A stretch of DNA of 64,000 nucleotides from Solirubrobacterales bacterium (GTDB lineage: Bacteria; Actinomycetota; Thermoleophilia; Solirubrobacterales; 70-9): the NCBI GenBank assembly GCA_036378275.1, contig DASUWV010000093.1:4291-68290 (forward strand). The letters run 5' to 3'. The notes beneath the pieces were generated by a model. It did not search any database, was not told the origin of the DNA, and was given only the letters and a program-made list of their open reading frames with translations. Below are positions 1 to 64,000 of the stretch, in pieces (position 1 is the stretch's first letter; each line of letters begins with the position of its first letter). Both the position numbers and the translations under genes were made by a program.

Positions 1-446
1 CCGGCGTCGGCCGCTGGCGCCGCCGCCACATCGTGCCGCAGGGGACTGCCGGGCTCACCCCGCGGGAAGCCGGCGGCGTGCTGCGGACCTCGCTGCCCCT
101 GGTCGCGCTGCCCGAGCACGCCGGCAAGAGCCTCGGCTTCGAGATCGCCGGCGAGTCGATGGAGGGCGGCGAGGGCGACGCCGTCTGGGCCAACGTCAAG
201 GACAACGGGATCGTCCTCAGCTGCGAGGGGCCGCTGCCGGAGGTCGACGGGCTGGCGCGAGCCAGGGTCGCCACCATCGTCGATTCGCTCCTCGACGGGC
301 CGTCCCGGAACGGCTTCAGCTCCGAGGGGGACGAGGGGCTGATCAAGACCTGCCTCGAGCGCCTGCACTCGACCCTGTGGGTGGCCTGGCCCGATGACTC
401 AGCCGCGGCGGCCGAAGCTATGGCCGGCGGGGGCGACGGCGCGTAG
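1..446 (+). CDS. C-terminal part of a winged-helix (HxlR-like) regulator paralog; the 5' end lies outside the window
   Basis: The frame is open from base 3 (GVGRWRRRHIV...) and continues into ORF 33..446. It aligns with the C-terminal third of the 336-aa protein at 32219..33229 (ARWRHHHVV, LPLAGLPEHRGK, RLHETLW versus GRWRRRHIV, LPLVALPEHAGK, RLHSTLW). Confidence 0.55.
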   Translation, partial: GVGRWRRRHIVPQGTAGLTPREAGGVLRTSLPLVALPEHAGKSLGFEIAGESMEGGEGDAVWANVKDNGIVLSCEGPLPEVDGLARARVATIVDSLLDGPSRNGFSSEGDEGLIKTCLERLHSTLWVAWPDDSAAAAEAMAGGGDGA

Positions 447-3400
447 CTCCGCCACCGCCCGCTCGCGGGCCTGACGCGGTCGCGGGTTGCGTGGGCGCCG
501 CGCCCGCGGCGGCGCGGCTCGCTCCAGCGGCGCCAGCTCGCTGACGACGAGGTTGACGGTGCCTTCGCGGCGCTCGAGGCGGCCGCGGGCGCGGATCAGC
601 GGGGCGGTGCGGATGAGGGGGCGGTGGCGCTCGTAGACCGGCGGCGGGACGACGAGGTTGAGGGTGCCGCGCTCGTCCTCGAGCAGGATGAAGGTGACGC
701 CGTTGGCGGTCTCGGGGCGCTGGCGGGCGGTGACCATCCCCGCCACCTCGACGGTCGAGCCGTCGCCCACCTCGGCCAGCTCGGAGGTGCGGAGGAGCTT
801 CGGATCGAGGCCCGGCCGCAGCAGCTTCATCGGGTGCTTCTCGACCGTCATCCCGGTCGAGCGGTAGTCGGCGATCAGCTTCCCCCACTCCCCCAGCGGC
901 TCCAGCTCGGGCGGCGCCGGCGGCTCCATCGGCAGCGCCAGCTGCGTGCTGCCGGCGGCGGCGCGTCCGGCCCCGGTCACCCCGACCCGCCAGAGCGCCT
1001 CGCGGCGGTCGTCCGCGGAGCCGGCCGGGATGCCGTCGAGCGCGCCGGCCCAGGCCAGCTTTTCCAGGCTCGGCAGGCTCGCGCCCGCGCGTGAGGCCAG
1101 CTCTGCGATCCCCTTATAAGGACCGCCGCGCTCGCGCTCGGCGACCAGCTCCTCCATCTCCTCCTTCTTCACGCCCTTGACGTAGCCGAGACCGACCCGC
1201 ACCTGCAGCCCGCCCCGCACCTCCTCGCCCTCGCGCGGCGATTCGACGTGGCAGAGGACCCTGCTGCGGTTGGCGTCGACCGGCGCCACCCGGATCCCGC
1301 GCCGCTGCGCCTCGTGGACCAGCGAGTCGGGCGGGTAGAACCCCATCGGCTGCTCGTTCAGCAGCGAGCAGAGGAACTCGGGGCCGTAGTGGATCCGCAG
1401 CCAGGCGGACTGGTAGGCGAGCAGGCCGAAGGCGGCCGAGTGCGCCTTCGGGAAGCCGAAGCCGGAGAAGCCCTGGATCTGCGACCAGACCCGTTCGCCC
1501 GTCTCCTCGGGCACGCCGTTGGCGGCCGCCCCCGCGAGGAAGCGCTGGTGGTGCGCGCGGATCGCCTCCTCCGAGCGCTTGCGGCTCATCGCCCGCCGCA
1601 GCCCCTCCGCCTCCGAGGAGCTGAAGCCCGCGAGCGCCATCGCCACCTCGATCACCTGCTCCTGGAAGACGATCGTGCCCAGCGTCTCCTCCAGCACCGG
1701 CTCCAGCAGCGGGTGCTCGTAGGGGATCTCGTAGCCGGGGTCCTCGCGGCGGAGCTTGCGGCGCTCTATATATGGATGCACGGCGCCGCCCTGGATCGGC
1801 CCCGGCCGCACCAGCGCCACCTGGACGATCAGGTCGTCGAGGTCGCGCGGCCGGGTCCGCGGCAGCATCCCCATCTGCGCTCGGCTCTCGATCTGGAAGA
1901 CGCCGGTGGTGTCGGCGGCGCGGATCGATTCGTAGACCTGCTCGTCGTCGAGCGGGATCCGCGAGAGGTCGAGCCGCTCGCCGCGGGCGCGGCCGATCTC
2001 CTCGACGCAGCGCTCGACCGCCGAGAGCATCCCCAGCCCGAGCAGGTCGATCTTGAGGAAGCCGGCGTCGGCACAGCTGTCCTTGTCCCACTGGACGGTC
2101 TGGCGGCCCGCCATCGCCGCGGGCACGACCGGGCAGATGTCGGTCAGCGGCCGGGTCGAGATCACCATCCCGCCCGGGTGCTGGGAGAAGTGGCGCGGCA
2201 GGCCCATGATCTCGGCGGCGAGCGGCAGCAGCGCCCGCCAGCGCGGCTCCCGCGACCGCTCCGCCCCGAGCGCGGCGACGAGGTCGCGCTCGATCTCCTC
2301 GGCGCTCTGGTGGAAGCCGGCCGTCTTCGCCACCCGGTCGATCTCCGCCGGCGGCAGCCCGAGGACCTTGCCGAGGTCGCGCACCGCCCCCTTCGGGCGG
2401 TAGGTCGGGAAGGCGGCGACGAGGGCGGAGCGGTCACGGCCGTAGCGCTCGTGCACACGCGGGATCAGGACCTCGCGGATGTCGCGGGGGAAGTCGAGGT
2501 CGATGTCCGGCATCGAGGTCACCTCATCGTTGAGGAAGCGGCCGGAGAAGAGATCGGCCTCGACCGGGTCGACGTGGGAGAGGCCGGTCAGGTAGCAGAC
2601 GATCGAGCTGACGCTGGAGCCCCGACCTCGTCCCGGGGGAAGCACCGCACGCGCCGACTCCGGCCCGCGCACCTCGGCGGCGACCTCGCGCGCCAGCTCC
2701 AGCAGGTCGCGGTGGAGGAGGAAGAAGCCGGAGGGGCCGAGCTTGCGGATGATCGCCAGCTCCTCCTCCAGCCGCCACTGCGCCTCGAGCAGGCGGGCGT
2801 TGCCGCTGTAGCGCTCGCCGAGGCGGTGGCTGCAGAGGCGGGCGAGCTCGGCGTCGGCGGTCGGGTCCTCGCTGCCGGGGTAGCGGTAGCCGAGCTGCTC
2901 GGTGAGGTCGAAGCGGAGGCGCTCGGCAAGGCGCTCGGTCTCGGCAACCGCCCCGGGGTATTCGGCGAAGCGGGCCGCCATCGCTGCGGGCGAGGTGAGC
3001 GCCGAGGTCGAGTTGCCGCGGCGGCAGGGCTCGGACTCCTCCAGCGTCTCGCAGCGGCCGATCGCGACCAGCGCGTCCTGCAGCGGCGCCCGCCGGCGGT
3101 CGTGCGAGTGGACGTTGCCGGTGGCGACGCAGGGGACGTCGAGCCGCTCGGCCAGCAGCGCCAGCCAGCGGTTGCGGGCGCGGTCGCGGCGCCAGTAGGG
3201 CCGCTGCAGCTCGATCCGGAAGCGGTCGCGGCCGAAGGCGGCGAGGAGGCGGCGGGCAAGCCCCTCCCCCGCGGCGGTCTCCCCACGTTCGAAGGCACCC
3301 GCCACCGCCCCGTCCCGGGCGCAGCCGGAGAGGCAGACCAGCCCCTCCGCGTGCTCCTCCACCTGCTCGAGCGTCGCCCACGGCTGCGTCTGCGAGCGGG

Positions 3401-3707
3401 TGGTGTTGTCGCGGGTGTGGGAGTGGGCCGCGGTGAGGAGGCGGCAGAGGTTCCGGTACCCCGCCTCGTCTTCGACCAGGAGCGTCACGTGCCGCCCGCC
3501 CTGGAGCGTCAGCTCGGCGCCGGTGATCGGGCGGAAGCCGAAGCCCTTGCAGGCATGGGCGAACTCCATCGAGCCCCAGACGCCGTCGTGGTCGGTGAGG
3601 GCGAAGGCCGGATACCCGTGGGCGGCCGCGGCGGCCGCGAGCTCCAGCGGCGTCGAGGCGCCGTCGAGGAAGGAGAAGGCGGAGTGGGCGTGCAGCTCGA
3701 CGTACAT
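399..3707 (-). CDS. dnaE2: Error-prone DNA polymerase III alpha subunit, DnaE2 type (1102 aa)
   Basis: N-terminal PHP motif MYVELHAHSAFSFLDGAS and Pol III alpha core motifs (HPGGMVIS, GVFQIESRAQM, LVRPGPIQGG). The ~1100 aa length and the position downstream of an ImuB-like gene and a LexA box fit dnaE2. Confidence 0.9.
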   Translation of the reverse strand: MYVELHAHSAFSFLDGASTPLELAAAAAAHGYPAFALTDHDGVWGSMEFAHACKGFGFRPITGAELTLQGGRHVTLLVEDEAGYRNLCRLLTAAHSHTRDNTTRSQTQPWATLEQVEEHAEGLVCLSGCARDGAVAGAFERGETAAGEGLARRLLAAFGRDRFRIELQRPYWRRDRARNRWLALLAERLDVPCVATGNVHSHDRRRAPLQDALVAIGRCETLEESEPCRRGNSTSALTSPAAMAARFAEYPGAVAETERLAERLRFDLTEQLGYRYPGSEDPTADAELARLCSHRLGERYSGNARLLEAQWRLEEELAIIRKLGPSGFFLLHRDLLELAREVAAEVRGPESARAVLPPGRGRGSSVSSIVCYLTGLSHVDPVEADLFSGRFLNDEVTSMPDIDLDFPRDIREVLIPRVHERYGRDRSALVAAFPTYRPKGAVRDLGKVLGLPPAEIDRVAKTAGFHQSAEEIERDLVAALGAERSREPRWRALLPLAAEIMGLPRHFSQHPGGMVISTRPLTDICPVVPAAMAGRQTVQWDKDSCADAGFLKIDLLGLGMLSAVERCVEEIGRARGERLDLSRIPLDDEQVYESIRAADTTGVFQIESRAQMGMLPRTRPRDLDDLIVQVALVRPGPIQGGAVHPYIERRKLRREDPGYEIPYEHPLLEPVLEETLGTIVFQEQVIEVAMALAGFSSSEAEGLRRAMSRKRSEEAIRAHHQRFLAGAAANGVPEETGERVWSQIQGFSGFGFPKAHSAAFGLLAYQSAWLRIHYGPEFLCSLLNEQPMGFYPPDSLVHEAQRRGIRVAPVDANRSRVLCHVESPREGEEVRGGLQVRVGLGYVKGVKKEEMEELVAERERGGPYKGIAELASRAGASLPSLEKLAWAGALDGIPAGSADDRREALWRVGVTGAGRAAAGSTQLALPMEPPAPPELEPLGEWGKLIADYRSTGMTVEKHPMKLLRPGLDPKLLRTSELAEVGDGSTVEVAGMVTARQRPETANGVTFILLEDERGTLNLVVPPPVYERHRPLIRTAPLIRARGRLERREGTVNLVVSELAPLERAAPPRARRPRNPRPRQARERAVAELRAVAPAGHSFGRRG

Positions 3708-3728
3708 CGATTACCAACCCCCTGAGCC

Positions 3729-3974
3729 TCAGGCTCGCTGCCGGTACCAGCGCTGGGCGCCGGCGGCGCGGAAGACGGTGAGGGCGCGGCCGTCCGCCAG
3801 CGCCAGCTCGAAGTAATGGCGGCGGAGCGGCTTCGGCGTCCACCAGCGGTCCTCGACCAGCCACTCCTCGCGGACGGCCTCGACTGTCGCCCCCTCGACC
3901 AGCAGGGGGGCGCCGCGGGGGTCGGTCCGGACGGCCACCCGCTGGGGGGCGTAGAGGCGGCGCAGGCCCGGCAT
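3729..3974 (-). CDS. 81-aa Trp-rich protein coupled to the ImuB-like gene; possibly a detached ImuB C-terminal domain
   Basis: Its ATG overlaps the upstream stop (TGATG at 3972..3976). It has the motif EEWLVEDRWWTPKPLRRHYFEL, GC3-rich codon usage, and sits between the ImuB-like gene and dnaE2. Confidence 0.55.
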   Translation of the reverse strand: MPGLRRLYAPQRVAVRTDPRGAPLLVEGATVEAVREEWLVEDRWWTPKPLRRHYFELALADGRALTVFRAAGAQRWYRQRA

Positions 3975-5002
3975 CAGAGCTCGGGGTAGGGGGTGAGCAG
4001 GGCCCAGCGCTCGGGCACGCGCGAGGCCGCGTCGACGGGGAGGACCTTCAGCAGCGCCTCGGCTCCCTGCGCGGCGCGAACCTCGCGCACCGCAGCCCGC
4101 AGCCGGCGCCGGCGCGGCTCGGCGCCGCCGACCGCGAGCTCGAGCTGGTCGCGCGCCGGCGGGCCCAGGCCGACCGCGCGCAGGCGCAGCGCCGTCGCCG
4201 GGCCCGGCAGCTCTTCCAGGCGCGGGCCGAGGACGTCGCAGAGGACCCGCGGCGAGGCGCTCGGCCGCCCCAGGCCCTGCCCGACGCTCCAGCTGCCGCC
4301 GCTCGCAAGCAGCGCCCCCAGCCGCAGGCCGAGCAGCGTCCGCCCCTTCCGCTGCGGCGCCGCCAGCAGCCGGTCGACGAGCAGCTCCAGGGCGCGGTCG
4401 AGCTGACGGCCGGCGGTCCCCTCCGGCAACTCGATCTCCTCGGCCAGCTCCTCGTGCGGCGCCCGCGGCCGCAGCGGCTCCTCTTTCCCCTGGCAGAGCC
4501 GCAGCGCCCGCAGCCCGAGCGGGCCGAAGCGGTCGGCGACCTGGTCGGCGGAGAGCCGGGAGAGCGCGGGCAGCGTCTCGATCCCGAGCCGCTCGAGCGC
4601 CTCGATCAGGTCATCGGCCTCGCGCGGGGGAGCACCGAGTCGCGTCCGCAGCGCCGCCGTCGGCACCGGTCGCGGCCACTCGCCGGCGGCGATGAAGGCG
4701 GCGAAGCGGGTGCGGCCGGTGCCGATCCGCCACTCGCCTCCCGCCGCCCGCCGGGCAGCGGCGAGGACTCCGTCCTCGCCGCCGTAGAGGTCGCGCAGGC
4801 CGTCGACCGCGAAGAAAGCCTCACCGGGCTGCGCCGACTCGACCCCGGCGCCGATCTCCTCCAGCGCCCGCGCCATCGCTTCGGTCGCCTCCATCGCCGC
4901 GACAGGGTCGGAAACGTCGGTGCGCCCGGGCCGGGGCCCCCCGCCGCGACCCGGGCGCGTGAGAGTCGCCAAGCGCTTGTCGATGACGCAGGCGATCTTC
5001 AT
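3974..5002 (-). CDS. imuB: ImuB-like Y-family polymerase homolog (342 aa) lacking the usual N-terminal catalytic motif
   Basis: Y-family thumb and little-finger-like region (LSADQVADRFGPLGLRALRLCQGKEEPLRPR...). It sits directly upstream of dnaE2, and a LexA box overlaps its start codon. Confidence 0.6.
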   Translation of the reverse strand: MKIACVIDKRLATLTRPGRGGGPRPGRTDVSDPVAAMEATEAMARALEEIGAGVESAQPGEAFFAVDGLRDLYGGEDGVLAAARRAAGGEWRIGTGRTRFAAFIAAGEWPRPVPTAALRTRLGAPPREADDLIEALERLGIETLPALSRLSADQVADRFGPLGLRALRLCQGKEEPLRPRAPHEELAEEIELPEGTAGRQLDRALELLVDRLLAAPQRKGRTLLGLRLGALLASGGSWSVGQGLGRPSASPRVLCDVLGPRLEELPGPATALRLRAVGLGPPARDQLELAVGGAEPRRRRLRAAVREVRAAQGAEALLKVLPVDAASRVPERWALLTPYPEL

Positions 5003-5020
5003 ACGAACGCATGTTCGTAT
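5001..5020 (-). promoter_or_regulatory. LexA (SOS) box, CGAAC-N4-GTTCG type
   Basis: Perfect palindrome ATACGAAC-GCAT-GTTCGTAT. It overlaps the ATG (5000..5002) of the ImuB-like gene. Confidence 0.7.
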
Positions 5021-5062
5021 CCTCAGGAGGATAACGCCATAGAGATGACCGCAAGTCGGTTC

Positions 5063-5755
5063 TCAGCTGCGGGCGATCTTCGCCGCCTCGGCGCTGCCGA
5101 GGTAGGGCGTCAGCGCGAACTCGACCAGGTCGGGGAGCAGCGACTGCAGCTCCGCGGTGCGGTCGGCGAAGATGCGGCGTGAGATCAGCGAGACGATGCC
5201 GCCGACGAGGGCCTCCTCGGTGGTCGGCGAGAGGCCAGCCAGCACCTCGTCCGAACGACCCTCGCGGCCGGCTTCAAAGTAGGGCACGAGGCTCTGGATC
5301 GCGGCGTCGTAGCGCTCGATCACGACCGGCCCGGCGACCAGCGCCTCAACCATGCTGAGCCGCGCCAGGTGTGGCTCGTCGGTGAGGAACTGCAGCATCG
5401 TCGCCAGCCCCGCCCGCACCCCCGACGACCACTCCTCCTCCTGCTCGAAGGCCTCCCCCACGCGCCGGTTCAGCTCCGTCATCACGCTGTCGTAGGCGGC
5501 GACGAAGCATTCGTCCTTGCTGCTGAAGTGCTCGTAGAAGGTGCGGCGGGAAACCGCCGCGTGACGGGTGATGTGAGCGATCGTCGTGCCCGCGTAGCCG
5601 TTCTCGGCAACCGCCTCGGCGAGTCCGGCGATCAGGCGCTCGCGCTGGTTGCGGGAGACGAACTCGCGCGGGAGACCGTGCCGTCCCGGAGGAAGGCGAG
5701 CCAGCTCCGGCGGGTACTCGGGAGACTCGACAGAAGGGTTCACTGGATCTCTCAA
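5063..5755 (-). CDS. TetR/AcrR family transcriptional regulator (230 aa)
   Basis: N-terminal HTH region RERLIAGLAEAVAENGYAGTTIAHITRHAAVSRRTFYEHFSSKDECF. Confidence 0.85.
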   Translation of the reverse strand: MRDPVNPSVESPEYPPELARLPPGRHGLPREFVSRNQRERLIAGLAEAVAENGYAGTTIAHITRHAAVSRRTFYEHFSSKDECFVAAYDSVMTELNRRVGEAFEQEEEWSSGVRAGLATMLQFLTDEPHLARLSMVEALVAGPVVIERYDAAIQSLVPYFEAGREGRSDEVLAGLSPTTEEALVGGIVSLISRRIFADRTAELQSLLPDLVEFALTPYLGSAEAAKIARS

Positions 5756-5843
5756 GAGAACCGACGATACCGATTTGGACGAGCAGAGCCTGGTTTGGCT
5801 AACGGGCCAGTTTGTTTACCGCGCGCTTTGCTCATCGGATTTG

Positions 5844-6512
5844 TCACTCGGGGGAATCTGCCTTTCGGCCCGTGAACTTGCGCGCCGCCTCCGGCCCCAG
5901 GTACGGGGCCAGGGTGAACTCGACCAGTTCGGGAAGCAGTTCCTCGATCAGATCCGGTTCCTTGAGCCAGAGCCGCTGGTAGAGGATCCAGAAGACGCCG
6001 CCGATCAGCGCTTCCTCGAGCGTCTCCGGCAGCGCCTCGCCGTAAGGCGAGACATCGCGTCCAAGTTTGAACAAGGAGACGAAGGCCTGCAAGGACTCCT
6101 CGTAGTAGCGGACCGACTCGGGCCCCGCCGCCAGGGCCTCGACCATGCAGGTGCGGGAGAGCGCCGGCTCGCGAGCGACGTAGGCGAGGAAGGCGGATAG
6201 CCCGGCCTCGACCCGCCGGGGCCAGTCGTCGATCTCTCCGGCATTGGCGACAACTTGCTCTAACGCAGAAGACATCGCATATTGCTGGGCTGCTCGAAAG
6301 CAATCCTCCTTCGAGCTGAAGTTTTCGTAGAACGTGTTGCGAGCGATCCCGGCCCGCTTGACGATGTCGGCGATGGTGACCGCGCGGTAGCCCTTTTCCG
6401 AGACCTCGAGCGCAAGCCCGTGGATGATCCGGACGCGCTGGTGGTGGGCGATGAACTCGCGCGAGAGGGGCTGCCGGCCCGGAAGTGGACGCCGTGTTGA
6501 CTTTTGAGCCAC
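5844..6512 (-). CDS. TetR/AcrR family transcriptional regulator (222 aa), paralog of 5063..5755
   Basis: RVRIIHGLALEVSEKGYRAVTIADIVKRAGIARNTFYENFSSKEDCF. It has the same architecture as its neighbour. Confidence 0.85.
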   Translation of the reverse strand: MAQKSTRRPLPGRQPLSREFIAHHQRVRIIHGLALEVSEKGYRAVTIADIVKRAGIARNTFYENFSSKEDCFRAAQQYAMSSALEQVVANAGEIDDWPRRVEAGLSAFLAYVAREPALSRTCMVEALAAGPESVRYYEESLQAFVSLFKLGRDVSPYGEALPETLEEALIGGVFWILYQRLWLKEPDLIEELLPELVEFTLAPYLGPEAARKFTGRKADSPE

Positions 6513-6627
6513 GAACGAAAGAGTACCTAAGTCAGAGGAGGAAGTTATCCCACCCCGCGACCGGATACCGTTTAGGTACCGAAGGCAGACAAGCCGTTTT
6601 CTCTAAAATGCGACCGGAGCGGGGACC

Positions 6628-7218
6628 TTGATCGGAAGGCACCAACGCATCCTCCGAGGGATGCTCGAAGCAGTAGGCACACGTGGATACGAGCGAGCCA
6701 CGGTCCAGGACGCGATCGCCGCGGCCGGCATCTACCGCCAGGCCTTCTACGACTCCTTCAGGGACAAAGAGGACTGCTACCTGCAGGCGCTCGACGCCGG
6801 CTCGGCCTGGGTCGAGCTGGCGATGCGCGAAGAAGCGGCGGGTGAGACAACCTGGCGCGGCCAGCTGCGCGGCGCCCTGACCGGGCTGCTCCGCTTCCTC
6901 GACCGCGAGCCGGCGGTCGGCCGGGCGCTGCTGGTCGAAGTCCACGCCGCCGGCCCGGACGCGGTGGAAAAACGGACAGAAGCGATGGCGCGGGCTTCGG
7001 CGGCGATGGACCTGGCGCGGGCGGAAAGCGGCGGGGAGGCGCCGGAGATCTCGGCCGAGGCGGTGGTGGCCGGGATCCTCGCGGTGCTCCACAGCCGTCT
7101 CTCCGCCTCCCAGACGGATGGCTTCATGCGGCTCCTGCCGGAGTTGATGTACCTCGCCGTGCTTCCGTACTTCGGCGCCGACGCGGCGGCGACCGAGATG
7201 CGGCTCGACGACTTCTGA
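6628..7218 (+). CDS. TetR/AcrR family transcriptional regulator (196 aa)
   Basis: RILRGMLEAVGTRGYERATVQDAIAAAGIYRQAFYDSFRDKEDCY. It is divergent from the second TetR gene. Confidence 0.8.
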   Translation: MIGRHQRILRGMLEAVGTRGYERATVQDAIAAAGIYRQAFYDSFRDKEDCYLQALDAGSAWVELAMREEAAGETTWRGQLRGALTGLLRFLDREPAVGRALLVEVHAAGPDAVEKRTEAMARASAAMDLARAESGGEAPEISAEAVVAGILAVLHSRLSASQTDGFMRLLPELMYLAVLPYFGADAAATEMRLDDF

Positions 7219-7222
7219 GCTG

Positions 7223-7978
7223 TCAAACCCCCTCGCCGCCGCGACCCTCTCCGGCGGCAAAGCGGGCGGCGCCGCGGGCGGCGACCGCGAGCACCTCGCG
7301 ACCCAGCCGGCGCTCGAGCTCGAGCCCCTCGGCCAGCGGCAGACCCGCCCCCTGCAGGGCGGCGCGGCGATCGGCCAGCATCGTCTCCTGCGGGAAGGCG
7401 GCGATCCGCTCGGCCAGCTCGAGGGCCCGCTCCAGGTGGGCGCCGGGGGCGGTGACCTCGTTGACGAGCCCGATCCGCTCCGCCTCCCCCGCCTCGACCG
7501 GGCGGCCGGTGAGGATCAGGTCCAGCGCCCGCCCCATCCCCACGACCCGCGGCAGCCGCTGAGTGCCGCCATCTACGAGCGGCACCCCCCAGCGGCGCTC
7601 GAAGCAGCCGAAGACGGAGCCGGGGGTGGCGAGCCGCAGGTCGCACCAGAGCGCCAGCTCGAGGCCGCCGGCCAGGCACCAGCCGTCGATCGCAGCGATC
7701 GCCGGCTTCGACGGGGTGAGGCGGCTGACCCCGAGCGGCCCGGCGGGATCGTCGACGTCGAGATCGAGCGCCTTCAGGTCGGCGCCGGCGCAGAAGGCTT
7801 CGCCGCCGGCCCCGGTCAGGACCAGCACCCGGGCGCCCTCGTCGGCCTCGAAGCTCTCGAGGCCACGCCGCAGCCCGGCGGCGGTCGCCGCGTCGACCGC
7901 GTTACGGCGCTCCGGGCGGTCGATCGTCAACACCGCCGCTGCGCCCGCGCGCTCGTATCGCACCTCGGAGCTGCTCAT
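7223..7978 (-). CDS. Enoyl-CoA hydratase/isomerase (crotonase) family protein
   Basis: AAVLTIDRPERRNAVD, FCAGADLK and IAAIDGWCLAGGLELALWCDLR are typical crotonase-fold motifs. Confidence 0.85.
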   Translation of the reverse strand: MSSSEVRYERAGAAAVLTIDRPERRNAVDAATAAGLRRGLESFEADEGARVLVLTGAGGEAFCAGADLKALDLDVDDPAGPLGVSRLTPSKPAIAAIDGWCLAGGLELALWCDLRLATPGSVFGCFERRWGVPLVDGGTQRLPRVVGMGRALDLILTGRPVEAGEAERIGLVNEVTAPGAHLERALELAERIAAFPQETMLADRRAALQGAGLPLAEGLELERRLGREVLAVAARGAARFAAGEGRGGEGV

Positions 7979-8180
7979 CGCGCAGATCCTCCCACAGCCC
8001 CACCGCCGGACCGCCGTTGTCGCGAAGCCGGCGAGAAGGGAGCGGGCGGGCTAGTCGCCGCGCGGTGCACGGGGATCGCGGCGACGCCCGGCTCCCAGAG
8101 AGTGCGCCCCGGTCGCCGGCCCTGGGAAGAGGCAGGGATCCCAAAGCCAGCCGCAACGGTAGGGAGCGGCGCGGACAACG

Positions 8181-8208
8181 AAAAAACGACCGAGGGCGAC
8201 GCTCGGTT
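8181..8208 (-). terminator. Candidate intrinsic terminator (6-bp GC-rich stem, 7-nt loop, T6 tract) with no annotated gene upstream
   Basis: The minus strand reads ACCGAG-CGTCGCC-CTCGGT-CG-TTTTTT. A T6 run is unusual in this GC-rich DNA. Confidence 0.3.
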
Positions 8209-8435
8209 TCTGCCTCGCGCGTAGCCTTCGCGCTCAGAAGCTCGTGGCGCCACCTTCGAGGCCTGGTCCGCTTCGGCTTCCGGCGGAACCGGTCTCTCTC
8301 GGTCGCAGGGGGAACCTACGGGGCCTTCCCGTCGCTGTCCAGGGGGCCGGAAGAGGCAATTCCGCAAAACCCGGAGTAATGCTCTGTCCCCACGCGTTAA
8401 AGCTTCGCTGAGGCGCGGCGGCTACCCTCCTTTCC

Positions 8436-9353
8436 GTGCGCATCGAAGAAATCATCGCTGAGCAGAGGCCGACGTTCTCGATCGAGTTCTTCCCGCCGAA
8501 GACGCCCGAGGCGACGGCGGAGCTCTACGAGACGGCGCGGGCGCTGCGCGAGCTCGAGCCCGACTTCGTCTCCGTCACCTACGGGGCCGGCGGCTCGACC
8601 CGCGACGGAACGGTCGAGATCACTAGCGCGCTGAAGGACGAGATCGGCTTCGAGACGATGGCCCACCTCAGCTGCGTCGGCGAGACGACGGAAGGGCTGG
8701 CGACGACGCTCGACCGGATCGAGGCGGCGGGGATCGAGAACGTCTTCGCCCTGCGCGGCGACCCGCCGCGGGGGCAGGAGGACTTCGTCCAGCCCGAGGG
8801 AGGCCTCGGCAGCGCCGCGGAGCTCGCCGCCTTCATCGCGGCGGGCTGGAACTTCGGGATCGGCGGCGCCTGCTTCCCGGAGGTCCACCCGGAGGCGCCC
8901 GACCTGGAGACGGACCTGCGCTACCTGAAGACGAAGGTCGACGCCGGGGCCTCGTTCCTGATCACCCAGCTCTTCTTCGACAACCAGGTCTACTTCGACT
9001 TCGTGCGGGCGGCGCGGGCGCAGGGAATCGAGGTGCCGATCATCGCCGGTGTGATCCCGGTCGCGAGCTTCGCCCAGACGAAGCGGATCTGCGACCTCTG
9101 CGACGCGACGATCCCGCCCCGGCTGGAAGCCGCCTTCGAAGCCGCGGGCGGCGAGCCGGAGCGGGAGTTCGAGCTGGGGATCGCTTACGCCGCGCAGCAA
9201 TGCGCGGAGCTGCTGATCGCCGGCGCGCCGGGGATCCACTTCTACGCGCTCAACCGGGCGCCCGCGACGCGGGCGGTGCTGGGGGCGCTGAAAGCCTCGC
9301 GTCCGTGGGAGCGGGTCCGGGGCGACGCCGCGTCGATGCAGCGAGCCGAATAG
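8436..9353 (+). CDS. metF: Methylenetetrahydrofolate reductase
   Basis: FSIEFFPPKT, VSVTYGAGGSTR, ALRGDPP, FITQLFFD and HFYALNRA motifs. GTG start. Confidence 0.9.
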   Translation: MRIEEIIAEQRPTFSIEFFPPKTPEATAELYETARALRELEPDFVSVTYGAGGSTRDGTVEITSALKDEIGFETMAHLSCVGETTEGLATTLDRIEAAGIENVFALRGDPPRGQEDFVQPEGGLGSAAELAAFIAAGWNFGIGGACFPEVHPEAPDLETDLRYLKTKVDAGASFLITQLFFDNQVYFDFVRAARAQGIEVPIIAGVIPVASFAQTKRICDLCDATIPPRLEAAFEAAGGEPEREFELGIAYAAQQCAELLIAGAPGIHFYALNRAPATRAVLGALKASRPWERVRGDAASMQRAE

Positions 9354-9366
9354 TCTTAAAGCGCTT

Positions 9367-10179
9367 ATGGGTAAGGGAGAGCGGGAACGAGAGCGGCTTC
9401 GCCAAGAGCGGATCGAAGCCGAACAGCGCGAATCGCGAGGCGACAGCAAACGCCTGGTGCTGGCCTACGGCATCGGCGCGGTCGTGGTCGTGGCGATCGT
9501 CGTGGCGGTCATCGTCATCGCCGGCAGCGGCGGGGGCGGGGGCGGTGAAGGCGGCGACGCCCACATCAACGTCAACACCCAGATGGGGTCGACGAACGGC
9601 GTCCAGCCCGACGAACGCGAAGGCATCCCGCCGCCGCCCGCCCATGTGACGAACGTGAAACAGGCGGCGAAGGAAGCGGGCTGCAAACTCCAGCTGCACC
9701 TCAAGGACGAGGGGCACAACCACATCCCGCAGAACTCGCCGGAGCCGAAATACAAAACCAACCCGCCGACCTCCGGCGAACACGCCGAACCGCCCTTCCA
9801 GCAGGCCGACGGCGCCTACCTCGAAGAGCCGAAGCCGATCGACTTCGTCCACTCGCTGGAGCACGGGCGGATGGAGATCCAGTACGCGCCGAGCCTGCCG
9901 GAAAAGGAGCAGCTCGAACTGAAGGGCCTCTACGACACGATGTACGGGGCGACCCTGCTCTTCCCGAACAAGGAAATGCCGTTCCAGGTGGCGGCGACGA
10001 CCTGGACCAACCTGCTCGGCTGCTCCGAATACAAAGGCGCGAAGACGCTCGACGCGATCCGCGCCTTCGGCAAAGAAACCTGGGGCAAGTACGGCGGCGA
10101 GAACGTCTTCGGCTTCAAATTCACCGGCCCGACCCCGGCGGAACCCGAAGAACCGACGACGACCGCCTCGACCGAATAG
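9367..10179 (+). CDS. Membrane-anchored DUF3105-like protein
   Basis: Charged N-terminus, one TM helix (LVLAYGIGAVVVVAIVVAVIVIAG) and an extracytoplasmic domain with VHSLEHGRMEIQYAP and WTNLLGC. The family assignment is from memory. Confidence 0.5.
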   Translation: MGKGERERERLRQERIEAEQRESRGDSKRLVLAYGIGAVVVVAIVVAVIVIAGSGGGGGGEGGDAHINVNTQMGSTNGVQPDEREGIPPPPAHVTNVKQAAKEAGCKLQLHLKDEGHNHIPQNSPEPKYKTNPPTSGEHAEPPFQQADGAYLEEPKPIDFVHSLEHGRMEIQYAPSLPEKEQLELKGLYDTMYGATLLFPNKEMPFQVAATTWTNLLGCSEYKGAKTLDAIRAFGKETWGKYGGENVFGFKFTGPTPAEPEEPTTTASTE

Positions 10180-10180
10180 G

Positions 10181-11104
10181 TCAGGCCCTGTAGGCGGGGA
10201 AGAAGCCGCCGGCTTCGCGGCCGGCGCTCAGCCGCTCGTACTTCTCCCGGTCGCAGACGAGCTCGGAGGTGAGCCAGGCCTGTCGGCGGTTGGCGAAGCC
10301 GCGCTTGAACTCCTCGAGCGCGTCGCCCGCGGTGATGCCGCCGCCGAGGTTGAGCGGCAGCCCGAGCTCGGATGAGAGCTCAACGAGCCGGGCGACGACG
10401 TTCTTCATCGGGGCGCTGCGGAGGTGGTCGTCGGCGCTGCCGCTGAGGTAGTAGTGGAGGTAGCCGTCACTGACGGCGGCGATCGAGGCGGCGGCGAGGT
10501 CGCCGTCGGGGCTACGGAGGAGGACGAGCCAGGTGCGGTCGGCGGCGAGGATGCGGTCGAAGTAGGAGAGCCCGAAGAAGTAGTGCCCGGCGGCGCCGGT
10601 GCGCCGCATCGTCTGCTCGTAGACCTCGTTGAACCCGGCGCGCTGCTCGGAAGCGGTCTCACTCCCGAGCACCAACTCCAGCTCGTATCCAGCTTCGAGG
10701 TTGCGTCGGACCTGCCGGCGATCGCTAGGTCGGCTCTTCGCCGGCAGCTCAGGATCCGCAATCTGAACAACATTGCGCTCGGTCGCCCCTATCAATGGCG
10801 AAGGCCCGAGCGCGTGGCGAATGAAGACGCTGACCAGGCCCGTCCCCGAGAAGTCGATCGCGGCCGGATCGACACCAGCCGTGGAACCCACCAACCCCGG
10901 ATATCCGTAAGGGGAAACTGCATCGCGCTCGTTCGTCCCAGGTATGTCCCGGACGATCAGGGGGGCGACAAGCTCCCCTTCCTTGAACTCGATGCGCAGC
11001 GTGTGGGTGGCGCCCTCGGCGGCGAGGAACGGGCGTGAGCGGAAGAACTGGTCGTCGGCCGCCGCCTCCCCGCGGTCGGCGAGCAGCTCGGCCCTGGCGC
11101 TCAC
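10181..11104 (-). CDS. FemAB-like / GNAT-fold acyltransferase family protein
   Basis: C-terminal LHYYLSGSADDHLRSAPMKNV...EEFKRGFANR resembles FemAB/BioF2-like acetyltransferase domains. Its start overlaps the upstream GNAT gene by 4 nt. Confidence 0.45.
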   Translation of the reverse strand: MSARAELLADRGEAAADDQFFRSRPFLAAEGATHTLRIEFKEGELVAPLIVRDIPGTNERDAVSPYGYPGLVGSTAGVDPAAIDFSGTGLVSVFIRHALGPSPLIGATERNVVQIADPELPAKSRPSDRRQVRRNLEAGYELELVLGSETASEQRAGFNEVYEQTMRRTGAAGHYFFGLSYFDRILAADRTWLVLLRSPDGDLAAASIAAVSDGYLHYYLSGSADDHLRSAPMKNVVARLVELSSELGLPLNLGGGITAGDALEEFKRGFANRRQAWLTSELVCDREKYERLSAGREAGGFFPAYRA

Positions 11105-11652
11105 TCGAGCAGGTCCGCGGCGGCGGCGCGGAACTCGTCGGGGAGCACACCCCAGACCTCGCAGTCGTCCGGCGGCCCGTCGCGGCGCGCCAGGTGCGCG
11201 CGCATCGTCCCCTCGTGCTTCCAGCCGAGGCCGGCGACGGTCTTCTTAGCCACCTCGTTGCGGGCGGGGATGCGGCCGTAGACGCGGTGGGCGCCGTACT
11301 CGTCGAAGGCCTTGGCGATCGTCAGCGCCTCGGCGCGGCGGCCGACGCCCTTGCCGCGCACGTCGTCGCCGATCAGCGCCCCCAGCTCGGGGGCGGTCTG
11401 ACGGAAGAGCCCGTAGAGGGCGGTGAAGCCGACCGGCTCCTCGTAGCCCTCGACCTCGATCGCGAACTTGCGGTCCTCGCCCGAGTCGTCCATCGCCCGC
11501 CGCGTCCACGCCTCCGCCTGCGCCAGGGTGAACTCATCCCGCTGCTCCATCAGCGACTGCGTCGCCTGCGGGTTGTTGAACCAGCGGTGGACGGCGGGGG
11601 CGTCGTCCTCACGGAAGGGACGCAGCGAGACGGTGGGTCGCTCGGTGCTCAC
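11101..11652 (-). CDS. GNAT family N-acetyltransferase (RimJ/RimL-like)
   Basis: LRPFREDDAPAVHRWFNNPQ and GDDVRGKGVGRRAEALTIAKAFDEYGAHRVYGRIPARNEVAKK. Confidence 0.8.
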   Translation of the reverse strand: MSTERPTVSLRPFREDDAPAVHRWFNNPQATQSLMEQRDEFTLAQAEAWTRRAMDDSGEDRKFAIEVEGYEEPVGFTALYGLFRQTAPELGALIGDDVRGKGVGRRAEALTIAKAFDEYGAHRVYGRIPARNEVAKKTVAGLGWKHEGTMRAHLARRDGPPDDCEVWGVLPDEFRAAAADLLE

Positions 11653-11685
11653 GCGGAGAACCCTATGTGGCCTACCGCTGATCCG

Positions 11686-12015
11686 TCAGGCGAGTACCGG
11701 CGCGTCAACTCGACGTCGCTCAAGAGCTTTCAGGACAACTCGCTCTACCTCTGGCGAGGCACCGGAAACGCTTATGGCGAAGGTAACTTCCCCGGTCTTG
11801 ATTTCTTCGGCGAGGCGTGCGACGAACTCGTCTGCGAACGAATGGCTGGTGCTGAGGATCCCGGAGAAGTCAAGGGCTACTACCGTCGCGTTTCCCGCCT
11901 TTTGGACGAGATCCGTTCGCAGTTCCTGGCCGAGGGGTCGGGTCGCGAGAGTTTTACCGTGCTCTGCGAGTGCGTAGCTATACGCCATTCGCTGCCTCCT
12001 CTCGAACGGTTCCAA
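11686..12015 (-). CDS. STAS-like small protein (DUF4325-type), 109 aa
   Basis: VVALDFSGILSTSHSFADEFVARL resembles the STAS/DUF4325 core. It lies in a low-GC islet directly downstream of the GHKL ATPase gene. Confidence 0.55.
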   Translation of the reverse strand: MEPFERRQRMAYSYALAEHGKTLATRPLGQELRTDLVQKAGNATVVALDFSGILSTSHSFADEFVARLAEEIKTGEVTFAISVSGASPEVERVVLKALERRRVDAPVLA

Positions 12016-12047
12016 GTCAAACCGATATTAGAAGAACTGCCGGAGGG

Positions 12048-12911
12048 TCAAACCGAGACGAGGTCATAGGTGATCCAAGTTCCACGCCGGAACCGAGTCG
12101 CAGGAAGAACCTCTAGCTTCGGATTCTCCTGCACGGTCTGAATCCGGCAGAACCCATTGGCGGAAAGGATGTCCATCCTCCCCGCATGCAATGAAGTCGT
12201 CAAGGCTGCTTCGAAGACGGAGGAGAACCCGATTCCGCGATGAGGGTCGTTGGTCCCGCTGACGCTTTCCCTGGTCGCGTGTGCGATTGCCCAACCGTCA
12301 TCGCTCCACTCGGGATATCGCCGCCGGATGTGCTCAGGGATTCCCATACCGAGATCGCTGATGGCAATCGTCACCTGTCGCCTCGGCTCGGTTACTCGGC
12401 GAACCGCAGCGAAGGCGCCAAGCTCGTTCTCCCCATGATCGATCGCGTTGGCGCAAAGCTCTGACACCGCCATGAAGGCGGCGTGGCCGAGGGGCGAGAC
12501 GTCATGCAGCTGATATTCGAGGATCTCCCGAGTTCGTTCCGCCACCTCCTCCACGTCGAGGAACTCCTTCACGCAGGTAACCGGCATGATCGTGTCCTCT
12601 TCGGAAGGGGGTGGCAGGGCTGGATCAATGGACATCGCCTCGAAAACCTGCCTTGCCCGAGAGTCGCTTGGGGGAGTGGTCTTGACTTCTCGGCCCGCCC
12701 CTCTGTGCCACTCGATGAACATCCTTAGGCGAACCGCAAACATCGGATGAATAGGAAGCTGGAGCCGAGCGCAATCGAGCTCGATCCTGTCGGGCAGCTC
12801 ATGCGCAAGCGGAAAGTCGTCTCTCCAGCCATCGCGGGCGCCGCGCGGACCTATTTCTTTTATCCAACCCACTCGACTCACCCTAGGTAGTCGTGCGGCG
12901 TCCGCAGTCAA
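12048..12911 (-). CDS. GHKL (histidine kinase-like / RsbW-SpoIIAB-like) ATPase with an N-terminal STAS-like region, 287 aa; the start codon is uncertain
   Basis: N box ELCANAIDHG, G1 box ISDLGMGIP and G2 box HRGIGFSSV. The TTG start at 12911 is uncertain because GTG alternatives lie downstream. Hand counts give 34/60 GC in each of 12061..12120 and 12121..12180. Confidence 0.6.
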   Translation of the reverse strand: MTADAARLPRVSRVGWIKEIGPRGARDGWRDDFPLAHELPDRIELDCARLQLPIHPMFAVRLRMFIEWHRGAGREVKTTPPSDSRARQVFEAMSIDPALPPPSEEDTIMPVTCVKEFLDVEEVAERTREILEYQLHDVSPLGHAAFMAVSELCANAIDHGENELGAFAAVRRVTEPRRQVTIAISDLGMGIPEHIRRRYPEWSDDGWAIAHATRESVSGTNDPHRGIGFSSVFEAALTTSLHAGRMDILSANGFCRIQTVQENPKLEVLPATRFRRGTWITYDLVSV

Positions 12912-12912
12912 T

Positions 12913-13476
12913 TCAATCCGGAGCCAGGCCCTGCCCCGTCAGGACGAGCCAGGCGGTCTTGGCGAGGATGCGGAGGTCGAGGGCGGGGGTACGGTGGTCG
13001 ACGTACCAGACGTCGAGCTCGATCCGCTCCTCCCAGGGGATGCCGGCGCGGCCCTGGACCTGGGCCCAGCCGGTGATCCCGGGAAGGACCTCGTGGCGGC
13101 GTTTCTGACGCGGGGTGTAGTCGTCGACCTGGGCCGGGATCGTCGGGCGGGGGCCGACGATCGCCATCTCTCCGCGGAGGACGTTGACGAGGTTCGGGAT
13201 CTCGTCGAGCGAGGTGCGGCGGAGGAAGCGGCCCGGGCGAGTGACGCGGGGGTCGTCGCGGTAGACGACTTTGCCGACGCCGACGGGGTCGGAGCCCTGG
13301 ACCATGGTCCGCAGCTTCCACATCTCGAACTCGCGGCCGCCGAGGCCGACCCGCCGCTGGCGGTAGACCACCGGCCCGGGGCTGGTCAGCTTGATCGCGA
13401 TCGCGGCGACCAGGAGCAGCGGCGAGAGGACCGCGAGGGCGAGGGCGGCGACGAGGAGGTCGAAGGCGCGTGGCAT
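12913..13476 (-). CDS. Polyprenyl-phosphate sugar phosphotransferase (small WbaP/PglC-type initiating sugar transferase)
   Basis: MPRAFDLLVAALALAVLSPLLL...SPGPVVYRQRRVG...EFEMWKLRTM...DEIPNLVNVLRGEMAIVGPRP. The ORF-track N-terminal extension was trimmed to the ATG at 13476. Confidence 0.85.
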   Translation of the reverse strand: MPRAFDLLVAALALAVLSPLLLVAAIAIKLTSPGPVVYRQRRVGLGGREFEMWKLRTMVQGSDPVGVGKVVYRDDPRVTRPGRFLRRTSLDEIPNLVNVLRGEMAIVGPRPTIPAQVDDYTPRQKRRHEVLPGITGWAQVQGRAGIPWEERIELDVWYVDHRTPALDLRILAKTAWLVLTGQGLAPD

Positions 13477-14615
13477 CAGCGGGTGCCCTCCGCCTTCTCC
13501 CAGCGTCCGCCCGCTCCGTGGCGGAAGCGGTCCCAGAGGCCGGCGGCGATCGAGGCGGTAGTCAGCAGGTAATAGCGGGCGATGCGGAAGGGTCCGATCG
13601 GCACCGAGCGGCCGAGCAGGGCGGCGGCGATGAAGGCGAGCTGGAGGACGAAGGTCAGCACGTAGAACCAGCCACTGCCGAGGAGGTAGGCGTTGGCGAG
13701 GAGCGAGAGGACGTGCAGCAGCGGGCTGAGGTAGCGCAGCAGCCGGTGCGAGACGATCTCGAAGGCGTACAGCGGCGGGTAGCCGCGCGGCGAGACCATC
13801 CCTTCGCCGACGACGATGTCCCAGAGGCCGACCATCATCCGGCGTTTGCGGGCGAACTCGCCCTCGATGCTCGGCACCATCTTCTCCTCGGCGCGGGCGT
13901 CGGCCGCATACAGCGAGCGACGGCGGTGCTTGGCGAGGAGGAAGGGGAAGCTGAGGTCGTGGCTGCCGGAGGCGGCGAGGGGGATGTAGGCGTCGCGGCG
14001 CACGGCGTAGATCGCCCCGTTGCCGCCGGTGACGCCGGCCAGCGCCGACTCCATCTCCCTCACGCTCATCTCGTAGCGCCAGTAGGCCCCCTCGAGGTTG
14101 TCGCCGCCGGGGTCGAGGAAGCGGACCGCTCCGCAGACGTAGCCGACCCCCGGGTCGGCGAAGGGAGCGACGAGGCGTCGCAAGGCATCGCAGGCCCAGA
14201 CGCTGTTGGCGTCGGAGAAGGCGAGGATCTCCCCGGCCGCCTGCTCGGCGGCGGCGTTCAGCGCGGCGACCTTGCCGCCCGGCGGCAGCTCGAGCACGAG
14301 GCTGGCGCCAGCCGCTCGGGCGCGCTCGGCGGTGGCGTCGGTGGAGCCGTCGGAGGCGACGATGACCTGCAGGCGCTCGCGCGGATAGTCGAGGGCGAGG
14401 GCGTTGGCGATTTTCGCCGCGACCACCTCCTCCTCGTCGTAGGCGGGGACGATCAGGGAGACCGTGGGGAGATCTTCTGCTTGCCATGCAGAAGGTCGAG
14501 GGTTCGTATCCCTTTTTAGTCGCATCAACGCTGCCAGCACCAGCGGGTAGCCGAGGTGGGTGTAGAGGAGCAGGCCCGCGCTGAGCCAGAAGAGGGCCGC
14601 AGCGAGGGTGGTCAT
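13476..14615 (-). CDS. Family 2 glycosyltransferase (membrane-associated)
   Basis: VSLIVPAYDEEEVV...VASDGSTD...FSDAN plus C-terminal TM helices. The start was trimmed to MTTLAAALFW (ATGA overlap with the upstream gene). Confidence 0.85.
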   Translation of the reverse strand: MTTLAAALFWLSAGLLLYTHLGYPLVLAALMRLKRDTNPRPSAWQAEDLPTVSLIVPAYDEEEVVAAKIANALALDYPRERLQVIVASDGSTDATAERARAAGASLVLELPPGGKVAALNAAAEQAAGEILAFSDANSVWACDALRRLVAPFADPGVGYVCGAVRFLDPGGDNLEGAYWRYEMSVREMESALAGVTGGNGAIYAVRRDAYIPLAASGSHDLSFPFLLAKHRRRSLYAADARAEEKMVPSIEGEFARKRRMMVGLWDIVVGEGMVSPRGYPPLYAFEIVSHRLLRYLSPLLHVLSLLANAYLLGSGWFYVLTFVLQLAFIAAALLGRSVPIGPFRIARYYLLTTASIAAGLWDRFRHGAGGRWEKAEGTR

Positions 14616-15745
14616 CCGCGCGCCTCGATCAGCTCGCAGTAGAGGTCGAGGGTGCGGCGGGCGGCCTCGTCCCAGGAGAAGGGGCCGGCGGCGGCGCGGG
14701 TTGCGGCGGCGGCGAGCTCGGCGCGCGCGGCCTCGTCGCCGGCCAGCTCCTCCAGCGCCGCGGCGAGCGCCGGCGTGTCGCCGGGCGGGACCAGACGGGC
14801 GGCGCCTGCCTCGGCCACCTCGGGGAAGCCACCGACCGCGCTCAGCACCATCGGCTTGCCGAAGGCGAGCGCCGTGTAGAGGACGCCGGAGTGCTCGGCG
14901 TCGAGGTAGGGGAGGACGACGAGGTCGGCGCGGCGGAAGATCGCCGGGATCTCGGCCTCCTCGACGAAGCGGGTGACGAAGCGGACGCGGCCCTGGGCTT
15001 GGTCGGCCAGCTCGCGCAGCGGCGCGACGTCCATCCGCGGGTTGCCGACGACCCACAGCTCCGGCGCGACGGTTCCCATCCGGGCGGCGGCGGCGCCGAA
15101 GGCGGCGAGCAGGTACTCGATCCCCTTGTAGGGACGGAGAAGGCCGAAGGAGAGGATCACCGGCCCCTCCGCGCCCTCCAGCTCGGCCGACAGCGGCTTC
15201 TCCTCGGGCAGCCTGGTCAGGTAGTCGAAGGCGCCGTGGGGGATGACGCGGACCTTGCCCGGGTCGAGGCCGACCTCGTCGCGAAGCCGGGCGGCGCCGT
15301 GCTCGGAGTGGGCGACGACGGCGTCCATCGCGCCGAAGACACGGCGGGCGGAGCGGGCCTGTCGGCGACTCGGGCTCGGCGGCAGGATGTAGTGGGCGGT
15401 CATCACCCGCGGGCGGAGCGGCGGCAACAGGCGGACGTCGAGCGGCGGGATCGTCAGCCACTGGTAGTGGACGACGTCGGCATCGACCGCACGGCGGAGG
15501 CGGAGCATGTCGGGGAGGTGCTCGGCGGCCTTGAACGGGAGCCGCGCCGGCGCCTCGAGGCCCCGGGCGGCGGCGCGGCGGTAGAAGAGCTCATCGACCC
15601 GATAGCCCTCCGGCTCGGGCACCGGCCCGTAGAGGAAGCGGGTGGTGAGCAGCTCGACCTCGGCGCCGGCGCGCGCGAGCGCGGCCGCGAGCGCGCGGTC
15701 GTAGGGCGGCGTGAACGCCGAGGGGTCGACGAGTTGGATCTTCAT
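14612..15745 (-). CDS. Family 4 (GT-B) glycosyltransferase
   Basis: MKIQLVDPSAFTPPYD..., the C-terminal EHSGVLYTALAFGKPMVLSAVGGFPEV motif and an ADLVVLPY-type region. An alternative start at 15775 is possible. Confidence 0.8.
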   Translation of the reverse strand: MKIQLVDPSAFTPPYDRALAAALARAGAEVELLTTRFLYGPVPEPEGYRVDELFYRRAAARGLEAPARLPFKAAEHLPDMLRLRRAVDADVVHYQWLTIPPLDVRLLPPLRPRVMTAHYILPPSPSRRQARSARRVFGAMDAVVAHSEHGAARLRDEVGLDPGKVRVIPHGAFDYLTRLPEEKPLSAELEGAEGPVILSFGLLRPYKGIEYLLAAFGAAAARMGTVAPELWVVGNPRMDVAPLRELADQAQGRVRFVTRFVEEAEIPAIFRRADLVVLPYLDAEHSGVLYTALAFGKPMVLSAVGGFPEVAEAGAARLVPPGDTPALAAALEELAGDEAARAELAAAATRAAAGPFSWDEAARRTLDLYCELIEARG

Positions 15746-15791
15746 ATTGAGTTGTGCGCGGCAAACGCCGCACACTCACCGGCGGATTATC

Positions 15792-16715
15792 GTGAGCGCC
15801 TTGCCACCACTGCTCTCCTACTGCGTCGTGAACACGAACGGCCGCGATTACCTGCTCGCCTGCCTGGCGGCGATCGAGCGTGCGCACCCGGACGACGTCG
15901 AACGCGAGATCCTCGTCCTCGACAACGCCTCGGAGGACGGCTCGGCCGAGGCGGTGCGGGCGCTCGGCGGCGAGATCCGCCTGATCGCGCTCGAGCGCCG
16001 CGCCGGCAAGGCGGAGAACGACTCGACGCTGATGCGGGAGGCTCAGGGCAGGTACTGCCTGCTGCTGAACGAGGACTCGGAGCTGCGCCCCGGCGCGGTC
16101 GAGGCGCTCCTGTCGGTTATGGAGCGGGAACCGAAAGCGGCGGCGGCGACCGCGCAGCTGCTCGACTCGGACGGCCGCCCCGTCCCCTGCGCCTGGCGCT
16201 TTCCGGGAGTCGGCACGGCGCTCGCGGGGGCGCTCTTCCTCCACCGCCGGCTGACCGTGCAGAGCAAGGGCCATGCGGTGCGGAGCGTCGACTGGGCGCA
16301 GTCGAGCGCGCTGATGGTGCGGCGGGAGGCGGCGGAGCAGGTCGGCTACATGGACCCCGAGTTCTTCGTCTACTACGACGAGTGCGACTTCGCCAAGCGC
16401 CTGCGCGAGGCCGGCTGGCACTCGCTCTACGTCCCCGCCGCCGAGGCCGTCCACCACGACCAGCTCTCGACCGACCTCGCCAAGGGCATTCCCCGGATCG
16501 TCGAATTCCACCGCAACCGCGACCTCTACATGCGAAAGCACCACGGGCGCGGAGCGGCGCTGGCGGTCCGGGTCCTCACCGCCTGGTCATACGCCGCGCG
16601 GGCGCTGGCCGCGAGCGTGCTACCGAAACAGCCCGCCCCCGTCTACTGGGCCCACGCCCGCCAAGCGCTCTTCCCCAGCCGCGGCGAGTCCCTCCGCGAC
16701 CGCGCCGCTCACTAA
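15792..16715 (+). CDS. Family 2 glycosyltransferase (rhamnosyltransferase-like)
   Basis: SYCVVNTNGRDYLLACL...LDNASEDGS...LNEDSEL...FFVYYDECDF. A GTG start at 15792 is preferred over the 15711 extension. Confidence 0.8.
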   Translation: MSALPPLLSYCVVNTNGRDYLLACLAAIERAHPDDVEREILVLDNASEDGSAEAVRALGGEIRLIALERRAGKAENDSTLMREAQGRYCLLLNEDSELRPGAVEALLSVMEREPKAAAATAQLLDSDGRPVPCAWRFPGVGTALAGALFLHRRLTVQSKGHAVRSVDWAQSSALMVRREAAEQVGYMDPEFFVYYDECDFAKRLREAGWHSLYVPAAEAVHHDQLSTDLAKGIPRIVEFHRNRDLYMRKHHGRGAALAVRVLTAWSYAARALAASVLPKQPAPVYWAHARQALFPSRGESLRDRAAH

Positions 16716-18274
16716 GGGTGAGCGTCTTCGTCCATGCGCTCGACTTCGTAGACCTCGGGGACGGTTCCGTCGACCACTGCGGGCTGCGCTCGCAGCGAGG
16801 CGAGGCCGGCCATGACCGCGCCGGGGTGGCGGAGCTTGGCCAGGAAGACTCGCTCGCCTTCGGTGAAGAAGCCGGTCGCGAAAAGCAGCAGCGGGTAGGC
16901 GGCGACCAGGGCGACGCGAATCAGCAAGGCGGCCGCGCCCGAAGTCGCCACCAGGAGTTCGCCGACTCCCACCAGCACGGCGACCGTCAGCACCACCCGC
17001 AGCAGCCTCCCCCACTCGTACGGGACCGGGAACAGGCGCTGGGTGAAGACGTACATCAGCGCCAGCACCACCAGGTAGGAGAGGACGAGGGCGAGGCCGG
17101 CGCCGGTGATCCCCATCGCAGGGACCAGAACCAGGTTGAGGGCGACGTTGGCGGCGAGGGCGCCGATCGCCGCCGGGAAGTTGAACTCGGTGCGGCCGGT
17201 GCGGCCGAGGATCACGACCAGGACGAGGTAGAGCGCGTAGAGGGTGACGGCGGTGGAGATCAGGCCGATCGGCTTGTAGGCATCGAAGAACTTGGGGTCG
17301 GCGAGGGCGCGGACGATCCAGCGCGAGAACAGCCACATGCCGACGACGACGAAGGCGCAGCCGGCGGTGAAGAGGGTGACGACCTTGGCGTAGGTGTTGC
17401 GGGCCTCGCCGTCGTCGCGGATCGAGTAGGCGAGCGGCGGCCAGGCGAGCTGGAAGCCGCGGACGAGGATGTTGACCGCCTGCGCGAACTTGACCGCCAG
17501 CGAGTAGAGGCCGGCCTCGGCGAGCCCGAGCGAGCGGACGATGATCAGCCGGTCGACGAAGTTGAGCAGGTAGAGCGAGACCTCGGCCGGCATCGTCGGC
17601 AGGCCGAAGCGGAAGAGGCGGCGCAGCAGGGCGCGGTCGAAACGGAGCGAGAGGCGGCGATGCTGCCAGACGATCAGGCCGAGGACGAAGACGGCGCCGG
17701 CGCCGTAGCTGCCGACGAGGAGGCCGCGGGCGCCGTCTTCGAAGCCGACCACGAGGACGACCGTGAGCCCGATCGCGGCGAGGACGTTGAGGAGCGTGGT
17801 GGCGAAGTAGGCCCGCGCCCGCTCCTCGAGCCGGAACAGGGTGAGCATGAACTCCCACATCGTCAGCACCCAGAGGCCGCCGATCGCGATCCGGGTCAGT
17901 TCGGCCATCCGCCCCGCTTCGGCCGGGGTCTTGGGGTCGAGCAGGGCTTCGGCGATCGGAGTGGCGAACGGGAGCAGGACCAGCGCGCCGAGCGTCGAGA
18001 GCCAGAAGAGGCCGGCGAAGCTGCTCCTGACGACCTCCCCCTGGTCCTCGTCCTCCTGGTAGTAGAAGCGGAGGATCGCCTCGATCAGGCCGAAGCGGAC
18101 GACGATGCTGGCGGTGACCACGGCGGCGAAGAGGACTTCGGCGGCGCCGTAGTCCTCCGGCGTCAGGTACCGCGTGTAGAGCGGCAGCAGCGCGACCGCG
18201 ATGACTTTGGAGAGGATGCTCGCCGCGGTGTAGGCGGCCCCCGTCGTCGCCAGGCGGCGCAGGTATCCCGACAT
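16712..18274 (-). CDS. Polysaccharide/oligosaccharide flippase (Wzx, MOP superfamily)
   Basis: 520-aa polytopic membrane protein with about 12-14 predicted TM helices, in a glycosyltransferase cluster. Confidence 0.75.
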   Translation of the reverse strand: MSGYLRRLATTGAAYTAASILSKVIAVALLPLYTRYLTPEDYGAAEVLFAAVVTASIVVRFGLIEAILRFYYQEDEDQGEVVRSSFAGLFWLSTLGALVLLPFATPIAEALLDPKTPAEAGRMAELTRIAIGGLWVLTMWEFMLTLFRLEERARAYFATTLLNVLAAIGLTVVLVVGFEDGARGLLVGSYGAGAVFVLGLIVWQHRRLSLRFDRALLRRLFRFGLPTMPAEVSLYLLNFVDRLIIVRSLGLAEAGLYSLAVKFAQAVNILVRGFQLAWPPLAYSIRDDGEARNTYAKVVTLFTAGCAFVVVGMWLFSRWIVRALADPKFFDAYKPIGLISTAVTLYALYLVLVVILGRTGRTEFNFPAAIGALAANVALNLVLVPAMGITGAGLALVLSYLVVLALMYVFTQRLFPVPYEWGRLLRVVLTVAVLVGVGELLVATSGAAALLIRVALVAAYPLLLFATGFFTEGERVFLAKLRHPGAVMAGLASLRAQPAVVDGTVPEVYEVERMDEDAHP

Positions 18275-18283
18275 GGCGAGACC

Positions 18284-19744
18284 TTATGCGGGTTCGCGGA
18301 CCGTCTGGGCCAGCGAGGCGCCGACGGCAAGCAGCACCCAGGTGATCGGGTCCTCGAAGAAGCCTGCGTAGGCGAGGGTGTGGACCAGCAGCGCGACGAA
18401 GGCGGCCAGGATCGCCGCCCGGGCCGCCGTCGGGGTCGACCAGAGGCCGCGGCCCAGGGTCCAGAGCGCCACGCCGATCAGAGCCAGGTAGACGACCAGC
18501 CCGATCAGGCCCTGCTCGGCTGCGACCGTCACCGGCTCGGTGTGGGAGACGGTGACCGGGAGGTCCTTGTTGGATCGGTGCTCTTTGTAAGCGGCTTGGA
18601 AGGAGCCTGAGCCGTAGCCCTGGATCGGGCGTTCGGAGAAGAGGTCGGCGCCGCCGGAGATGAGGCTGCCGCGGCCGCTGAGGTCGACGTTGATCCGGTT
18701 GGTGGTGATCTTGCCGGAGCCGCCGACCAGGAGGACGACGAGGATGGCGCCGATCGCCCCGACGGCGACCGCGGCAAGGGTCCAGCGCCAGCTCCAGCGA
18801 ATCGCCGCCAGCATCGCCAGCCCCGCCAGCAGGGCGAGGAAGCTCGACTGCGAGAAGGTCGGGACGAGCCCGATCCAGAGGACCAGGATCAGGCCGCTGA
18901 GGAGCCAGAACGCCTCCCGAGTCCGCGCCCAGAGCAGCGCCGCGGCCGCAATCACCGTCGCAAGCGCCAGGTAGCGCCCGTAGACGTTGGGGTCCCAGAA
19001 GACCGAGTTGACGCGGAAGTAGGTGTGGAATTCGTTCGAGCGGATGATCTGGTCATTCCAGAAGAGGCTGCGGGTGGCGAGCTCGACGCCGCCGACCAGG
19101 ACGAATGCCGTCGCCTCGACCCCGACCACGGTCAGGACCCAGCGCAGCAGCCGCCGGTCCCAGCGCACGTCTTGGAGCAGGGCGTAGACGATCGTGAACG
19201 GGACAAGGAAGAAGCAGACGTTCTGAAGCCCCTTGGAGAAGTCGGTCGAGTAGAGGGCCTGCAGGGCGTAGAGCAGGACGGCGGCGGCCAGTATCCGCGG
19301 CAGCCATGTGGAACCGGCGGCCGGCGGGTCCTGTCTCCGGAGGGGCCAGTCGCGGGCTGCCGCGGCCACTACTCCGGCGGCGATGACGAGATAGAGCGGG
19401 ACGAGGAGGTTTGCGGATTCCCCCCCGGCATGAAGCGGCACCCGGAAGGGAAGGGCGAAGACGATCGCCAGTGGGAGCAGCACGGCCCAGCGCCGGAACA
19501 GGTAGGTGAGCGCCGCGACGACAGCCGCCCCGATCGCCAGCAGGACGACGACCCGGTCGACGTGGTGCCGCAGGTCGACGATCTGCGGGTTGTGCCACTG
19601 GTCGCCGACGATGAGGACGGGAAAGAGCGCGAGCGCGAGCAGCATCGCCGCCGCGCGCAGGCGCCCGGGCGGCAGCAGGATCGCGGCGCCGCTGGCGGCG
19701 GCCGCAGCGACCAGCCCGACCCCGGCGAGGAGGTCGCTCAGCAT
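18284..19744 (-). CDS. O-antigen ligase/polymerase-like (Wzy_C family) membrane protein
   Basis: Polytopic membrane protein with a large periplasmic-type loop (GRGSLISGGADLFSERPIQGYGSGSF...HTEPVTVAAEQGLIG), typical of the Wzy/WaaL family. Confidence 0.65.
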   Translation of the reverse strand: MLSDLLAGVGLVAAAAASGAAILLPPGRLRAAAMLLALALFPVLIVGDQWHNPQIVDLRHHVDRVVVLLAIGAAVVAALTYLFRRWAVLLPLAIVFALPFRVPLHAGGESANLLVPLYLVIAAGVVAAAARDWPLRRQDPPAAGSTWLPRILAAAVLLYALQALYSTDFSKGLQNVCFFLVPFTIVYALLQDVRWDRRLLRWVLTVVGVEATAFVLVGGVELATRSLFWNDQIIRSNEFHTYFRVNSVFWDPNVYGRYLALATVIAAAALLWARTREAFWLLSGLILVLWIGLVPTFSQSSFLALLAGLAMLAAIRWSWRWTLAAVAVGAIGAILVVLLVGGSGKITTNRINVDLSGRGSLISGGADLFSERPIQGYGSGSFQAAYKEHRSNKDLPVTVSHTEPVTVAAEQGLIGLVVYLALIGVALWTLGRGLWSTPTAARAAILAAFVALLVHTLAYAGFFEDPITWVLLAVGASLAQTVREPA

Positions 19745-20232
19745 CTCGACTTGGCCTTCTTCGGCGAGGGGTGCAGGCGGATCGTCCCCGGCGTGACCAG
19801 CACCCGGTCGCCCAGTTTCACCCGCAGCTTGTAGCGGCCGGGCGGGGCGATCCCGTCGTTGCGCTGCCGCCCGTCCCAGTAGTAGGTGTGGATCGTGTAG
19901 CGCTTGAGGAAGACGTCGCGGGCGAGCGTGAGCACAACCCGGCCGCCGGGCTTGATCACCTGCACCGTGCCCTGGTCGGAGATCGTCGTGCGGAAGGTGA
20001 TCCGGATCCGGTCGCGGCGGCAGTCGCCGTTGGGGGTGAAGCTGTGGACCTTGCGGGTGCCCTTGCGATGGGGCGGGGCGATGAACTGGACCCGGTCGAG
20101 CACCAGCGGATCGCGCTTGACCCGCTGCGAGTAGGCGAAGGCGGCTACGGTCGCGAGGACGAGAAGCGCGAAGACGACGGCGGCCGCGCGTGGGGAGACC
20201 TGCGCCCCACGCTCATTCGCCGGTTTCGGCAT
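19738..20232 (-). CDS. Membrane-anchored protein with an Ig-like (FlgD-Ig-like) beta domain
   Basis: N-terminal TM helix (AAAVVFALLVLATVAAFAY) followed by a beta-rich domain (TFRTTISDQGTVQVIKPGGRVV...GRYKLRVKL). The start was chosen at the internal ATG to limit overlap. Confidence 0.4.
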   Translation of the reverse strand: MPKPANERGAQVSPRAAAVVFALLVLATVAAFAYSQRVKRDPLVLDRVQFIAPPHRKGTRKVHSFTPNGDCRRDRIRITFRTTISDQGTVQVIKPGGRVVLTLARDVFLKRYTIHTYYWDGRQRNDGIAPPGRYKLRVKLGDRVLVTPGTIRLHPSPKKAKSRC

Positions 20233-20986
20233 TGTCCTCGCCGACGACCACGGCGACGGGGGCACCAGCCGAGACGGATTCGATTTCGCCGCTCATCAGC
20301 TGGACCTTCTTGATCTGCAGCTGCTTCGCGACCTTGCTCGCTTCGGGCTTGCGGCCGCGTTTGAACATGACGACGCTGTCGGCGAAGCTGGAGCTGCTGT
20401 TGGTTACGGCGCCGAGCTGGAAGCCCTTCGCTTCCACTTTGTCGCCCCAGGTTGCGGCGAGGCCGGGGACGGCGGTCCCGTTCAGCACCGCGACTTCGAT
20501 TTCGCTCGGCTTCAGCTGCGCCGCCGCCTGCTTGCCGCTGGCGCTGCCGTTGCCGCTGTCGGAGCCGCTCAGCAGCAGGTAGGCGCCGCCCCCGACGACG
20601 ACCACGAGGACGAGGAAGAGCGCCACCAGCGTCAGGGGATTCGAGGCGACCTCGCCGAAGCCGGAGAAGCGCTTGCGCAGCCGCTCGACCCGGCTCTGTT
20701 CCGGCAGCCCTTCCTCGCGCCGCCGCCGCCGTTCCTCGCGGCTCGAGACGGCCTGGTGTTCTTCGGTCCGCGCCTCCTGCAGCGCCCGCAGCTCCTCCGC
20801 CCGCTGGGCGGCGATCGTCGAGGTCTGCTCCTTGCGCTCGGCGTCGCGCTCGGGGGCCGACCCCGCCCACTCGCGCAGGCGGCGGATGTCGCGCCCGTGG
20901 GTGAACGAGAGCAGCGCCAGGACGGCGAGTCCGAGGAACGCGGCGAGGCCGGCGAAGGCGCCGATTTGTTCGATCACATGGACCAA
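20213..20986 (-). CDS. LytR_C domain-containing membrane protein
   Basis: N-terminal TM helix, a charged coiled segment, a second TM helix, then VAVLNGTAVPGLAATWGDKVEAKGFQLGAVTN...VVMF, characteristic of the LytR C-terminal domain. Confidence 0.6.
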   Translation of the reverse strand: MVHVIEQIGAFAGLAAFLGLAVLALLSFTHGRDIRRLREWAGSAPERDAERKEQTSTIAAQRAEELRALQEARTEEHQAVSSREERRRRREEGLPEQSRVERLRKRFSGFGEVASNPLTLVALFLVLVVVVGGGAYLLLSGSDSGNGSASGKQAAAQLKPSEIEVAVLNGTAVPGLAATWGDKVEAKGFQLGAVTNSSSSFADSVVMFKRGRKPEASKVAKQLQIKKVQLMSGEIESVSAGAPVAVVVGEDNAETGE

Positions 20987-21001
20987 GGGGGCCGCGAGAG
21001 C

Positions 21002-22891
21002 CTATTTGTCGGAGCCGACCGCCGCAGCGTCGCCGCCCGGGGAGACGATCAGCTCGACCACGCGATCCGCGAGGTTGGCCTCGTCCCCGGCCATCACCAG
21101 GTGTTCGAGCGAGTTCAAGGTCGACTCGACCCACTCGCCGTCGCGCGGCGTCCGCCGCACCGCCCGGTTGATCCGCCGCGCCGCCGTCGCCTGGACTTCC
21201 TCGTCGTCGGAGAAGAGGGTCTCGTGCAGCTTCTCCCCCGCCCGCGGCTGGGTGAACTCGATCGCGATGTCCTTTTCCGGCTCGTAGCCGGCAAGCCGGA
21301 TCATGTTGTGGGCGAGGTCGACGATCTTCACCGGCTCGCCCATGTCGAGGACGAAGACCTCGCCCTTGCCAGTGCCGATGTCGCCGGCGCGGATCACCAG
21401 CTGCACCGCCTCCGGGATCGTCATGAAGTAACGGGTCATCTCCGGGTGGGTGACGGTGACCGGGCCGCCGCGCTCGATCTGGCCGCGGAAGATCGGCACC
21501 ACGCTGCCCGAGGAGGCGAGGACGTTGCCGAAGCGCACCGAGGCGAAGCGCGTCTCCGGGTACTTTTCGCCGGCCGCCTGGACGATCCACTCGGCCATCG
21601 CCTTCGAGGCCCCCATCACCGTCTGCGGGTTGACCGCCTTGTCGGTGGAGATGAGGACGAAGCGCTCGACCTTGGAGGCGGCGGCGGTCTCGGCGGTGAC
21701 CCGGGTCGCGATCGCGTTGTTGCGGACCGCCTCGAGCGGGTTGGCCTCCATCAGCGGCACGTGCTTGTAGGCGGCGGCGTGGAAGACGACGTCGGGCTTG
21801 AAGCGCTGCATCACCTCCAGCATGCGGTGCGGCTCCTTGCAGTCGGCCAGGACCGACTCGCAGCTGGCGAAGTGGCGCTCCTCGACCATCTCGCGGTCGA
21901 TCTGGAAGAGGTTGTCCTCGGCGTGGTCGAGCATCACCAAGAGGCGCGGTCTCACCTGGGCGATCTGGCGGCAGAGCTCGGAGCCGATCGACCCGCCGGC
22001 GCCGGTGACGAGGACGATGCGGTCGCCCAGGTAGGCGCCGACCCGGTCGAGCTCGCGGACGATCGGCTCGCGGCCGAGCACGTCCTCGACCTGGACCTCG
22101 CGCAGCTGGCGGTTGAGCTGGACGCCGCCGCGGAGCAGCTCGAACACGGTCGGCAGCGTGCGGACGCGGATCTCGCGCTCGCGGCAGGCGGCGACGATGC
22201 GGGCGCGCAGCGTCCCCGGCGCCGAGGGGATCGCGATCACGACTTCGTCGGGGTTGGTCTCGTCGAGGATCCTGTCGATCTCCCGGGTCGAGCCGAGCAC
22301 CTTCAGGCCGAGGATCCGCATCCCCCGCTTGCGCGGGTCGTCGTCGACGAAGCCGATCGCGCCGGAGCCGAGGTTGGGGTTGAGCTGCAGCTCGCGGACG
22401 ACCATCTGGCCGCCGGAGCCGGCGCCGATCACCAGCACCTCGTGCTTGGGCGCGCGGGCGCCGCGGACCGGGCGTTCGACGATCAGCCGCACCCCGAGGC
22501 GGGCGCCGGCAACGAGGATCAGGGTGAGGACGAAGTCGGTCACCTCGACCGAGCGCGGCAGCGTGTGGGCGAACGGCTTGGCGACGGCGAAGATCACCAC
22601 CAGCAGGGCGCTGGCGACGGCGACGGCGCGGAGGATCAGCATGAAGTCGCGGCCGCTGACGTAGCGCCACCACTTCTGGTAGAGCCCGAGGGCGGCGAAG
22701 ACGATCAGCTTGCCGGCGACGACGAATCCGACCGACTGGGCGAAGAGGACCTCGTAGCGATGCGGCCAGCCGTGCGGCTGGTCGAGGAAGCGCAGCTGGA
22801 AGGCGAGGAAATAGGCCAGCGCGACGAGCACGGCGTCGGCCGCGACCTGCAGAACCCGGTTGCGGTAGACGGGGTGGTTCAACCGGCCCAT
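21002..22891 (-). CDS. Membrane-bound nucleotide-sugar 4,6-dehydratase/epimerase (CapD/WbpM/PglF family)
   Basis: Four N-terminal TM helices, Rossmann motifs VLVIGAGSGG and VLVTGAGGSIGSEL, and the ...AAYKHVPLME... catalytic region. Confidence 0.85.
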   Translation of the reverse strand: MGRLNHPVYRNRVLQVAADAVLVALAYFLAFQLRFLDQPHGWPHRYEVLFAQSVGFVVAGKLIVFAALGLYQKWWRYVSGRDFMLILRAVAVASALLVVIFAVAKPFAHTLPRSVEVTDFVLTLILVAGARLGVRLIVERPVRGARAPKHEVLVIGAGSGGQMVVRELQLNPNLGSGAIGFVDDDPRKRGMRILGLKVLGSTREIDRILDETNPDEVVIAIPSAPGTLRARIVAACREREIRVRTLPTVFELLRGGVQLNRQLREVQVEDVLGREPIVRELDRVGAYLGDRIVLVTGAGGSIGSELCRQIAQVRPRLLVMLDHAEDNLFQIDREMVEERHFASCESVLADCKEPHRMLEVMQRFKPDVVFHAAAYKHVPLMEANPLEAVRNNAIATRVTAETAAASKVERFVLISTDKAVNPQTVMGASKAMAEWIVQAAGEKYPETRFASVRFGNVLASSGSVVPIFRGQIERGGPVTVTHPEMTRYFMTIPEAVQLVIRAGDIGTGKGEVFVLDMGEPVKIVDLAHNMIRLAGYEPEKDIAIEFTQPRAGEKLHETLFSDDEEVQATAARRINRAVRRTPRDGEWVESTLNSLEHLVMAGDEANLADRVVELIVSPGGDAAAVGSDK

Positions 22892-22938
22892 TGAGGCTCA
22901 GTTTAAGGCCGAGCCTCTAGGATCACGGATCTTCCCCC

Positions 22939-23589
22939 ATGCCGCATCCATTTCTTTACGCCGATCTGACCGGCCCGATAGTCGACTTCTGCGTCAACGT
23001 GATCAAGGACACCGGCCTTGTCGGCGTCTTCCTGCTGATGCTGGCCGGCAGCGCCTGCATCCCGATCCCGAGCGAGGCGGTGATGCTGTTCGCCGGGTTC
23101 AACGTATCCACCGGCGACCAGACGCTGATCGGCGTCACCCTCGCCGGCCTCGCCGGGAACATGGCGGGGTCCTGGCTCACCTACGCGATCGGCTACTACG
23201 GCCGGATCGACCTGCTGGAGAAGAACAAGCTGATCCACCTGAGCCCGGCGCGCCTTGCCTGGGTCGACAACTGGTTCAAACGCCACGGCGACGCCACCGT
23301 CTTCTTCGCTCGGCTGCTGCCCCTCGTGCGGGCGTTCATCTCCCTGCCGGCCGGCGTCGCCGAGATGCCGTTCTGGCGCTTCACCTGGCTGACCGCGCTC
23401 GGCTCGCTGCCATGGGTGCTCGGCTTCGCGCTGATCGGCCGGGCGGTCGGCGGGAACTGGGAAAACTGGCGCCACCATCTGCAGGTGCTCGACTACCTGG
23501 TGGTCGCGGCGATCGTCGTCGGCGTCGTCTACCTGATCGTCAAGCGCCGGCGCGGCGGCACCGAGGCAACCGGCACGAGCGAGGCTTGA
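22939..23589 (+). CDS. DedA family membrane protein
   Basis: GVFLLMLAGSACIPIPSEAVMLFAGF and FFARLLPLVRAFISLPAG motifs. Confidence 0.85.
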   Translation: MPHPFLYADLTGPIVDFCVNVIKDTGLVGVFLLMLAGSACIPIPSEAVMLFAGFNVSTGDQTLIGVTLAGLAGNMAGSWLTYAIGYYGRIDLLEKNKLIHLSPARLAWVDNWFKRHGDATVFFARLLPLVRAFISLPAGVAEMPFWRFTWLTALGSLPWVLGFALIGRAVGGNWENWRHHLQVLDYLVVAAIVVGVVYLIVKRRRGGTEATGTSEA

Positions 23590-24380
23590 GCGGGATCCCG
23601 GCCCCGCGCGCGGTGGCGCTGGGGCTGGTCCAGGGCCCGGCGGAGCTGCTGCCGGTCTCGAGCTCGGCCCACATCGTCCTCGTCCCCTGGCTGGCGGGCT
23701 GGGACTGGGACGAGGTCGACCCGGAGCTGCGCAAGAGCTTCGAGGTGGCGCTGCACACCGGCGCCGCCGCGGCGCTGCTGATCGGCCAGCGGCGGGTGAT
23801 CGCCGAAGAGCTGCGCCAGTTCGACGGACGCCGGGCGCTGCTGCTCGGGCTCTCCTTCCTGCCGGCCGCGGTCGTCGGCTACACGCTGGAGCGGCCGATC
23901 GAGCGGCGGCTGGGCGGCCCGCGGGCGACCGCCTACGGGTTGCTGGCCGGGGCGGCCGCGATGCTCCTCGCCGACCGGCGCCCGCAGAAGCGCGGTCGCG
24001 GCGACGCGACGCCGATGGACGGCCTGGCGCTAGGGGTCGCCCAGGCGGCAGCGCTGGCGCCCGGCGTCTCCCGCAACGGCGTCACCCTGGCGGCGGCACG
24101 CTGGCGCCGCTTCTCCCGCGACCAGGCGAACCTGCTCTCGCGCACGATCGCCCTGCCGATCATCGTCGGCGCCACCGCCCTCAAGGGCGCCCGCCTGGCC
24201 AAGCGCGGCACCACCCAGGAGCTGCGCCGCTCGCTCGCCATCGGCGTCGCCGCCTCGTTTACTTCCACCCTCGCGAGCCAGCGCCTGATCCAGTTGGTCG
24301 AGCGCGACCGCGCGCTGTGGCCATATGCGGCCTACCGGATCGGTTTGGCAGGTGTTGTGCTCCAGAAACTCCAGCGATAG
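23586..24380 (+). CDS. uppP: Undecaprenyl-diphosphate phosphatase
   Basis: LVQGPAELLPVSSSAHI and PGVSRNGVTLAAA motifs. A TTG start at 23586 overlapping the dedA stop is preferred over the ORF-track extension. Confidence 0.85.
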   Translation: MSGIPAPRAVALGLVQGPAELLPVSSSAHIVLVPWLAGWDWDEVDPELRKSFEVALHTGAAAALLIGQRRVIAEELRQFDGRRALLLGLSFLPAAVVGYTLERPIERRLGGPRATAYGLLAGAAAMLLADRRPQKRGRGDATPMDGLALGVAQAAALAPGVSRNGVTLAAARWRRFSRDQANLLSRTIALPIIVGATALKGARLAKRGTTQELRRSLAIGVAASFTSTLASQRLIQLVERDRALWPYAAYRIGLAGVVLQKLQR

Positions 24381-24455
24381 CAGCCATTTCCAAATTTTGG
24401 AGAAATTTGGATTTGATTTGGAGTTCCGCTTGGTCAGGCTGAAAGAATCGACCGC

Positions 24456-25457
24456 GTGACCGACGCCTACGCCAAAGCCGGGGTCGACCAGGGGGCGGCC
24501 GATTCGGCCGTGGCCGGGCTGGTCCGGGCGCTGGGGGCGGTCAACCTCGAGCGGCCGTCGCTGCAGGTGCCGCTGCCGGGCCATTACGCAAGCGTGGTCA
24601 GGTTCGACCAGGCGACGGGGATCGCGTTCTCGACCGACGGGGTCGGCACCAAGCTGGTCGTCGCCGAGGAGTTGGGGAAGTTCGACACGGTCGGTATCGA
24701 CTGTGTGGCTATGAACGTCAACGACGTGATCTGCGTCGGCGCCGAGCCGCTGGCGATGGTCGACTACGTCGCCGTCGACAAGGCCGACCCGGAGGTCTGC
24801 GAGGAAATCGGCGTCGGCCTCGCCCGCGGTGCCGAGATGGCCGGGATCGAGGTCACCGGCGGCGAGCTCGCCCAGCTCGGCGAGCTGGTCCGCGGCGTCG
24901 ACGTCTCCGGCGCCTGCATCGGCCGGGTCGAGCTCGACGCGATCGTCGACGGCGCCGCGGTCGAGCCCGGCGACGTCGTCATCGGCCTTCCCTCCAGCGG
25001 CATCCACTCCAACGGCTATACCCTCGCCCGCTCGGCCCTGGCCGGGATCCCGCTCGACGAGGACCCCGAAGGGCGGCTCGGCCGGCCGCTCGGCGAGGAG
25101 CTGCTGCGGCCGACCGAGATCTACGTCAAGCCGATCGTCGCCCTGCTGCGCTCCGAGGTCGAGGTCCGCGGCCTCGCCCACATCACCTCCGGCGGCACCA
25201 GGAACCTGCTCCGCCTCGCCGCCGGGGTCGGCTACGAGATCGACGACCCGCTCCCGCCCCAGCCGATCTTCGAGTTGATCCAGGAGCGCGGCCAGGTCTC
25301 CGACGAGGAGATGAGCGAGGTCTTCAACATGGGCTGCGGCTTCTGCGTCGTGGTTCCGGCGGGTGACGAAAGCGCCGCCTTGGAGCTGCTGCGGGCTCAC
25401 TACCCCGCCGCCAAGCGCATCGGCCGCGCAACCGAAGGCCCACCACGGATTCTCTGA
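24456..25457 (+). CDS. purM: Phosphoribosylformylglycinamidine cyclo-ligase (AIR synthetase)
   Basis: YAKAGVDQGAAD, STDGVGTKL, GIDCVAMNVNDV, GAEPLAMVDY and SSGIHSNGY. Confidence 0.9.
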   Translation: MTDAYAKAGVDQGAADSAVAGLVRALGAVNLERPSLQVPLPGHYASVVRFDQATGIAFSTDGVGTKLVVAEELGKFDTVGIDCVAMNVNDVICVGAEPLAMVDYVAVDKADPEVCEEIGVGLARGAEMAGIEVTGGELAQLGELVRGVDVSGACIGRVELDAIVDGAAVEPGDVVIGLPSSGIHSNGYTLARSALAGIPLDEDPEGRLGRPLGEELLRPTEIYVKPIVALLRSEVEVRGLAHITSGGTRNLLRLAAGVGYEIDDPLPPQPIFELIQERGQVSDEEMSEVFNMGCGFCVVVPAGDESAALELLRAHYPAAKRIGRATEGPPRIL

Positions 25458-25497
25458 CTCGCCTCGACAGCGCAGGCGTCGTAACGTTGGCGCGCAA

Positions 25498-27024
25498 GTG
25501 ACCGACCCGGCTTCGACCAGCTCCCAGATGATCGGCACCGTGCTGTCCGGCCGCTACAAGCTGGAGGCGAAGCTCGGCAGCGGGGGGATGTCGACGGTCT
25601 ACCTGGCCCGGGACACGACGCTGGACCGGTCGGTGGCGGTGAAGGTGATGCACCGGGAGATGTCCGAGCAGGCCGACCAGCTCGAGCGCTTCCGCCAGGA
25701 GGCGCGGGCGGTGGCGAAGCTCTCTCACCCCAACGTCGTCGCCGTGATCGACGCCGGCGAGGACGGCGGCCACCCCTACATCGTCTTCGAGTACGTCGAA
25801 GGGGAGACGCTGAAGCAGCGGATCAACCGCGTCGGCGCGCTGGACGCGCAGGAGGCGCTCGCCTACGCGATCGAGATCGCCCGCGGCCTCACCGTCGCCC
25901 ACGGGCGCAACATGGTCCACCGCGACATCAAGCCGCAGAACGTGCTGATCGACTCCGAGGGGCGGGCGAAGCTGACTGACTTCGGGATCTCGCGCCAGCT
26001 CGAGCAGGACGGGATGACGGCGACCGGCCGCGTCCTCGGCACCACCGACTACGTCGCCCCCGAGCAGGCGATGGGCCACCCGGTCGACCAGCGCTCCGAC
26101 GTCTACTCGCTCGGCGTCGTCCTCTACGAGATGCTGGTGGGGCAGGTCCCGTTCAGCGCCGACAGCCAGGTCGGGGTGGCGATGAAACACGTCAACGAGG
26201 AGCTGCCCGACGTCCAGCAGCGGCGGCCCGAGCTCTCCGCCGCGGCGGCGATGGTGGTCGAGCGCGCCACCGCCAAGGACCCCGCCGACCGCTACCAGGA
26301 GGTCGGCGAGATGATCGACGACCTCGCGACCGCGCTCGAGGTCGAGGCGGCGCGGGCTGGGGCGGCGACCGGCGAGGCGACGAGCGTGCTGGAAGCGGTG
26401 GCGCCGGCCGAACGCAAGCTCTCCAGCGGCGACCGCTGGTCGCGGGTCGCGGTGGTGCTGCTGATCCTCGTCTTCGCCGCGGCGATCGCCGCCGTGATCC
26501 TGATCAGCAGCGGCCACGGGCCCGGCGGCGGGGGCGGCGCCCTCAACGGCAAGGGGAGCCAGGTGGCGATCTCCTCCGCCTCCGACTACGACCCGCAGGG
26601 CGACGGCGAAGAGGACCCGGAAACGATCAGCCTCGCGGTCGACGGCAACCCGACCGGCACCGCCTGGAGCAGCGAGCACTACGACACCGAGACCTTCGCC
26701 GGCACCAAGACCGGCCCCGACCCGGGTGTCGGCCTCTACGTCACGGCGAAGTCGGCCGCGAGTCCGAGCGAGATGATCATCCGCACCCCGACCCCGGGCT
26801 GGGACGCGCAGATCTTCGCCACCGCCTCCGGGCCGCCGGAAGAGCTCTCGGGCTGGGGCGAACCGATCGGCGAGGTCAGCGACGCCGGCGACTTGGAGGA
26901 AGTCGAACTCCACCTTGCCTCGCCGGCCAGGTACTTCCTGATCTGGTTCAACAAGGCGGCCTCGGCCCGCGACCAGGAAGGCCGCTACCAGGTCGAAATC
27001 AGCGACGTGAAGCTGGTCGAATGA
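25498..27024 (+). CDS. Ser/Thr protein kinase with one TM helix and an extracellular C-terminal domain
   Basis: GSGGMSTVY, VAVKVM, HRDIKPQNVLI, DFGIS and APEQ motifs, then the TM helix VAVVLLILVFAAAIAAVILI. The start is taken at GTG 25498; ATG 25528 is also possible. Confidence 0.85.
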   Translation: MTDPASTSSQMIGTVLSGRYKLEAKLGSGGMSTVYLARDTTLDRSVAVKVMHREMSEQADQLERFRQEARAVAKLSHPNVVAVIDAGEDGGHPYIVFEYVEGETLKQRINRVGALDAQEALAYAIEIARGLTVAHGRNMVHRDIKPQNVLIDSEGRAKLTDFGISRQLEQDGMTATGRVLGTTDYVAPEQAMGHPVDQRSDVYSLGVVLYEMLVGQVPFSADSQVGVAMKHVNEELPDVQQRRPELSAAAAMVVERATAKDPADRYQEVGEMIDDLATALEVEAARAGAATGEATSVLEAVAPAERKLSSGDRWSRVAVVLLILVFAAAIAAVILISSGHGPGGGGGALNGKGSQVAISSASDYDPQGDGEEDPETISLAVDGNPTGTAWSSEHYDTETFAGTKTGPDPGVGLYVTAKSAASPSEMIIRTPTPGWDAQIFATASGPPEELSGWGEPIGEVSDAGDLEEVELHLASPARYFLIWFNKAASARDQEGRYQVEISDVKLVE

Positions 27025-27097
27025 GGCGCGGGGGAGGCGGGTAGGAAGTGACCGTCTTCACAAAACGGTTGCATCGATCCGTGTAAGGATTTGCCCA

Positions 27098-28195
27098 ATG
27101 GCAGAGCGTGGCGCCATCCCGAAAGTGCCAAAGGCGCGCCAGCGCGCCCTCCATGCCGTGCGCTCGCTGTTCACGCCGCTGCTGCCGGACGACTACCTCG
27201 AACTGATCAACCCGCTGTGGTCGACGCAGGAGCTGCGCGGCCGGATCGAGCGGATCGTCCGCGAGACGCCCGACGCCGCCACCGTCCTGATCCGGCCCGG
27301 CTACGAGTGGGAGGGGCACCGGGCCGGGCAGTACCTGCGGATCGGCGTCGTCGTCGACGGCGTCCACCACTGGCGCGCCTACTCGCTGACCACCGACCCC
27401 GGCCGGCCCGACGGGCTGATCGGGATCACCCCGAAGCTGGTCGAGGCCGGCAAGGTCTCGCCCTACCTGGTGCACGGGGCGCGGCCGGGCGACATCGTCC
27501 GCCTCGGCGGCGTCGAAGGCACCTTCGTCCTCCCCGACCCGCCGCCGCGACGGCTCCTCTTCATCAGCGCCGGCAGCGGCATCACCCCGATCATGAGCAT
27601 GCTCCGCAGCCTCGACCGGGACGGCGCGCTCGAGGACGTCGTCCACGTCCACTCCTCGCGGACTGCCGAGGGCGTGATCTTCGGCGAGCAGCTTCGCGAC
27701 CTCGACGCCCGCTGCGGCGGCTACCAGCCGCACCTCCGCATCACCGGCAAATCCGGGCGCTTCGCGCCGCCCGAGCTCGACCGGCTGTGTCCGGACTGGC
27801 GCGAGCGCCACGCCTTCGTCTCCGGCCCCGGCGAGATGCTCGACGCGCTGAAGGCTCACTGGCAAGAGGAGGGCGACCCGGAGCTGCTGGAGATGGAGCG
27901 CTTCCAGCCGGTGATCGGCGGCGACGCCGTCGCCGGGGAGGGCGGGACCGTCCGCTTCCTCTCCAGCAGGCTCGAGGCCGAGTGCGGGGGCGGCACGCCG
28001 ATCCTCGTCGCCGGCGAGGAAGCGGGGGCCGAGCTGCCGTTCGGCTGCCGGATGGGGATCTGCCACACCTGCATCGGCCGGCTCTGCGCCGGCGAGGTGA
28101 GGGACCTGCGGACCGGCGAGGTCCACGGGCAGGAGGGGGAAATGGTGCGCACCTGCGTCAACGCCCCGGAAGGAGACGTCGCAATTGCCCTCTGA
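27098..28195 (+). CDS. Ferredoxin-NAD(P) reductase-type oxidoreductase with a C-terminal 2Fe-2S domain (desaturase partner)
   Basis: FAD/NAD-binding motifs (RAYSLT, FISAGSGITP) and C-terminal CRMGICHTCIGRLCAGEV. Overlaps the start of the desaturase gene by 11 nt. Confidence 0.8.
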   Translation: MAERGAIPKVPKARQRALHAVRSLFTPLLPDDYLELINPLWSTQELRGRIERIVRETPDAATVLIRPGYEWEGHRAGQYLRIGVVVDGVHHWRAYSLTTDPGRPDGLIGITPKLVEAGKVSPYLVHGARPGDIVRLGGVEGTFVLPDPPPRRLLFISAGSGITPIMSMLRSLDRDGALEDVVHVHSSRTAEGVIFGEQLRDLDARCGGYQPHLRITGKSGRFAPPELDRLCPDWRERHAFVSGPGEMLDALKAHWQEEGDPELLEMERFQPVIGGDAVAGEGGTVRFLSSRLEAECGGGTPILVAGEEAGAELPFGCRMGICHTCIGRLCAGEVRDLRTGEVHGQEGEMVRTCVNAPEGDVAIAL

Positions 28196-29450
28196 GACGA
28201 TCGAGAAGAGCCCGCTCGCCGGGCTCTCGGACGAGCAGCTCGAGCAGCTCGCCGCCGAGTTCGACGCGATCCGCGACCGGGTCATGGCCGACCTCGGGAC
28301 TCGCGACCGCCGCTACATCGAGAGCATGATCGAGATGCAGCGGCGGCTGGCCGTGCTCGGCCGCGTGCTGCTGCTCTTCTCGCGCAACCGCGGCGCCTGG
28401 ACGGCGGGGACGGCGGCGCTGTCGGCGGCGAAGATCCTGGAGAACATGGAGATCGGCCACAACGTCATGCACGGCCAGTGGGACTGGATGAACGACCCCC
28501 GCATCCACTCCTCGACCTGGGACTGGGACACCGCCTCGACCGCCGAGGCCTGGAAGCACTCCCACAACTACGTCCACCACACCTACACCAACATCCGTGG
28601 CAAGGACAAGGACCTCGGCTACGAGATCATGCGCATCGACCCCCACCAGCGCTGGCACCCGGTCTACCTCCTGCAGCCCTTCTACAACCTGGTCCTGATG
28701 GCGCTGTTCGAGTGGGGCGTCGCCTTCCACGACCTCGACTTCGAGGCGATCCGGACCGGCCGCAAGTCGAGGTCGCAGCTGAAGCGGGAGCTGAAGGGGA
28801 TCGCCGGCAAGGCCAAGGACCAGGTCGTCAAGGACTACATCGCCTGGCCCCTGGTCAGCGCCCTGGCAGCAGCGGCCGTGGACGCGGCGGTGGAGTCGCG
28901 GCGGCGCAAGCGCCCGCGCGGGATCCTCGGCCGGGTGCGGAGGCGCAAGCGGCAGGGCCGCTGGGCCCCGGTGGTGGAAGCCGCGCTGAACAGCGGCAGC
29001 AGGACCTTCCGCCAGACCGCCAAGGCCGACGCCACCGCCAACGTCGTCCGCAACGTCTGGGCCTACGCGATCATCTTCTGCGGCCACTTCCCCGACCAGA
29101 CCTACACCTTCTCCCCCCGCGAGGTCGAAAACGAGAGCCGCGGCGGCTGGTACATCCGCCAGCTCACCGGCTCGGCCAACATCGAGGGCAGCCCCCTCTT
29201 CCACGTCGCCAGCGGCAACCTCGGCTACCAGGTCGAGCACCACCTCTTCCCCGACATGCCGAGCACCCGCTACGCCGAGATCGCCCCGCAGGTCAAAGAC
29301 ATCTGCGAACGCTACGGCCTCCCCTACAACAGCGGCCCCTTCATGCAACAGCTGGGCATGGTCCAGCGGACCATCCTCCGCCTCGCCTTCCCCGGCGGCC
29401 GGCCGCGGCCGAAGCCGGGGGCGTACCGCGGTAACAACGGCGCGGGCTGA
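28185..29450 (+). CDS. Membrane fatty-acid (acyl-CoA) desaturase, DesA3-like
   Basis: Histidine boxes HNVMHGQW, HSHNYVHH and QVEHHLFP. Paired with a reductase, as for M. tuberculosis DesA3/Rv3230c. Confidence 0.85.
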   Translation: MPSETIEKSPLAGLSDEQLEQLAAEFDAIRDRVMADLGTRDRRYIESMIEMQRRLAVLGRVLLLFSRNRGAWTAGTAALSAAKILENMEIGHNVMHGQWDWMNDPRIHSSTWDWDTASTAEAWKHSHNYVHHTYTNIRGKDKDLGYEIMRIDPHQRWHPVYLLQPFYNLVLMALFEWGVAFHDLDFEAIRTGRKSRSQLKRELKGIAGKAKDQVVKDYIAWPLVSALAAAAVDAAVESRRRKRPRGILGRVRRRKRQGRWAPVVEAALNSGSRTFRQTAKADATANVVRNVWAYAIIFCGHFPDQTYTFSPREVENESRGGWYIRQLTGSANIEGSPLFHVASGNLGYQVEHHLFPDMPSTRYAEIAPQVKDICERYGLPYNSGPFMQQLGMVQRTILRLAFPGGRPRPKPGAYRGNNGAG

Positions 29451-29551
29451 TCCCAGTTCAACCGAGGGTGACTAGGCCAATCTTCATTGTTCGGCTTCTG
29501 CCCCGGGGAAAACGCTCGTGGGTCCGACAGGGCCAGGGCGGATTCCGTAGG

Positions 29552-29785
29552 TCAGCGGTCTTCTTCGGCCGGGATTAGCTCGGCTTCACGCAGCCACCGC
29601 AGGTGGTACGCGACCTGGGCCTTGGTGATTCGCACTCCGAAGTTCTCGGTCAGCTCGTCAATCAAGTCATCAGGCGCCAGCGACCGCCCGCGGTCCTGTT
29701 CGTACAGTTCCAAAATCCGAGCCCGCATCGGGGCTCGGCGGGCCTGCTCCCGTTTCAGCTTGCGGCGCTCCCCGTCCGTCGGCAT
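29552..29785 (-). CDS. Small winged-helix DNA-binding protein (77 aa from the internal ATG; the ORF extends to 29860)
   Basis: RARILELYEQDRGRSLAPDDLIDELTENFGVRITKAQVAYHLRWLREAELI is ArsR/wHTH-like. It lies in a lower-GC segment. Confidence 0.4.
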   Translation of the reverse strand: MPTDGERRKLKREQARRAPMRARILELYEQDRGRSLAPDDLIDELTENFGVRITKAQVAYHLRWLREAELIPAEEDR

Positions 29786-30076
29786 CAAGCGGCAAGGTAC
29801 CCGCGGGTTTACGGAATGTGCACTCAGTGCTGAATGAGTTTTGGCGGCGGAACCCCCCACGCAACAGAGCAGTTCCGCCGCACCTTCACTGCTCAGCCGT
29901 TCTTAGTTATGGCCTGCGGCAGTGCGTGCGTCTGCGCGAGTTTCATGCCTCCTCACCCCCTCTCCCTCCTCTGTGTGAAGCGAGCCGAGCAAGCATGGCT
30001 CATTGCTAAAAACGTCGTCAGCAATGAAGAGACTGTCCGTGCTGGACAGGGTTAAAACGTGGAGTACTCCCTAGTA

Positions 30077-30100
30077 TTTCAGTGCTCAAAAGCACTGAAA
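30077..30100. promoter_or_regulatory. Perfect 10-bp inverted repeat (TTTCAGTGCT-caaa-AGCACTGAAA), candidate operator or RBS-proximal hairpin
   Basis: It ends 10 nt upstream of the GTG at 30111. A 10-bp palindrome GGAGTACTCC lies at 30061..30070. Confidence 0.4.
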
Positions 30101-30110
30101 GGGGACAAAG

Positions 30111-30746
30111 GTGGGCAAGCAGCCGAGCGAGGAGTCAGCCGACAACGCGGAGGGGCAGCCCTGGGAACCTGACTACATCAGTGGCGAGATGGCCAAAGCG
30201 ATCGGGCACCCAACGCGTGCGCTGATCCTTGCCGAAGTGAATCGGCGCATCATGAGCCCGGCCAAGTTCGCCAAGAAGCACGACCTCGACGTTTCCCTGG
30301 TCAGCTACCACTTCCGGGTGCTGGAGAAATACGAATGCTTGGAACTGGTCGCCGTAAAACCGGTGCGCGGGGCAAACGAGCACTTCTACAAGGCGATCCG
30401 GCGCACCCTGTTCGACGGCAAGGTCTGGGACAACCTGCCCGAGACGGTGAAGAACAAAGCCAGCGGCCAGACCCTGACCCATCTGCTCGAAGCCATCGCA
30501 CAGGCGATGCTTGCGGAGACGTTTGACGAGCGCAACGACCGCGCTCTGGCCTGGGACAAGGCGACGCTTGACGAGGAGGGCTGGTCGAAGGTCGCGGCGA
30601 TCCACAAGCAGGCGATCTACGAGACGATGCATGCAGCCGAGGAAGCCCAAGCCCGGCTAGAAGTATCGGGCGATGAGGGCATTCAGGCCTCCTGGGCCTT
30701 CCTGTTCTTCAAGTCGCCGTTTGATGAGCCGGACGAGGACGCGTAG
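30111..30746 (+). CDS. ArsR-like winged-helix transcriptional regulator with a C-terminal extension (211 aa)
   Basis: IGHPTRALILAEVNRRIMSPAKFAKKHDLDVSLVSYHFRVLEKYECLELV. Confidence 0.65.
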   Translation: MGKQPSEESADNAEGQPWEPDYISGEMAKAIGHPTRALILAEVNRRIMSPAKFAKKHDLDVSLVSYHFRVLEKYECLELVAVKPVRGANEHFYKAIRRTLFDGKVWDNLPETVKNKASGQTLTHLLEAIAQAMLAETFDERNDRALAWDKATLDEEGWSKVAAIHKQAIYETMHAAEEAQARLEVSGDEGIQASWAFLFFKSPFDEPDEDA

Positions 30747-30825
30747 CGCCCTCCTGTCCTGCGGCGGTCCACGGCTTCATCCTGGTGGAGCCTTCTGCGT
30801 GGATCGGCTTCGCCGAGCCGGCGTC

Positions 30826-31296
30826 TCAGATCTCGCGCTCGTAGAAGAGCATCGAGGGGCCGTCGGGCGAGCCTTCACGGTTGGTGAAGCCCATGCTCTC
30901 GTAGAGGCCGCGGGCGGCGGTGTCGGTCTCGCCGGTGTTGAGGTCGATGCCGTCGGCGCCGCGCTCGCGGGCGAGTGCGATCGTCGCCTCCATCAGGGCG
31001 CGGCCGATTCCCTGGCCGCGCAGCGGCGGGACCACGTAGAGCTCCTGCAGATGGGCTTCGAGGCCGGGGCTCCAGATCGCCGGACGGAAGCGCAGTAGCG
31101 CCAGCCCGTCCGGTCCCTCCCCCGCCAGGAGAACGGTGATCTCCTCCTCCGCGAACAGGCGGCGCAGGGTGCCGGCCAGGGTCTCGACCGGCGGCGTCGG
31201 TTCGTCGTACTCGCGGTTGAAGTCATTCAGCAGGCGGGCGATGGCGTCGGCGTCCGCCGGTCCGGCTTGGCGAACCTGTATCTCTCGGTCGTCCAT
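30826..31296 (-). CDS. GNAT family N-acetyltransferase
   Basis: VRQAGPADADAIARLLNDF and LYVVPPLRGQGIGRALMEATIALARERGADGIDLNT. Confidence 0.8.
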   Translation of the reverse strand: MDDREIQVRQAGPADADAIARLLNDFNREYDEPTPPVETLAGTLRRLFAEEEITVLLAGEGPDGLALLRFRPAIWSPGLEAHLQELYVVPPLRGQGIGRALMEATIALARERGADGIDLNTGETDTAARGLYESMGFTNREGSPDGPSMLFYEREI

Positions 31297-32209
31297 GTCC
31301 TCAGTCTCCCTCCCCGACGAAGTCCGCGGCGCCTGCGCCTGGGTGATGGAGCGGGCGCGCTGGGTGCGGGTGGACGAGGAGGCGGTCGAGGCCTACGCGG
31401 GCGGGCTGCCGCCGGCAGGCAACGATGAGGAGGCGCCCTTCGCCGGCGCCGATGCCGAAACCGCCGCCGCCTTCGCGATCTGCATGAACGCGATCAACTT
31501 CGGCTCCGGCTGGTGGCCGACGATCCGCAAGCGCCCGGGCCTGAGCGGCTACGCGACTATGGCTGCCGGGGTGAGCGACCGCTTCACCGCCTCGGGACCC
31601 TGGAGCGCCGTGGAGCTGCTGGCGATCGACGCCGAGGCGATCGCCAGTGTCCTCGGCCAGGACCCGGGCCATCCGCTGATGACCCGGCTCGCGGCCGCCC
31701 TGCGCGACGTCGGCGGTCACATCCGGCGCGAGCACGAGGGCCGCTTCCGTGGTCCCGCGGAGAGCGCCGACTCGATCCCCGCCCTCGCCGCGACCTTCGC
31801 CGCTTGGGACTCCTTCGCCGACGCCTCCACCTACGCGCGCCGTGCCGTCCCCTTCTTCAAGCGCGCCCAGCTCGCCGCCGCCGACCTCCATCGCGCCGGG
31901 GTTGCCGCTCTCCCCGGCGCCGAGCACCTGACCGCCTTCGCCGACAACCTCGTACCCCACGTCCTCCGCGTCGACGGCGTCCTCCGGCTCGACCCCGACC
32001 TCACCGCCCGCATCGAAGCCGGCGAGCTGCTCGAGCACGGCTCGCCCGAGGAGGTCGAGCTCCGCGCCGGCGCCGTCCACGCGGTCGAGCTGCTCGCCGC
32101 CAGCTCCGCCTTCAGCCCGGCCGAGATCGACAGCGCCCTCTGGAACCGCGGGCGCGGGCGCCGCTACAAGTCGCTGCCGCGACCGCGCTCGCGCAACACC
32201 GCCTACTGA
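31295..32209 (+). CDS. Queuosine-salvage family protein (DUF2419 / QNG1-like)
   Basis: VRGACAWVMERARWVRVDEEAV and FAICMNAINFGSGWWPTIRKRPGLSGYATMAAG resemble the DUF2419 family (assigned from memory). The start is taken at ATG 31295. Confidence 0.55.
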   Translation: MSSVSLPDEVRGACAWVMERARWVRVDEEAVEAYAGGLPPAGNDEEAPFAGADAETAAAFAICMNAINFGSGWWPTIRKRPGLSGYATMAAGVSDRFTASGPWSAVELLAIDAEAIASVLGQDPGHPLMTRLAAALRDVGGHIRREHEGRFRGPAESADSIPALAATFAAWDSFADASTYARRAVPFFKRAQLAAADLHRAGVAALPGAEHLTAFADNLVPHVLRVDGVLRLDPDLTARIEAGELLEHGSPEEVELRAGAVHAVELLAASSAFSPAEIDSALWNRGRGRRYKSLPRPRSRNTAY

Positions 32210-32218
32210 GGCACCGGC

Positions 32219-33229
32219 TCAGAACGGCACCGGCGACCAGAGCGTCTCGTGGAGCCGGCGCAGCGAATCGGAGACCAGCGCCTCCTCGCCGCCGACCAGG
32301 ACCTTGTCGTCGCGGCCGTCGAGGATCACCGGGATCCAGGTGGCGACCTTGCCGCGGCCCCAGCCGTCCGGGTCCGCCGGCGCCTCGGCGCAGCTTTGGA
32401 CTTTGCCGTCGCCCTCGACCTCCGCCCAGACCTCTTCGCCCTCGGACCCCGCAGCGTCGTCCTCGCTCAGCACGCTGAGACGGAGGCACTTGCCCCGGTG
32501 CTCGGGCAGGCCCGCCAGCGGCAGGGCGACGCGCAGCACCGTCGCCATTTCGGCCGCGGTCATCCCTTCTTCGTCCTCGGCGACGACGTGATGGTGGCGC
32601 CAGCGGGCGATGCCGGCGAGCAGCCCCATCTTGCGGCGGGTTTTCTCCGTCAGGCCGTAGCAGCGGCGGCGGCCCGGGCCCTGCCACTCGCTCAGCAGGC
32701 CGCTGGTCTTGAACAGGCCGGCGCGGCGGTTGACCTGGTGGTAGCTGAGGCCGTGGGGGCCCCGCGCCAGGTCGGTCGGCGATTTGCCCTCGCAGGCGAG
32801 GTCCTCGACCATCCCCGCCTCCCAGAGGTCGGCGAGCAGGCCCAGCGAGGCCCAGGCGTGGGCGTCGATGCGGCCGTCGGGGAGCCTGGTCAGGGAGGCG
32901 TCGGCGAAGCGGTTGACCAGTTCGTAGAGCTCGGTCCCGCAGGGGTCGGAGAGCCGGTGGACGACCTTCGAGGGGACGCCCGGTTCCTCCTCGCGCTCGA
33001 TCACTTCCAGTTCGGCCAGCTTGCCGGCGTAGCGGTAGATCGTCCGCGGCGCGTAGCCGGGAACCGCCTCGGTCAGGCTCTTCGTCCGCAGCGGCCCTTC
33101 GCCCAGGGCCATCAGGATCGCCCCCGTCGCCCCGGCGCTCAGCAGGCGCAGGACGTCGGCGGTCGAGGCGCCGGCGACGCACTCCTCCTCGCCAAGGGCA
33201 GGCTCGATGTCAGGTAGTCCCGTCGCCAT
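32219..33229 (-). CDS. Tandem winged-helix (HxlR-like) transcriptional regulator with a C-terminal SCP2-like region (336 aa)
   Basis: Two wHTH-like repeats (GATGAILMALGEGPLRTKSLTEAV...VVHRLS and LSYHQVNRRAGLFKTSGLLSE...CYGLT). It is a paralog of the partial gene at 1..446. Confidence 0.55.
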   Translation of the reverse strand: MATGLPDIEPALGEEECVAGASTADVLRLLSAGATGAILMALGEGPLRTKSLTEAVPGYAPRTIYRYAGKLAELEVIEREEEPGVPSKVVHRLSDPCGTELYELVNRFADASLTRLPDGRIDAHAWASLGLLADLWEAGMVEDLACEGKSPTDLARGPHGLSYHQVNRRAGLFKTSGLLSEWQGPGRRRCYGLTEKTRRKMGLLAGIARWRHHHVVAEDEEGMTAAEMATVLRVALPLAGLPEHRGKCLRLSVLSEDDAAGSEGEEVWAEVEGDGKVQSCAEAPADPDGWGRGKVATWIPVILDGRDDKVLVGGEEALVSDSLRRLHETLWSPVPF

Positions 33230-33333
33230 GTCTCCTCACGCGCAGAGCGCAGCCGAAGTCGTCGCCTTTCGCAGTGGCTGGTGCTCACTCGGTACCCGGT
33301 GGTCAAGCGCATCAAAACTTCTTGACGAAAGAT

Positions 33334-34299
33334 TTAGAACTCGAACGAGCGCGACTGCCGGTGCCGCTCGACCGCAAGCTGCACCAGCCGGTCGCAGAGC
33401 TGCGGGTAGCCGGTCCCGGTCGCCTCCCAGAGCTTGGCGTAGACGCTGGTGTCGGTGAAGCCGGGCATGGTGTTGATCTCGTTGACGAGGACCGAGCCGT
33501 CGGGCTCGACGAAGAAGTCGCAGCGGGCGAGGCCGGAGCAGCCGGCGAGGGCGAAGACCGAGATGGCGAGCTCGCGGACCCGCTCGACCGCCTCCTCCCC
33601 GATCGGGGCGGGGACGCGCAGCTCCATCCCGCCCTCCGTGTACTTGGCCTCGAAGTCGTACCAGACCCCCTGGGCGACGATCTCGCCCGGCAGCGAGGCC
33701 TGCGGCTCGGCGTTGCCGAGGACCGAGCACTCGACCTCGCGCCCGGCCGCCGAGGCCTCGACGATCACCCGCGGGTCGTGGCGCAGCGCTAGCTCGACGG
33801 CCGCGTCGAGCTTCGCCATCTCGGTGACGCGGCTGATGCCGACGCTCGAGCCCATCCGCGAGGGCTTGACCCAGAGGGGCAGCCCCATCTGCTCGCAGCG
33901 CCCCCACCAGTCGCTTCCCTCGACCGCGGTGAAGTCCACCTGCGGCACGCCGTGGGCGGCGAAGAGGCGCTTCAGCGTCAGCTTGTCCATGCAGATCGCC
34001 GAGGCGAGGACATCGGAGCCGACGTAGGGCACGTCGAGCCACTCGAGCAGGCCCTGGATGCTGCCGTCCTCGCCGAAGGCGCCGTGCAGGGCCGGGAAGA
34101 CGGCGTCGACCCCGAGCAGGCCGCCGCCGGGGACGAGGGCGACCGGGCCGCCGGGCGCCCGCCAGCCGCCGTCGCGGCCGATCGTCACCTCGATCGCCTC
34201 GTGGCCCGCCTCGCGCAGGCCGAGCGCGACCGCGGCGCCGGAGCGCAGCGAGACCTCGTGCTCGGAGGAGCGCCCCCCGGCGAGGACCGCGACCCTCAC
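33334..34299 (-). CDS. ddl: D-alanine--D-alanine ligase
   Basis: MRVAVLAGGRSSEHEVSL, HGAFGEDGSIQGLLE, KPSRMGSSVGI and EINTMPGFT. The GTG start overlaps the pknB stop (GTGA). Confidence 0.9.
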   Translation of the reverse strand: MRVAVLAGGRSSEHEVSLRSGAAVALGLREAGHEAIEVTIGRDGGWRAPGGPVALVPGGGLLGVDAVFPALHGAFGEDGSIQGLLEWLDVPYVGSDVLASAICMDKLTLKRLFAAHGVPQVDFTAVEGSDWWGRCEQMGLPLWVKPSRMGSSVGISRVTEMAKLDAAVELALRHDPRVIVEASAAGREVECSVLGNAEPQASLPGEIVAQGVWYDFEAKYTEGGMELRVPAPIGEEAVERVRELAISVFALAGCSGLARCDFFVEPDGSVLVNEINTMPGFTDTSVYAKLWEATGTGYPQLCDRLVQLAVERHRQSRSFEF

Positions 34300-36146
34300 G
34301 GCACTTCTTCCGTTTCTTCTTCGGGTACCGCCGCCGGCTTGCCGACGACGATCTTCACCGTCGAGCCGGGTTCGAGCTCCTTACCCGGCGGCGGGAACTG
34401 GTCGACCACGCGGCCGACCTGGCTCGGCACTTCGGTTTCTTCTTCCCGCACCGCCGGCGTCAACCCCGCGGCGCGGATCGCTTCCACCGCTTCCCGCCGT
34501 TCCCGGCCGATCACGTTCGGCACCGTCGCCTTTTCTTCTTCCCTGCCGCTGGAGACGACGATGGAGACGGTCGAGCCGGGTTCGACCGCGGTGCCGGCGC
34601 TCGGCGACTGGCTGATCACCTCGCCGACCGGCGCCCCGCTTTCTTCTTCGCCGACGCTCGGGGTCAGGCCGCGGCCGCGGATCTCCTGCACCGCGACCCG
34701 CCGCTGCGTCCCGACCAGGACCGGGACCTTGGCCAGCTTTGGGCCGCGCGAGACGAACAGGGTGACGGTGGAGCCGTGGGTGGCGCTGTCGCCGCCGCGC
34801 GGTTCGGAGAAGACGACGAGGCCTTCTTCGACCGACTTCGAGTTGACGCGTTCGACCGCGACTTCGAAGCCGGCCTTTTCGAGCTTCGCTTCCGCCGCCG
34901 CCTGGCTGAGGCCGTTGACGCGTGGGATTTCGCCGCTGCCCGGGCCGGCGCTCACCGTCAGGTCCACCTTCGGCTTCGAGCAGAAGAGGGTGAGGAAGGA
35001 GCAGTCTTCTTCGGCCGAGCCCGGCAGCGGGTCCTGCTCGAGCACGGTGTTCTTCGGCGCCTGCCGTTCGACGAAGTGTTCTTCGCCGACCTCGAAGCCC
35101 TTGCGTTCAAGCTGGGCGATCGCGAATTCGAGCTGCTTGCCGGTCACGTTGGGGACGTCGGTCTTGGTGTCGCGGGTGAGCAGGAGGCCGATCAAGACGC
35201 CGAGCACGATCGCCGCGATCAGCAGCGCCCAGAGCCGGTTGTTGCGCCTGCGGTCTTCCTCCGGCGGCGCCTCCTCGGCCACCGCCGGCACCGTCGCGAA
35301 GGCCGCGGTCCCGCTCGCCGCCCGCGGCTCCTTCATCGCCTGGTCGAGCGCGGCGATGAAGGCGTCGGCGCTCTGGAAGCGCTGCCCCGGCTCCTTCTCG
35401 AGCGCCCGCATCACCACCGCGTCGAGCGCCGGCCAGATCGCCGGCTTGATCGAGCTCGGCCGCAGCGGCGTCTCGGAGACCTGTTTCATCGCGATCGCCA
35501 CCGCGCTTTCGCCCTCGAAGGGGACGCGGCCGGTCAGCGCCTCGTAGAGGATCACCCCGATCGAGTAGAGGTCGGAGACCGGCGTCACCTCGAAGCCCTG
35601 CGCCTGCTCGGGCGAGAGGTACTGCGGCGTGCCCATCACCGAGCCGGTCTGGGTGATGTCGGAGACGCCGGCCCGGGCGATGCCGAAGTCGGTGACGACA
35701 GCCTTGCCCTCCTCGTCGACGATCACGTTCTGCGGCTTCAGGTCGCGGTGGACGACCCCGTTGCGGTGGGCGAAGCGGGCGCCCTCGAGCACCTGCCGCA
35801 CCAGCGCCACCGCCTGCTCGGGCGTCAGCCCGCGCTCGATCAGCTCTTTCAGCGTCGGCCCCTGCACGTAGCGCATCGCGATGTAGTTGACGCCGTCGTC
35901 CTGGCCGCGGTCGAAGACGGCGACGATGTTGGGGTGCTGCAGCCCGGCCGCGTGCTCGGCCTCGCGCTGGAAGCGCTCGACGAACTGCGGGTCCTGGAGG
36001 AAGCGGCTGTGCAGGACCTTCAGCGCCACCTGCCGCTGCAGGTGCGTGTCCTCGGCGAGCCAGACGTCTGCCATGCCGCCGCTGCCGATCCGGCGCAGCA
36101 CCCGGTAGCGCTTGTCGACGATGCTGCCCTCGGTCACCTCAGCCAC
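34296..36146 (-). CDS. pknB: Ser/Thr protein kinase with four extracellular PASTA repeats
   Basis: GSGGMADVW, HRDLKPQNVIV, DFGIA and SPEQ motifs, a TM helix (LWALLIAAIVLGVLIGLLL), then four repeats of the form VP.V.G....A...L...G. Confidence 0.9.
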   Translation of the reverse strand: MAEVTEGSIVDKRYRVLRRIGSGGMADVWLAEDTHLQRQVALKVLHSRFLQDPQFVERFQREAEHAAGLQHPNIVAVFDRGQDDGVNYIAMRYVQGPTLKELIERGLTPEQAVALVRQVLEGARFAHRNGVVHRDLKPQNVIVDEEGKAVVTDFGIARAGVSDITQTGSVMGTPQYLSPEQAQGFEVTPVSDLYSIGVILYEALTGRVPFEGESAVAIAMKQVSETPLRPSSIKPAIWPALDAVVMRALEKEPGQRFQSADAFIAALDQAMKEPRAASGTAAFATVPAVAEEAPPEEDRRRNNRLWALLIAAIVLGVLIGLLLTRDTKTDVPNVTGKQLEFAIAQLERKGFEVGEEHFVERQAPKNTVLEQDPLPGSAEEDCSFLTLFCSKPKVDLTVSAGPGSGEIPRVNGLSQAAAEAKLEKAGFEVAVERVNSKSVEEGLVVFSEPRGGDSATHGSTVTLFVSRGPKLAKVPVLVGTQRRVAVQEIRGRGLTPSVGEEESGAPVGEVISQSPSAGTAVEPGSTVSIVVSSGREEEKATVPNVIGRERREAVEAIRAAGLTPAVREEETEVPSQVGRVVDQFPPPGKELEPGSTVKIVVGKPAAVPEEETEEVP

Positions 36147-36155
36147 GCTGCCTCC

Positions 36156-37613
36156 TCATTCCCCGCTCAGGATCGTTTCGGCGACGTCGCGGAAGATCGG
36201 CGCCGCGACGTCGTTGCCGAACTGTTCGGTGCACTCGACCGAGGCCGCGATCGCGATCTTCGGTTCGTCCGCCGGGGCGAAGCCCATGAACCAGGCCTGG
36301 TTCTCGTTTTCGCCGCCGCCGCAGGCTTCGTTGCCGGGGGTTTCCGCGGTGCCGGTCTTGCCGGCGACGGGCACGCCGGGGATCGCCGCGTTGGTGCCGG
36401 TCCCTTCGCTGACCACGCCTTCCATCGCCGTCGTCAGCTCTTCCGCGGTCTGGGCGGTGACCGCTTCGCTGTAGGCGGAGGGGTTGAGCCTGTCGACGAC
36501 GCGGCCGTCGGGGTCGATCACCCGGTTCCAGATCTGCGGCTTCATCAGCTTGCCCTGGTTGGCGATCGCGGCGGCGACCTCGGCCATCTGCAGCGGCGTC
36601 GCCAGCAGCCGCTCCTGGCCGATCGCGACCCGGGCCAGGTCGACCGGGTCGTTCTTGTGCAGCAGGTGCAGCCCTTCTTTGACGCCACTCGCCTGGAGCT
36701 CTTCTTCGGGCAGGTCGATCGCCGGGGTGGCGTTGAAGCCGAACTTCTCCATCTGTTCGAACAGCGCGTCCTGGCCCACCTGCTGGCCGAGCTGGCCGAA
36801 CCAGGTGTTGACCGAGTTGGTCAGCGCGGTGTCGAGGGAGATCGGGCCGAAGTTCTCGTTGAAGTCGTTCTGCAGCGGCGTCCCTTCGACTTCCAGTGAG
36901 CCGGGCGCGTCGATCGTCGTTTCCGGCGTGATCGCGCCGCTTTCCAGGCCCGCCGCCGCGGTCACGACCTTGAAGGTCGACCCCGGGGGATAGAGGCCCT
37001 GGGTCGCGCGGTTCAGCAACGGCGTTTCGACTTCGTCGGTGTTCAGCTTTTCGAGGTCGTACGGAATGCGGTTCGGGTCATACGGCGCGTTGGAGACCAT
37101 CACCTTGACCTCGCCGGTGCTCGGTTCGATCGCCACCACCGCGCCGAACCCGGCTTCCTCGAGGTCGCTCAAGGCGACGCGCTGGGCCGCGGTGTCGATG
37201 TTGGTGACGACGTCGTTGCCTTCCTGGGTGCCGCCGGTCAGCTGTTCGAGGACCGTTTCGAATTCCGATTCTTCGCCGACCAGCTCTTCGTTGTGAAACT
37301 GCTCGAATTCGGAATCGCCCTGGCGCACGAAGCTGTACCCGATCGGGTGGCCGAAGAGGGAGCCTTCCGGATAACGCCGCACATATCGCTTTTCCGCCCC
37401 CCTCCCCTTCGCGACCGACTTGGCGATCACGGTGCCGTCGGCGGCGAGGATGCGGCCGCGCCGGATCTGCTGCGCCTCGAGCAGCGGCCGCCGGTTCGCT
37501 TCCTTTTCCTTCAGCGCCTTGGCGTCGAAGACCGACCAGTAGGACGTGAAGCCGACCAGGACGCCGAAGAGGACGACGATGAAGGCGAACAATTTGACGA
37601 TCTGGCGGTTCAC
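36156..37613 (-). CDS. pbpA: Class B penicillin-binding protein (transpeptidase)
   Basis: Active-site STFK (PPGSTFKVVT), SVN (TNSVNTW) and KTGTAE motifs, with an N-terminal TM anchor. Confidence 0.85.
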   Translation of the reverse strand: MNRQIVKLFAFIVVLFGVLVGFTSYWSVFDAKALKEKEANRRPLLEAQQIRRGRILAADGTVIAKSVAKGRGAEKRYVRRYPEGSLFGHPIGYSFVRQGDSEFEQFHNEELVGEESEFETVLEQLTGGTQEGNDVVTNIDTAAQRVALSDLEEAGFGAVVAIEPSTGEVKVMVSNAPYDPNRIPYDLEKLNTDEVETPLLNRATQGLYPPGSTFKVVTAAAGLESGAITPETTIDAPGSLEVEGTPLQNDFNENFGPISLDTALTNSVNTWFGQLGQQVGQDALFEQMEKFGFNATPAIDLPEEELQASGVKEGLHLLHKNDPVDLARVAIGQERLLATPLQMAEVAAAIANQGKLMKPQIWNRVIDPDGRVVDRLNPSAYSEAVTAQTAEELTTAMEGVVSEGTGTNAAIPGVPVAGKTGTAETPGNEACGGGENENQAWFMGFAPADEPKIAIAASVECTEQFGNDVAAPIFRDVAETILSGE

Positions 37614-38950
37614 GCCGCCGAGCCCATCGTCGCCATCCGTCCCACCGGCTGGGCCGCCTCACGGCGGGCCCGGTCGGAGACCAGCAGCAGCAGCGCCAGG
37701 AGGACGAAGTTGGCGACGATCGAACTGCCGCCGTAGCTGATGAAGGGCAGGGTGACGCCGGTCAGCGGGATCACCCGGGTGACCCCGCCGATGATCACGA
37801 AGGCCTGGATCGCGAAGACCGCGGTGAGGCCGGTGGCCAGCAGCTTCGAGAAGCCGTCGCTCGCCAGCAGGGCGATCTTGAAGCCGCGGGCGGTGATCAG
37901 CAGGTAGACGAGGATCACCCCGACCGCGCCGAAGAGGCCGAGCTCGTTGACGATCAGCGCGTAGATCGTGTCCGTTTCCGCCGCCGGCAGCAGCTGCGCG
38001 GGCGGGTGGCTGCCGGGGATGATCAGCAGCGACTGGCCGAAGCCTTTGCCGAAGAGGCCGCCGTCGGCCTGGGCGAAGATCGACTGCAGGATCTGGTACC
38101 CGTTCCCCTGCGCTTCGGCGTAGGGGTGGAGCCAGACCTCGACCCGGTCGTGGACGTGGGGCACGGTGGTGGCGAAGAACCAGGCGCCGAGGAAGAACAT
38201 CGCCATCCCGATCACGACGAAGGAGAAGCGCCCGGTCGCCACGTAGAGCAGGGCGAGGAAGGCGGCGAAGAACATCAGCGAGCTGCCGAGGTCGCGGATG
38301 AAGACGAGCATGAACATCGAGGCGCCCCAGACGACCAGCAGCGGCCCGAAGTGCTTCAGCGGCGGCAGCGTCACCCCGAGCACGCGGCGGGCGCCTACGA
38401 TCAGCACCTCGCGGTGCTCGCGCAAATAGCTGGCGAGGAAGACGACGATCGCGAGCTTGGTGAACTCGGCCGGCTGGAAGGCGAGCGGGCCGACCTTGAC
38501 GCCGAGATAGGCGCCGTTGACCTGCTGGCCGATCCCGGGCAGCCGCGGCGCCAGCAGCAGCAGCAAGCCGCCGATCGCGATCGTGTAGCGGTAGCGCTCC
38601 AGCACCTCGTAGTCGCGCAGGAAGTAGATCGTCGCGGCGAAGAGGACCAGCCCGAGGACGAACCAGTTGGCCTGGTCGCGGGCGAGCGTTTCGTCGATCC
38701 GGTAGATCATCACGAAGCCGAACGCGGTCAGCGTCGCCATCAGCGGGAACAGGTAGGGGTCGGCGTTGGGGAGCCGGAAGCGCAGGTAGACGTGGGTCGC
38801 CAGGCAGATCGCCAGGAAGTAGGCGCCGTAGATCAGGCTGAGGTTGCCGAGCTGCGCGTTCTCCTGGGCGAAGACGCCGGCGAAGCCGGCGGTGAGGAGG
38901 ATCGCGACGGGAACCAGGGCGAGCAGCTCCCGGTTCCGGGCCGCGGTCAC
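37610..38950 (-). CDS. rodA: FtsW/RodA/SpoVE family peptidoglycan glycosyltransferase
   Basis: Polytopic SEDS protein (QPAEFTKLAIVVFLA, TDTIYALIVNELG, PLTGVTLPFISYGGSS). Confidence 0.85.
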   Translation of the reverse strand: MTAARNRELLALVPVAILLTAGFAGVFAQENAQLGNLSLIYGAYFLAICLATHVYLRFRLPNADPYLFPLMATLTAFGFVMIYRIDETLARDQANWFVLGLVLFAATIYFLRDYEVLERYRYTIAIGGLLLLLAPRLPGIGQQVNGAYLGVKVGPLAFQPAEFTKLAIVVFLASYLREHREVLIVGARRVLGVTLPPLKHFGPLLVVWGASMFMLVFIRDLGSSLMFFAAFLALLYVATGRFSFVVIGMAMFFLGAWFFATTVPHVHDRVEVWLHPYAEAQGNGYQILQSIFAQADGGLFGKGFGQSLLIIPGSHPPAQLLPAAETDTIYALIVNELGLFGAVGVILVYLLITARGFKIALLASDGFSKLLATGLTAVFAIQAFVIIGGVTRVIPLTGVTLPFISYGGSSIVANFVLLALLLLVSDRARREAAQPVGRMATMGSAA

Positions 38951-40155
38951 CTCAGCCCCTTGGTCTTTTCGATTTCTTCCAGCAGCGTGACTGCGTCGGA
39001 GCGCGAGCGCAGGTCGTGGCCGGTGACCGCGTCCTTGCGACGGCCGGGCAGCGATTCGGTCTGCACCGGGCTGGAGTAGCGCTCGCTGTAGAGCTTGATC
39101 CCGAAGGGCAGTTCGTAGGGGGCACCGCGGTAGAGGGCGACGCGGCCGGCGCCGTCGGTGCCGAGGAACCAGATCTGGCGGTTGCCGTACCAGGCGCCGA
39201 AGGCGACGGCGGCGATCACCAGCACCGCCGCGAGCACCTTCAGCGCCGTGCGCAGGCGGCGGTGCTTCGGCTTCGCCTCGAGCTCCTCGCGCCGCTTGCG
39301 GGCGGCCTCGGCGGCGGCGCGTTTGCGCACCTCGGTCGCCGCGAGCCCGGCCGCCTCGGCCTCGCCGCCGATCAGGGTCGCGCCCTCGGCGGCGGGAGCC
39401 GGGGCGCCGTCGCCGCCGGCCGCCTCCGTCGCCGCGGCGTCCGCGAGGCGGAAGGCGACGACGGTGATGTTGTCGCGGCCGCCGGCCCGGTTGGCTTCGT
39501 CGACCAGCGCCCGCACCGCGCTCTGCAGCGAGGTGGCGCGGCCGAGGACGTGGGCGATCTTCGCGTCGTCGAGCATCGTCGTCAGCCCGTCGGAGCAGAT
39601 CAGGAAGACGTCGCCCGGCTGCGCCGGGACCGTCTGCAGGTCGACCTGGACCTCGGGTTCGGGGCCGAGGGCGCGGGTGATGATCGAGCGCTGCGGGTGG
39701 TCCTCGGCCTGGGCGTCGGTGAGCTGGCCTTTGCGCCGCATCTCCTCGACCAGCGAGTGGTCGCGGGTCAGCTGCTCGAGCCTGCCGCCCCGCAGGCGGT
39801 AGGCGCGGCTGTCGCCGACGTGGCCGATCGCCACCTCTTCGGCCTCGAGGTCGACGATCGCGGCAGTGGTCGTCGTCCCCATCCCGGCCAGGCCCGGGTC
39901 CTTGCGGGCGAGTTCGTGGATCGTCCTGTTGGCGCCCTCGATCGTCTCCTCCAGCGCCCGCTCCGGCGGCGCCTGCGGCAGGCCGTGGGCGAACGACTCG
40001 ACCGCCGTCTTCGAGGCGACCTCGCCGGCCTGGGCGCCCCCCATCCCGTCGGCGACGACGAACAGCGGCGCCGCGGTGAAGTGCGAATCCTCGTTGGCGT
40101 TGCGCTGCCGCCCGGTGTCGGTGCGAACGGCTTCCTCGGCGATCCGCAGGCTCAT
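38947..40155 (-). CDS. pstP: PP2C-family Ser/Thr phosphatase with a C-terminal TM anchor
   Basis: TDTGRQRNANEDS, VADGMGG, LICSDGL and GGRDNITVV motifs. Confidence 0.85.
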   Translation of the reverse strand: MSLRIAEEAVRTDTGRQRNANEDSHFTAAPLFVVADGMGGAQAGEVASKTAVESFAHGLPQAPPERALEETIEGANRTIHELARKDPGLAGMGTTTTAAIVDLEAEEVAIGHVGDSRAYRLRGGRLEQLTRDHSLVEEMRRKGQLTDAQAEDHPQRSIITRALGPEPEVQVDLQTVPAQPGDVFLICSDGLTTMLDDAKIAHVLGRATSLQSAVRALVDEANRAGGRDNITVVAFRLADAAATEAAGGDGAPAPAAEGATLIGGEAEAAGLAATEVRKRAAAEAARKRREELEAKPKHRRLRTALKVLAAVLVIAAVAFGAWYGNRQIWFLGTDGAGRVALYRGAPYELPFGIKLYSERYSSPVQTESLPGRRKDAVTGHDLRSRSDAVTLLEEIEKTKGLR

Positions 40156-40159
40156 GTCT

Positions 40160-40630
40160 TCACCCGACCTCCAAGCGGAAGACCGTGTCGCCGATCTGCA
40201 CGCTGTCGCCGTCGATCAGCTCCGCCTCGCCCTGCAGGGTGGCGCCGTTCAGGAGGGTGCCGTTGGTCGAGTTCATGTCCTCCACGTAGAACCTCCCCTC
40301 GCGCGAGAAGACGCGGGCATGGAGGCTGGACGCGTAGCGGTCGTCTATCTGCACGTCCGCCTCCTTCGAGCGCCCGACCGAGAGGCCGCCGATCAGGTCG
40401 AAGCGCCGGCCGTGTTCGAGGCCGCCGCCGCGCTCGAGGACGAGCCAGCCGTCGGGGCCGCGCGGCGCCCCGGCGAAGGCGGGAGCGGCGTGGAAGCCGG
40501 TGGCGTCGGGGGCCGGCGCGGTCGTCCGGCGCAGGTCCTTGAGGGCGCTGCGCGCGATCACCAGCACGAAGAGATAGAGCACGGCCAAGAAGCCGAACTT
40601 CAGCGCCACCGATACGGGGTCATAGCTCAC
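40160..40630 (-). CDS. fhaB: FHA domain protein (FhaB/FipA-like) with an N-terminal TM helix
   Basis: N-terminal TM helix, then the FHA core GRSKEADVQIDDRYASSLHARV...DMNSTNGTLLNG. Confidence 0.8.
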   Translation of the reverse strand: MSYDPVSVALKFGFLAVLYLFVLVIARSALKDLRRTTAPAPDATGFHAAPAFAGAPRGPDGWLVLERGGGLEHGRRFDLIGGLSVGRSKEADVQIDDRYASSLHARVFSREGRFYVEDMNSTNGTLLNGATLQGEAELIDGDSVQIGDTVFRLEVG

Positions 40631-40663
40631 GCGCCCAGCACCTTAATGAGGGCGGCAGCCGCC

Positions 40664-41440
40664 CTACTGCTCGATGTCGAAAGTGAAGGTGGTGGTGCCG
40701 AGGGTGACCTGGTCGCCGGGGCTGAGCCGGGTCGAGGGGACGCGGCGGCCGTTGACCTTGACCCCGTTGGTCGAGCCGAGGTCGGCGATCTGCCAGTCGC
40801 CGTTCTCGTCGCGGCGCAGCTCGGCGTGGCGGCGGCTGACGTTGGGGTCGGAGAGCACGCACTCGGCCGACTTCGAGCGCCCGATCGTCGCCCGCGGCCC
40901 GTCGAGGACGTAGCGGCGGTCGGCCAGCGAGACCACGGCGCGGGTGGAGACCAGCGCCCCCACCGCCTCCTGCGGCCGTTTCGGGCGGCTGCGGTCGCGC
41001 TCGCGCACCGCCGAGTAGACCATCGTGTGGCCCTCTTCGCCCTGTTCGGGGGCCTGCCCCTCGTGGGCGGGCGGCTTCACCAGCCGCGCCTGGATCCCGA
41101 ACTCGCCCAGCCGCAGCCGGTTGTCGGTCTCGAACTCGACCTGCGGCCGGGTCAGCAGGTCGTATTCGCGCCGCCGCGCGTGCTCGAGCAGGTAGCCGGA
41201 GAGCTCCTGCTCCAGCGAGCGCTCGTAGCCTTCGAGCTTGCCGCGGTCCTGGCGCGAGAGGAAGACCGTGTACTCGTTGGGGACGTAGACGCGCTGGACC
41301 GAGGCGGTCTTGTGCGCGTCCATTTCCTTCGCCAGCTTGCGGGCGAGTTCGACCGGCTGCACCTCCGAGGAGAAGGCACGGCTGAACACCCCCTCGACGA
41401 GGCCTTCGATCCGCGACTCGAGACTGCGTAGAACGCCGAT
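40664..41440 (-). CDS. fhaA: FhaA-like protein (DUF3662 N-domain plus C-terminal FHA); the start is proposed at a non-canonical ATC codon
   Basis: FHA core IGRSKSAECVLSDPNVSRRHAEL...DLGSTNGVKVNG. The in-frame upstream 17 codons (IGVLRSLESRIEGLVEG) match the usual DUF3662 N-terminus. The nearest canonical start is GTG 41389. Confidence 0.7.
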   Translation of the reverse strand: MGVLRSLESRIEGLVEGVFSRAFSSEVQPVELARKLAKEMDAHKTASVQRVYVPNEYTVFLSRQDRGKLEGYERSLEQELSGYLLEHARRREYDLLTRPQVEFETDNRLRLGEFGIQARLVKPPAHEGQAPEQGEEGHTMVYSAVRERDRSRPKRPQEAVGALVSTRAVVSLADRRYVLDGPRATIGRSKSAECVLSDPNVSRRHAELRRDENGDWQIADLGSTNGVKVNGRRVPSTRLSPGDQVTLGTTTFTFDIEQ

Positions 41441-41473
41441 GGCGGAATCCTAGGGATCGAGCCTTGACGGCAC

Positions 41474-42388
41474 TTAAGGAAGGGCCGCCCCGTGCAGGGC
41501 GAGGAAGCCGCCGAGGGTGGCGGCGGCGGCCAGGGCGCTGAGGCGGGTGAGGATGTGGCCGCGGCCGGCGGGCAGGTGGTCGGCGAGTTCGTCGAGCGAG
41601 TCCTCGATCGCGGTCCCCAGCTCCTCCAGCGAGGGACGGTGGTTGGGCCGCGGCGAGAGGCAGGCGTCGACGGTCTCGGTCAGCTCGCGCGGCAGGTCGG
41701 GGCGGAGCCGGCGCAGGCGGCGGGCGCGGGCGCCGATCGCGCGGGCGGTGGCGGCGGGGGTCGCGCGCCGGTGCGGGTTCTCGCCGCTCCAGCACTCGTA
41801 CAGGGTGAGGGCGAGCGAGTAGACGTCGGCCTCGGGCCCTGCGGGCCTCCCCTCGGCCTGCTCGGGCGACATGTAGGCGAGGGTGCCGACGACGTCGCCG
41901 GCCGCGGTCAGGGGGGAGTCGCCGGCGAGGTGGGCGACGCCGAAGTCCATCAGCTTGGCGCGGGGCTCGCCGTCCTCGATCACCTGCACGTTCTGGGGCT
42001 TGATGTCGCGGTGGACGACGCCGCGCGAGTGGGCGTGGTCGAGCGCCTCGCAGAGGTCGGCGCCGATCTCCCCTATCTCGCGGTCGGAGAGCTCGCCGCG
42101 CTGGGAGAGGGTGGCGAGGGTCGAGCCCTCGACCAGCTCGGTGACGAGCAGCGCGTTCCCTTCCTCCTCCCCCATCTCATAGAGGGTGACGATGCCGGGA
42201 TGGTTGAGCCGGGCCGCGGCCTGGGCCTCGCGGAGGACCCGCCGGCCCGCCTCGCCGCTCTGCTCGATCGCCTTCACCGCGACCGGGCGCTCGAGCCGGC
42301 CGTCCCAGGCCTCGTAGACGACGCCGAAGCCGCCGCTGCCGAGGCGGCGCTCGATCAGGAAGCGGTTGAGCACGAGCGAGCCGACCAT
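41474..42388 (-). CDS. Ser/Thr protein kinase (kinase domain plus a C-terminal hydrophobic tail)
   Basis: GSGGFGVVY, VAVKAI, HRDIKPQNVQV, DFGVA and SPEQ. The start was trimmed to ATG 42388. Confidence 0.8.
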   Translation of the reverse strand: MVGSLVLNRFLIERRLGSGGFGVVYEAWDGRLERPVAVKAIEQSGEAGRRVLREAQAAARLNHPGIVTLYEMGEEEGNALLVTELVEGSTLATLSQRGELSDREIGEIGADLCEALDHAHSRGVVHRDIKPQNVQVIEDGEPRAKLMDFGVAHLAGDSPLTAAGDVVGTLAYMSPEQAEGRPAGPEADVYSLALTLYECWSGENPHRRATPAATARAIGARARRLRRLRPDLPRELTETVDACLSPRPNHRPSLEELGTAIEDSLDELADHLPAGRGHILTRLSALAAAATLGGFLALHGAALP

Positions 42389-42504
42389 CGCGGCATCAAC
42401 CTTCGCCGGGAGGGGGCGCTCTCCTCCGTCTTGGATGGGAAAACCCCACCATTTGCGGGGCCTCCTGACTTGCATTCCACCGCAGGGTTCATACTCTCGG
42501 CCCC

Positions 42505-43539
42505 GTGGAGGACTTCGCCTCACGACGCCCGCCCCGGCGCGAGCGCCCGAAACGTCGCCCCGAACGCCAGCAGATCATGCTGCGGCGCGGCCTTGCCCTC
42601 GGCGGCGCCCTGATCCTGCTGATCCTGATCGTGCTCGGCGTCAAGGGCTGCCTCGACGCCCGCGCCCATTCGGAACTGAGCGACTACTCGCGCAAGGTGG
42701 GCGAGATCGTCGAAGGGACCGAACAGACCAGCAAGCGCTTCTTCGGCAAGCTCGAAAGCCCGGGCAACGCCTCGGTCACCGACTTCGTCAACGAAGTCAA
42801 CGCCGACCGCAGCGCGATGGACGCCTACCGCACCCGGGTGGAGGCGCTGGGGGCGCCCGGCGACATGAGCAGCCCGCAGAAGAACCTCGAACTCGTCTAC
42901 GAGCTGCGCGCCGGCGCGATGGACGAAATCGCCGAAAAGATGCCGACCGCGCTCGGCGACGCCGGGGCCGAGAAGGCGATGGGGGCGATCGCCAAGCAGA
43001 TGCAGAAGCTGCTCGCCTCCGACGTCGTCTACGAACAGGTGGTGCGGCCGGAAGTCGACGGGGTGCTGGCGAGCAACGGCATCTCCGGCAGCGACCTGCC
43101 GAAGAGCGCCTTCCTCCCCGACGAAAAGTGGCTGGAAGAAAGCACCGTCAGCGACGCGCTGGGGGCGATCAGCGGCAACAGCGGCTCGGCCACGCCCGGC
43201 GTCCACGGGCTCGAACTGACCGGCGTCAGCGTCAACGGCACCGAACTGGTCGAAGGCGCGGCGGCCTCGGTCTCCGGCGAAGAAGGGGTCGAAGTCGAAG
43301 CGACGGTGGAAAACCAGGGCGAATCGACCGAGAACGGGGTCACCATCGCGGTGACGGTGAACGGCAACACCCTGACCGGCGAAATCGCCGAAGTCGGCGC
43401 CGGGGAAACGGCGACGGCGACGATCCCGCTGACCCCGACGCCGAAAGGCGAAGTGACGCTCGAAGTCGAAGCGGAACCGGTGGCGGGCGAGACGATCACC
43501 GAAAACAACGTCGCCACCTTCACGCTGCTGGTCGAATAG
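42505..43539 (+). CDS. Membrane-anchored protein with a C-terminal CARDB-like beta domain
   Basis: TM helix LALGGALILLILIVLGV. The C-terminal segment VEATVENQGESTENGVTIAVTVNG...GETATATIPL...ENN is typical of CARDB. Confidence 0.5.
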   Translation: MEDFASRRPPRRERPKRRPERQQIMLRRGLALGGALILLILIVLGVKGCLDARAHSELSDYSRKVGEIVEGTEQTSKRFFGKLESPGNASVTDFVNEVNADRSAMDAYRTRVEALGAPGDMSSPQKNLELVYELRAGAMDEIAEKMPTALGDAGAEKAMGAIAKQMQKLLASDVVYEQVVRPEVDGVLASNGISGSDLPKSAFLPDEKWLEESTVSDALGAISGNSGSATPGVHGLELTGVSVNGTELVEGAAASVSGEEGVEVEATVENQGESTENGVTIAVTVNGNTLTGEIAEVGAGETATATIPLTPTPKGEVTLEVEAEPVAGETITENNVATFTLLVE

Positions 43540-43555
43540 ATGGTTTGATCCGTCA

Positions 43556-44389
43556 ATGCGGATCGCTTATTTGGGACCGGCGGGGACCTTCACTGAGGAT
43601 GCCCTCGGGGAGGCGCTGCCCAGCGGTGGGTATGAGCCGGTGCGGACGCCGACGATCCCCGACGCGATCCTCGCGGTCGAGCGCGGCGAGGCCGAGCGGG
43701 CTCTGGTGCCGATCGAGAACTCGCTGGAGGGGTCGGTCCGGCCCACCCTCGACACGCTGGCCTTTGACGTCGGCGCGGTGACGATCGTCGGCGAGCACGA
43801 CTACCGCGTGCGCGTACACCTGATCGCCCGAGAGGGTGTGCAAGTAGAGGACGTCGAGGCGGTGCTCTCGCACCCGCAGCCGCTGGCCCAGTGCGCGCGC
43901 TTCCTGCGCGAGACGCTGCCCGCGGTCGAACTTCGCAGCGTCAGCAGCACCGCGGCGGCGGTGCGGATGGTGAGCGAGGCGACCCGGCCATGGGCCGCGC
44001 TGGGAGCGCGGGCAGCCGCCGAGCTCTACGGCTGCGAGCTGCTGCTGGAGGGAGTCGAGGACCAGGACGACAACGTCACCCGCTTCGTCTGGATCGCGCC
44101 GCAGGGGACCGAGCTGACCGGCGACGGGCCCTGGAAGACCTCGCTGGTCTTCTCGGAGCTGGGGGCGGACCACCCGGGGGCGCTGGTCGACGCCCTCAGC
44201 GAGTTCTCCAGCCGCGGGATCAACCTGACGCGGATCGAGTCGCGGCCACTCCGACAGGGGCTGGGGCGCTACATGTTCTTCTGCGACCTCGAAGGGCGGG
44301 AGAGCGACGAGCTCGTCGCCGGGGCGATCGGGCGACTCCGAACCAAGGCCGATTCGGTACGCATCCTCGGCTCCTATCCGCTCGATTGA
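43556..44389 (+). CDS. pheA: Prephenate dehydratase
   Basis: IAYLGPAGTFTE, VPIENSLEGSV and TRFVWI motifs, plus a C-terminal ACT domain (GINLTRIESRP...YMFFCDLEG). Confidence 0.85.
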   Translation: MRIAYLGPAGTFTEDALGEALPSGGYEPVRTPTIPDAILAVERGEAERALVPIENSLEGSVRPTLDTLAFDVGAVTIVGEHDYRVRVHLIAREGVQVEDVEAVLSHPQPLAQCARFLRETLPAVELRSVSSTAAAVRMVSEATRPWAALGARAAAELYGCELLLEGVEDQDDNVTRFVWIAPQGTELTGDGPWKTSLVFSELGADHPGALVDALSEFSSRGINLTRIESRPLRQGLGRYMFFCDLEGRESDELVAGAIGRLRTKADSVRILGSYPLD

Positions 44390-44429
44390 GGGCAATGAGC
44401 GCCGCGCGCCCTACAATTTCCCTCAACCA

Positions 44430-44939
44430 ATGGCCAGGGTGCTGGTACTCAACGCGACGTATGAGCCGATCAACGTCTGCACGTTGCGAAGGGCCGCTGT
44501 CCTCTTGCTGAAGGAAAAGGCCGAATTGCTGGAGCATCGGGCAGGTCTCCAGCTCCACTCCGAGCACATGACGATGGAGCGGCCCGACGTGATCCGCCTC
44601 GTCAACTACGTGCGGATCCCCCGCGAGGCGCACCGCCGCAAGATCACCCGCCGCGCCGTCCTCGCCCGCGACTCCTGGACCTGCCAGTACTGCGGCTCGA
44701 CCAAAGCCGGCCTCACCGTCGACCACGTCATCCCCCGCTCCCGCGGCGGCAAATCGGTCTGGGAGAACATCGTCGCCGCCTGTCCGCCCTGCAACCGCCG
44801 CAAGGGCAACCGCCTCCCGCGCGAGATCCACATGCATCCGGCGACGACCCCGAAGGCGCCGCCGCCGACCGTCTTCATCCAGGTCGCGAGCCCGAAGATT
44901 CCCGCCGCCTGGGAGCAGTACCTGCCGCAGGCGGCATAG
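44430..44939 (+). CDS. HNH endonuclease family protein
   Basis: CQYCGS...LTVDHVIPRSRGG...WENIVAACPPCNRRKGN. Confidence 0.8.
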   Translation: MARVLVLNATYEPINVCTLRRAAVLLLKEKAELLEHRAGLQLHSEHMTMERPDVIRLVNYVRIPREAHRRKITRRAVLARDSWTCQYCGSTKAGLTVDHVIPRSRGGKSVWENIVAACPPCNRRKGNRLPREIHMHPATTPKAPPPTVFIQVASPKIPAAWEQYLPQAA

Positions 44940-44974
44940 GCGAGCGCATTTGTTCCGAGTACGCAAGTAGACTT

Positions 44975-45952
44975 ATGGCAATGACGTGGCGTCGAGCAGG
45001 GGCGCGATCGGCGCTGCTCCTTTTCCCACTGATGCTTCTCCTTGTTCCCACCCAGGCGTCGGGCGGCGTCCGCGTGCGAGCGGCCTCGGCGAGCGAAACG
45101 GGCGCGTTCTGGAGCCTTGGACGGATGCGGGAAGCGAAGCCGCTCGAGGTCAAGGGCCCTGCCGAAACCGACCTGCCGCGTGGCGGCAAGGGGAAGCGCG
45201 GCCGGCCTCAGCGCATCGACGCGATCGCTCCCCGCGAAGGCGAATTCGGCACCGACTTCGAACAGGTCGCCGACCCGACCGCGCCGGGCTTCCGGATCAA
45301 CGGCGCGATCTTCGTCGACCTAGGGCTCTTCGGCTACGCGCGCTGCTCGGGCACGGCCGTCAACTCCGGCAACGAAAGCGTCGTCTTCACCGCCGGCCAT
45401 TGCGTCAACAGCGGCGGCCGGCGCGGGCGCTGGCTGAGGTTCCGCTGGGCCTTCGTTCCCGCCTACCGCTATGGGCAGCGGCCGTTCGGCGTCTTCCCGG
45501 CGAAGTGGCTGGACACGACCCGGCAGTGGCGGGCCAGCGGCAGCGAGAACTACGACGTCGGCGCCGCCGTGGTCGGCCGCAACGGCCGCGGCGAAACTCT
45601 GGGCGAAGCGGTCGGCGGGGCCGGCATCGCCTTCAACCTGAAGCCGAAGCAGGAATTCAGCGTGCACGGCTACCCGGCGGCGGAACCCTTCGACGGCGAA
45701 ACGCAGCGGGTCTGCCCCTTGGCGCAGTACCTCGGTCACGACCCGGACTCGTTCCTCTTCCCCGGGCCGCTCAACCTCGCCGTCCGCTGCGATGTCACCG
45801 GCGGCGCCTCGGGCGGCGGCTGGATGATCGACGGCGAAACGCTGAACAGCGTCACCAACTACGGCTACTTCGATGACAGGACGCCCGACTTCGGCGCCTA
45901 CTTCGGCAAGGAAGTGGCGCGGCTCTACGCGCGGGCGGAGAAGGTGCGATGA
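44975..45952 (+). CDS. Secreted trypsin-like (S1 family) serine peptidase
   Basis: Signal peptide (ALLLFPLMLLLVPTQASG), a His motif FTAGHCV and a Ser motif GGASGGGW. Confidence 0.6.
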   Translation: MAMTWRRAGARSALLLFPLMLLLVPTQASGGVRVRAASASETGAFWSLGRMREAKPLEVKGPAETDLPRGGKGKRGRPQRIDAIAPREGEFGTDFEQVADPTAPGFRINGAIFVDLGLFGYARCSGTAVNSGNESVVFTAGHCVNSGGRRGRWLRFRWAFVPAYRYGQRPFGVFPAKWLDTTRQWRASGSENYDVGAAVVGRNGRGETLGEAVGGAGIAFNLKPKQEFSVHGYPAAEPFDGETQRVCPLAQYLGHDPDSFLFPGPLNLAVRCDVTGGASGGGWMIDGETLNSVTNYGYFDDRTPDFGAYFGKEVARLYARAEKVR

Positions 45953-46875
45953 GCCGGCGCGTCGCGATCCTGGCCGTCTTCGGCGCCCTGCTCACGGCGG
46001 GGAGCGCTCGCGCCGCCGTCGACCCGGCGCTGATGTCGCATCTCGCCCCTCGCCACCTCCTGGCCGAAGTAGGCAAGCCGGTGCCGCCGAAGCCGGTCTT
46101 CGACTCGGGCTTCACCGTCGAGGCCTCGCACGGCTACGAGATCAAGGTCTTCACCTTCGGCAGCGCCGTGATCCTCGAGGCGATGCACCGCGACCACCGG
46201 CACCTCGCGGCGGCGGTGTACCTGGCCCGCGGAGTCGCCACCCCGCAGCGGCTGCAGGCGACCTTCGGCAACCTCGGCAAGGTCTCGATGCGCTTCCGCC
46301 CTCCGCGGAAAGGCAGCGGTCGCAACTCGGTCTGCCGCTTCGGCGAGCGCTTGACCAAGCGCCGCGGCACCTACGTCGGCAGCTTCGTCTTCAGGGGCGA
46401 GGGCGGCTACGTCGCGGTCCACCTGCACCGCGCCAAAGGCAAGATCGTCACCCCCGCCGGCCGCTGCCCGCGCCGCCACCTGACGCACGCCCAGGTGGAA
46501 AAGCTGCTCGAAGGCCTTTTCGAACCGGTCTCGGGGCTGCTCGCCGACTCGCGCGAAGGGGTGACGACGACCACCTTGTTCGCCATCGCGCGCAAGCGCG
46601 GCTCCGCCTTCCTCGCCGCTCACGAGGAGACCCACGGCAGGCTGGCGATCATCAGGCTCGTAATCGTCAAAGGCCGCAAGGGCTTCCGCGCAAACGAAGC
46701 GGCGACGGCGGTGGACCTCTCGCCCCCGGCCCCATTCCACGGGACCGGCCGCTACCACGCCGAACCCGACGGCACCACGACCTGGATCGGGCCGCTCTCG
46801 GTCAACTTCCCCGGCGCGCCGCGTTTCCCCCTCACCGGGCCGAGCTTCGAGACCTTTATCGAGATCCCGTTCTAG
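45949..46875 (+). CDS. Secreted hypothetical protein (308 aa)
   Basis: Signal peptide MSRRVAILAVFGALLTAGSARA. The ATG overlaps the protease stop (ATGA). I recognise no domain. Confidence 0.45.
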   Translation: MSRRVAILAVFGALLTAGSARAAVDPALMSHLAPRHLLAEVGKPVPPKPVFDSGFTVEASHGYEIKVFTFGSAVILEAMHRDHRHLAAAVYLARGVATPQRLQATFGNLGKVSMRFRPPRKGSGRNSVCRFGERLTKRRGTYVGSFVFRGEGGYVAVHLHRAKGKIVTPAGRCPRRHLTHAQVEKLLEGLFEPVSGLLADSREGVTTTTLFAIARKRGSAFLAAHEETHGRLAIIRLVIVKGRKGFRANEAATAVDLSPPAPFHGTGRYHAEPDGTTTWIGPLSVNFPGAPRFPLTGPSFETFIEIPF

Positions 46876-46896
46876 CGGGATTCAGGCGAAGCGGCC

Positions 46897-49428
46897 TCAG
46901 GCGCCGTCGGCGCCGGCGCCGTCCGGCGAGGCCTCGACCAGCTCGCCCTGGCCGTCGTCCGCAGCGTCTGCCGCGGCCGACTCCTCGGACTCGACGACGA
47001 GGGCGACGGCGCTGACGCAGTCGTCGTCCTTGATGTTCATCACCTTGACGCCCTGGGTGGCGCGGCCCATCTGCGAGATGCCGCCGACGCCGGTGCGCTG
47101 GACCATCCCGTTCTGCGAGATGAAGAGCAGGTCCTGGTGCTCGCTGACGATCAGGGCGCCGGTGAGGCCTCCCTTCTTCTCGGTCAGCTTCACGGTGAGC
47201 ACGCCTTTCGTGCCGCGGCCCTTGACGGGGTACTCCGAGACCGGGGTGCGCTTGCCGTAGCCGTTCTCGGTGACGACGAAGAGTTCGGTGTCGTTGCGGG
47301 CGACGTCCATCGCCAGCACCCGGTTGTCCTTGCCGGAGACGTTCATGCCCTTGACGCCGCTGGTGTCTCGGCCCATCTCCCGCACGAGACCCTCGGAGAA
47401 GCGCGAGGCGTGGCCGGAGTGGGAGACCATGAGGATGTCGTCTTCGCCCGAGGTCAGCCGCACCTGCACCAGCTCGTCGCCGTCGCGGACCTTGATCGCG
47501 ATGATCCCGTCGGCGCGGATCGGCGTGTTGTAGGCGAGGAATTTCGTTTTCTTGATCAGGCCCTGGGCGGTGGCGAAGGCGAGGTACTTGTTCTCTTTGA
47601 AGTCGCGGGTCGGGATCACCGCCATCACCCGCTCGCCTTCGCGCAGCGGCAGCAGATTGTTGAGCGAGCTGCCTTTCGAGGTGCGCGAGCCCTCCGGCAG
47701 CTCGTAGACCTTGAGCCGGTAGACCTTGCCGCGGTTGGTGAAGAAGAGCAGGAAGTCGTGGGTCGAGCAGATGTGGAGATGGGCGATGTAGTCGTCCTCT
47801 TTCAGGTTCATCCCCATCACCCCGACGCCGCCGCGGCGCTGCTGGCGGTAGGTCGCGAGCGGCAGCCGCTTGACGTAGCCCGAGGCGGTGAGCGAGATCA
47901 CCATCTGCTGGTCGGCGATCATGTCCTCGATCCCGACGTCGCCCTCGAAGTGGGCCAGCTCGGTGCGGCGCTCGTCGCCGTAGGACTCGACGACTTCGGC
48001 CAGCTCGTCCTTGACCAGGCCCATCACCTTCGCTTCGTCGCCGAGGATCGCTCGCAGCTCGCCGATCCGCTCCATCAGGTCGGCGTGCTCGGCGCGGACT
48101 TTGTCGGCCTCGAGCGCGGTGAGGCGCTGCAGGCGCATGTCGAGGATCGCCTGCGCCTGCTCGCGCGAGAGGTCGAATTTCGAGATCAGGCCCTCGCGCG
48201 CTTCGTCGGGATCGCTGGAGCCGCGGATCAGTTTGATCACCGCGTCGAGGTTGTCGAGCGCGACCAGCAGCCCCTCGAGGATGTGCGCCCGCGCCTCCGC
48301 CCGCCGCAGTTCGTACTGGGTCCGGCGGGTGACGACCTCGCGCTGGTGTTCCACGTAGTGGTGGATCAGTTCGCGCAGGCTGAGCGTCTTCGGCACGCCG
48401 TCGACCAGCGCCACCATGTTGGCGCCGAAGGTCGACTGCATCGCCGTTTTCTTGTAGAGGTTGTTGAGGACCACTTTGGCCGGCGGGCCGCCGCGCTTGA
48501 GCTCGATCACCAGCCGCATCCCGGAGCGGTCGGACTCGTCGCGGAGGTCGGAGATGCCCTCGAGCTTCTTGTCGCGGACGAGGTCGGCGATCTTCGTGAT
48601 CAGGCCGCCTTCGCCGCCCTTCTTGACCATGAACGGCAGCTCGGTGACGACGATCGCCTCCTTGCCCCCCTTCAGCGGCTCGACGTGGGCGCGAGCGCGG
48701 ACGCGGATGCTGCCGCGGCCTGAGCGGTAGGCGTCGGCGATCCCCTCGCGGCTCATGATCCCGCCGCCGGGGAAGTCCGGGCCTTTGACGTGCTGCATCA
48801 GGCCCTCGAGGTCGATCTGCGGGTCGTCGATGTAGGCGGTGACCGCGGCGGCCACCTCGCGCAGGTTGTGGGGCGGGATGTTGGTCGCCATCCCGACGGC
48901 GATTCCGGAGGTGCCGTTGACGAGCAGGTTCGGGAAGCGCGCCGGCAGCACCAGCGGTTCCTGCGCCTTCTCGTCGTAGTTGGGCCCGAAGTCGACGGTG
49001 TCGGCGTCGATGTCCCGCAGCATCTCGGTCGCGAGGCGGCCGAGGCGCGCCTCGGTGTACCGCATCGCCGCTGCCGGGTCGTCGTCGATCGAGCCGAAGT
49101 TGCCCTGCCCGTCGACGAGGACGTAGCGCAGCGAGAAGTCCTGCGCCATCCGCACCAGGGTGTCGTAGATCGCCGAGTCCCCGTGCGGGTGGTATTTGCC
49201 CATCACCTCGCCGACGATGTAGGCGCACTTGCGGTAGGGCCGGGTCGGTTGCAGGCCGATGTCGTGCATCGCAAAGAGGACGCGCCGGTGCACCGGCTTC
49301 AGCCCGTCGCGCACGTCCGGCAGCGCCCGCCCGACGATCACGCTCATCGCGTAATCGAGATACGACGAGCGCATCTCCTTCTCGAGCTCGCGCTCTTCTA
49401 TCCGCCCGGTCAGGGCCTCCAGCGCCAT
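46897..49428 (-). CDS. gyrA: DNA gyrase subunit A
   Basis: [37 protein letters not shown] and C-terminal beta-pinwheel repeats. Confidence 0.95.
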
Positions 49429-49482
49429 CAGACACTCACACCATTACAGTCAGCTTTGAAGTAACGGTTCGGTTTCGCGAAC

Positions 49483-51912
<2,430 letters not shown>

Positions 51913-52057
51913 TCAGACACACAAAGCCCCGACGCCCGGAGACTCGCTCCACGGTTGGTCGGGGCATATTGCGAGTTGCCATAAGAATATCAGTTCGAGC
52001 CAGTGGACAACCGGCGCCAGAGGTAAAAACACCCTGCAAATCGTGGAAAAAGCGTGT

Positions 52058-52360
52058 CTAAGGACGCGCTGATTTGAGACGGAAGCGCAACGCCTGCGGA
52101 GCCTGCTCGCCGACCTCCGCCCGCAGGCGCTCCAGCAGCGCCGCCTGCATCAGGTCGAGCTCCTGCACCCAGACCGCGTCGACGCACTCGACGGTCACGG
52201 TTCCGTCCCGCTCGGAGACCGGCGTCGCCACCGCGGCGAGCCGCTCGCCGACCGCGTTCGACCAGGCCGCCTGCACCGCCGCCAGCGGGGTCTGCGGCGC
52301 CGCCTTCCGCAGGGCCGCCTGCAGGGCGTCGGCGGCAGGGCGGGGGGCTCGCCGCTTCAC
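52058..52360 (-). CDS. dciA: DUF721 protein (DciA-like), 100 aa
   Basis: Small protein between recF and gyrB (the position of Rv0004/DciA in mycobacteria). It has ...AWSNAVGERLAAVATPVSERDGTVTVECVDAVWVQEL... The GTG start overlaps the recF stop. Confidence 0.6.
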   Translation of the reverse strand: MKRRAPRPAADALQAALRKAAPQTPLAAVQAAWSNAVGERLAAVATPVSERDGTVTVECVDAVWVQELDLMQAALLERLRAEVGEQAPQALRFRLKSARP

Positions 52361-53445
52361 GCGGCGGCACTTTCTGTCTGCGGCGGCGGCATCGGCACCA
52401 CGGTCTCCCGGGCGGCGGGCGGGACCGACTCCTCGTCGGCCGCGGTGATCAGCACCTGCCCGCCGTCGCCGAGCCGGGCGACCAGGCGCTGCCGGCGGCC
52501 GGGATCGAGCTCGCTCATCACGTCGTCGAGCAACAGCAGCGGCGTCACCCTGCGCGCCTTCAGCAGCGCCTCGCGCTAGGCGAAGAGGAGGGCGAGGAGG
52601 GCGGTTCGCTGCTGCCCCTGCGAGCCGTAGCGCCGCAGCGACTTCCCCGCCGCCGCGAGCTTCAGCTCGTCGAGGTGGGGCCCCCAGGAGCTGCGGCCGA
52701 GGCGGATGTCCTGCTCGCGCCGCTCCTCCAGGCCCATCCTGATTTCCGCCGCCGTGCCCTCCGCCCGCGGCGAGAACTCAAGCTGCGCGCTCGCCAGCCC
52801 CAGCTCGGCGGCGGCCTCCGCGAACGGCCCCGCCAGCTCGGCCACCGCCTCCCCCCGCGCCTCGATCAGCGGAGCCGCCGCGTCGGCCAGTCCTGCATCC
52901 CAGATCCGCAGGTCCTCCGGCGAGCCGTGACCGGCGTGCAGGCGGGAGAGCAACGCGTTGCGCTGGGCCACCGCCTGCCCGTAGCGCTTGCGCAGCTCCG
53001 CCCGCGCGGGCCAGCGGGCGCCGATGAAGCCGTCGAGGTGGGCGCGCCGCTCGGCCGGGGGTCCCTTGACCAGAGTCAGGCGGTCGGGGGCGAATACCGC
53101 CACCGGCGGCCGGCTGCGGGCCAGCGTGGCCGGATCGGCCGGGTTGCCGTCGAGCAGGTGCCGGCGGCCTTCGCTGCGGCTGACGGCGGCCAGCAGCCTG
53201 TGCTCGATCCCGTCCTCGTCCTCGATCGTCGCTTCCGCCCGCGCCAGCGCGCCGCCGAAAGGGATCAGGTCGCGCCGGTCGGAGGTGCGGAAGGAGCGGC
53301 CGGTGAGGGCGAAGTAGAGCGCCTCGATCAGGTTCGTCTTGCCGGTCCCGTTCGGCCCGATGACGCTGACGATGCCCGGCGGCAGCTCGATCCGGACGCG
53401 GTCGAGGCTGCGCAGCGGCTTTGCCTCGATCGCGGTGACGAGCAT
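52357..53445 (-). pseudogene. recF: recF (DNA replication/repair protein) interrupted by one in-frame TAG at 52576..52578
   Basis: ORFs 52576..53445 and 52357..52548 are in the same frame. Walker A GPNGTGKTNLIEALYF and signature GSQGQQRT lie upstream, and Walker B LLLLDDVMSELD lies downstream. The junction reads LLFA-TAG-REALLKARRVTPLLLLDD. Confidence 0.8.
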
Positions 53446-53470
53446 CGCCGGCTCAGACGGCGGCGGCCAT

Positions 53471-54580
53471 CTAAACGTTGAGGCGGATCGGCATCACCAG
53501 GTAGCGGAACTCATCGCCCTCGACCGGTTCCAGCAGGCCCGGGCGCAGAGGCGAGATAAGCCGCACCAGGATCTCGTCGCCCTGGACGCTTTCGATCCCC
53601 TCGCGGAGGAACTCGGGGTTGAACCCGATCTCCAGCGACTCACCCTCGAAGGCGGCGGGCATCGTCTCGCGGGCATCGCCGACGTCGGGCGTTTCCGCCG
53701 CCACGGTCAGCTCGCCGGACTCGAAGCTCAGCCGCAGGGGCGCGTTGCGCTGCGCCAGCTGACTGACCCGCCGGGTGACTTCGAGCAGATCGGTCCGGGG
53801 CAGCCGCACGTCGTGCTCGTAGGACTCGGGCAGGAGCTGCCGGAAGTTCGGAAACTGCCCGTCGATCAGGCGCGTCGAGAGGAGGATCGAGCCGGCGACG
53901 AAGACCGCTTGGTTGGGCAGGAGCGAGATCGAGGCCTCGCCCGCCCCCTCCGAGGAGAGGATCCGCCCCAGCTCCCGCAGCGCCCGCGCGGGAATATTGG
54001 CCTCGAGCTCCCCGCCCAGATCAGCCTCGAGCTCGGTCCGCTTCACCGCCAGCCGGTAGGAGTCGGTGGCGACCATCGTCATCTCCTTGCCGCTGGCGGT
54101 GACGAAGACGCCGGTGAGGACGGGGCGCATGTCGTCTTTGGACGCGGCGCGGGCGACCAGGTCGATGCTCTCTTCCAGCGCCGCCGCCGGGATCTTCAGC
54201 GCCCCCTCCTCCTGCGGCTGCGGGAGCTTGGGGAAGTCCTCGACCGGCAGCACGCGCAGATGGAAGCTGGAGCCGCCGCTGCGGATCTCGACGTCGTGCT
54301 CGGCCTCGCGCGATTCGATTTCCACCGTCGGGTCGGCCAGCGAGCGGGCCACCTCGGCGAAGAGCCGGCCGGGGAGGAGAGCCGCGCCCCCGTCCGCGAC
54401 CTCGGCGTCGAGCGTCGTCTCCAGCCCGAGGTCCAGATCGGTGGCGGCCAGGGTGACGCGGCCGGCGGCGGCGTTGAGGAGGACGCCGGAGAGGGCCTGG
54501 GTGGCGGCGCGGGTCGAAACCGCCCGGGAAACGATCGAGAGCTTCGAGACGAGGTCTTCGCGTTTGGTCGTGAGCTTCAA
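53471..54580 (-). CDS. dnaN: DNA polymerase III beta subunit (sliding clamp)
   Basis: 369 aa with a three-domain clamp pattern (...LAATDLDLG..., ...MVATDSYRLA..., ...MPIRLNV). TTG start. Confidence 0.95.
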   Translation of the reverse strand: MKLTTKREDLVSKLSIVSRAVSTRAATQALSGVLLNAAAGRVTLAATDLDLGLETTLDAEVADGGAALLPGRLFAEVARSLADPTVEIESREAEHDVEIRSGGSSFHLRVLPVEDFPKLPQPQEEGALKIPAAALEESIDLVARAASKDDMRPVLTGVFVTASGKEMTMVATDSYRLAVKRTELEADLGGELEANIPARALRELGRILSSEGAGEASISLLPNQAVFVAGSILLSTRLIDGQFPNFRQLLPESYEHDVRLPRTDLLEVTRRVSQLAQRNAPLRLSFESGELTVAAETPDVGDARETMPAAFEGESLEIGFNPEFLREGIESVQGDEILVRLISPLRPGLLEPVEGDEFRYLVMPIRLNV

Positions 54581-54715
54581 AAGATGATGCCTTCTTGAGT
54601 TGGGTTAGGTCCTGTGGAAAGAAGTTGAAATCTGGCGGATTCGGCGGCGCGATGCGGTTTGGTGGATGTGGACCGGGCTGTGGGAGGTTGTGGATGATTA
54701 CAGCGCGACCGGTTG
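54581..54715. other. Candidate oriC (dnaA-dnaN intergenic) with five co-oriented DnaA-box-like 9-mers
   Basis: TGTGGAAAG 54613, GGTGGATGT 54661, TGTGGACCG 54667, TGTGGGAGG 54679 and TGTGGATGA 54689. The left part is relatively AT-rich (aaaagatgatgccttcttgagttggg). Confidence 0.5.
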
Positions 54716-56038
54716 TCAGCGCTCGTCGGCGACAGGGTTGTGGATAGCTCCCCGCAACTCCCGGACCTTTGCCGCCAGGCCGGGGTCCTCGTCGAGGCCC
54801 GCTTCCACCCGGCGCAGCGAGTTGAGCACGGTGGTGTGGTCGCGGCCGCCGTAGAGGCGCCCGATCTGCGGCAGGGAGAGGTCGGTCAGGTCGCGGGTGA
54901 GGAAGATCGCCACCTGACGGGCCCGCAGCGGCGTGGCGGCGCGGCTCGAGCCGACGAGCTCCGCGCGGGAGATCCCGAACGCTTCGGCCACCCGCTGCTG
55001 GATCTCCTCAACCGAGGTTGGGCGGGGTCTCGCGCGGATGCCCGGGATCACCTCGGCGATCAGGTCGGAGCTGAGCGGACGCGCCATCAGCGAGGCGTGG
55101 GCGATGACCCGGGTCAGAGCGCCGTGGAGCTGGCGGACGTTGGCGTCGATCCGGTTCGCCAGCTCGGCGAGCGCGCCCTCGTCTTCGATTTCGACCCCGG
55201 CCTCCTCGACCAGGCGGCGCAGGACGGTGAGGCGGGTCGCCAGGTTGGGCGGCTCGACCGGAACGGTCAGGCCCCACTCGAAGCGGTCGCGCAGGCGCGA
55301 GGCGAGCGTCGAGAGCTCGCTGGGGATGCGGTCGGCGGAGAGGACGAGCTGGCTGCCCGCCTCATACAGGGCGTTGAAGGTGTGGAAGAACTCCTCCTCC
55401 GTCGCCGGCTTCCCCTGCAGGAACTGGACGTCGTCGATCAGGAGGACGTCGATGTCCCGGTAGCGCGCCTTGAAGGCGTCGCTGCCCTTGGCCTTGAGGG
55501 CGGCGACGAACTCGTTGGTGAAGGACTCGGCGGTCGTGTAGCGGACGCTGAGGCCGGGGGCGTTGTCGCGCAGGTAGTTGGCGATCGCCGCCAGCAGGTG
55601 GGTCTTGCCCAGCCCCGGGGGGCCGTGGAGGAAGAGCGGGTTGTAGGCCTCGGAGGGGGCCTCGGCGACCGCCAGCGCGGCGCCGTGGGCGAGGCGGTTG
55701 CCGGGGCCGATGACGAAGCGGTCGAAGGTGTAGTTGGGGTTCAGCTCGAGCTCGTCGCCGGAGTCGCCGCCGAGGTCGGGGGGCTCGGCGAAGCTCACCT
55801 GCCGCAGCGGCGAGCCGGTCGCCTCCAGAGCTTCGGCGATCAGATCGGAGTAGCGCCGCTCGCTCCAGGCGCGGATCCCGTCCGGCGCCGAGAGGAAGAG
55901 AATCTCGCCTTCGACGCCGGCTGCCTCGAGCGGCTCCAGCCAAAGCCGGTAGGTCGACTCCGGCACCGACCCCTTCAGGCGCTCCTGGACCGCCTGCCAG
56001 AGGGCTTGGAGTTCGTTGCGAGGGGAGTCATCGGCCAC
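54716..56038 (-). CDS. dnaA: Chromosomal replication initiator protein DnaA (440 aa from GTG 56038)
   Basis: AAA+ motifs [11 protein letters not shown] and LLIDDVQFL, and the C-terminal DNA-binding domain (...[30 protein letters not shown]...). The ORF-track N-terminal extension was rejected. Confidence 0.9.
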
Positions 56039-56109
56039 CGGCTGGCGACCATAGCGGCGTGCCTGAGAGGGCAGTTCCGGTGCCTCGCAAATGCCGGAGA
56101 AAAGATTTG

Positions 56110-56272
56110 GATGTTTGGCTTCACGTCCCTGCACCCCTGGATGACGCACCTGGCACTTCGCATCTCTGCGTCCTCGGACTCGCCTTTGGCACCACCAAAG
56201 GCTTCGCCCTGCGTCCTTGATCTGCTTGGCCAGGTCCGCCCCCAGTCGCACAGGGACGTGAAGCCAAACATC
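56110..56272. repeat. 22-bp perfect inverted repeat with arms 56110..56131 and 56251..56272, a 119-bp spacer and a nested 8-bp hairpin
   Basis: GATGTTTGGCTTCACGTCCCTG versus CAGGGACGTGAAGCCAAACATC. The central hairpin is GCCTTTGG-cacca-CCAAAGGC (56182..56202). It lies in the dnaA-rpmH divergent spacer. Confidence 0.85.
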
Positions 56273-56299
56273 TCACCCCCGTCCGTATACTCCGCCGCC

Positions 56300-56434
56300 A
56301 TGAAGCGCACCTACCAGCCGAAGAAGCGGAAGCGGGCGAAGACCCACGGCTTTCGCGCACGCATGAGCACGCGCGGCGGGCGCGCCATCCTCAAGCGCCG
56401 CCGCCGCAAGGGCCGGAAGCGCCTCACCCCCTGA
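56300..56434 (+). CDS. rpmH: 50S ribosomal protein L34
   Basis: [44 protein letters not shown]. Confidence 0.9.
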
Positions 56435-56438
56435 GCTG

Positions 56439-56795
56439 ATGGCGTCGAAACGACGGCGCCTGTCTCGCAGCGGCGAGTTCGACCGCGTGTACCGCGACGG
56501 CTCCTCCCACGCGACCCGCTATCTCGTGCTCTACACCTTCCCTCGCAAGGAGGAGGATCGGGAGGACGTGCGGCTCGGCGTCTCGGTGAGCCGGAAGGTG
56601 GGCGGCGCCGTCGACCGCAACAGGGTGAAGCGGCTCCTGCGGGAGGCCTTCTGGGCCCTGGCCGATCGCTTGCCGCCGCGACATGACTTCGTGATCGTCG
56701 CTCGATCCGAGATCAAGGACCTGATCGAGAAGGACGGCATGAACGGCGTTAAGGCGAACCTGGAAGAGGCGCTGGCGAAGGGCCGTTCCACGTGA
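56439..56795 (+). CDS. rnpA: Ribonuclease P protein component
   Basis: Follows rpmH directly. It has RLGVSVSRKVGGAVDRNRVKRLLREAF. Confidence 0.85.
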   Translation: MASKRRRLSRSGEFDRVYRDGSSHATRYLVLYTFPRKEEDREDVRLGVSVSRKVGGAVDRNRVKRLLREAFWALADRLPPRHDFVIVARSEIKDLIEKDGMNGVKANLEEALAKGRST

Positions 56796-56799
56796 AACG
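56784..56799. promoter_or_regulatory. parS-like site (CGTTCCACGTGAAACG)
   Basis: The 14-nt core GTTCCACGTGAAAC differs at one position from the consensus GTTTCACGTGAAAC. It lies at the rnpA/yidD junction, about 2.3 kb from parA. Confidence 0.45.
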
Positions 56800-57061
56800 C
56801 GTCCTTCTGGCTCCGATTCATGCCTACCAGCGCTGGATCTCACCCGCTTTTCCTCGTCGCTGCCGCTATGAGCCGACCTGCTCCGCCTACGCTGTCGAAG
56901 CCGTCGAGAAGTTCGGGGTGATCCGCGGATTTCTCCTCGCCGGATGGCGATTGCTGCGCTGCAATCCCTTCAGTCACGGCGGCTTCGACCCCGTCCCCGA
57001 TAGATTCACGCTCCGCACCGGGCCCACCCACCCGGCCGAGTACCACCGCACCCACTCATGA
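56792..57061 (+). CDS. yidD: Membrane protein insertion efficiency factor YidD
   Basis: YQRWISPAFPRRCRYEPTCSAYAVEAVEKFG...RLLRCNPFSHGGFDPVP. Confidence 0.85.
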   Translation: MKRVLLAPIHAYQRWISPAFPRRCRYEPTCSAYAVEAVEKFGVIRGFLLAGWRLLRCNPFSHGGFDPVPDRFTLRTGPTHPAEYHRTHS

Positions 57062-57828
57062 TCCTTCCCGCCGCCAACATCCTGCAGCCGCTGATCGACG
57101 TTGCCAACGCGGTTCTGAAGTTCTTCCACGACAACGTCGGCCTCAGCTGGGGAATGTCGATCATCGCCCTCACCGTGGTCACCCGCGCAGTGCTGATCCC
57201 GCTCACCTACAAACAGCTGAAAGGGATGCGGGCGATGCAGGCGCTTCAGCCCCAGATCAAAGCGCTGCAGGAGAAGTACAAAAACGACAAACAGCGCATG
57301 CAGCAGGAAATGATGCGCTTCTACAAAGAGAACAAAGTCAATCCCTTTGCTTCCTGCGTCCCGCTGCTGGCGCAGCTACCGGTCTTCATCACCCTCTTCT
57401 ACGTGCTGCGGCACGAGCTGCCGCCGGACATGGGCTGCCCGGAAGCGGGCCATTGCGCGGCCTATGGAGCCGAATTCTTCTTCATCAAGGACCTGACGGC
57501 GAAGGCGACCGGGGGCGAACTGATCGCGCTGCTGATCCTCTACATCGGCACCCAGCTGGTCTCGGGGATGGTCATGTCGCTCTCGGCTGACAAAAGCCAG
57601 CGGACGATGATGTTCCTGCTGCCGCTGATCTTCGTCCCCTTCATCCTCAAATTCCCAGCCGGGCTGATCCTCTACTGGATCACCACCAACTTCTGGACGA
57701 TCGGCCAGCAGTTGGTGATGAAAAAGGTGATCCCGGTGCCTGTCGCCGCGACCCCCGAAGGGGCCGCGGCAATCCAAGCGGCAAAACCGCCCCCGCCCCC
57801 TCCTCGGAAGAAAAAGAAGCGACGCTAG
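57058..57828 (+). CDS. yidC: Membrane protein insertase YidC (short form)
   Basis: IIALTVVTRAVLIPL, MQALQPQIKALQEKYKND, NPFASCVPLLAQLPVFI and AGLILYWITTNFWTIGQQ. Confidence 0.85.
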   Translation: MILPAANILQPLIDVANAVLKFFHDNVGLSWGMSIIALTVVTRAVLIPLTYKQLKGMRAMQALQPQIKALQEKYKNDKQRMQQEMMRFYKENKVNPFASCVPLLAQLPVFITLFYVLRHELPPDMGCPEAGHCAAYGAEFFFIKDLTAKATGGELIALLILYIGTQLVSGMVMSLSADKSQRTMMFLLPLIFVPFILKFPAGLILYWITTNFWTIGQQLVMKKVIPVPVAATPEGAAAIQAAKPPPPPPRKKKKRR

Positions 57829-57837
57829 GAGAGGGGA

Positions 57838-58518
57838 CTATCCCTCCGGTCGCTTCTTGGCGATGCCCGGCTTGCGTGGAAGGTTCGGAGGGGTCTCGCC
57901 GGACTTGCGGATGACGTGGAGGTGGCGGTGTTCGCTGCCGGCGCGGTTGCCGACGTCGAGGATCTGCTGCGGGGCCATCGCCAGGGCTTCGGCGGCCCGC
58001 TCCAGCTGCTCTTCCTCGTCCGCGTCTCGCTTGCCCTTCCAGGCGACAAGCACCCCGTCAGGCTTCAGCAGCGGCGAGGCGAGCTCGGCGAGCGTCGAGA
58101 GACGGCCGACGGCACGGGCGGTGACCGCGTCGTAGGCCTCACGCCCCCCTGACGCAGCCCAGTCCTCGGAGCGAGTGTTGCGGACGACCGCGTTGCCGAT
58201 CCCCGCCGCCTCCACCGCCCGCCGCATGAACTCGCACTTGCGGCCCACCGACTCGATCAGGTCCACCTGTGCCTGCGGCAGGGCGACGGCGAGGACGAGG
58301 CCCGGAAACCCCGCTCCAGAGCCGATGTCGGCGATGCGGGCGGCCGAGTGCAGCTCCGGGACCTCTAGCCCCGTGAGGCTGTCGACGACGTGGACCCACC
58401 AGGCGCGATCGTCGACTACCGAGCTGACCGAGGCCCGCTCCGCGGCTAACAGGGAGAGGACGACTTCGAGCTTTTCCCGGCCGGCGCCGGCGAGCGCCCC
58501 GGCGGGATCCGGTCTCAC
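57838..58518 (-). CDS. rsmG: 16S rRNA (guanine527-N7)-methyltransferase
   Basis: IADIGSGAGFPGLVLAV, LIESVGRKCEFM and DAVTARAV motifs. Confidence 0.85.
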   Translation of the reverse strand: MRPDPAGALAGAGREKLEVVLSLLAAERASVSSVVDDRAWWVHVVDSLTGLEVPELHSAARIADIGSGAGFPGLVLAVALPQAQVDLIESVGRKCEFMRRAVEAAGIGNAVVRNTRSEDWAASGGREAYDAVTARAVGRLSTLAELASPLLKPDGVLVAWKGKRDADEEEQLERAAEALAMAPQQILDVGNRAGSEHRHLHVIRKSGETPPNLPRKPGIAKKRPEG

Positions 58519-58997
58519 TCGGGCAGCAGCGGCGCGACGATCACGCAGCGGCGGGGCTCGTCGCCCTCGCTGTAGGTCTCGACGCCGGAGCGGTCCTTGA
58601 GGCGTTCGTGGATGACGCGCCGTTCCTGCGCGCTCATCGGGTCCATCTCGACGACCCGGTTGTTGGTCAGCGCCTGCTCGGCGGCACGGTCGGCACGGCC
58701 CTCGAGGGTCTCGCGGCGGCGCTCGCGGTAGCCCGCGGCGTCGACGATGACCCGCTTGCGCTCGCGCATGCCGCGGAAGGCGGCCTGGTAGCAGAGCAGC
58801 TGCAGGGCGTCGATCGTCTGCCCCCGCTTGCCGATCAGGAGCCCGTAGTCGTCGTCGCCCTCGACCGTGAGCAGGATCCGCTCCTCGTCCTCCTCGACGA
58901 CCACCTCGCCGCCGAGGTCGAGCTCGTCCAGGACCCCCTCCACGAGCTCCTGCGCGCGCTCGGCGGGATCGTCGGGCCAGTCGAAGCTTTCGGACAC
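58515..58997 (-). CDS. jag: Jag-like RNA-binding protein (KH and R3H domains)
   Basis: LLIGKRGQTIDALQ (KH) and MSAQERRVIHERL (R3H). The start was trimmed to GTG 58997. Confidence 0.8.
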   Translation of the reverse strand: MSESFDWPDDPAERAQELVEGVLDELDLGGEVVVEEDEERILLTVEGDDDYGLLIGKRGQTIDALQLLCYQAAFRGMRERKRVIVDAAGYRERRRETLEGRADRAAEQALTNNRVVEMDPMSAQERRVIHERLKDRSGVETYSEGDEPRRCVIVAPLLPE

Positions 58998-59060
58998 GGG
59001 CGGGAGGCTATCCGACCGCCTCGAAACGCGCCGGGGAGTGGCTTGTCTAGGCTGAGCGCG

Positions 59061-59819
59061 ATGGGAAAGGTCTACGCGGTCGCGAACCAGAAGGGCGGCG
59101 TCGGGAAGACGACGACCGCCGTCAACCTGGCTTCCTGCGCCGCCGCCGAGGGGGAGCAGACGCTGCTCGTCGACCTCGACCCCCAGTGCAACGCCACCGT
59201 GGCCCTGGGTGGCGACCGCGACCTTCACCCTTCTTCCTACGACTGCCTGACCGGCGAAACGTCGGTGGCGGAGGCGGCCCGCCCCGCCGGCCCCGACAAC
59301 CTCTGGCTGGTGCCCGCCAGCCGGGACCTCGCAGGGGCTGCCGTCGAGTTGCCGCGGATCCAGGGATCGGAGACCCGCTTGCGCGAGCGCCTGGGTCCGG
59401 TTCGGGAGCGCTTCTCGGTCACCCTGCTCGACTGCCCGCCCTCGCTCGGCCCGGTCAGCGTCAACGCCCTGGTCGCCGCCGACCGCGTGATCGTGCCTGT
59501 CCAGGCGGAGTACCTGGCGCTCGAGGGCCTGGTGCAGTTCCTCGAAACCCTGGGGCTCATCCGCCGTGAGCTGAACCCTCAGCTTGAGGTTTCGGGTTTG
59601 CTGATCACCATGCATGACGAGCGCACCCGCCTCGCCCAGGACGTCGAGGCCGAGCTGCGCGACCACTTCGACGGGATGGTCTTCGAGACCGTCATCCCCC
59701 GCAGCGTTCGAGTCGCCGAGTCGCCGAGCTATGGTCTTCCCGTGACCGAGCACGCGCCCTCGTCTCACGGTGCCGTCGCCTACCGTGCCCTCGCAAGGGA
59801 GCTGGCGAGCCGTGGCTAG
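59061..59819 (+). CDS. parA: Chromosome partitioning ATPase ParA/Soj
   Basis: MGKVYAVANQKGGVGKTTTAVNLA (deviant Walker A) and LLDCPPSLG. Confidence 0.9.
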   Translation: MGKVYAVANQKGGVGKTTTAVNLASCAAAEGEQTLLVDLDPQCNATVALGGDRDLHPSSYDCLTGETSVAEAARPAGPDNLWLVPASRDLAGAAVELPRIQGSETRLRERLGPVRERFSVTLLDCPPSLGPVSVNALVAADRVIVPVQAEYLALEGLVQFLETLGLIRRELNPQLEVSGLLITMHDERTRLAQDVEAELRDHFDGMVFETVIPRSVRVAESPSYGLPVTEHAPSSHGAVAYRALARELASRG

Positions 59820-60678
59820 CAACCGGCGGGGCATCGGCCGCGGCCTGGCGGCGATTCTGCCGGAAACCGAGGCGACCGACGCCGGCGAGCTGCGCGAGCT
59901 GCCGGTCTCGTTGATCAAGCCCAACCCCTCGCAGCCGCGCACCAACTTCGACGAGGAGGCTCTTGCAGCCCTCGCCGCCTCGATCGAGACGAGCGGCGTC
60001 GTCCAGCCGCTCCTGGTCCGCCCCCTTCCCGACGGCAGCTACGAGCTGGTCGCCGGCGAGCGGCGCTGGCGGGCCGCCCGGCAGGCGGGCCTGGAGAAGG
60101 TGCCGGCCGTCGTCCGCGACCAGGCCGAAGCCGAGCGCCTGCAGGCGGCGCTGATCGAGAACATGGTCCGCGAGGACCTGAACCCGGTCGAGGAGGCGCG
60201 CGCCTGCTCCGCGTTGGTCGAGGACCTCGGCCTGACCAAAGAGGAGCTGGCGAGACGGGTCGGCCGCAGCCGGCCCGCGGTCTCGAACCTGATCCGCCTG
60301 CTCGAGCTGCCGGACGAGGCGCTGGAGCTGCTCGAGTCCGGCGACCTCAGCGAGGGCCACGGGAAGGCGCTGCTCGGCGCGCAGGGCAACGACGTCCGCC
60401 GCCGCCTCGCCCGCGACGCCGCCCGCGGCGGCTGGTCGGTCCGCGAAACCGAGGAGAGGGTTCGGCTGGCTGGCCAGCCAAGAGCGAGACCGAGGCGTGC
60501 CCCCGCGGACCCCGACGCCGTCGCCGCCCTGCGCGACGCCGCCGACGCCCTCGAGGAGGCGATCGGCCACGAAGTCACGACCCGCGCCAAAGGGGAGGGG
60601 ATCGTCGCCGAGCTCCGCTTCGACGACGTCCGCGACGCCCACGCCCTCGCCCGCCGCCTGCGCAAGCGCCCGAACTGA
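59812..60678 (+). CDS. parB: Chromosome partitioning protein ParB/Spo0J
   Basis: GIGRGLAAILPE, QPRTNFDEEAL, VAGERRWRAA and ENMVREDLNPVEEA. The GTG start overlaps the end of parA. Confidence 0.9.
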   Translation: MASNRRGIGRGLAAILPETEATDAGELRELPVSLIKPNPSQPRTNFDEEALAALAASIETSGVVQPLLVRPLPDGSYELVAGERRWRAARQAGLEKVPAVVRDQAEAERLQAALIENMVREDLNPVEEARACSALVEDLGLTKEELARRVGRSRPAVSNLIRLLELPDEALELLESGDLSEGHGKALLGAQGNDVRRRLARDAARGGWSVRETEERVRLAGQPRARPRRAPADPDAVAALRDAADALEEAIGHEVTTRAKGEGIVAELRFDDVRDAHALARRLRKRPN

Positions 60679-60722
60679 CCGATGGCGCCGACTGTTCCGC
60701 CGCCGCTATCATCGCCATCCCC

Positions 60723-60796
<74 letters not shown>

Positions 60797-60880
60797 TCGG
60801 CGCATGTTGGGTAGCGCCCCTTTCTGAGCGGGTACATGCTCGACCTATAATTCGCGGTCCAACCAGGTCGGGAGCTTCTC

Positions 60881-61372
60881 TTGCAGCAGATGCAGATCTA
60901 TGGGGTCAGTTTCGACATGGTCGGCAAGCAGCCGATCGTGCTGCTGAAGACCGTGGACGGCAACCGCTTCCTGCCGATCTGGATCGGCCATCCGGAGGCG
61001 GCGGCGATCCTGATGAAGCTGCAGGGGGCCTCGACGCCGCGGCCGATGACCCACGACCTGCTCTCCGACGTGCTCGAGAACCTCGACGCGAAGTGCGAGC
61101 GGGTGGCGGTGACCGAACTGCGCGACAACACCTTCTACGCCTCGATCACGGTCTCGATCAACGGCTCGGAAGTCGAGATCGACTCCCGTCCCTCCGACGC
61201 CCTCGCCCTCGCGGTCCGCGTCGCCGCCCCGATCTTCGCGGCCGAGGAGGTCATCGAGGAGTCGGCGATCGAGTTCGAGCACGAGGTCGAGGACACCGAG
61301 GAAGTGGTCGACAAATTCAAAGAGTTCCTCGACGAAGTAACCCCCGAGGACTTTGCGCAGGGAGACTCTTAG
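60881..61372 (+). CDS. Bifunctional nuclease family protein (DUF151/BFN domain)
   Basis: PIVLLKTVDGNRFLPIWIGHPEAAAI...RPMTHDLL...SRPSDALALAVR. The true start may be ATG 60890. Confidence 0.7.
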   Translation: MQQMQIYGVSFDMVGKQPIVLLKTVDGNRFLPIWIGHPEAAAILMKLQGASTPRPMTHDLLSDVLENLDAKCERVAVTELRDNTFYASITVSINGSEVEIDSRPSDALALAVRVAAPIFAAEEVIEESAIEFEHEVEDTEEVVDKFKEFLDEVTPEDFAQGDS

Positions 61373-62301
61373 GCAGCAGCCGGCTTCAGTGCCAGGTCGA
61401 GGATCCGCTCGACCAGCTGCTCGAAGGAGAGGCCCGCCGCCTCGGCGGCCTGGGGGAGGAGGCTGGTGTCGGTGAGGCCGGGGATCGCGTTCGCCTCCAG
61501 CAGCCACGGGCCCTCGGCGCCGAGGATCAGGTCGATGCGGGCGAAGCCGGTGCAGCCGAGGGCGCGGTATGTGGCGAGCGCCGCCTCGGTGACCGCGCGC
61601 TCCTCCTCGGCCCCCAGCTCAGCGGGGCAGGCGAAGCGGGTGCGGCCGATCTCGTAGCGGGCCTCGAAGTCGTAGCGGTCGCCTTCGAGCAGGATCGCCT
61701 CGACCACCGGCAGCGGCTCGTCGCCGAGGATGCTGACCGCGAGCTCGCGGCCGTCGACGAAGCGCTCGAGCAGAACCCGGTCGTCGTAGCTGAAGGCGGA
61801 GACGAGGGCTTGGGGCACCTCGCCGGCCGAGCGGGCGAACTTGACCCCGAGCGAGGAGCCGCCGCGGCTGGGCTTGACGACGAGCGGGAAGCCGAGCGTC
61901 TCCTCCAGCCGCCCGAGCGCGTCGGCGGCGCCGAACTCGCGGAAGGCGGTCTGGTTGAAGGCGAACCAGTCGGGGGTGGGGAGGCCGGCGTCCTCGATCG
62001 CGTCCTTGGCCTGGACCTTGTCCATGCAGCGGGCGCAGGCCGCCGCGCCGGGGCCGGTGAAGGGGATGCCGAGGATCTCCAGCAGCTCCTGCACGGTGCC
62101 GTCCTCGCCGCCGACCCCGTGCATGGCGACGAAGGCGACCTCGGGCCGCTCGGCGACCAGCTTCTTGACCAGGTCTGGGCCGACGTCGATCGGCAGCACT
62201 TCGTGCCCCAGTCGCTCGAGCGCGTCCTCGACGCGCGCCCCGGAGCGCAGCGACACCCCGCGCTCCAGCGACCGCCCGCCCTTGAGAACCGCGACCTTCA
62301 C
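61369..62301 (-). CDS. ddl: D-alanine--D-alanine ligase, second paralog (DdlB-like)
   Basis: VKVAVLKGGRSLERGVSL, HGVGGEDGTVQELLE, KPSRGGSSLGV and EANAIPGLT. The GTG start overlaps the stop of the upstream aminotransferase (GTGA). Confidence 0.85.
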   Translation of the reverse strand: MKVAVLKGGRSLERGVSLRSGARVEDALERLGHEVLPIDVGPDLVKKLVAERPEVAFVAMHGVGGEDGTVQELLEILGIPFTGPGAAACARCMDKVQAKDAIEDAGLPTPDWFAFNQTAFREFGAADALGRLEETLGFPLVVKPSRGGSSLGVKFARSAGEVPQALVSAFSYDDRVLLERFVDGRELAVSILGDEPLPVVEAILLEGDRYDFEARYEIGRTRFACPAELGAEEERAVTEAALATYRALGCTGFARIDLILGAEGPWLLEANAIPGLTDTSLLPQAAEAAGLSFEQLVERILDLALKPAAA

Positions 62302-63653
62302 GCTTCCTCCGCCTTGCGGAACGGAAGCACGTTCGGCTCCGGCTCCTCCGCCGGCTCGGGCAGCCGCTGTTCCCCGGTCAGCGCGCCGTAGAGCTCGACC
62401 TGCTCGGCGATCACCTTGCCGATCCGCCGAACCCCCTCGCGGATTTCCTCCTCGGTGACGCCGGAGAAGTTGAGCCGCATCGAGTGGGTGCCGCGGCCGT
62501 CGACGTAGGCGCCCTGGCCGGGGACGAAGGCGACGTCGGCGCGCAGCGCCTTCGCCAGCAGGTCGTTGGTGTCGATGTAGTCCGGCAGCGTCGCCCAGAT
62601 GAAGAGGCCGCCCTCGGGCTCGGTCCAGGTCGCCTCGGCGGGGAAGTGCATCCGCAGCGCTTCGAGCATCGTGTCGCGGCGGGTGCGGTAGATCTCGACC
62701 AGGTCGTCGATGTAGTGCTGCCAGCGCCGTTCGGCGAAGTACTCGCGGACGAAGTACTGGGTCAGGGTCGAGGTGCAGAGGTCGGCGGCCTGCTTGCCGA
62801 GGACGATCTTCTCCATCACCGGCGGCGGCGCCACCGCCCAGCCGAGGCGGATCCCCGGAGAGAGGATCTTCGAGAAGGTGCCGAGGTAGATGACGAAGTC
62901 GCCGCCGTCGAGCTGGTAGAGCGGCGGCATCGGCTCGCCGCTGTAGCGCAGCAGCCCGTAGGGGTTGTCCTCGACGACGAGGACCTCCTCCTCGCGTGCG
63001 AGCTCGACCAGCCGCCGCCGCCGCTCGAGCGACATCGTCACCCCGGCCGGGTTCTGGAAGCTCGGCACCGAGTAGATGAATTTCGGGCGGCGTCCCTCCT
63101 CGCGCAGCTCGCCGAGCAGCTTTTCGAGCACTTCGATCTGCATCCCGTCCTCGTCGCATTCGACCTGGACCACGTCGGCCTGGTAGCTGCAGAAGACCGG
63201 GACCGCGCCGGGGTAGGTCGGCGCCTCGCAGACGACGACGTCGCCGGGGTCGACCAGCGTCTTGCAGACGAGGTCGATCGCCTGCTGGCCGCCGGTGGTG
63301 ACGATGACGTCGTCGTGGTCGGGAAGCATCCCCTCCGCGCCCATCACCTCGAGGATGCAGTCCTTGGTCTCCTCGAAGCCCTCGGTCGGCCCGTACTGGA
63401 GCGCTTTCGCCGCCGACTCCTGGGCGATCCGCGTCATCTGTGCGGCAAAGCTCTGCGGCGGGAAGGTCGAGGTGTCGGGGAGCCCGCCGGCGAGCGAGAT
63501 GACTTCGGGGCGGGCGGTTATCGCCATCAGGTCCCGCATCGCCGAGGAGCGCATCACCCCGGTCCGCTCGGCGAAGAGGCCGGCGTAGCGCTCGAGGTCG
63601 CGGGTGCCGGCGTGGGCGCGCCTTCTGTGGGTCGGCTCGGGCACTTCGCTCAT
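62298..63653 (-). CDS. PLP-dependent aminotransferase, class I/II (2-aminoadipate/aromatic aminotransferase-like)
   Basis: ISLAGGLPD, YGPTEGF, NPAGVTMS and GTFSKILSPGIRLGW (the PLP lysine motif). The start was trimmed to ATG 63653. Confidence 0.8.
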   Translation of the reverse strand: MSEVPEPTHRRRAHAGTRDLERYAGLFAERTGVMRSSAMRDLMAITARPEVISLAGGLPDTSTFPPQSFAAQMTRIAQESAAKALQYGPTEGFEETKDCILEVMGAEGMLPDHDDVIVTTGGQQAIDLVCKTLVDPGDVVVCEAPTYPGAVPVFCSYQADVVQVECDEDGMQIEVLEKLLGELREEGRRPKFIYSVPSFQNPAGVTMSLERRRRLVELAREEEVLVVEDNPYGLLRYSGEPMPPLYQLDGGDFVIYLGTFSKILSPGIRLGWAVAPPPVMEKIVLGKQAADLCTSTLTQYFVREYFAERRWQHYIDDLVEIYRTRRDTMLEALRMHFPAEATWTEPEGGLFIWATLPDYIDTNDLLAKALRADVAFVPGQGAYVDGRGTHSMRLNFSGVTEEEIREGVRRIGKVIAEQVELYGALTGEQRLPEPAEEPEPNVLPFRKAEEA

Positions 63654-63707
63654 CTTGGAAGTGTGGCGGATCGACGCGCGGTCGCTCCCCTCGTTAGGTT
63701 TTCGCAC

Positions 63708-64000
63708 GTGGACATTCTCACCGACCTCGGGATCGGCATCGCGATCGGGATGCTCGCCGGCACCACCGGCACCCACGGCTCCGCCCGGGGCCGGATGACG
63801 ATCCTGGCCGCGGTGATCGGCCTCATCGCCGGCTTCCTGATCGACGGCGCCGTCGGGGCCCTGGCCGCCGCGGTGGGCGCCGCCCTCGGCTGCATCGTCC
63901 TCAGCGACCTCATCTACGGCGCCAGCCGCCGCGAGGGCAGCGGCGCCGGCGCCCTCGCCTTCCTCGTCGCCCTGGCGGCGCTGGTCGTGATCGCAATCGC
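63708..64000 (+). CDS. Gly/Ala-rich small membrane protein, 3' end outside the window
   Basis: My own translation from GTG 63708: VDILTDLGIGIAIGMLAGTTG...ILAAVIGLIAGFLIDGAVGALAAAVGAALGCIVL... There is no stop before the window end and GC3 bias is strong. Confidence 0.4.
   Translation, partial: MDILTDLGIGIAIGMLAGTTGTHGSARGRMTILAAVIGLIAGFLIDGAVGALAAAVGAALGCIVLSDLIYGASRREGSGAGALAFLVALAALVVIAI

Follow-up and report, generated by a model that had tools for sequence, protein, structure and literature searches.

A horizontally exchanged two-gene kinase/STAS cassette of Solirubrobacterales, related to CapK-CapS and VapK-VapS and a probable sensor switch in genetic conflict

The window, that is, the whole 64-kb stretch of Solirubrobacterales DNA analysed here, contains an islet of two minus-strand genes, called K and S in the following. 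Upstream of them lie a Bac_transf gene and glycosyltransferase genes, and downstream two GNAT-fold genes, the first of which, next after S, is Acetyltransf_3 by Pfam; all are co-directional, as the original prediction had described for a polysaccharide cluster on one side and two GNAT-fold acyltransferases on the other. Both open reading frames exist on the minus strand, but the starts given in that prediction were over-extended: judged by orthologue lengths, the products shorten from 287 to 274 aa for K and from 109 to 100 aa for S. The features are listed below, with the evidence in brackets.

11666..12912, minus strand: accessory insert of about 1.2 kb (empty and occupied sites compared in 74 metagenomic loci; lowest-GC segment)
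12880..12885, minus strand: TAGGGT, a -10-like hexamer (TANNNT) 7 nt upstream of the K start codon (TANNNT placement count; sequence read)
12048..12872, minus strand: K gene, CapK/VapK-like, 274 aa, stop codon included, GTG start at 12872 (orthologue length; hhalign to plasmid CapK; pN/pS)
12567..12872, minus strand: N-terminal STAS-like domain of K, residues 1-102 (AF2 secondary structure; alignment to the STAS region of CapK; PDB profile matches; STAS_2)
12048..12566, minus strand: GHKL (Bergerat-fold) kinase/ATPase domain of K (HATPase_c; Foldseek; SpoIIAB profile match; invariant motifs)
11995..11999, minus strand: GGAGG ribosome-binding site, 6 nt ahead of the S start codon (sequence read)
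11686..11988, minus strand: S gene, a bare DUF4325 STAS protein, CapS/VapS-like, 100 aa, stop codon included, ATG at 11988 (DUF4325; AF2; Foldseek; VapS match; pN/pS)
11839..11847, minus strand: codons of S48-H49-S50 at the N-terminal end of helix alpha-2, predicted phospho-acceptor site (invariance; helix start; CapS/VapS alignments)
11660..11665, minus strand: TAGGGT junction marker in the flank, outside the cassette, 7 nt upstream of the GNAT GTG at 11652 (found at empty sites too)

The islet had been described as low in GC and compositionally foreign, and both descriptions hold. The window has a mean GC content of 0.698 (sd 0.031), whereas 11686-12872 has 0.596, the lowest value (1st of 1257) among the same-size windows across the 64 kb, and the hand counts given earlier were within one base of our recount (33/60, 34/60 and 46/60). 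Most of the deficit resides in third codon positions: GC3 is 0.69 in K and 0.64 in S, compared with 0.94-0.96 in the adjoining Bac_transf and GNAT genes, and the GNAT value of 0.96 is host-like. The foreign character is borne out by close relatives, sampled as 74 metagenomic loci that were retrieved with the flanking GNAT gene as the search seed. The Bac_transf and GNAT genes are directly adjacent in 66 of the 74, with 16-136 nt between the Bac_transf stop and the GNAT start, and an insert of about 1.2 kb, holding exactly K and S and nothing else, separates them in 6; in other words, about 89% of close relatives have the polysaccharide cluster but not the pair. With these empty sites and the lowest GC of the window, the pair is not a vertically conserved one of normal composition. 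Loci retrieved with K as the seed had suggested the opposite, all of them holding K by ascertainment bias, and only the flank-seeded search exposed the accessory status, which is a caution for searches that start from the gene of interest.

On the flank tree, K+S was gained or lost at least 14 times. Its alleles follow a course different from that of the flanks, with dN of K+S amounting to 0.56-3.96 times that of the flank; the GNAT gene is more conserved than K and S, and GC3 is low in nearly all K+S copies. The two genes are gained or lost as one unit, and it is virtually certain that the cassette is accessory and mobile. At the same time, pN/pS (0.32 for K and 0.39 for S) is comparable to that of the flanking housekeeping genes, which indicates purifying selection on both K and S at the sequence level. 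Some copies (for example L029, L040 and P0119) are frameshifted or internally deleted, several of them in MAG assemblies in which sequencing errors are possible.

The exact edges of the insert are ambiguous because the TAGGGT hexamer stands at both of its ends. A target-site duplication was considered for this repeat and rejected, as the hexamer is found at empty sites too and before K in unrelated contexts; since a start codon always follows at 6-8 nt, a -10 element of leaderless transcription fits better. Of 48 distinct loci, 35 have a TANNNT at 6-8 nt ahead of the K start codon; the background frequency is 0.4%. Considering what is generally known of actinobacterial leaderless promoters, the TAGGGT at 12880..12885 would be the promoter of a leaderless K-S transcript; the GNAT gene also carries its own promoter signature. 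A simple sigma-70 consensus scan returned zero promoters, and terminators appeared at chance level only. As for the Bac_transf/GNAT junction itself, loci L023 and L041 have a genuine duplication of the Bac_transf 3' end, and other, unrelated inserts occupy the same position, among them an alternative 195-aa insert with neither a Pfam nor a PADLOC match.

K combines a STAS-like with a GHKL domain, keeps its ATP site intact and is homologous to CapK. The N, G1 and G2 boxes read from its sequence earlier are formed by E138/N142/H146, D173/G175/G177 and R212/G213/G215, respectively, and 15 sequences drawn from several phyla show no variation at E138, N142, H146, D173, G175, G177, G213 and G215. 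The score against Pfam HATPase_c (PF02518), 24.8 bits (E 3e-5), falls slightly below the gathering cut-off of 26.4; the GHKL assignment is backed by Foldseek, which matches the K model to GHKL ATPase domains including those of GyrB and Hsp90, and by the K family profile, whose best PDB matches are SpoIIAB (E 5e-3), and many K orthologues carry a precomputed PF02518 match. There was also a weak match to TIGR01925, the model of anti-sigma F factor. With the whole K model, Foldseek returned GHKL domains only and gave the N-terminal domain no identification. This domain has a beta-beta-alpha-beta-alpha-beta secondary structure in the AF2 model, its top PDB profile matches are STAS proteins (individually non-significant, E 0.13-0.17), Pfam STAS_2 is matched by 4 of 18 K family members, and the alignment to CapK extends over it, which together lend moderate support to the STAS-like nature that had been proposed.

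The assignment of S to DUF4325/STAS stands: Pfam DUF4325 (PF14213) is its sole significant Pfam match (31.1 bits, cut-off 23), and its AF2 model (pLDDT 90) is matched by Foldseek to RsbS, SpoIIAA and SLC26 STAS domains. When the S profile was searched against the PDB, Escherichia VapS (9z7o, E 3.5e-3) was the only match with E < 0.5. Both S48 and S50 are kept in all of 19 sequences, and helix alpha-2 begins at residue 49 in the model; in the alignments, CapS S54 falls opposite S50 and VapS S48 opposite position 49, the hhalign match of S to CapS being weak (probability 14%). The last STAS helix covers residues 79-91 of 100, and the chain ends about 10 residues later.

Both proteins point to a family that was characterised only recently. 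CapK-CapS and VapK-VapS-VapC are kinase/STAS switches through which bacterial immunity responds to DNA damage (Chambers et al., EMBO J 2026, PMC13373217). The cue of CapK is single-stranded DNA arising from DNA damage or infection, and the contact with it involves an aromatic residue, W68 in CapK and F54 in VapK, and the basic residues K237 and K239; N218 is the catalytic Asn of CapK, and the phosphorylated residues are S54 in CapS and S48 in VapS (PMC13373217). CapS joins its STAS domain to a C-terminal winged-HTH DNA-binding domain, and CapKS lies directly upstream of the immune operon that it regulates; in VapKSC, VapK is the kinase, VapS is a STAS antitoxin that binds the PIN toxin VapC, and the C-terminal helix of VapS (residues 94-116, about 23) blocks VapC. 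In both systems the K protein is the sensor and not the effector, and an ipTM of 0.91 is reported for CapK-CapS (PMC13373217). The dataset of that study is without Solirubrobacterales or any other actinomycete. An earlier survey described a PIN.4 group of VapC-like proteins coupled to DUF4325 genes (Matelska et al., NAR 2017, PMC5499597), which is probably what was later named VapKSC.

It is very likely that K and S are homologous to this CapK/VapK-CapS/VapS family; the pair is not the orphan that the original prediction took it for, its relatives being experimentally characterised. By hhalign, the K family aligns to a plasmid CapK with a probability of 97.8% (E 7e-13) across both domains, starting at helix alpha-1 of the N-terminal domain of K. 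This plasmid CapK has 368 aa and is aligned only from its residue 108; the plasmid proteins bear W68, N218, K237, K239 and S54 at the numbering of the paper, and their genes lie upstream of a multiubiquitin-ThiF-DUF6527 operon. CapK N218 falls opposite N142, K239 opposite the invariant R164 and K237 opposite E162, the alignment of the loop being unreliable; near CapK W68, likewise in a loop that aligns unreliably, most relatives have a Phe (in an 'F..P' motif) and the subfamily of the window has a Leu. The aromatic contact is thus not clearly conserved, and a counterpart exists for one of the two basic residues only.

The cassette agrees with each of the known systems in part. With VapKSC it shares a K protein of about 280 aa composed of STAS and GHKL domains without an HTH, the gene order K then S, a small STAS protein that matches VapS and whose helix alpha-2 opens with a conserved serine, and the association with mobile elements and defence genes; unlike VapKSC, the K+S insert includes no VapC/PIN gene, and S lacks the C-terminal helix that VapS uses. 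With CapK-CapS it shares the homology of K over STAS and GHKL with the catalytic Asn kept, an invariant S50 at the position of CapS S54, and the lack of a dedicated phosphatase. In contrast to CapK, however, K has no N-terminal HTH and starts directly with the STAS-like domain, and S has no winged HTH and therefore cannot be a CapS-type repressor, whereas the S-type partners on the plasmid and in Janibacter carry HTH_24 or MarR domains. Nor is there an immune operon downstream, where the GNAT-fold acyltransferase genes lie at empty sites as well. The locus resembles the DUF4325-linked PIN.4 group in having a DUF4325 protein as the small partner of a two- or three-gene conflict-type module, but differs from it in lacking a PIN nuclease.

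K and S are neighbours in about 50 loci with identities as low as 31%, and all 10 loci from other phyla show this adjacency as well; the two-gene architecture is kept across at least five phyla. In the profile search, 1262 representatives of the family reached E <= 1e-3. The locus scan used alignment A5, alignment A4 being too diverse. In 21 species-level genomes, K+S occupies the same position between Bac_transf and the two GNAT-fold genes, tightly packed, and about 29 further copies in Solirubrobacterales are found in unrelated surroundings. No neighbour family recurs beside these other-context copies; relaxase, integrase, transposase and toxin-antitoxin genes are found there, and HsdR (restriction), integrase, TraG and NACHT genes are neighbours of further relatives. 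Many Solirubrobacterales copies stand among housekeeping genes and not in obvious defence islands. Relatives of the pair also reside at accessory-gene positions of Streptococcus prophages, on IncHI2 conjugative plasmids and on a Janibacter plasmid, and the bare K+S unit is present in soil Actinomycetota, Bacteroidota, Ignavibacteriota, Chloroflexota and Streptococcus prophages, and probably in a Francisella prophage, according to a published gene table. The family thus occupies mobile elements and defence-island-like contexts. A scan of viral contigs returned three distant relatives only and none from the subfamily of the window. PADLOC (PADLOC-DB v2.0.0) recognised no known defence system at the window locus, giving only weak matches (E 3e-3 and 7e-3) to one DrmA model, confined to its N-terminal part.

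Taken together, we consider it probable that the islet is a two-gene accessory unit, exchanged horizontally, which represents the CapK/VapK-CapS/VapS kinase-substrate family in minimal form and in which K would phosphorylate S. That K and S relate to each other as kinase and substrate is likely. By homology, we propose the following course: First, a stress cue would turn K on; that this cue is single-stranded DNA, by analogy with CapK, is a tentative suggestion. Second, activated K would phosphorylate S at Ser50 (or Ser48). Third, phosphorylation may alter the binding or the oligomerisation of S. Because the cassette encodes neither a DNA-binding domain nor a toxin, a partner held or released by S would have to be encoded elsewhere, and such a trans-encoded partner is conceivable, if short of probable. 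The downstream GNAT was considered as a VapC-like toxin partner and rejected, being present at empty sites, host-like in GC3 and more conserved than K and S. Of the two roles put forward originally, that of a sensing or conflict module gained by horizontal transfer is the better reading, given the prophage, conjugative-plasmid and restriction/integrase/TraG/NACHT contexts of relatives. In our view the cassette most likely serves as a trans-acting sensor switch in conflict with phages or mobile elements, rather than as a regulator of the adjoining polysaccharide genes.

Other readings deserve weighing. It is possible, though unlikely, that bare K+S forms a third, self-sufficient class beside CapK and VapK, in which either the GHKL kinase is the effector of a toxin-antitoxin or abortive-infection module set off by DNA damage, S serving as its pseudosubstrate antitoxin, or bare S gates a conserved host enzyme in trans. 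If S gates a host enzyme, the candidate here would be the adjacent phosphoglycosyl transferase or GNAT, and the envelope would be remodelled and a phage receptor removed upon infection. A self-contained toxin-antitoxin or abortive-infection pair without any trans partner, in which K arrests growth as a kinase of host or phage proteins or as an anti-sigma-like sequestering protein and S is pseudosubstrate or antitoxin, is rather improbable as well. The insert does consist of K and S only, and this unit recurs across phyla, at accessory positions of prophages and on plasmids; SpoIIAB, the closest solved kinase to K, is a kinase that also acts as a sequestering anti-sigma factor. The S-like protein of VapKSC is an antitoxin (PMC13373217), and the coupling of VapC-like PIN proteins to DUF4325 genes suggests that DUF4325 is a swappable antitoxin-like partner (PMC5499597). 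However, K is a sensor and not an effector in both characterised systems, and the frequent loss of the cassette speaks against strong addiction.

It is quite doubtful that the pair is dedicated to regulating, at the post-translational level, the envelope-polysaccharide and acyltransferase genes around it. The model for this reading is the syp locus of Vibrio fischeri, where the STAS protein SypA works with the kinase/phosphatase SypE. The constant, co-directional and tightly packed position in 21 species-level genomes would suit such a role, and a STAS domain is able to bind enzymes directly, as VapS binds VapC (PMC13373217). Yet the whole cluster is kept without the pair at the empty sites, the pair occurs in many unrelated contexts, K+S and the GNAT gene have separate promoter signatures, GC3 and evolutionary rate of K+S are decoupled from the flanks, and the same junction is used by unrelated inserts; the envelope-modification regulator that had been offered as the second option is therefore unlikely.

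Very improbable is a conventional RsbW/RsbV- or SpoIIAB/SpoIIAA-type switch of an alternative sigma factor encoded elsewhere. The pair does resemble these switches in combining a GHKL serine kinase with a STAS substrate whose serine stands where helix alpha-2 begins; apart from VapS, their members are the best solved-structure matches of K and S, SpoIIAB for K by sequence, and SpoIIAA and RsbS among the best for S by structure, and the weak TIGR01925 match points the same way. However, no sigma factor or PP2C was found in the window neighbourhood, in annotated orthologous loci or among Pfam-checked neighbours of other copies, in keeping with the earlier remark that the islet holds no sigma factor, PP2C or output domain and with no sign that homologues are always linked to one; an ECF-sigma-like gene two genes from K-S at one locus (L036) was identified by eye only. 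The extra STAS-like domain of K is missing from RsbW, the CapK profile match is far stronger than that to SpoIIAB (E 7e-13 versus 5e-3), and K+S is accessory and mobile. Finally, a decaying, non-functional remnant of CapKS or VapKSC that has lost its effector, to which the missing output domain or toxin, the few disrupted copies (possibly sequencing errors in several MAGs) and the frequent loss could be ascribed, is hardly tenable in view of pN/pS values similar to those of flanking housekeeping genes, invariant catalytic and phospho-site residues, the architecture kept across phyla and the conserved promoter signature.

Kinase/STAS pairs are able to link DNA damage with the expression of immune genes or the release of a toxin (PMC13373217). 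What is new here is that a pair of the CapK/VapK type also circulates as a bare two-gene unit without an output domain, which raises a concrete question: what does the bare STAS protein S hold or release? Solirubrobacterales populations carry natural occupied and empty variants of one and the same site, and thus provide a ready comparison for its phenotype.

The islet observation is confirmed. An ORF scan of the window places two minus-strand ORFs between a Bac_transf and a GNAT gene: K, the longer (274 aa; STAS-like plus GHKL), and S, the shorter and downstream one (100 aa; DUF4325/STAS).

12913-13476, minus strand: Bac_transf phosphoglycosyl-transferase gene (Pfam, 216 bits), one flank of the pair
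GTG start at 12872, minus strand: K gene, with TAGGGT (12885-12880) and a 7-nt spacer before the start
ATG start at 11988, minus strand: S gene, with GGAGG before the start
11101-11652, minus strand: Acetyltransf_3 GNAT gene, the other flank

The lengths originally predicted, 287 and 109 aa, are those of the longest ORFs; orthologues have 274 and 100 aa. GC at 11686-12872 is 0.596, ranking lowest among the 1257 segments of this size across the 64 kb (mean 0.698, sd 0.031), and the shortfall lies mainly at third codon positions (0.69 in K and 0.64 in S; GC3 is 0.94-0.96 in the flanks, and the remaining real genes of the window have 0.83-0.98). On recounting, the hand GC counts of the original prediction were right to within one base, and its description of the islet as compositionally foreign is borne out by this rank and by accessory insertion at the site. 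Elsewhere in the window, the second-lowest-GC patch (29552-30746, about 0.61) holds two ORFs of 102 aa (minus) and 211 aa (plus), with GC3 of 0.72 and 0.83 and no Pfam match; it may be another accessory insert. At 5063-7218, GC is lowered to 0.60-0.68 over three TetR-family regulator genes; because TetR genes recur at the corresponding position in orthologous loci, the lowered GC may be conserved here and not the mark of an insertion.

A K-seeded search returned more than 200 K relatives, and all with a source name were Solirubrobacterales MAGs. The pair had the identical position in 21 species-level genomes among these loci, in the shared order Wzy, flippase, GT2, GT4, GT2, Bac_transf, K, S, GNAT, Acetyltransf_6, with low K-S GC3 throughout. 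This suggested vertical inheritance, but all such loci had been located via K, and a counter-search showed the sample to be biased. Here, metagenomes were queried with the GNAT gene of the flank, which is highly conserved, and not with K. Among 74 close relatives also having Bac_transf, the site was empty in 66 (Bac_transf and GNAT adjoining, 16-136 nt apart), six carried a K+S insert of about 1.07-1.27 kb, and two a different insert of about 590 nt. With 66 of 74 sites empty and six occupied, the pair is a discrete accessory insertion, not the vertically conserved locus of normal composition that would have spoken against the original prediction.

Mapping site occupancy in 79 loci onto a tree of the flanking genes takes 14 or more changes; randomly assigned labels take 19.4 on average and never fewer than 15. 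Loci with flanks equally close to the window carry K alleles of 55-87% identity, and non-synonymous divergence of K+S is 0.56 to 3.96 times that of the flanks (Spearman correlation only 0.55). This is consistent with a cassette that has repeatedly been gained, lost or replaced by another allele at one fixed site, and it accounts for the failure of K-S GC3 to ameliorate. Both genes are under purifying selection, with pN/pS of 0.32 (K) and 0.39 (S) versus 0.24-0.49 in the flanks. In two of the compared loci, L023 and L041, the last ~17 nt of Bac_transf, stop codon included, are duplicated downstream of S, ahead of the GNAT start; in this sub-lineage the cassette is therefore flanked by direct repeats, which may be the footprint of an insertion event. 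The Bac_transf/GNAT junction (window 11653-12912) also receives other inserts in related genomes (L091:640-1260, L145:2540-3160, L081:3905-4000, L105:3865-4000) and looks like an insertion hotspot. The ~590-nt insert encodes, on its reverse strand, a protein of about 195 aa that is membrane-like and matches neither Pfam nor PADLOC, and further inserts of about 100-136 nt contain inverted repeats.

About 29 more Solirubrobacterales/Thermoleophilia copies, down to 31% identity, keep the K-S adjacency but in unrelated surroundings, where the same neighbour is hardly ever seen twice. Some neighbours, identified by eye, are housekeeping genes; other copies lie near a TrwC relaxase and an integrase, near a Mutator-family transposase and a PIN gene, or near a Gp49/HTH toxin-antitoxin pair. 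In 35 of 48 distinct loci a TANNNT hexamer precedes the K start by 6-8 nt, versus 0.4% of random positions. In actinobacterial promoters, this geometry is that of the -10 element of a leaderless mRNA, and the motif before K is a candidate for such an element, driving a putative leaderless mRNA. The flanking GNAT gene has the same type of signature at empty and occupied sites (in the window, TAGGGT at 11660-11665, N7, GTG). Conservation of this GNAT is unusually high: a stretch of 38 residues (EPVGFTALYGLFRQTAPELGALIGDDVRG.GVGRRAEA) is invariant in every aligned orthologue. In a divergent K-S subgroup (L055-L058, 26-31% identity, about 5000-10300 per locus), the same neighbours return: upstream, a conserved protein without a Pfam match (about 246 aa), and on the opposite strand a gene resembling dCTP deaminase along with conserved proteins about 250 and about 527 aa long. 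Neither of the two conserved neighbours run through Pfam matched.

For K, HATPase_c scores 24.8 bits (cut-off 26.4) and HATPase_c_2 is also sub-threshold. Its AlphaFold2 model (pTM 0.80) matches GHKL ATPase domains, SpoIIAB anti-sigma F kinases are the best solved relatives of the K-family profile, and relatives from several phyla show no change in the residues of the N, G1 and G2 boxes. Residues 1-102 are modelled as beta-beta-alpha-beta-alpha-beta; their top PDB profile matches are STAS proteins, each weak individually, and Pfam STAS_2 is matched by 4 of 18 K relatives. S scores 31.1 bits on DUF4325 (cut-off 23), and its model (pLDDT 90) resembles RsbS, SpoIIAA and SLC26 STAS domains (TM about 0.6), with the invariant S48 and S50 at the beginning of helix alpha-2. 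The GHKL and DUF4325 assignments first made by eye thus stand, the former through model and invariant motifs. A solo DUF4325 paralogue, 49% identical to S and without an adjacent K, occurs in a Solirubrobacteraceae MAG (L007/L008:8001-8315), flanked by a metallo-beta-lactamase-fold alkyl sulfatase gene on one side and a peroxiredoxin gene on the other.

The pair is not the orphan that it had been taken for: homologues, CapK/CapS and VapK/VapS, were described in 2026 (Chambers et al., EMBO J; PMC13373217). CapS, a STAS-wHTH protein, is phosphorylated on S54, which breaks its dimer and de-represses a downstream immune operon (for example Bub or CBASS); VapK, a STAS-GHKL protein, phosphorylates the STAS antitoxin VapS on S48, freeing the PIN toxin VapC, and VapKSC gives about 100-fold protection against one phage (PMC13373217). 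The main text of that study mentions neither DUF4325 nor a two-gene form, and its datasets hold no Solirubrobacterales or other actinomycete entries. A pair on IncHI2 plasmids fits CapK/CapS exactly, with W68, N218, K237, K239 and S54 at the published positions and a multiubiquitin-ThiF-DUF6527 operon downstream. The K-family profile matches this CapK over the STAS and GHKL domains (probability 97.8%, E 7e-13); in the profile alignment, CapK N218 corresponds to K N142 and CapK K239 to the invariant R164. CapS S54 aligns with the invariant S50 of S, and VapS (9z7o, E 3.5e-3), whose S48 falls at S position 49, is the only solved S-profile relative below E = 0.5. Because of the CapK profile match, the S54/S50 correspondence and the VapS match, the window pair belongs to this kinase-substrate family. 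K is without an HTH, like VapK; S is without the wHTH of CapS and the C-terminal inhibitory helix of VapS. Unlike VapKSC, there is no PIN gene here, and the indel delimits a mobile unit made up of K and S alone. The 59-nt K-S spacer (window 12000-12047) includes TAATAT and TTGACT hexamers; in CapKS, the equivalent region holds a CapS-regulated promoter of capS itself. The downstream GNAT was rejected as a partner: it is also present at empty sites and host-like in composition.

Weak K matches in Bacteroidota, Ignavibacteriota, Chloroflexota and a Sphingomonas MAG are proteins of about 286-350 aa that share the two-domain layout. A small ORF lies directly downstream in 10 of 12 such loci, and all 10 match DUF4325 (nine above threshold); among the genes nearby are those for an integrase, TraG, a NACHT NTPase, a phage tail protein, and a type I restriction R subunit accompanied by an ImmA-like peptidase. 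By tblastn, the pair is found in seven temperate Streptococcus phages (just past the lysin gene, at the prophage end, in the one inspected), on a Janibacter plasmid whose S has a MarR-type HTH in addition, and on about 30 conjugative plasmids of the IncHI2 type. In the published gene table of Francisella phage KIRK, a hypothetical protein of 293 aa and, directly after it, a DUF4325 protein of 112 aa stand between the CI repressor and integrase, probably another such pair. Three unrelated replicons, namely a Solirubrobacterales MAG, the Janibacter plasmid and the IncHI2 plasmids, have a gene for a ThiF/E1-like adenylyltransferase at most a few kb from K-S (L025:4170-5273; L073:2062-3561; L072:8543-9913); on the IncHI2 plasmids it is part of the Bub-type operon. 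K-family proteins also match the N-terminal part of one DISARM DrmA model, PADLOC PDLC02567 (E 3e-3 for window K, 8.5e-5 for CapK, 4.7e-6 for Streptococcus phage K, 3.6e-9 for Ignavibacteria K). Matched positions are ~73-274 and ~315-386, S proteins matching further along the model than K, which suggests that some DrmA helicases carry a fused kinase and STAS module.

The settings in which the family occurs suggest that it acts in phage or mobile-element conflict. As the likeliest mechanism, we propose that a stress cue, possibly ssDNA, would switch K on; K would phosphorylate S on Ser50 or Ser48, and phospho-S would then change its partner or oligomeric state. The ssDNA-contacting aromatic is not clearly conserved in alignments of the window's K subfamily, so the activating cue is one that we infer. 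As the cassette encodes no effector, the S partner is probably encoded elsewhere. A rival to this kinase-substrate switch is that K itself is a toxin and S its antitoxin. A classical sigma-factor partner switch has to contend with the finding that neither a sigma factor nor a PP2C phosphatase is linked to the pair in any annotated or Pfam-checked locus. A dedicated regulator of the polysaccharide cluster, or of envelope modification as first suggested, is disfavoured by the 89% of sites that are empty, and a decaying remnant by the purifying selection on both genes. Of the original interpretation, the horizontally acquired conflict or sensing module stands, with relatives on prophages and plasmids and beside restriction, integrase and TraG genes; the orphan status and the envelope regulator do not. 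The bare two-gene K-S pair is a variant of the family described in 2026.
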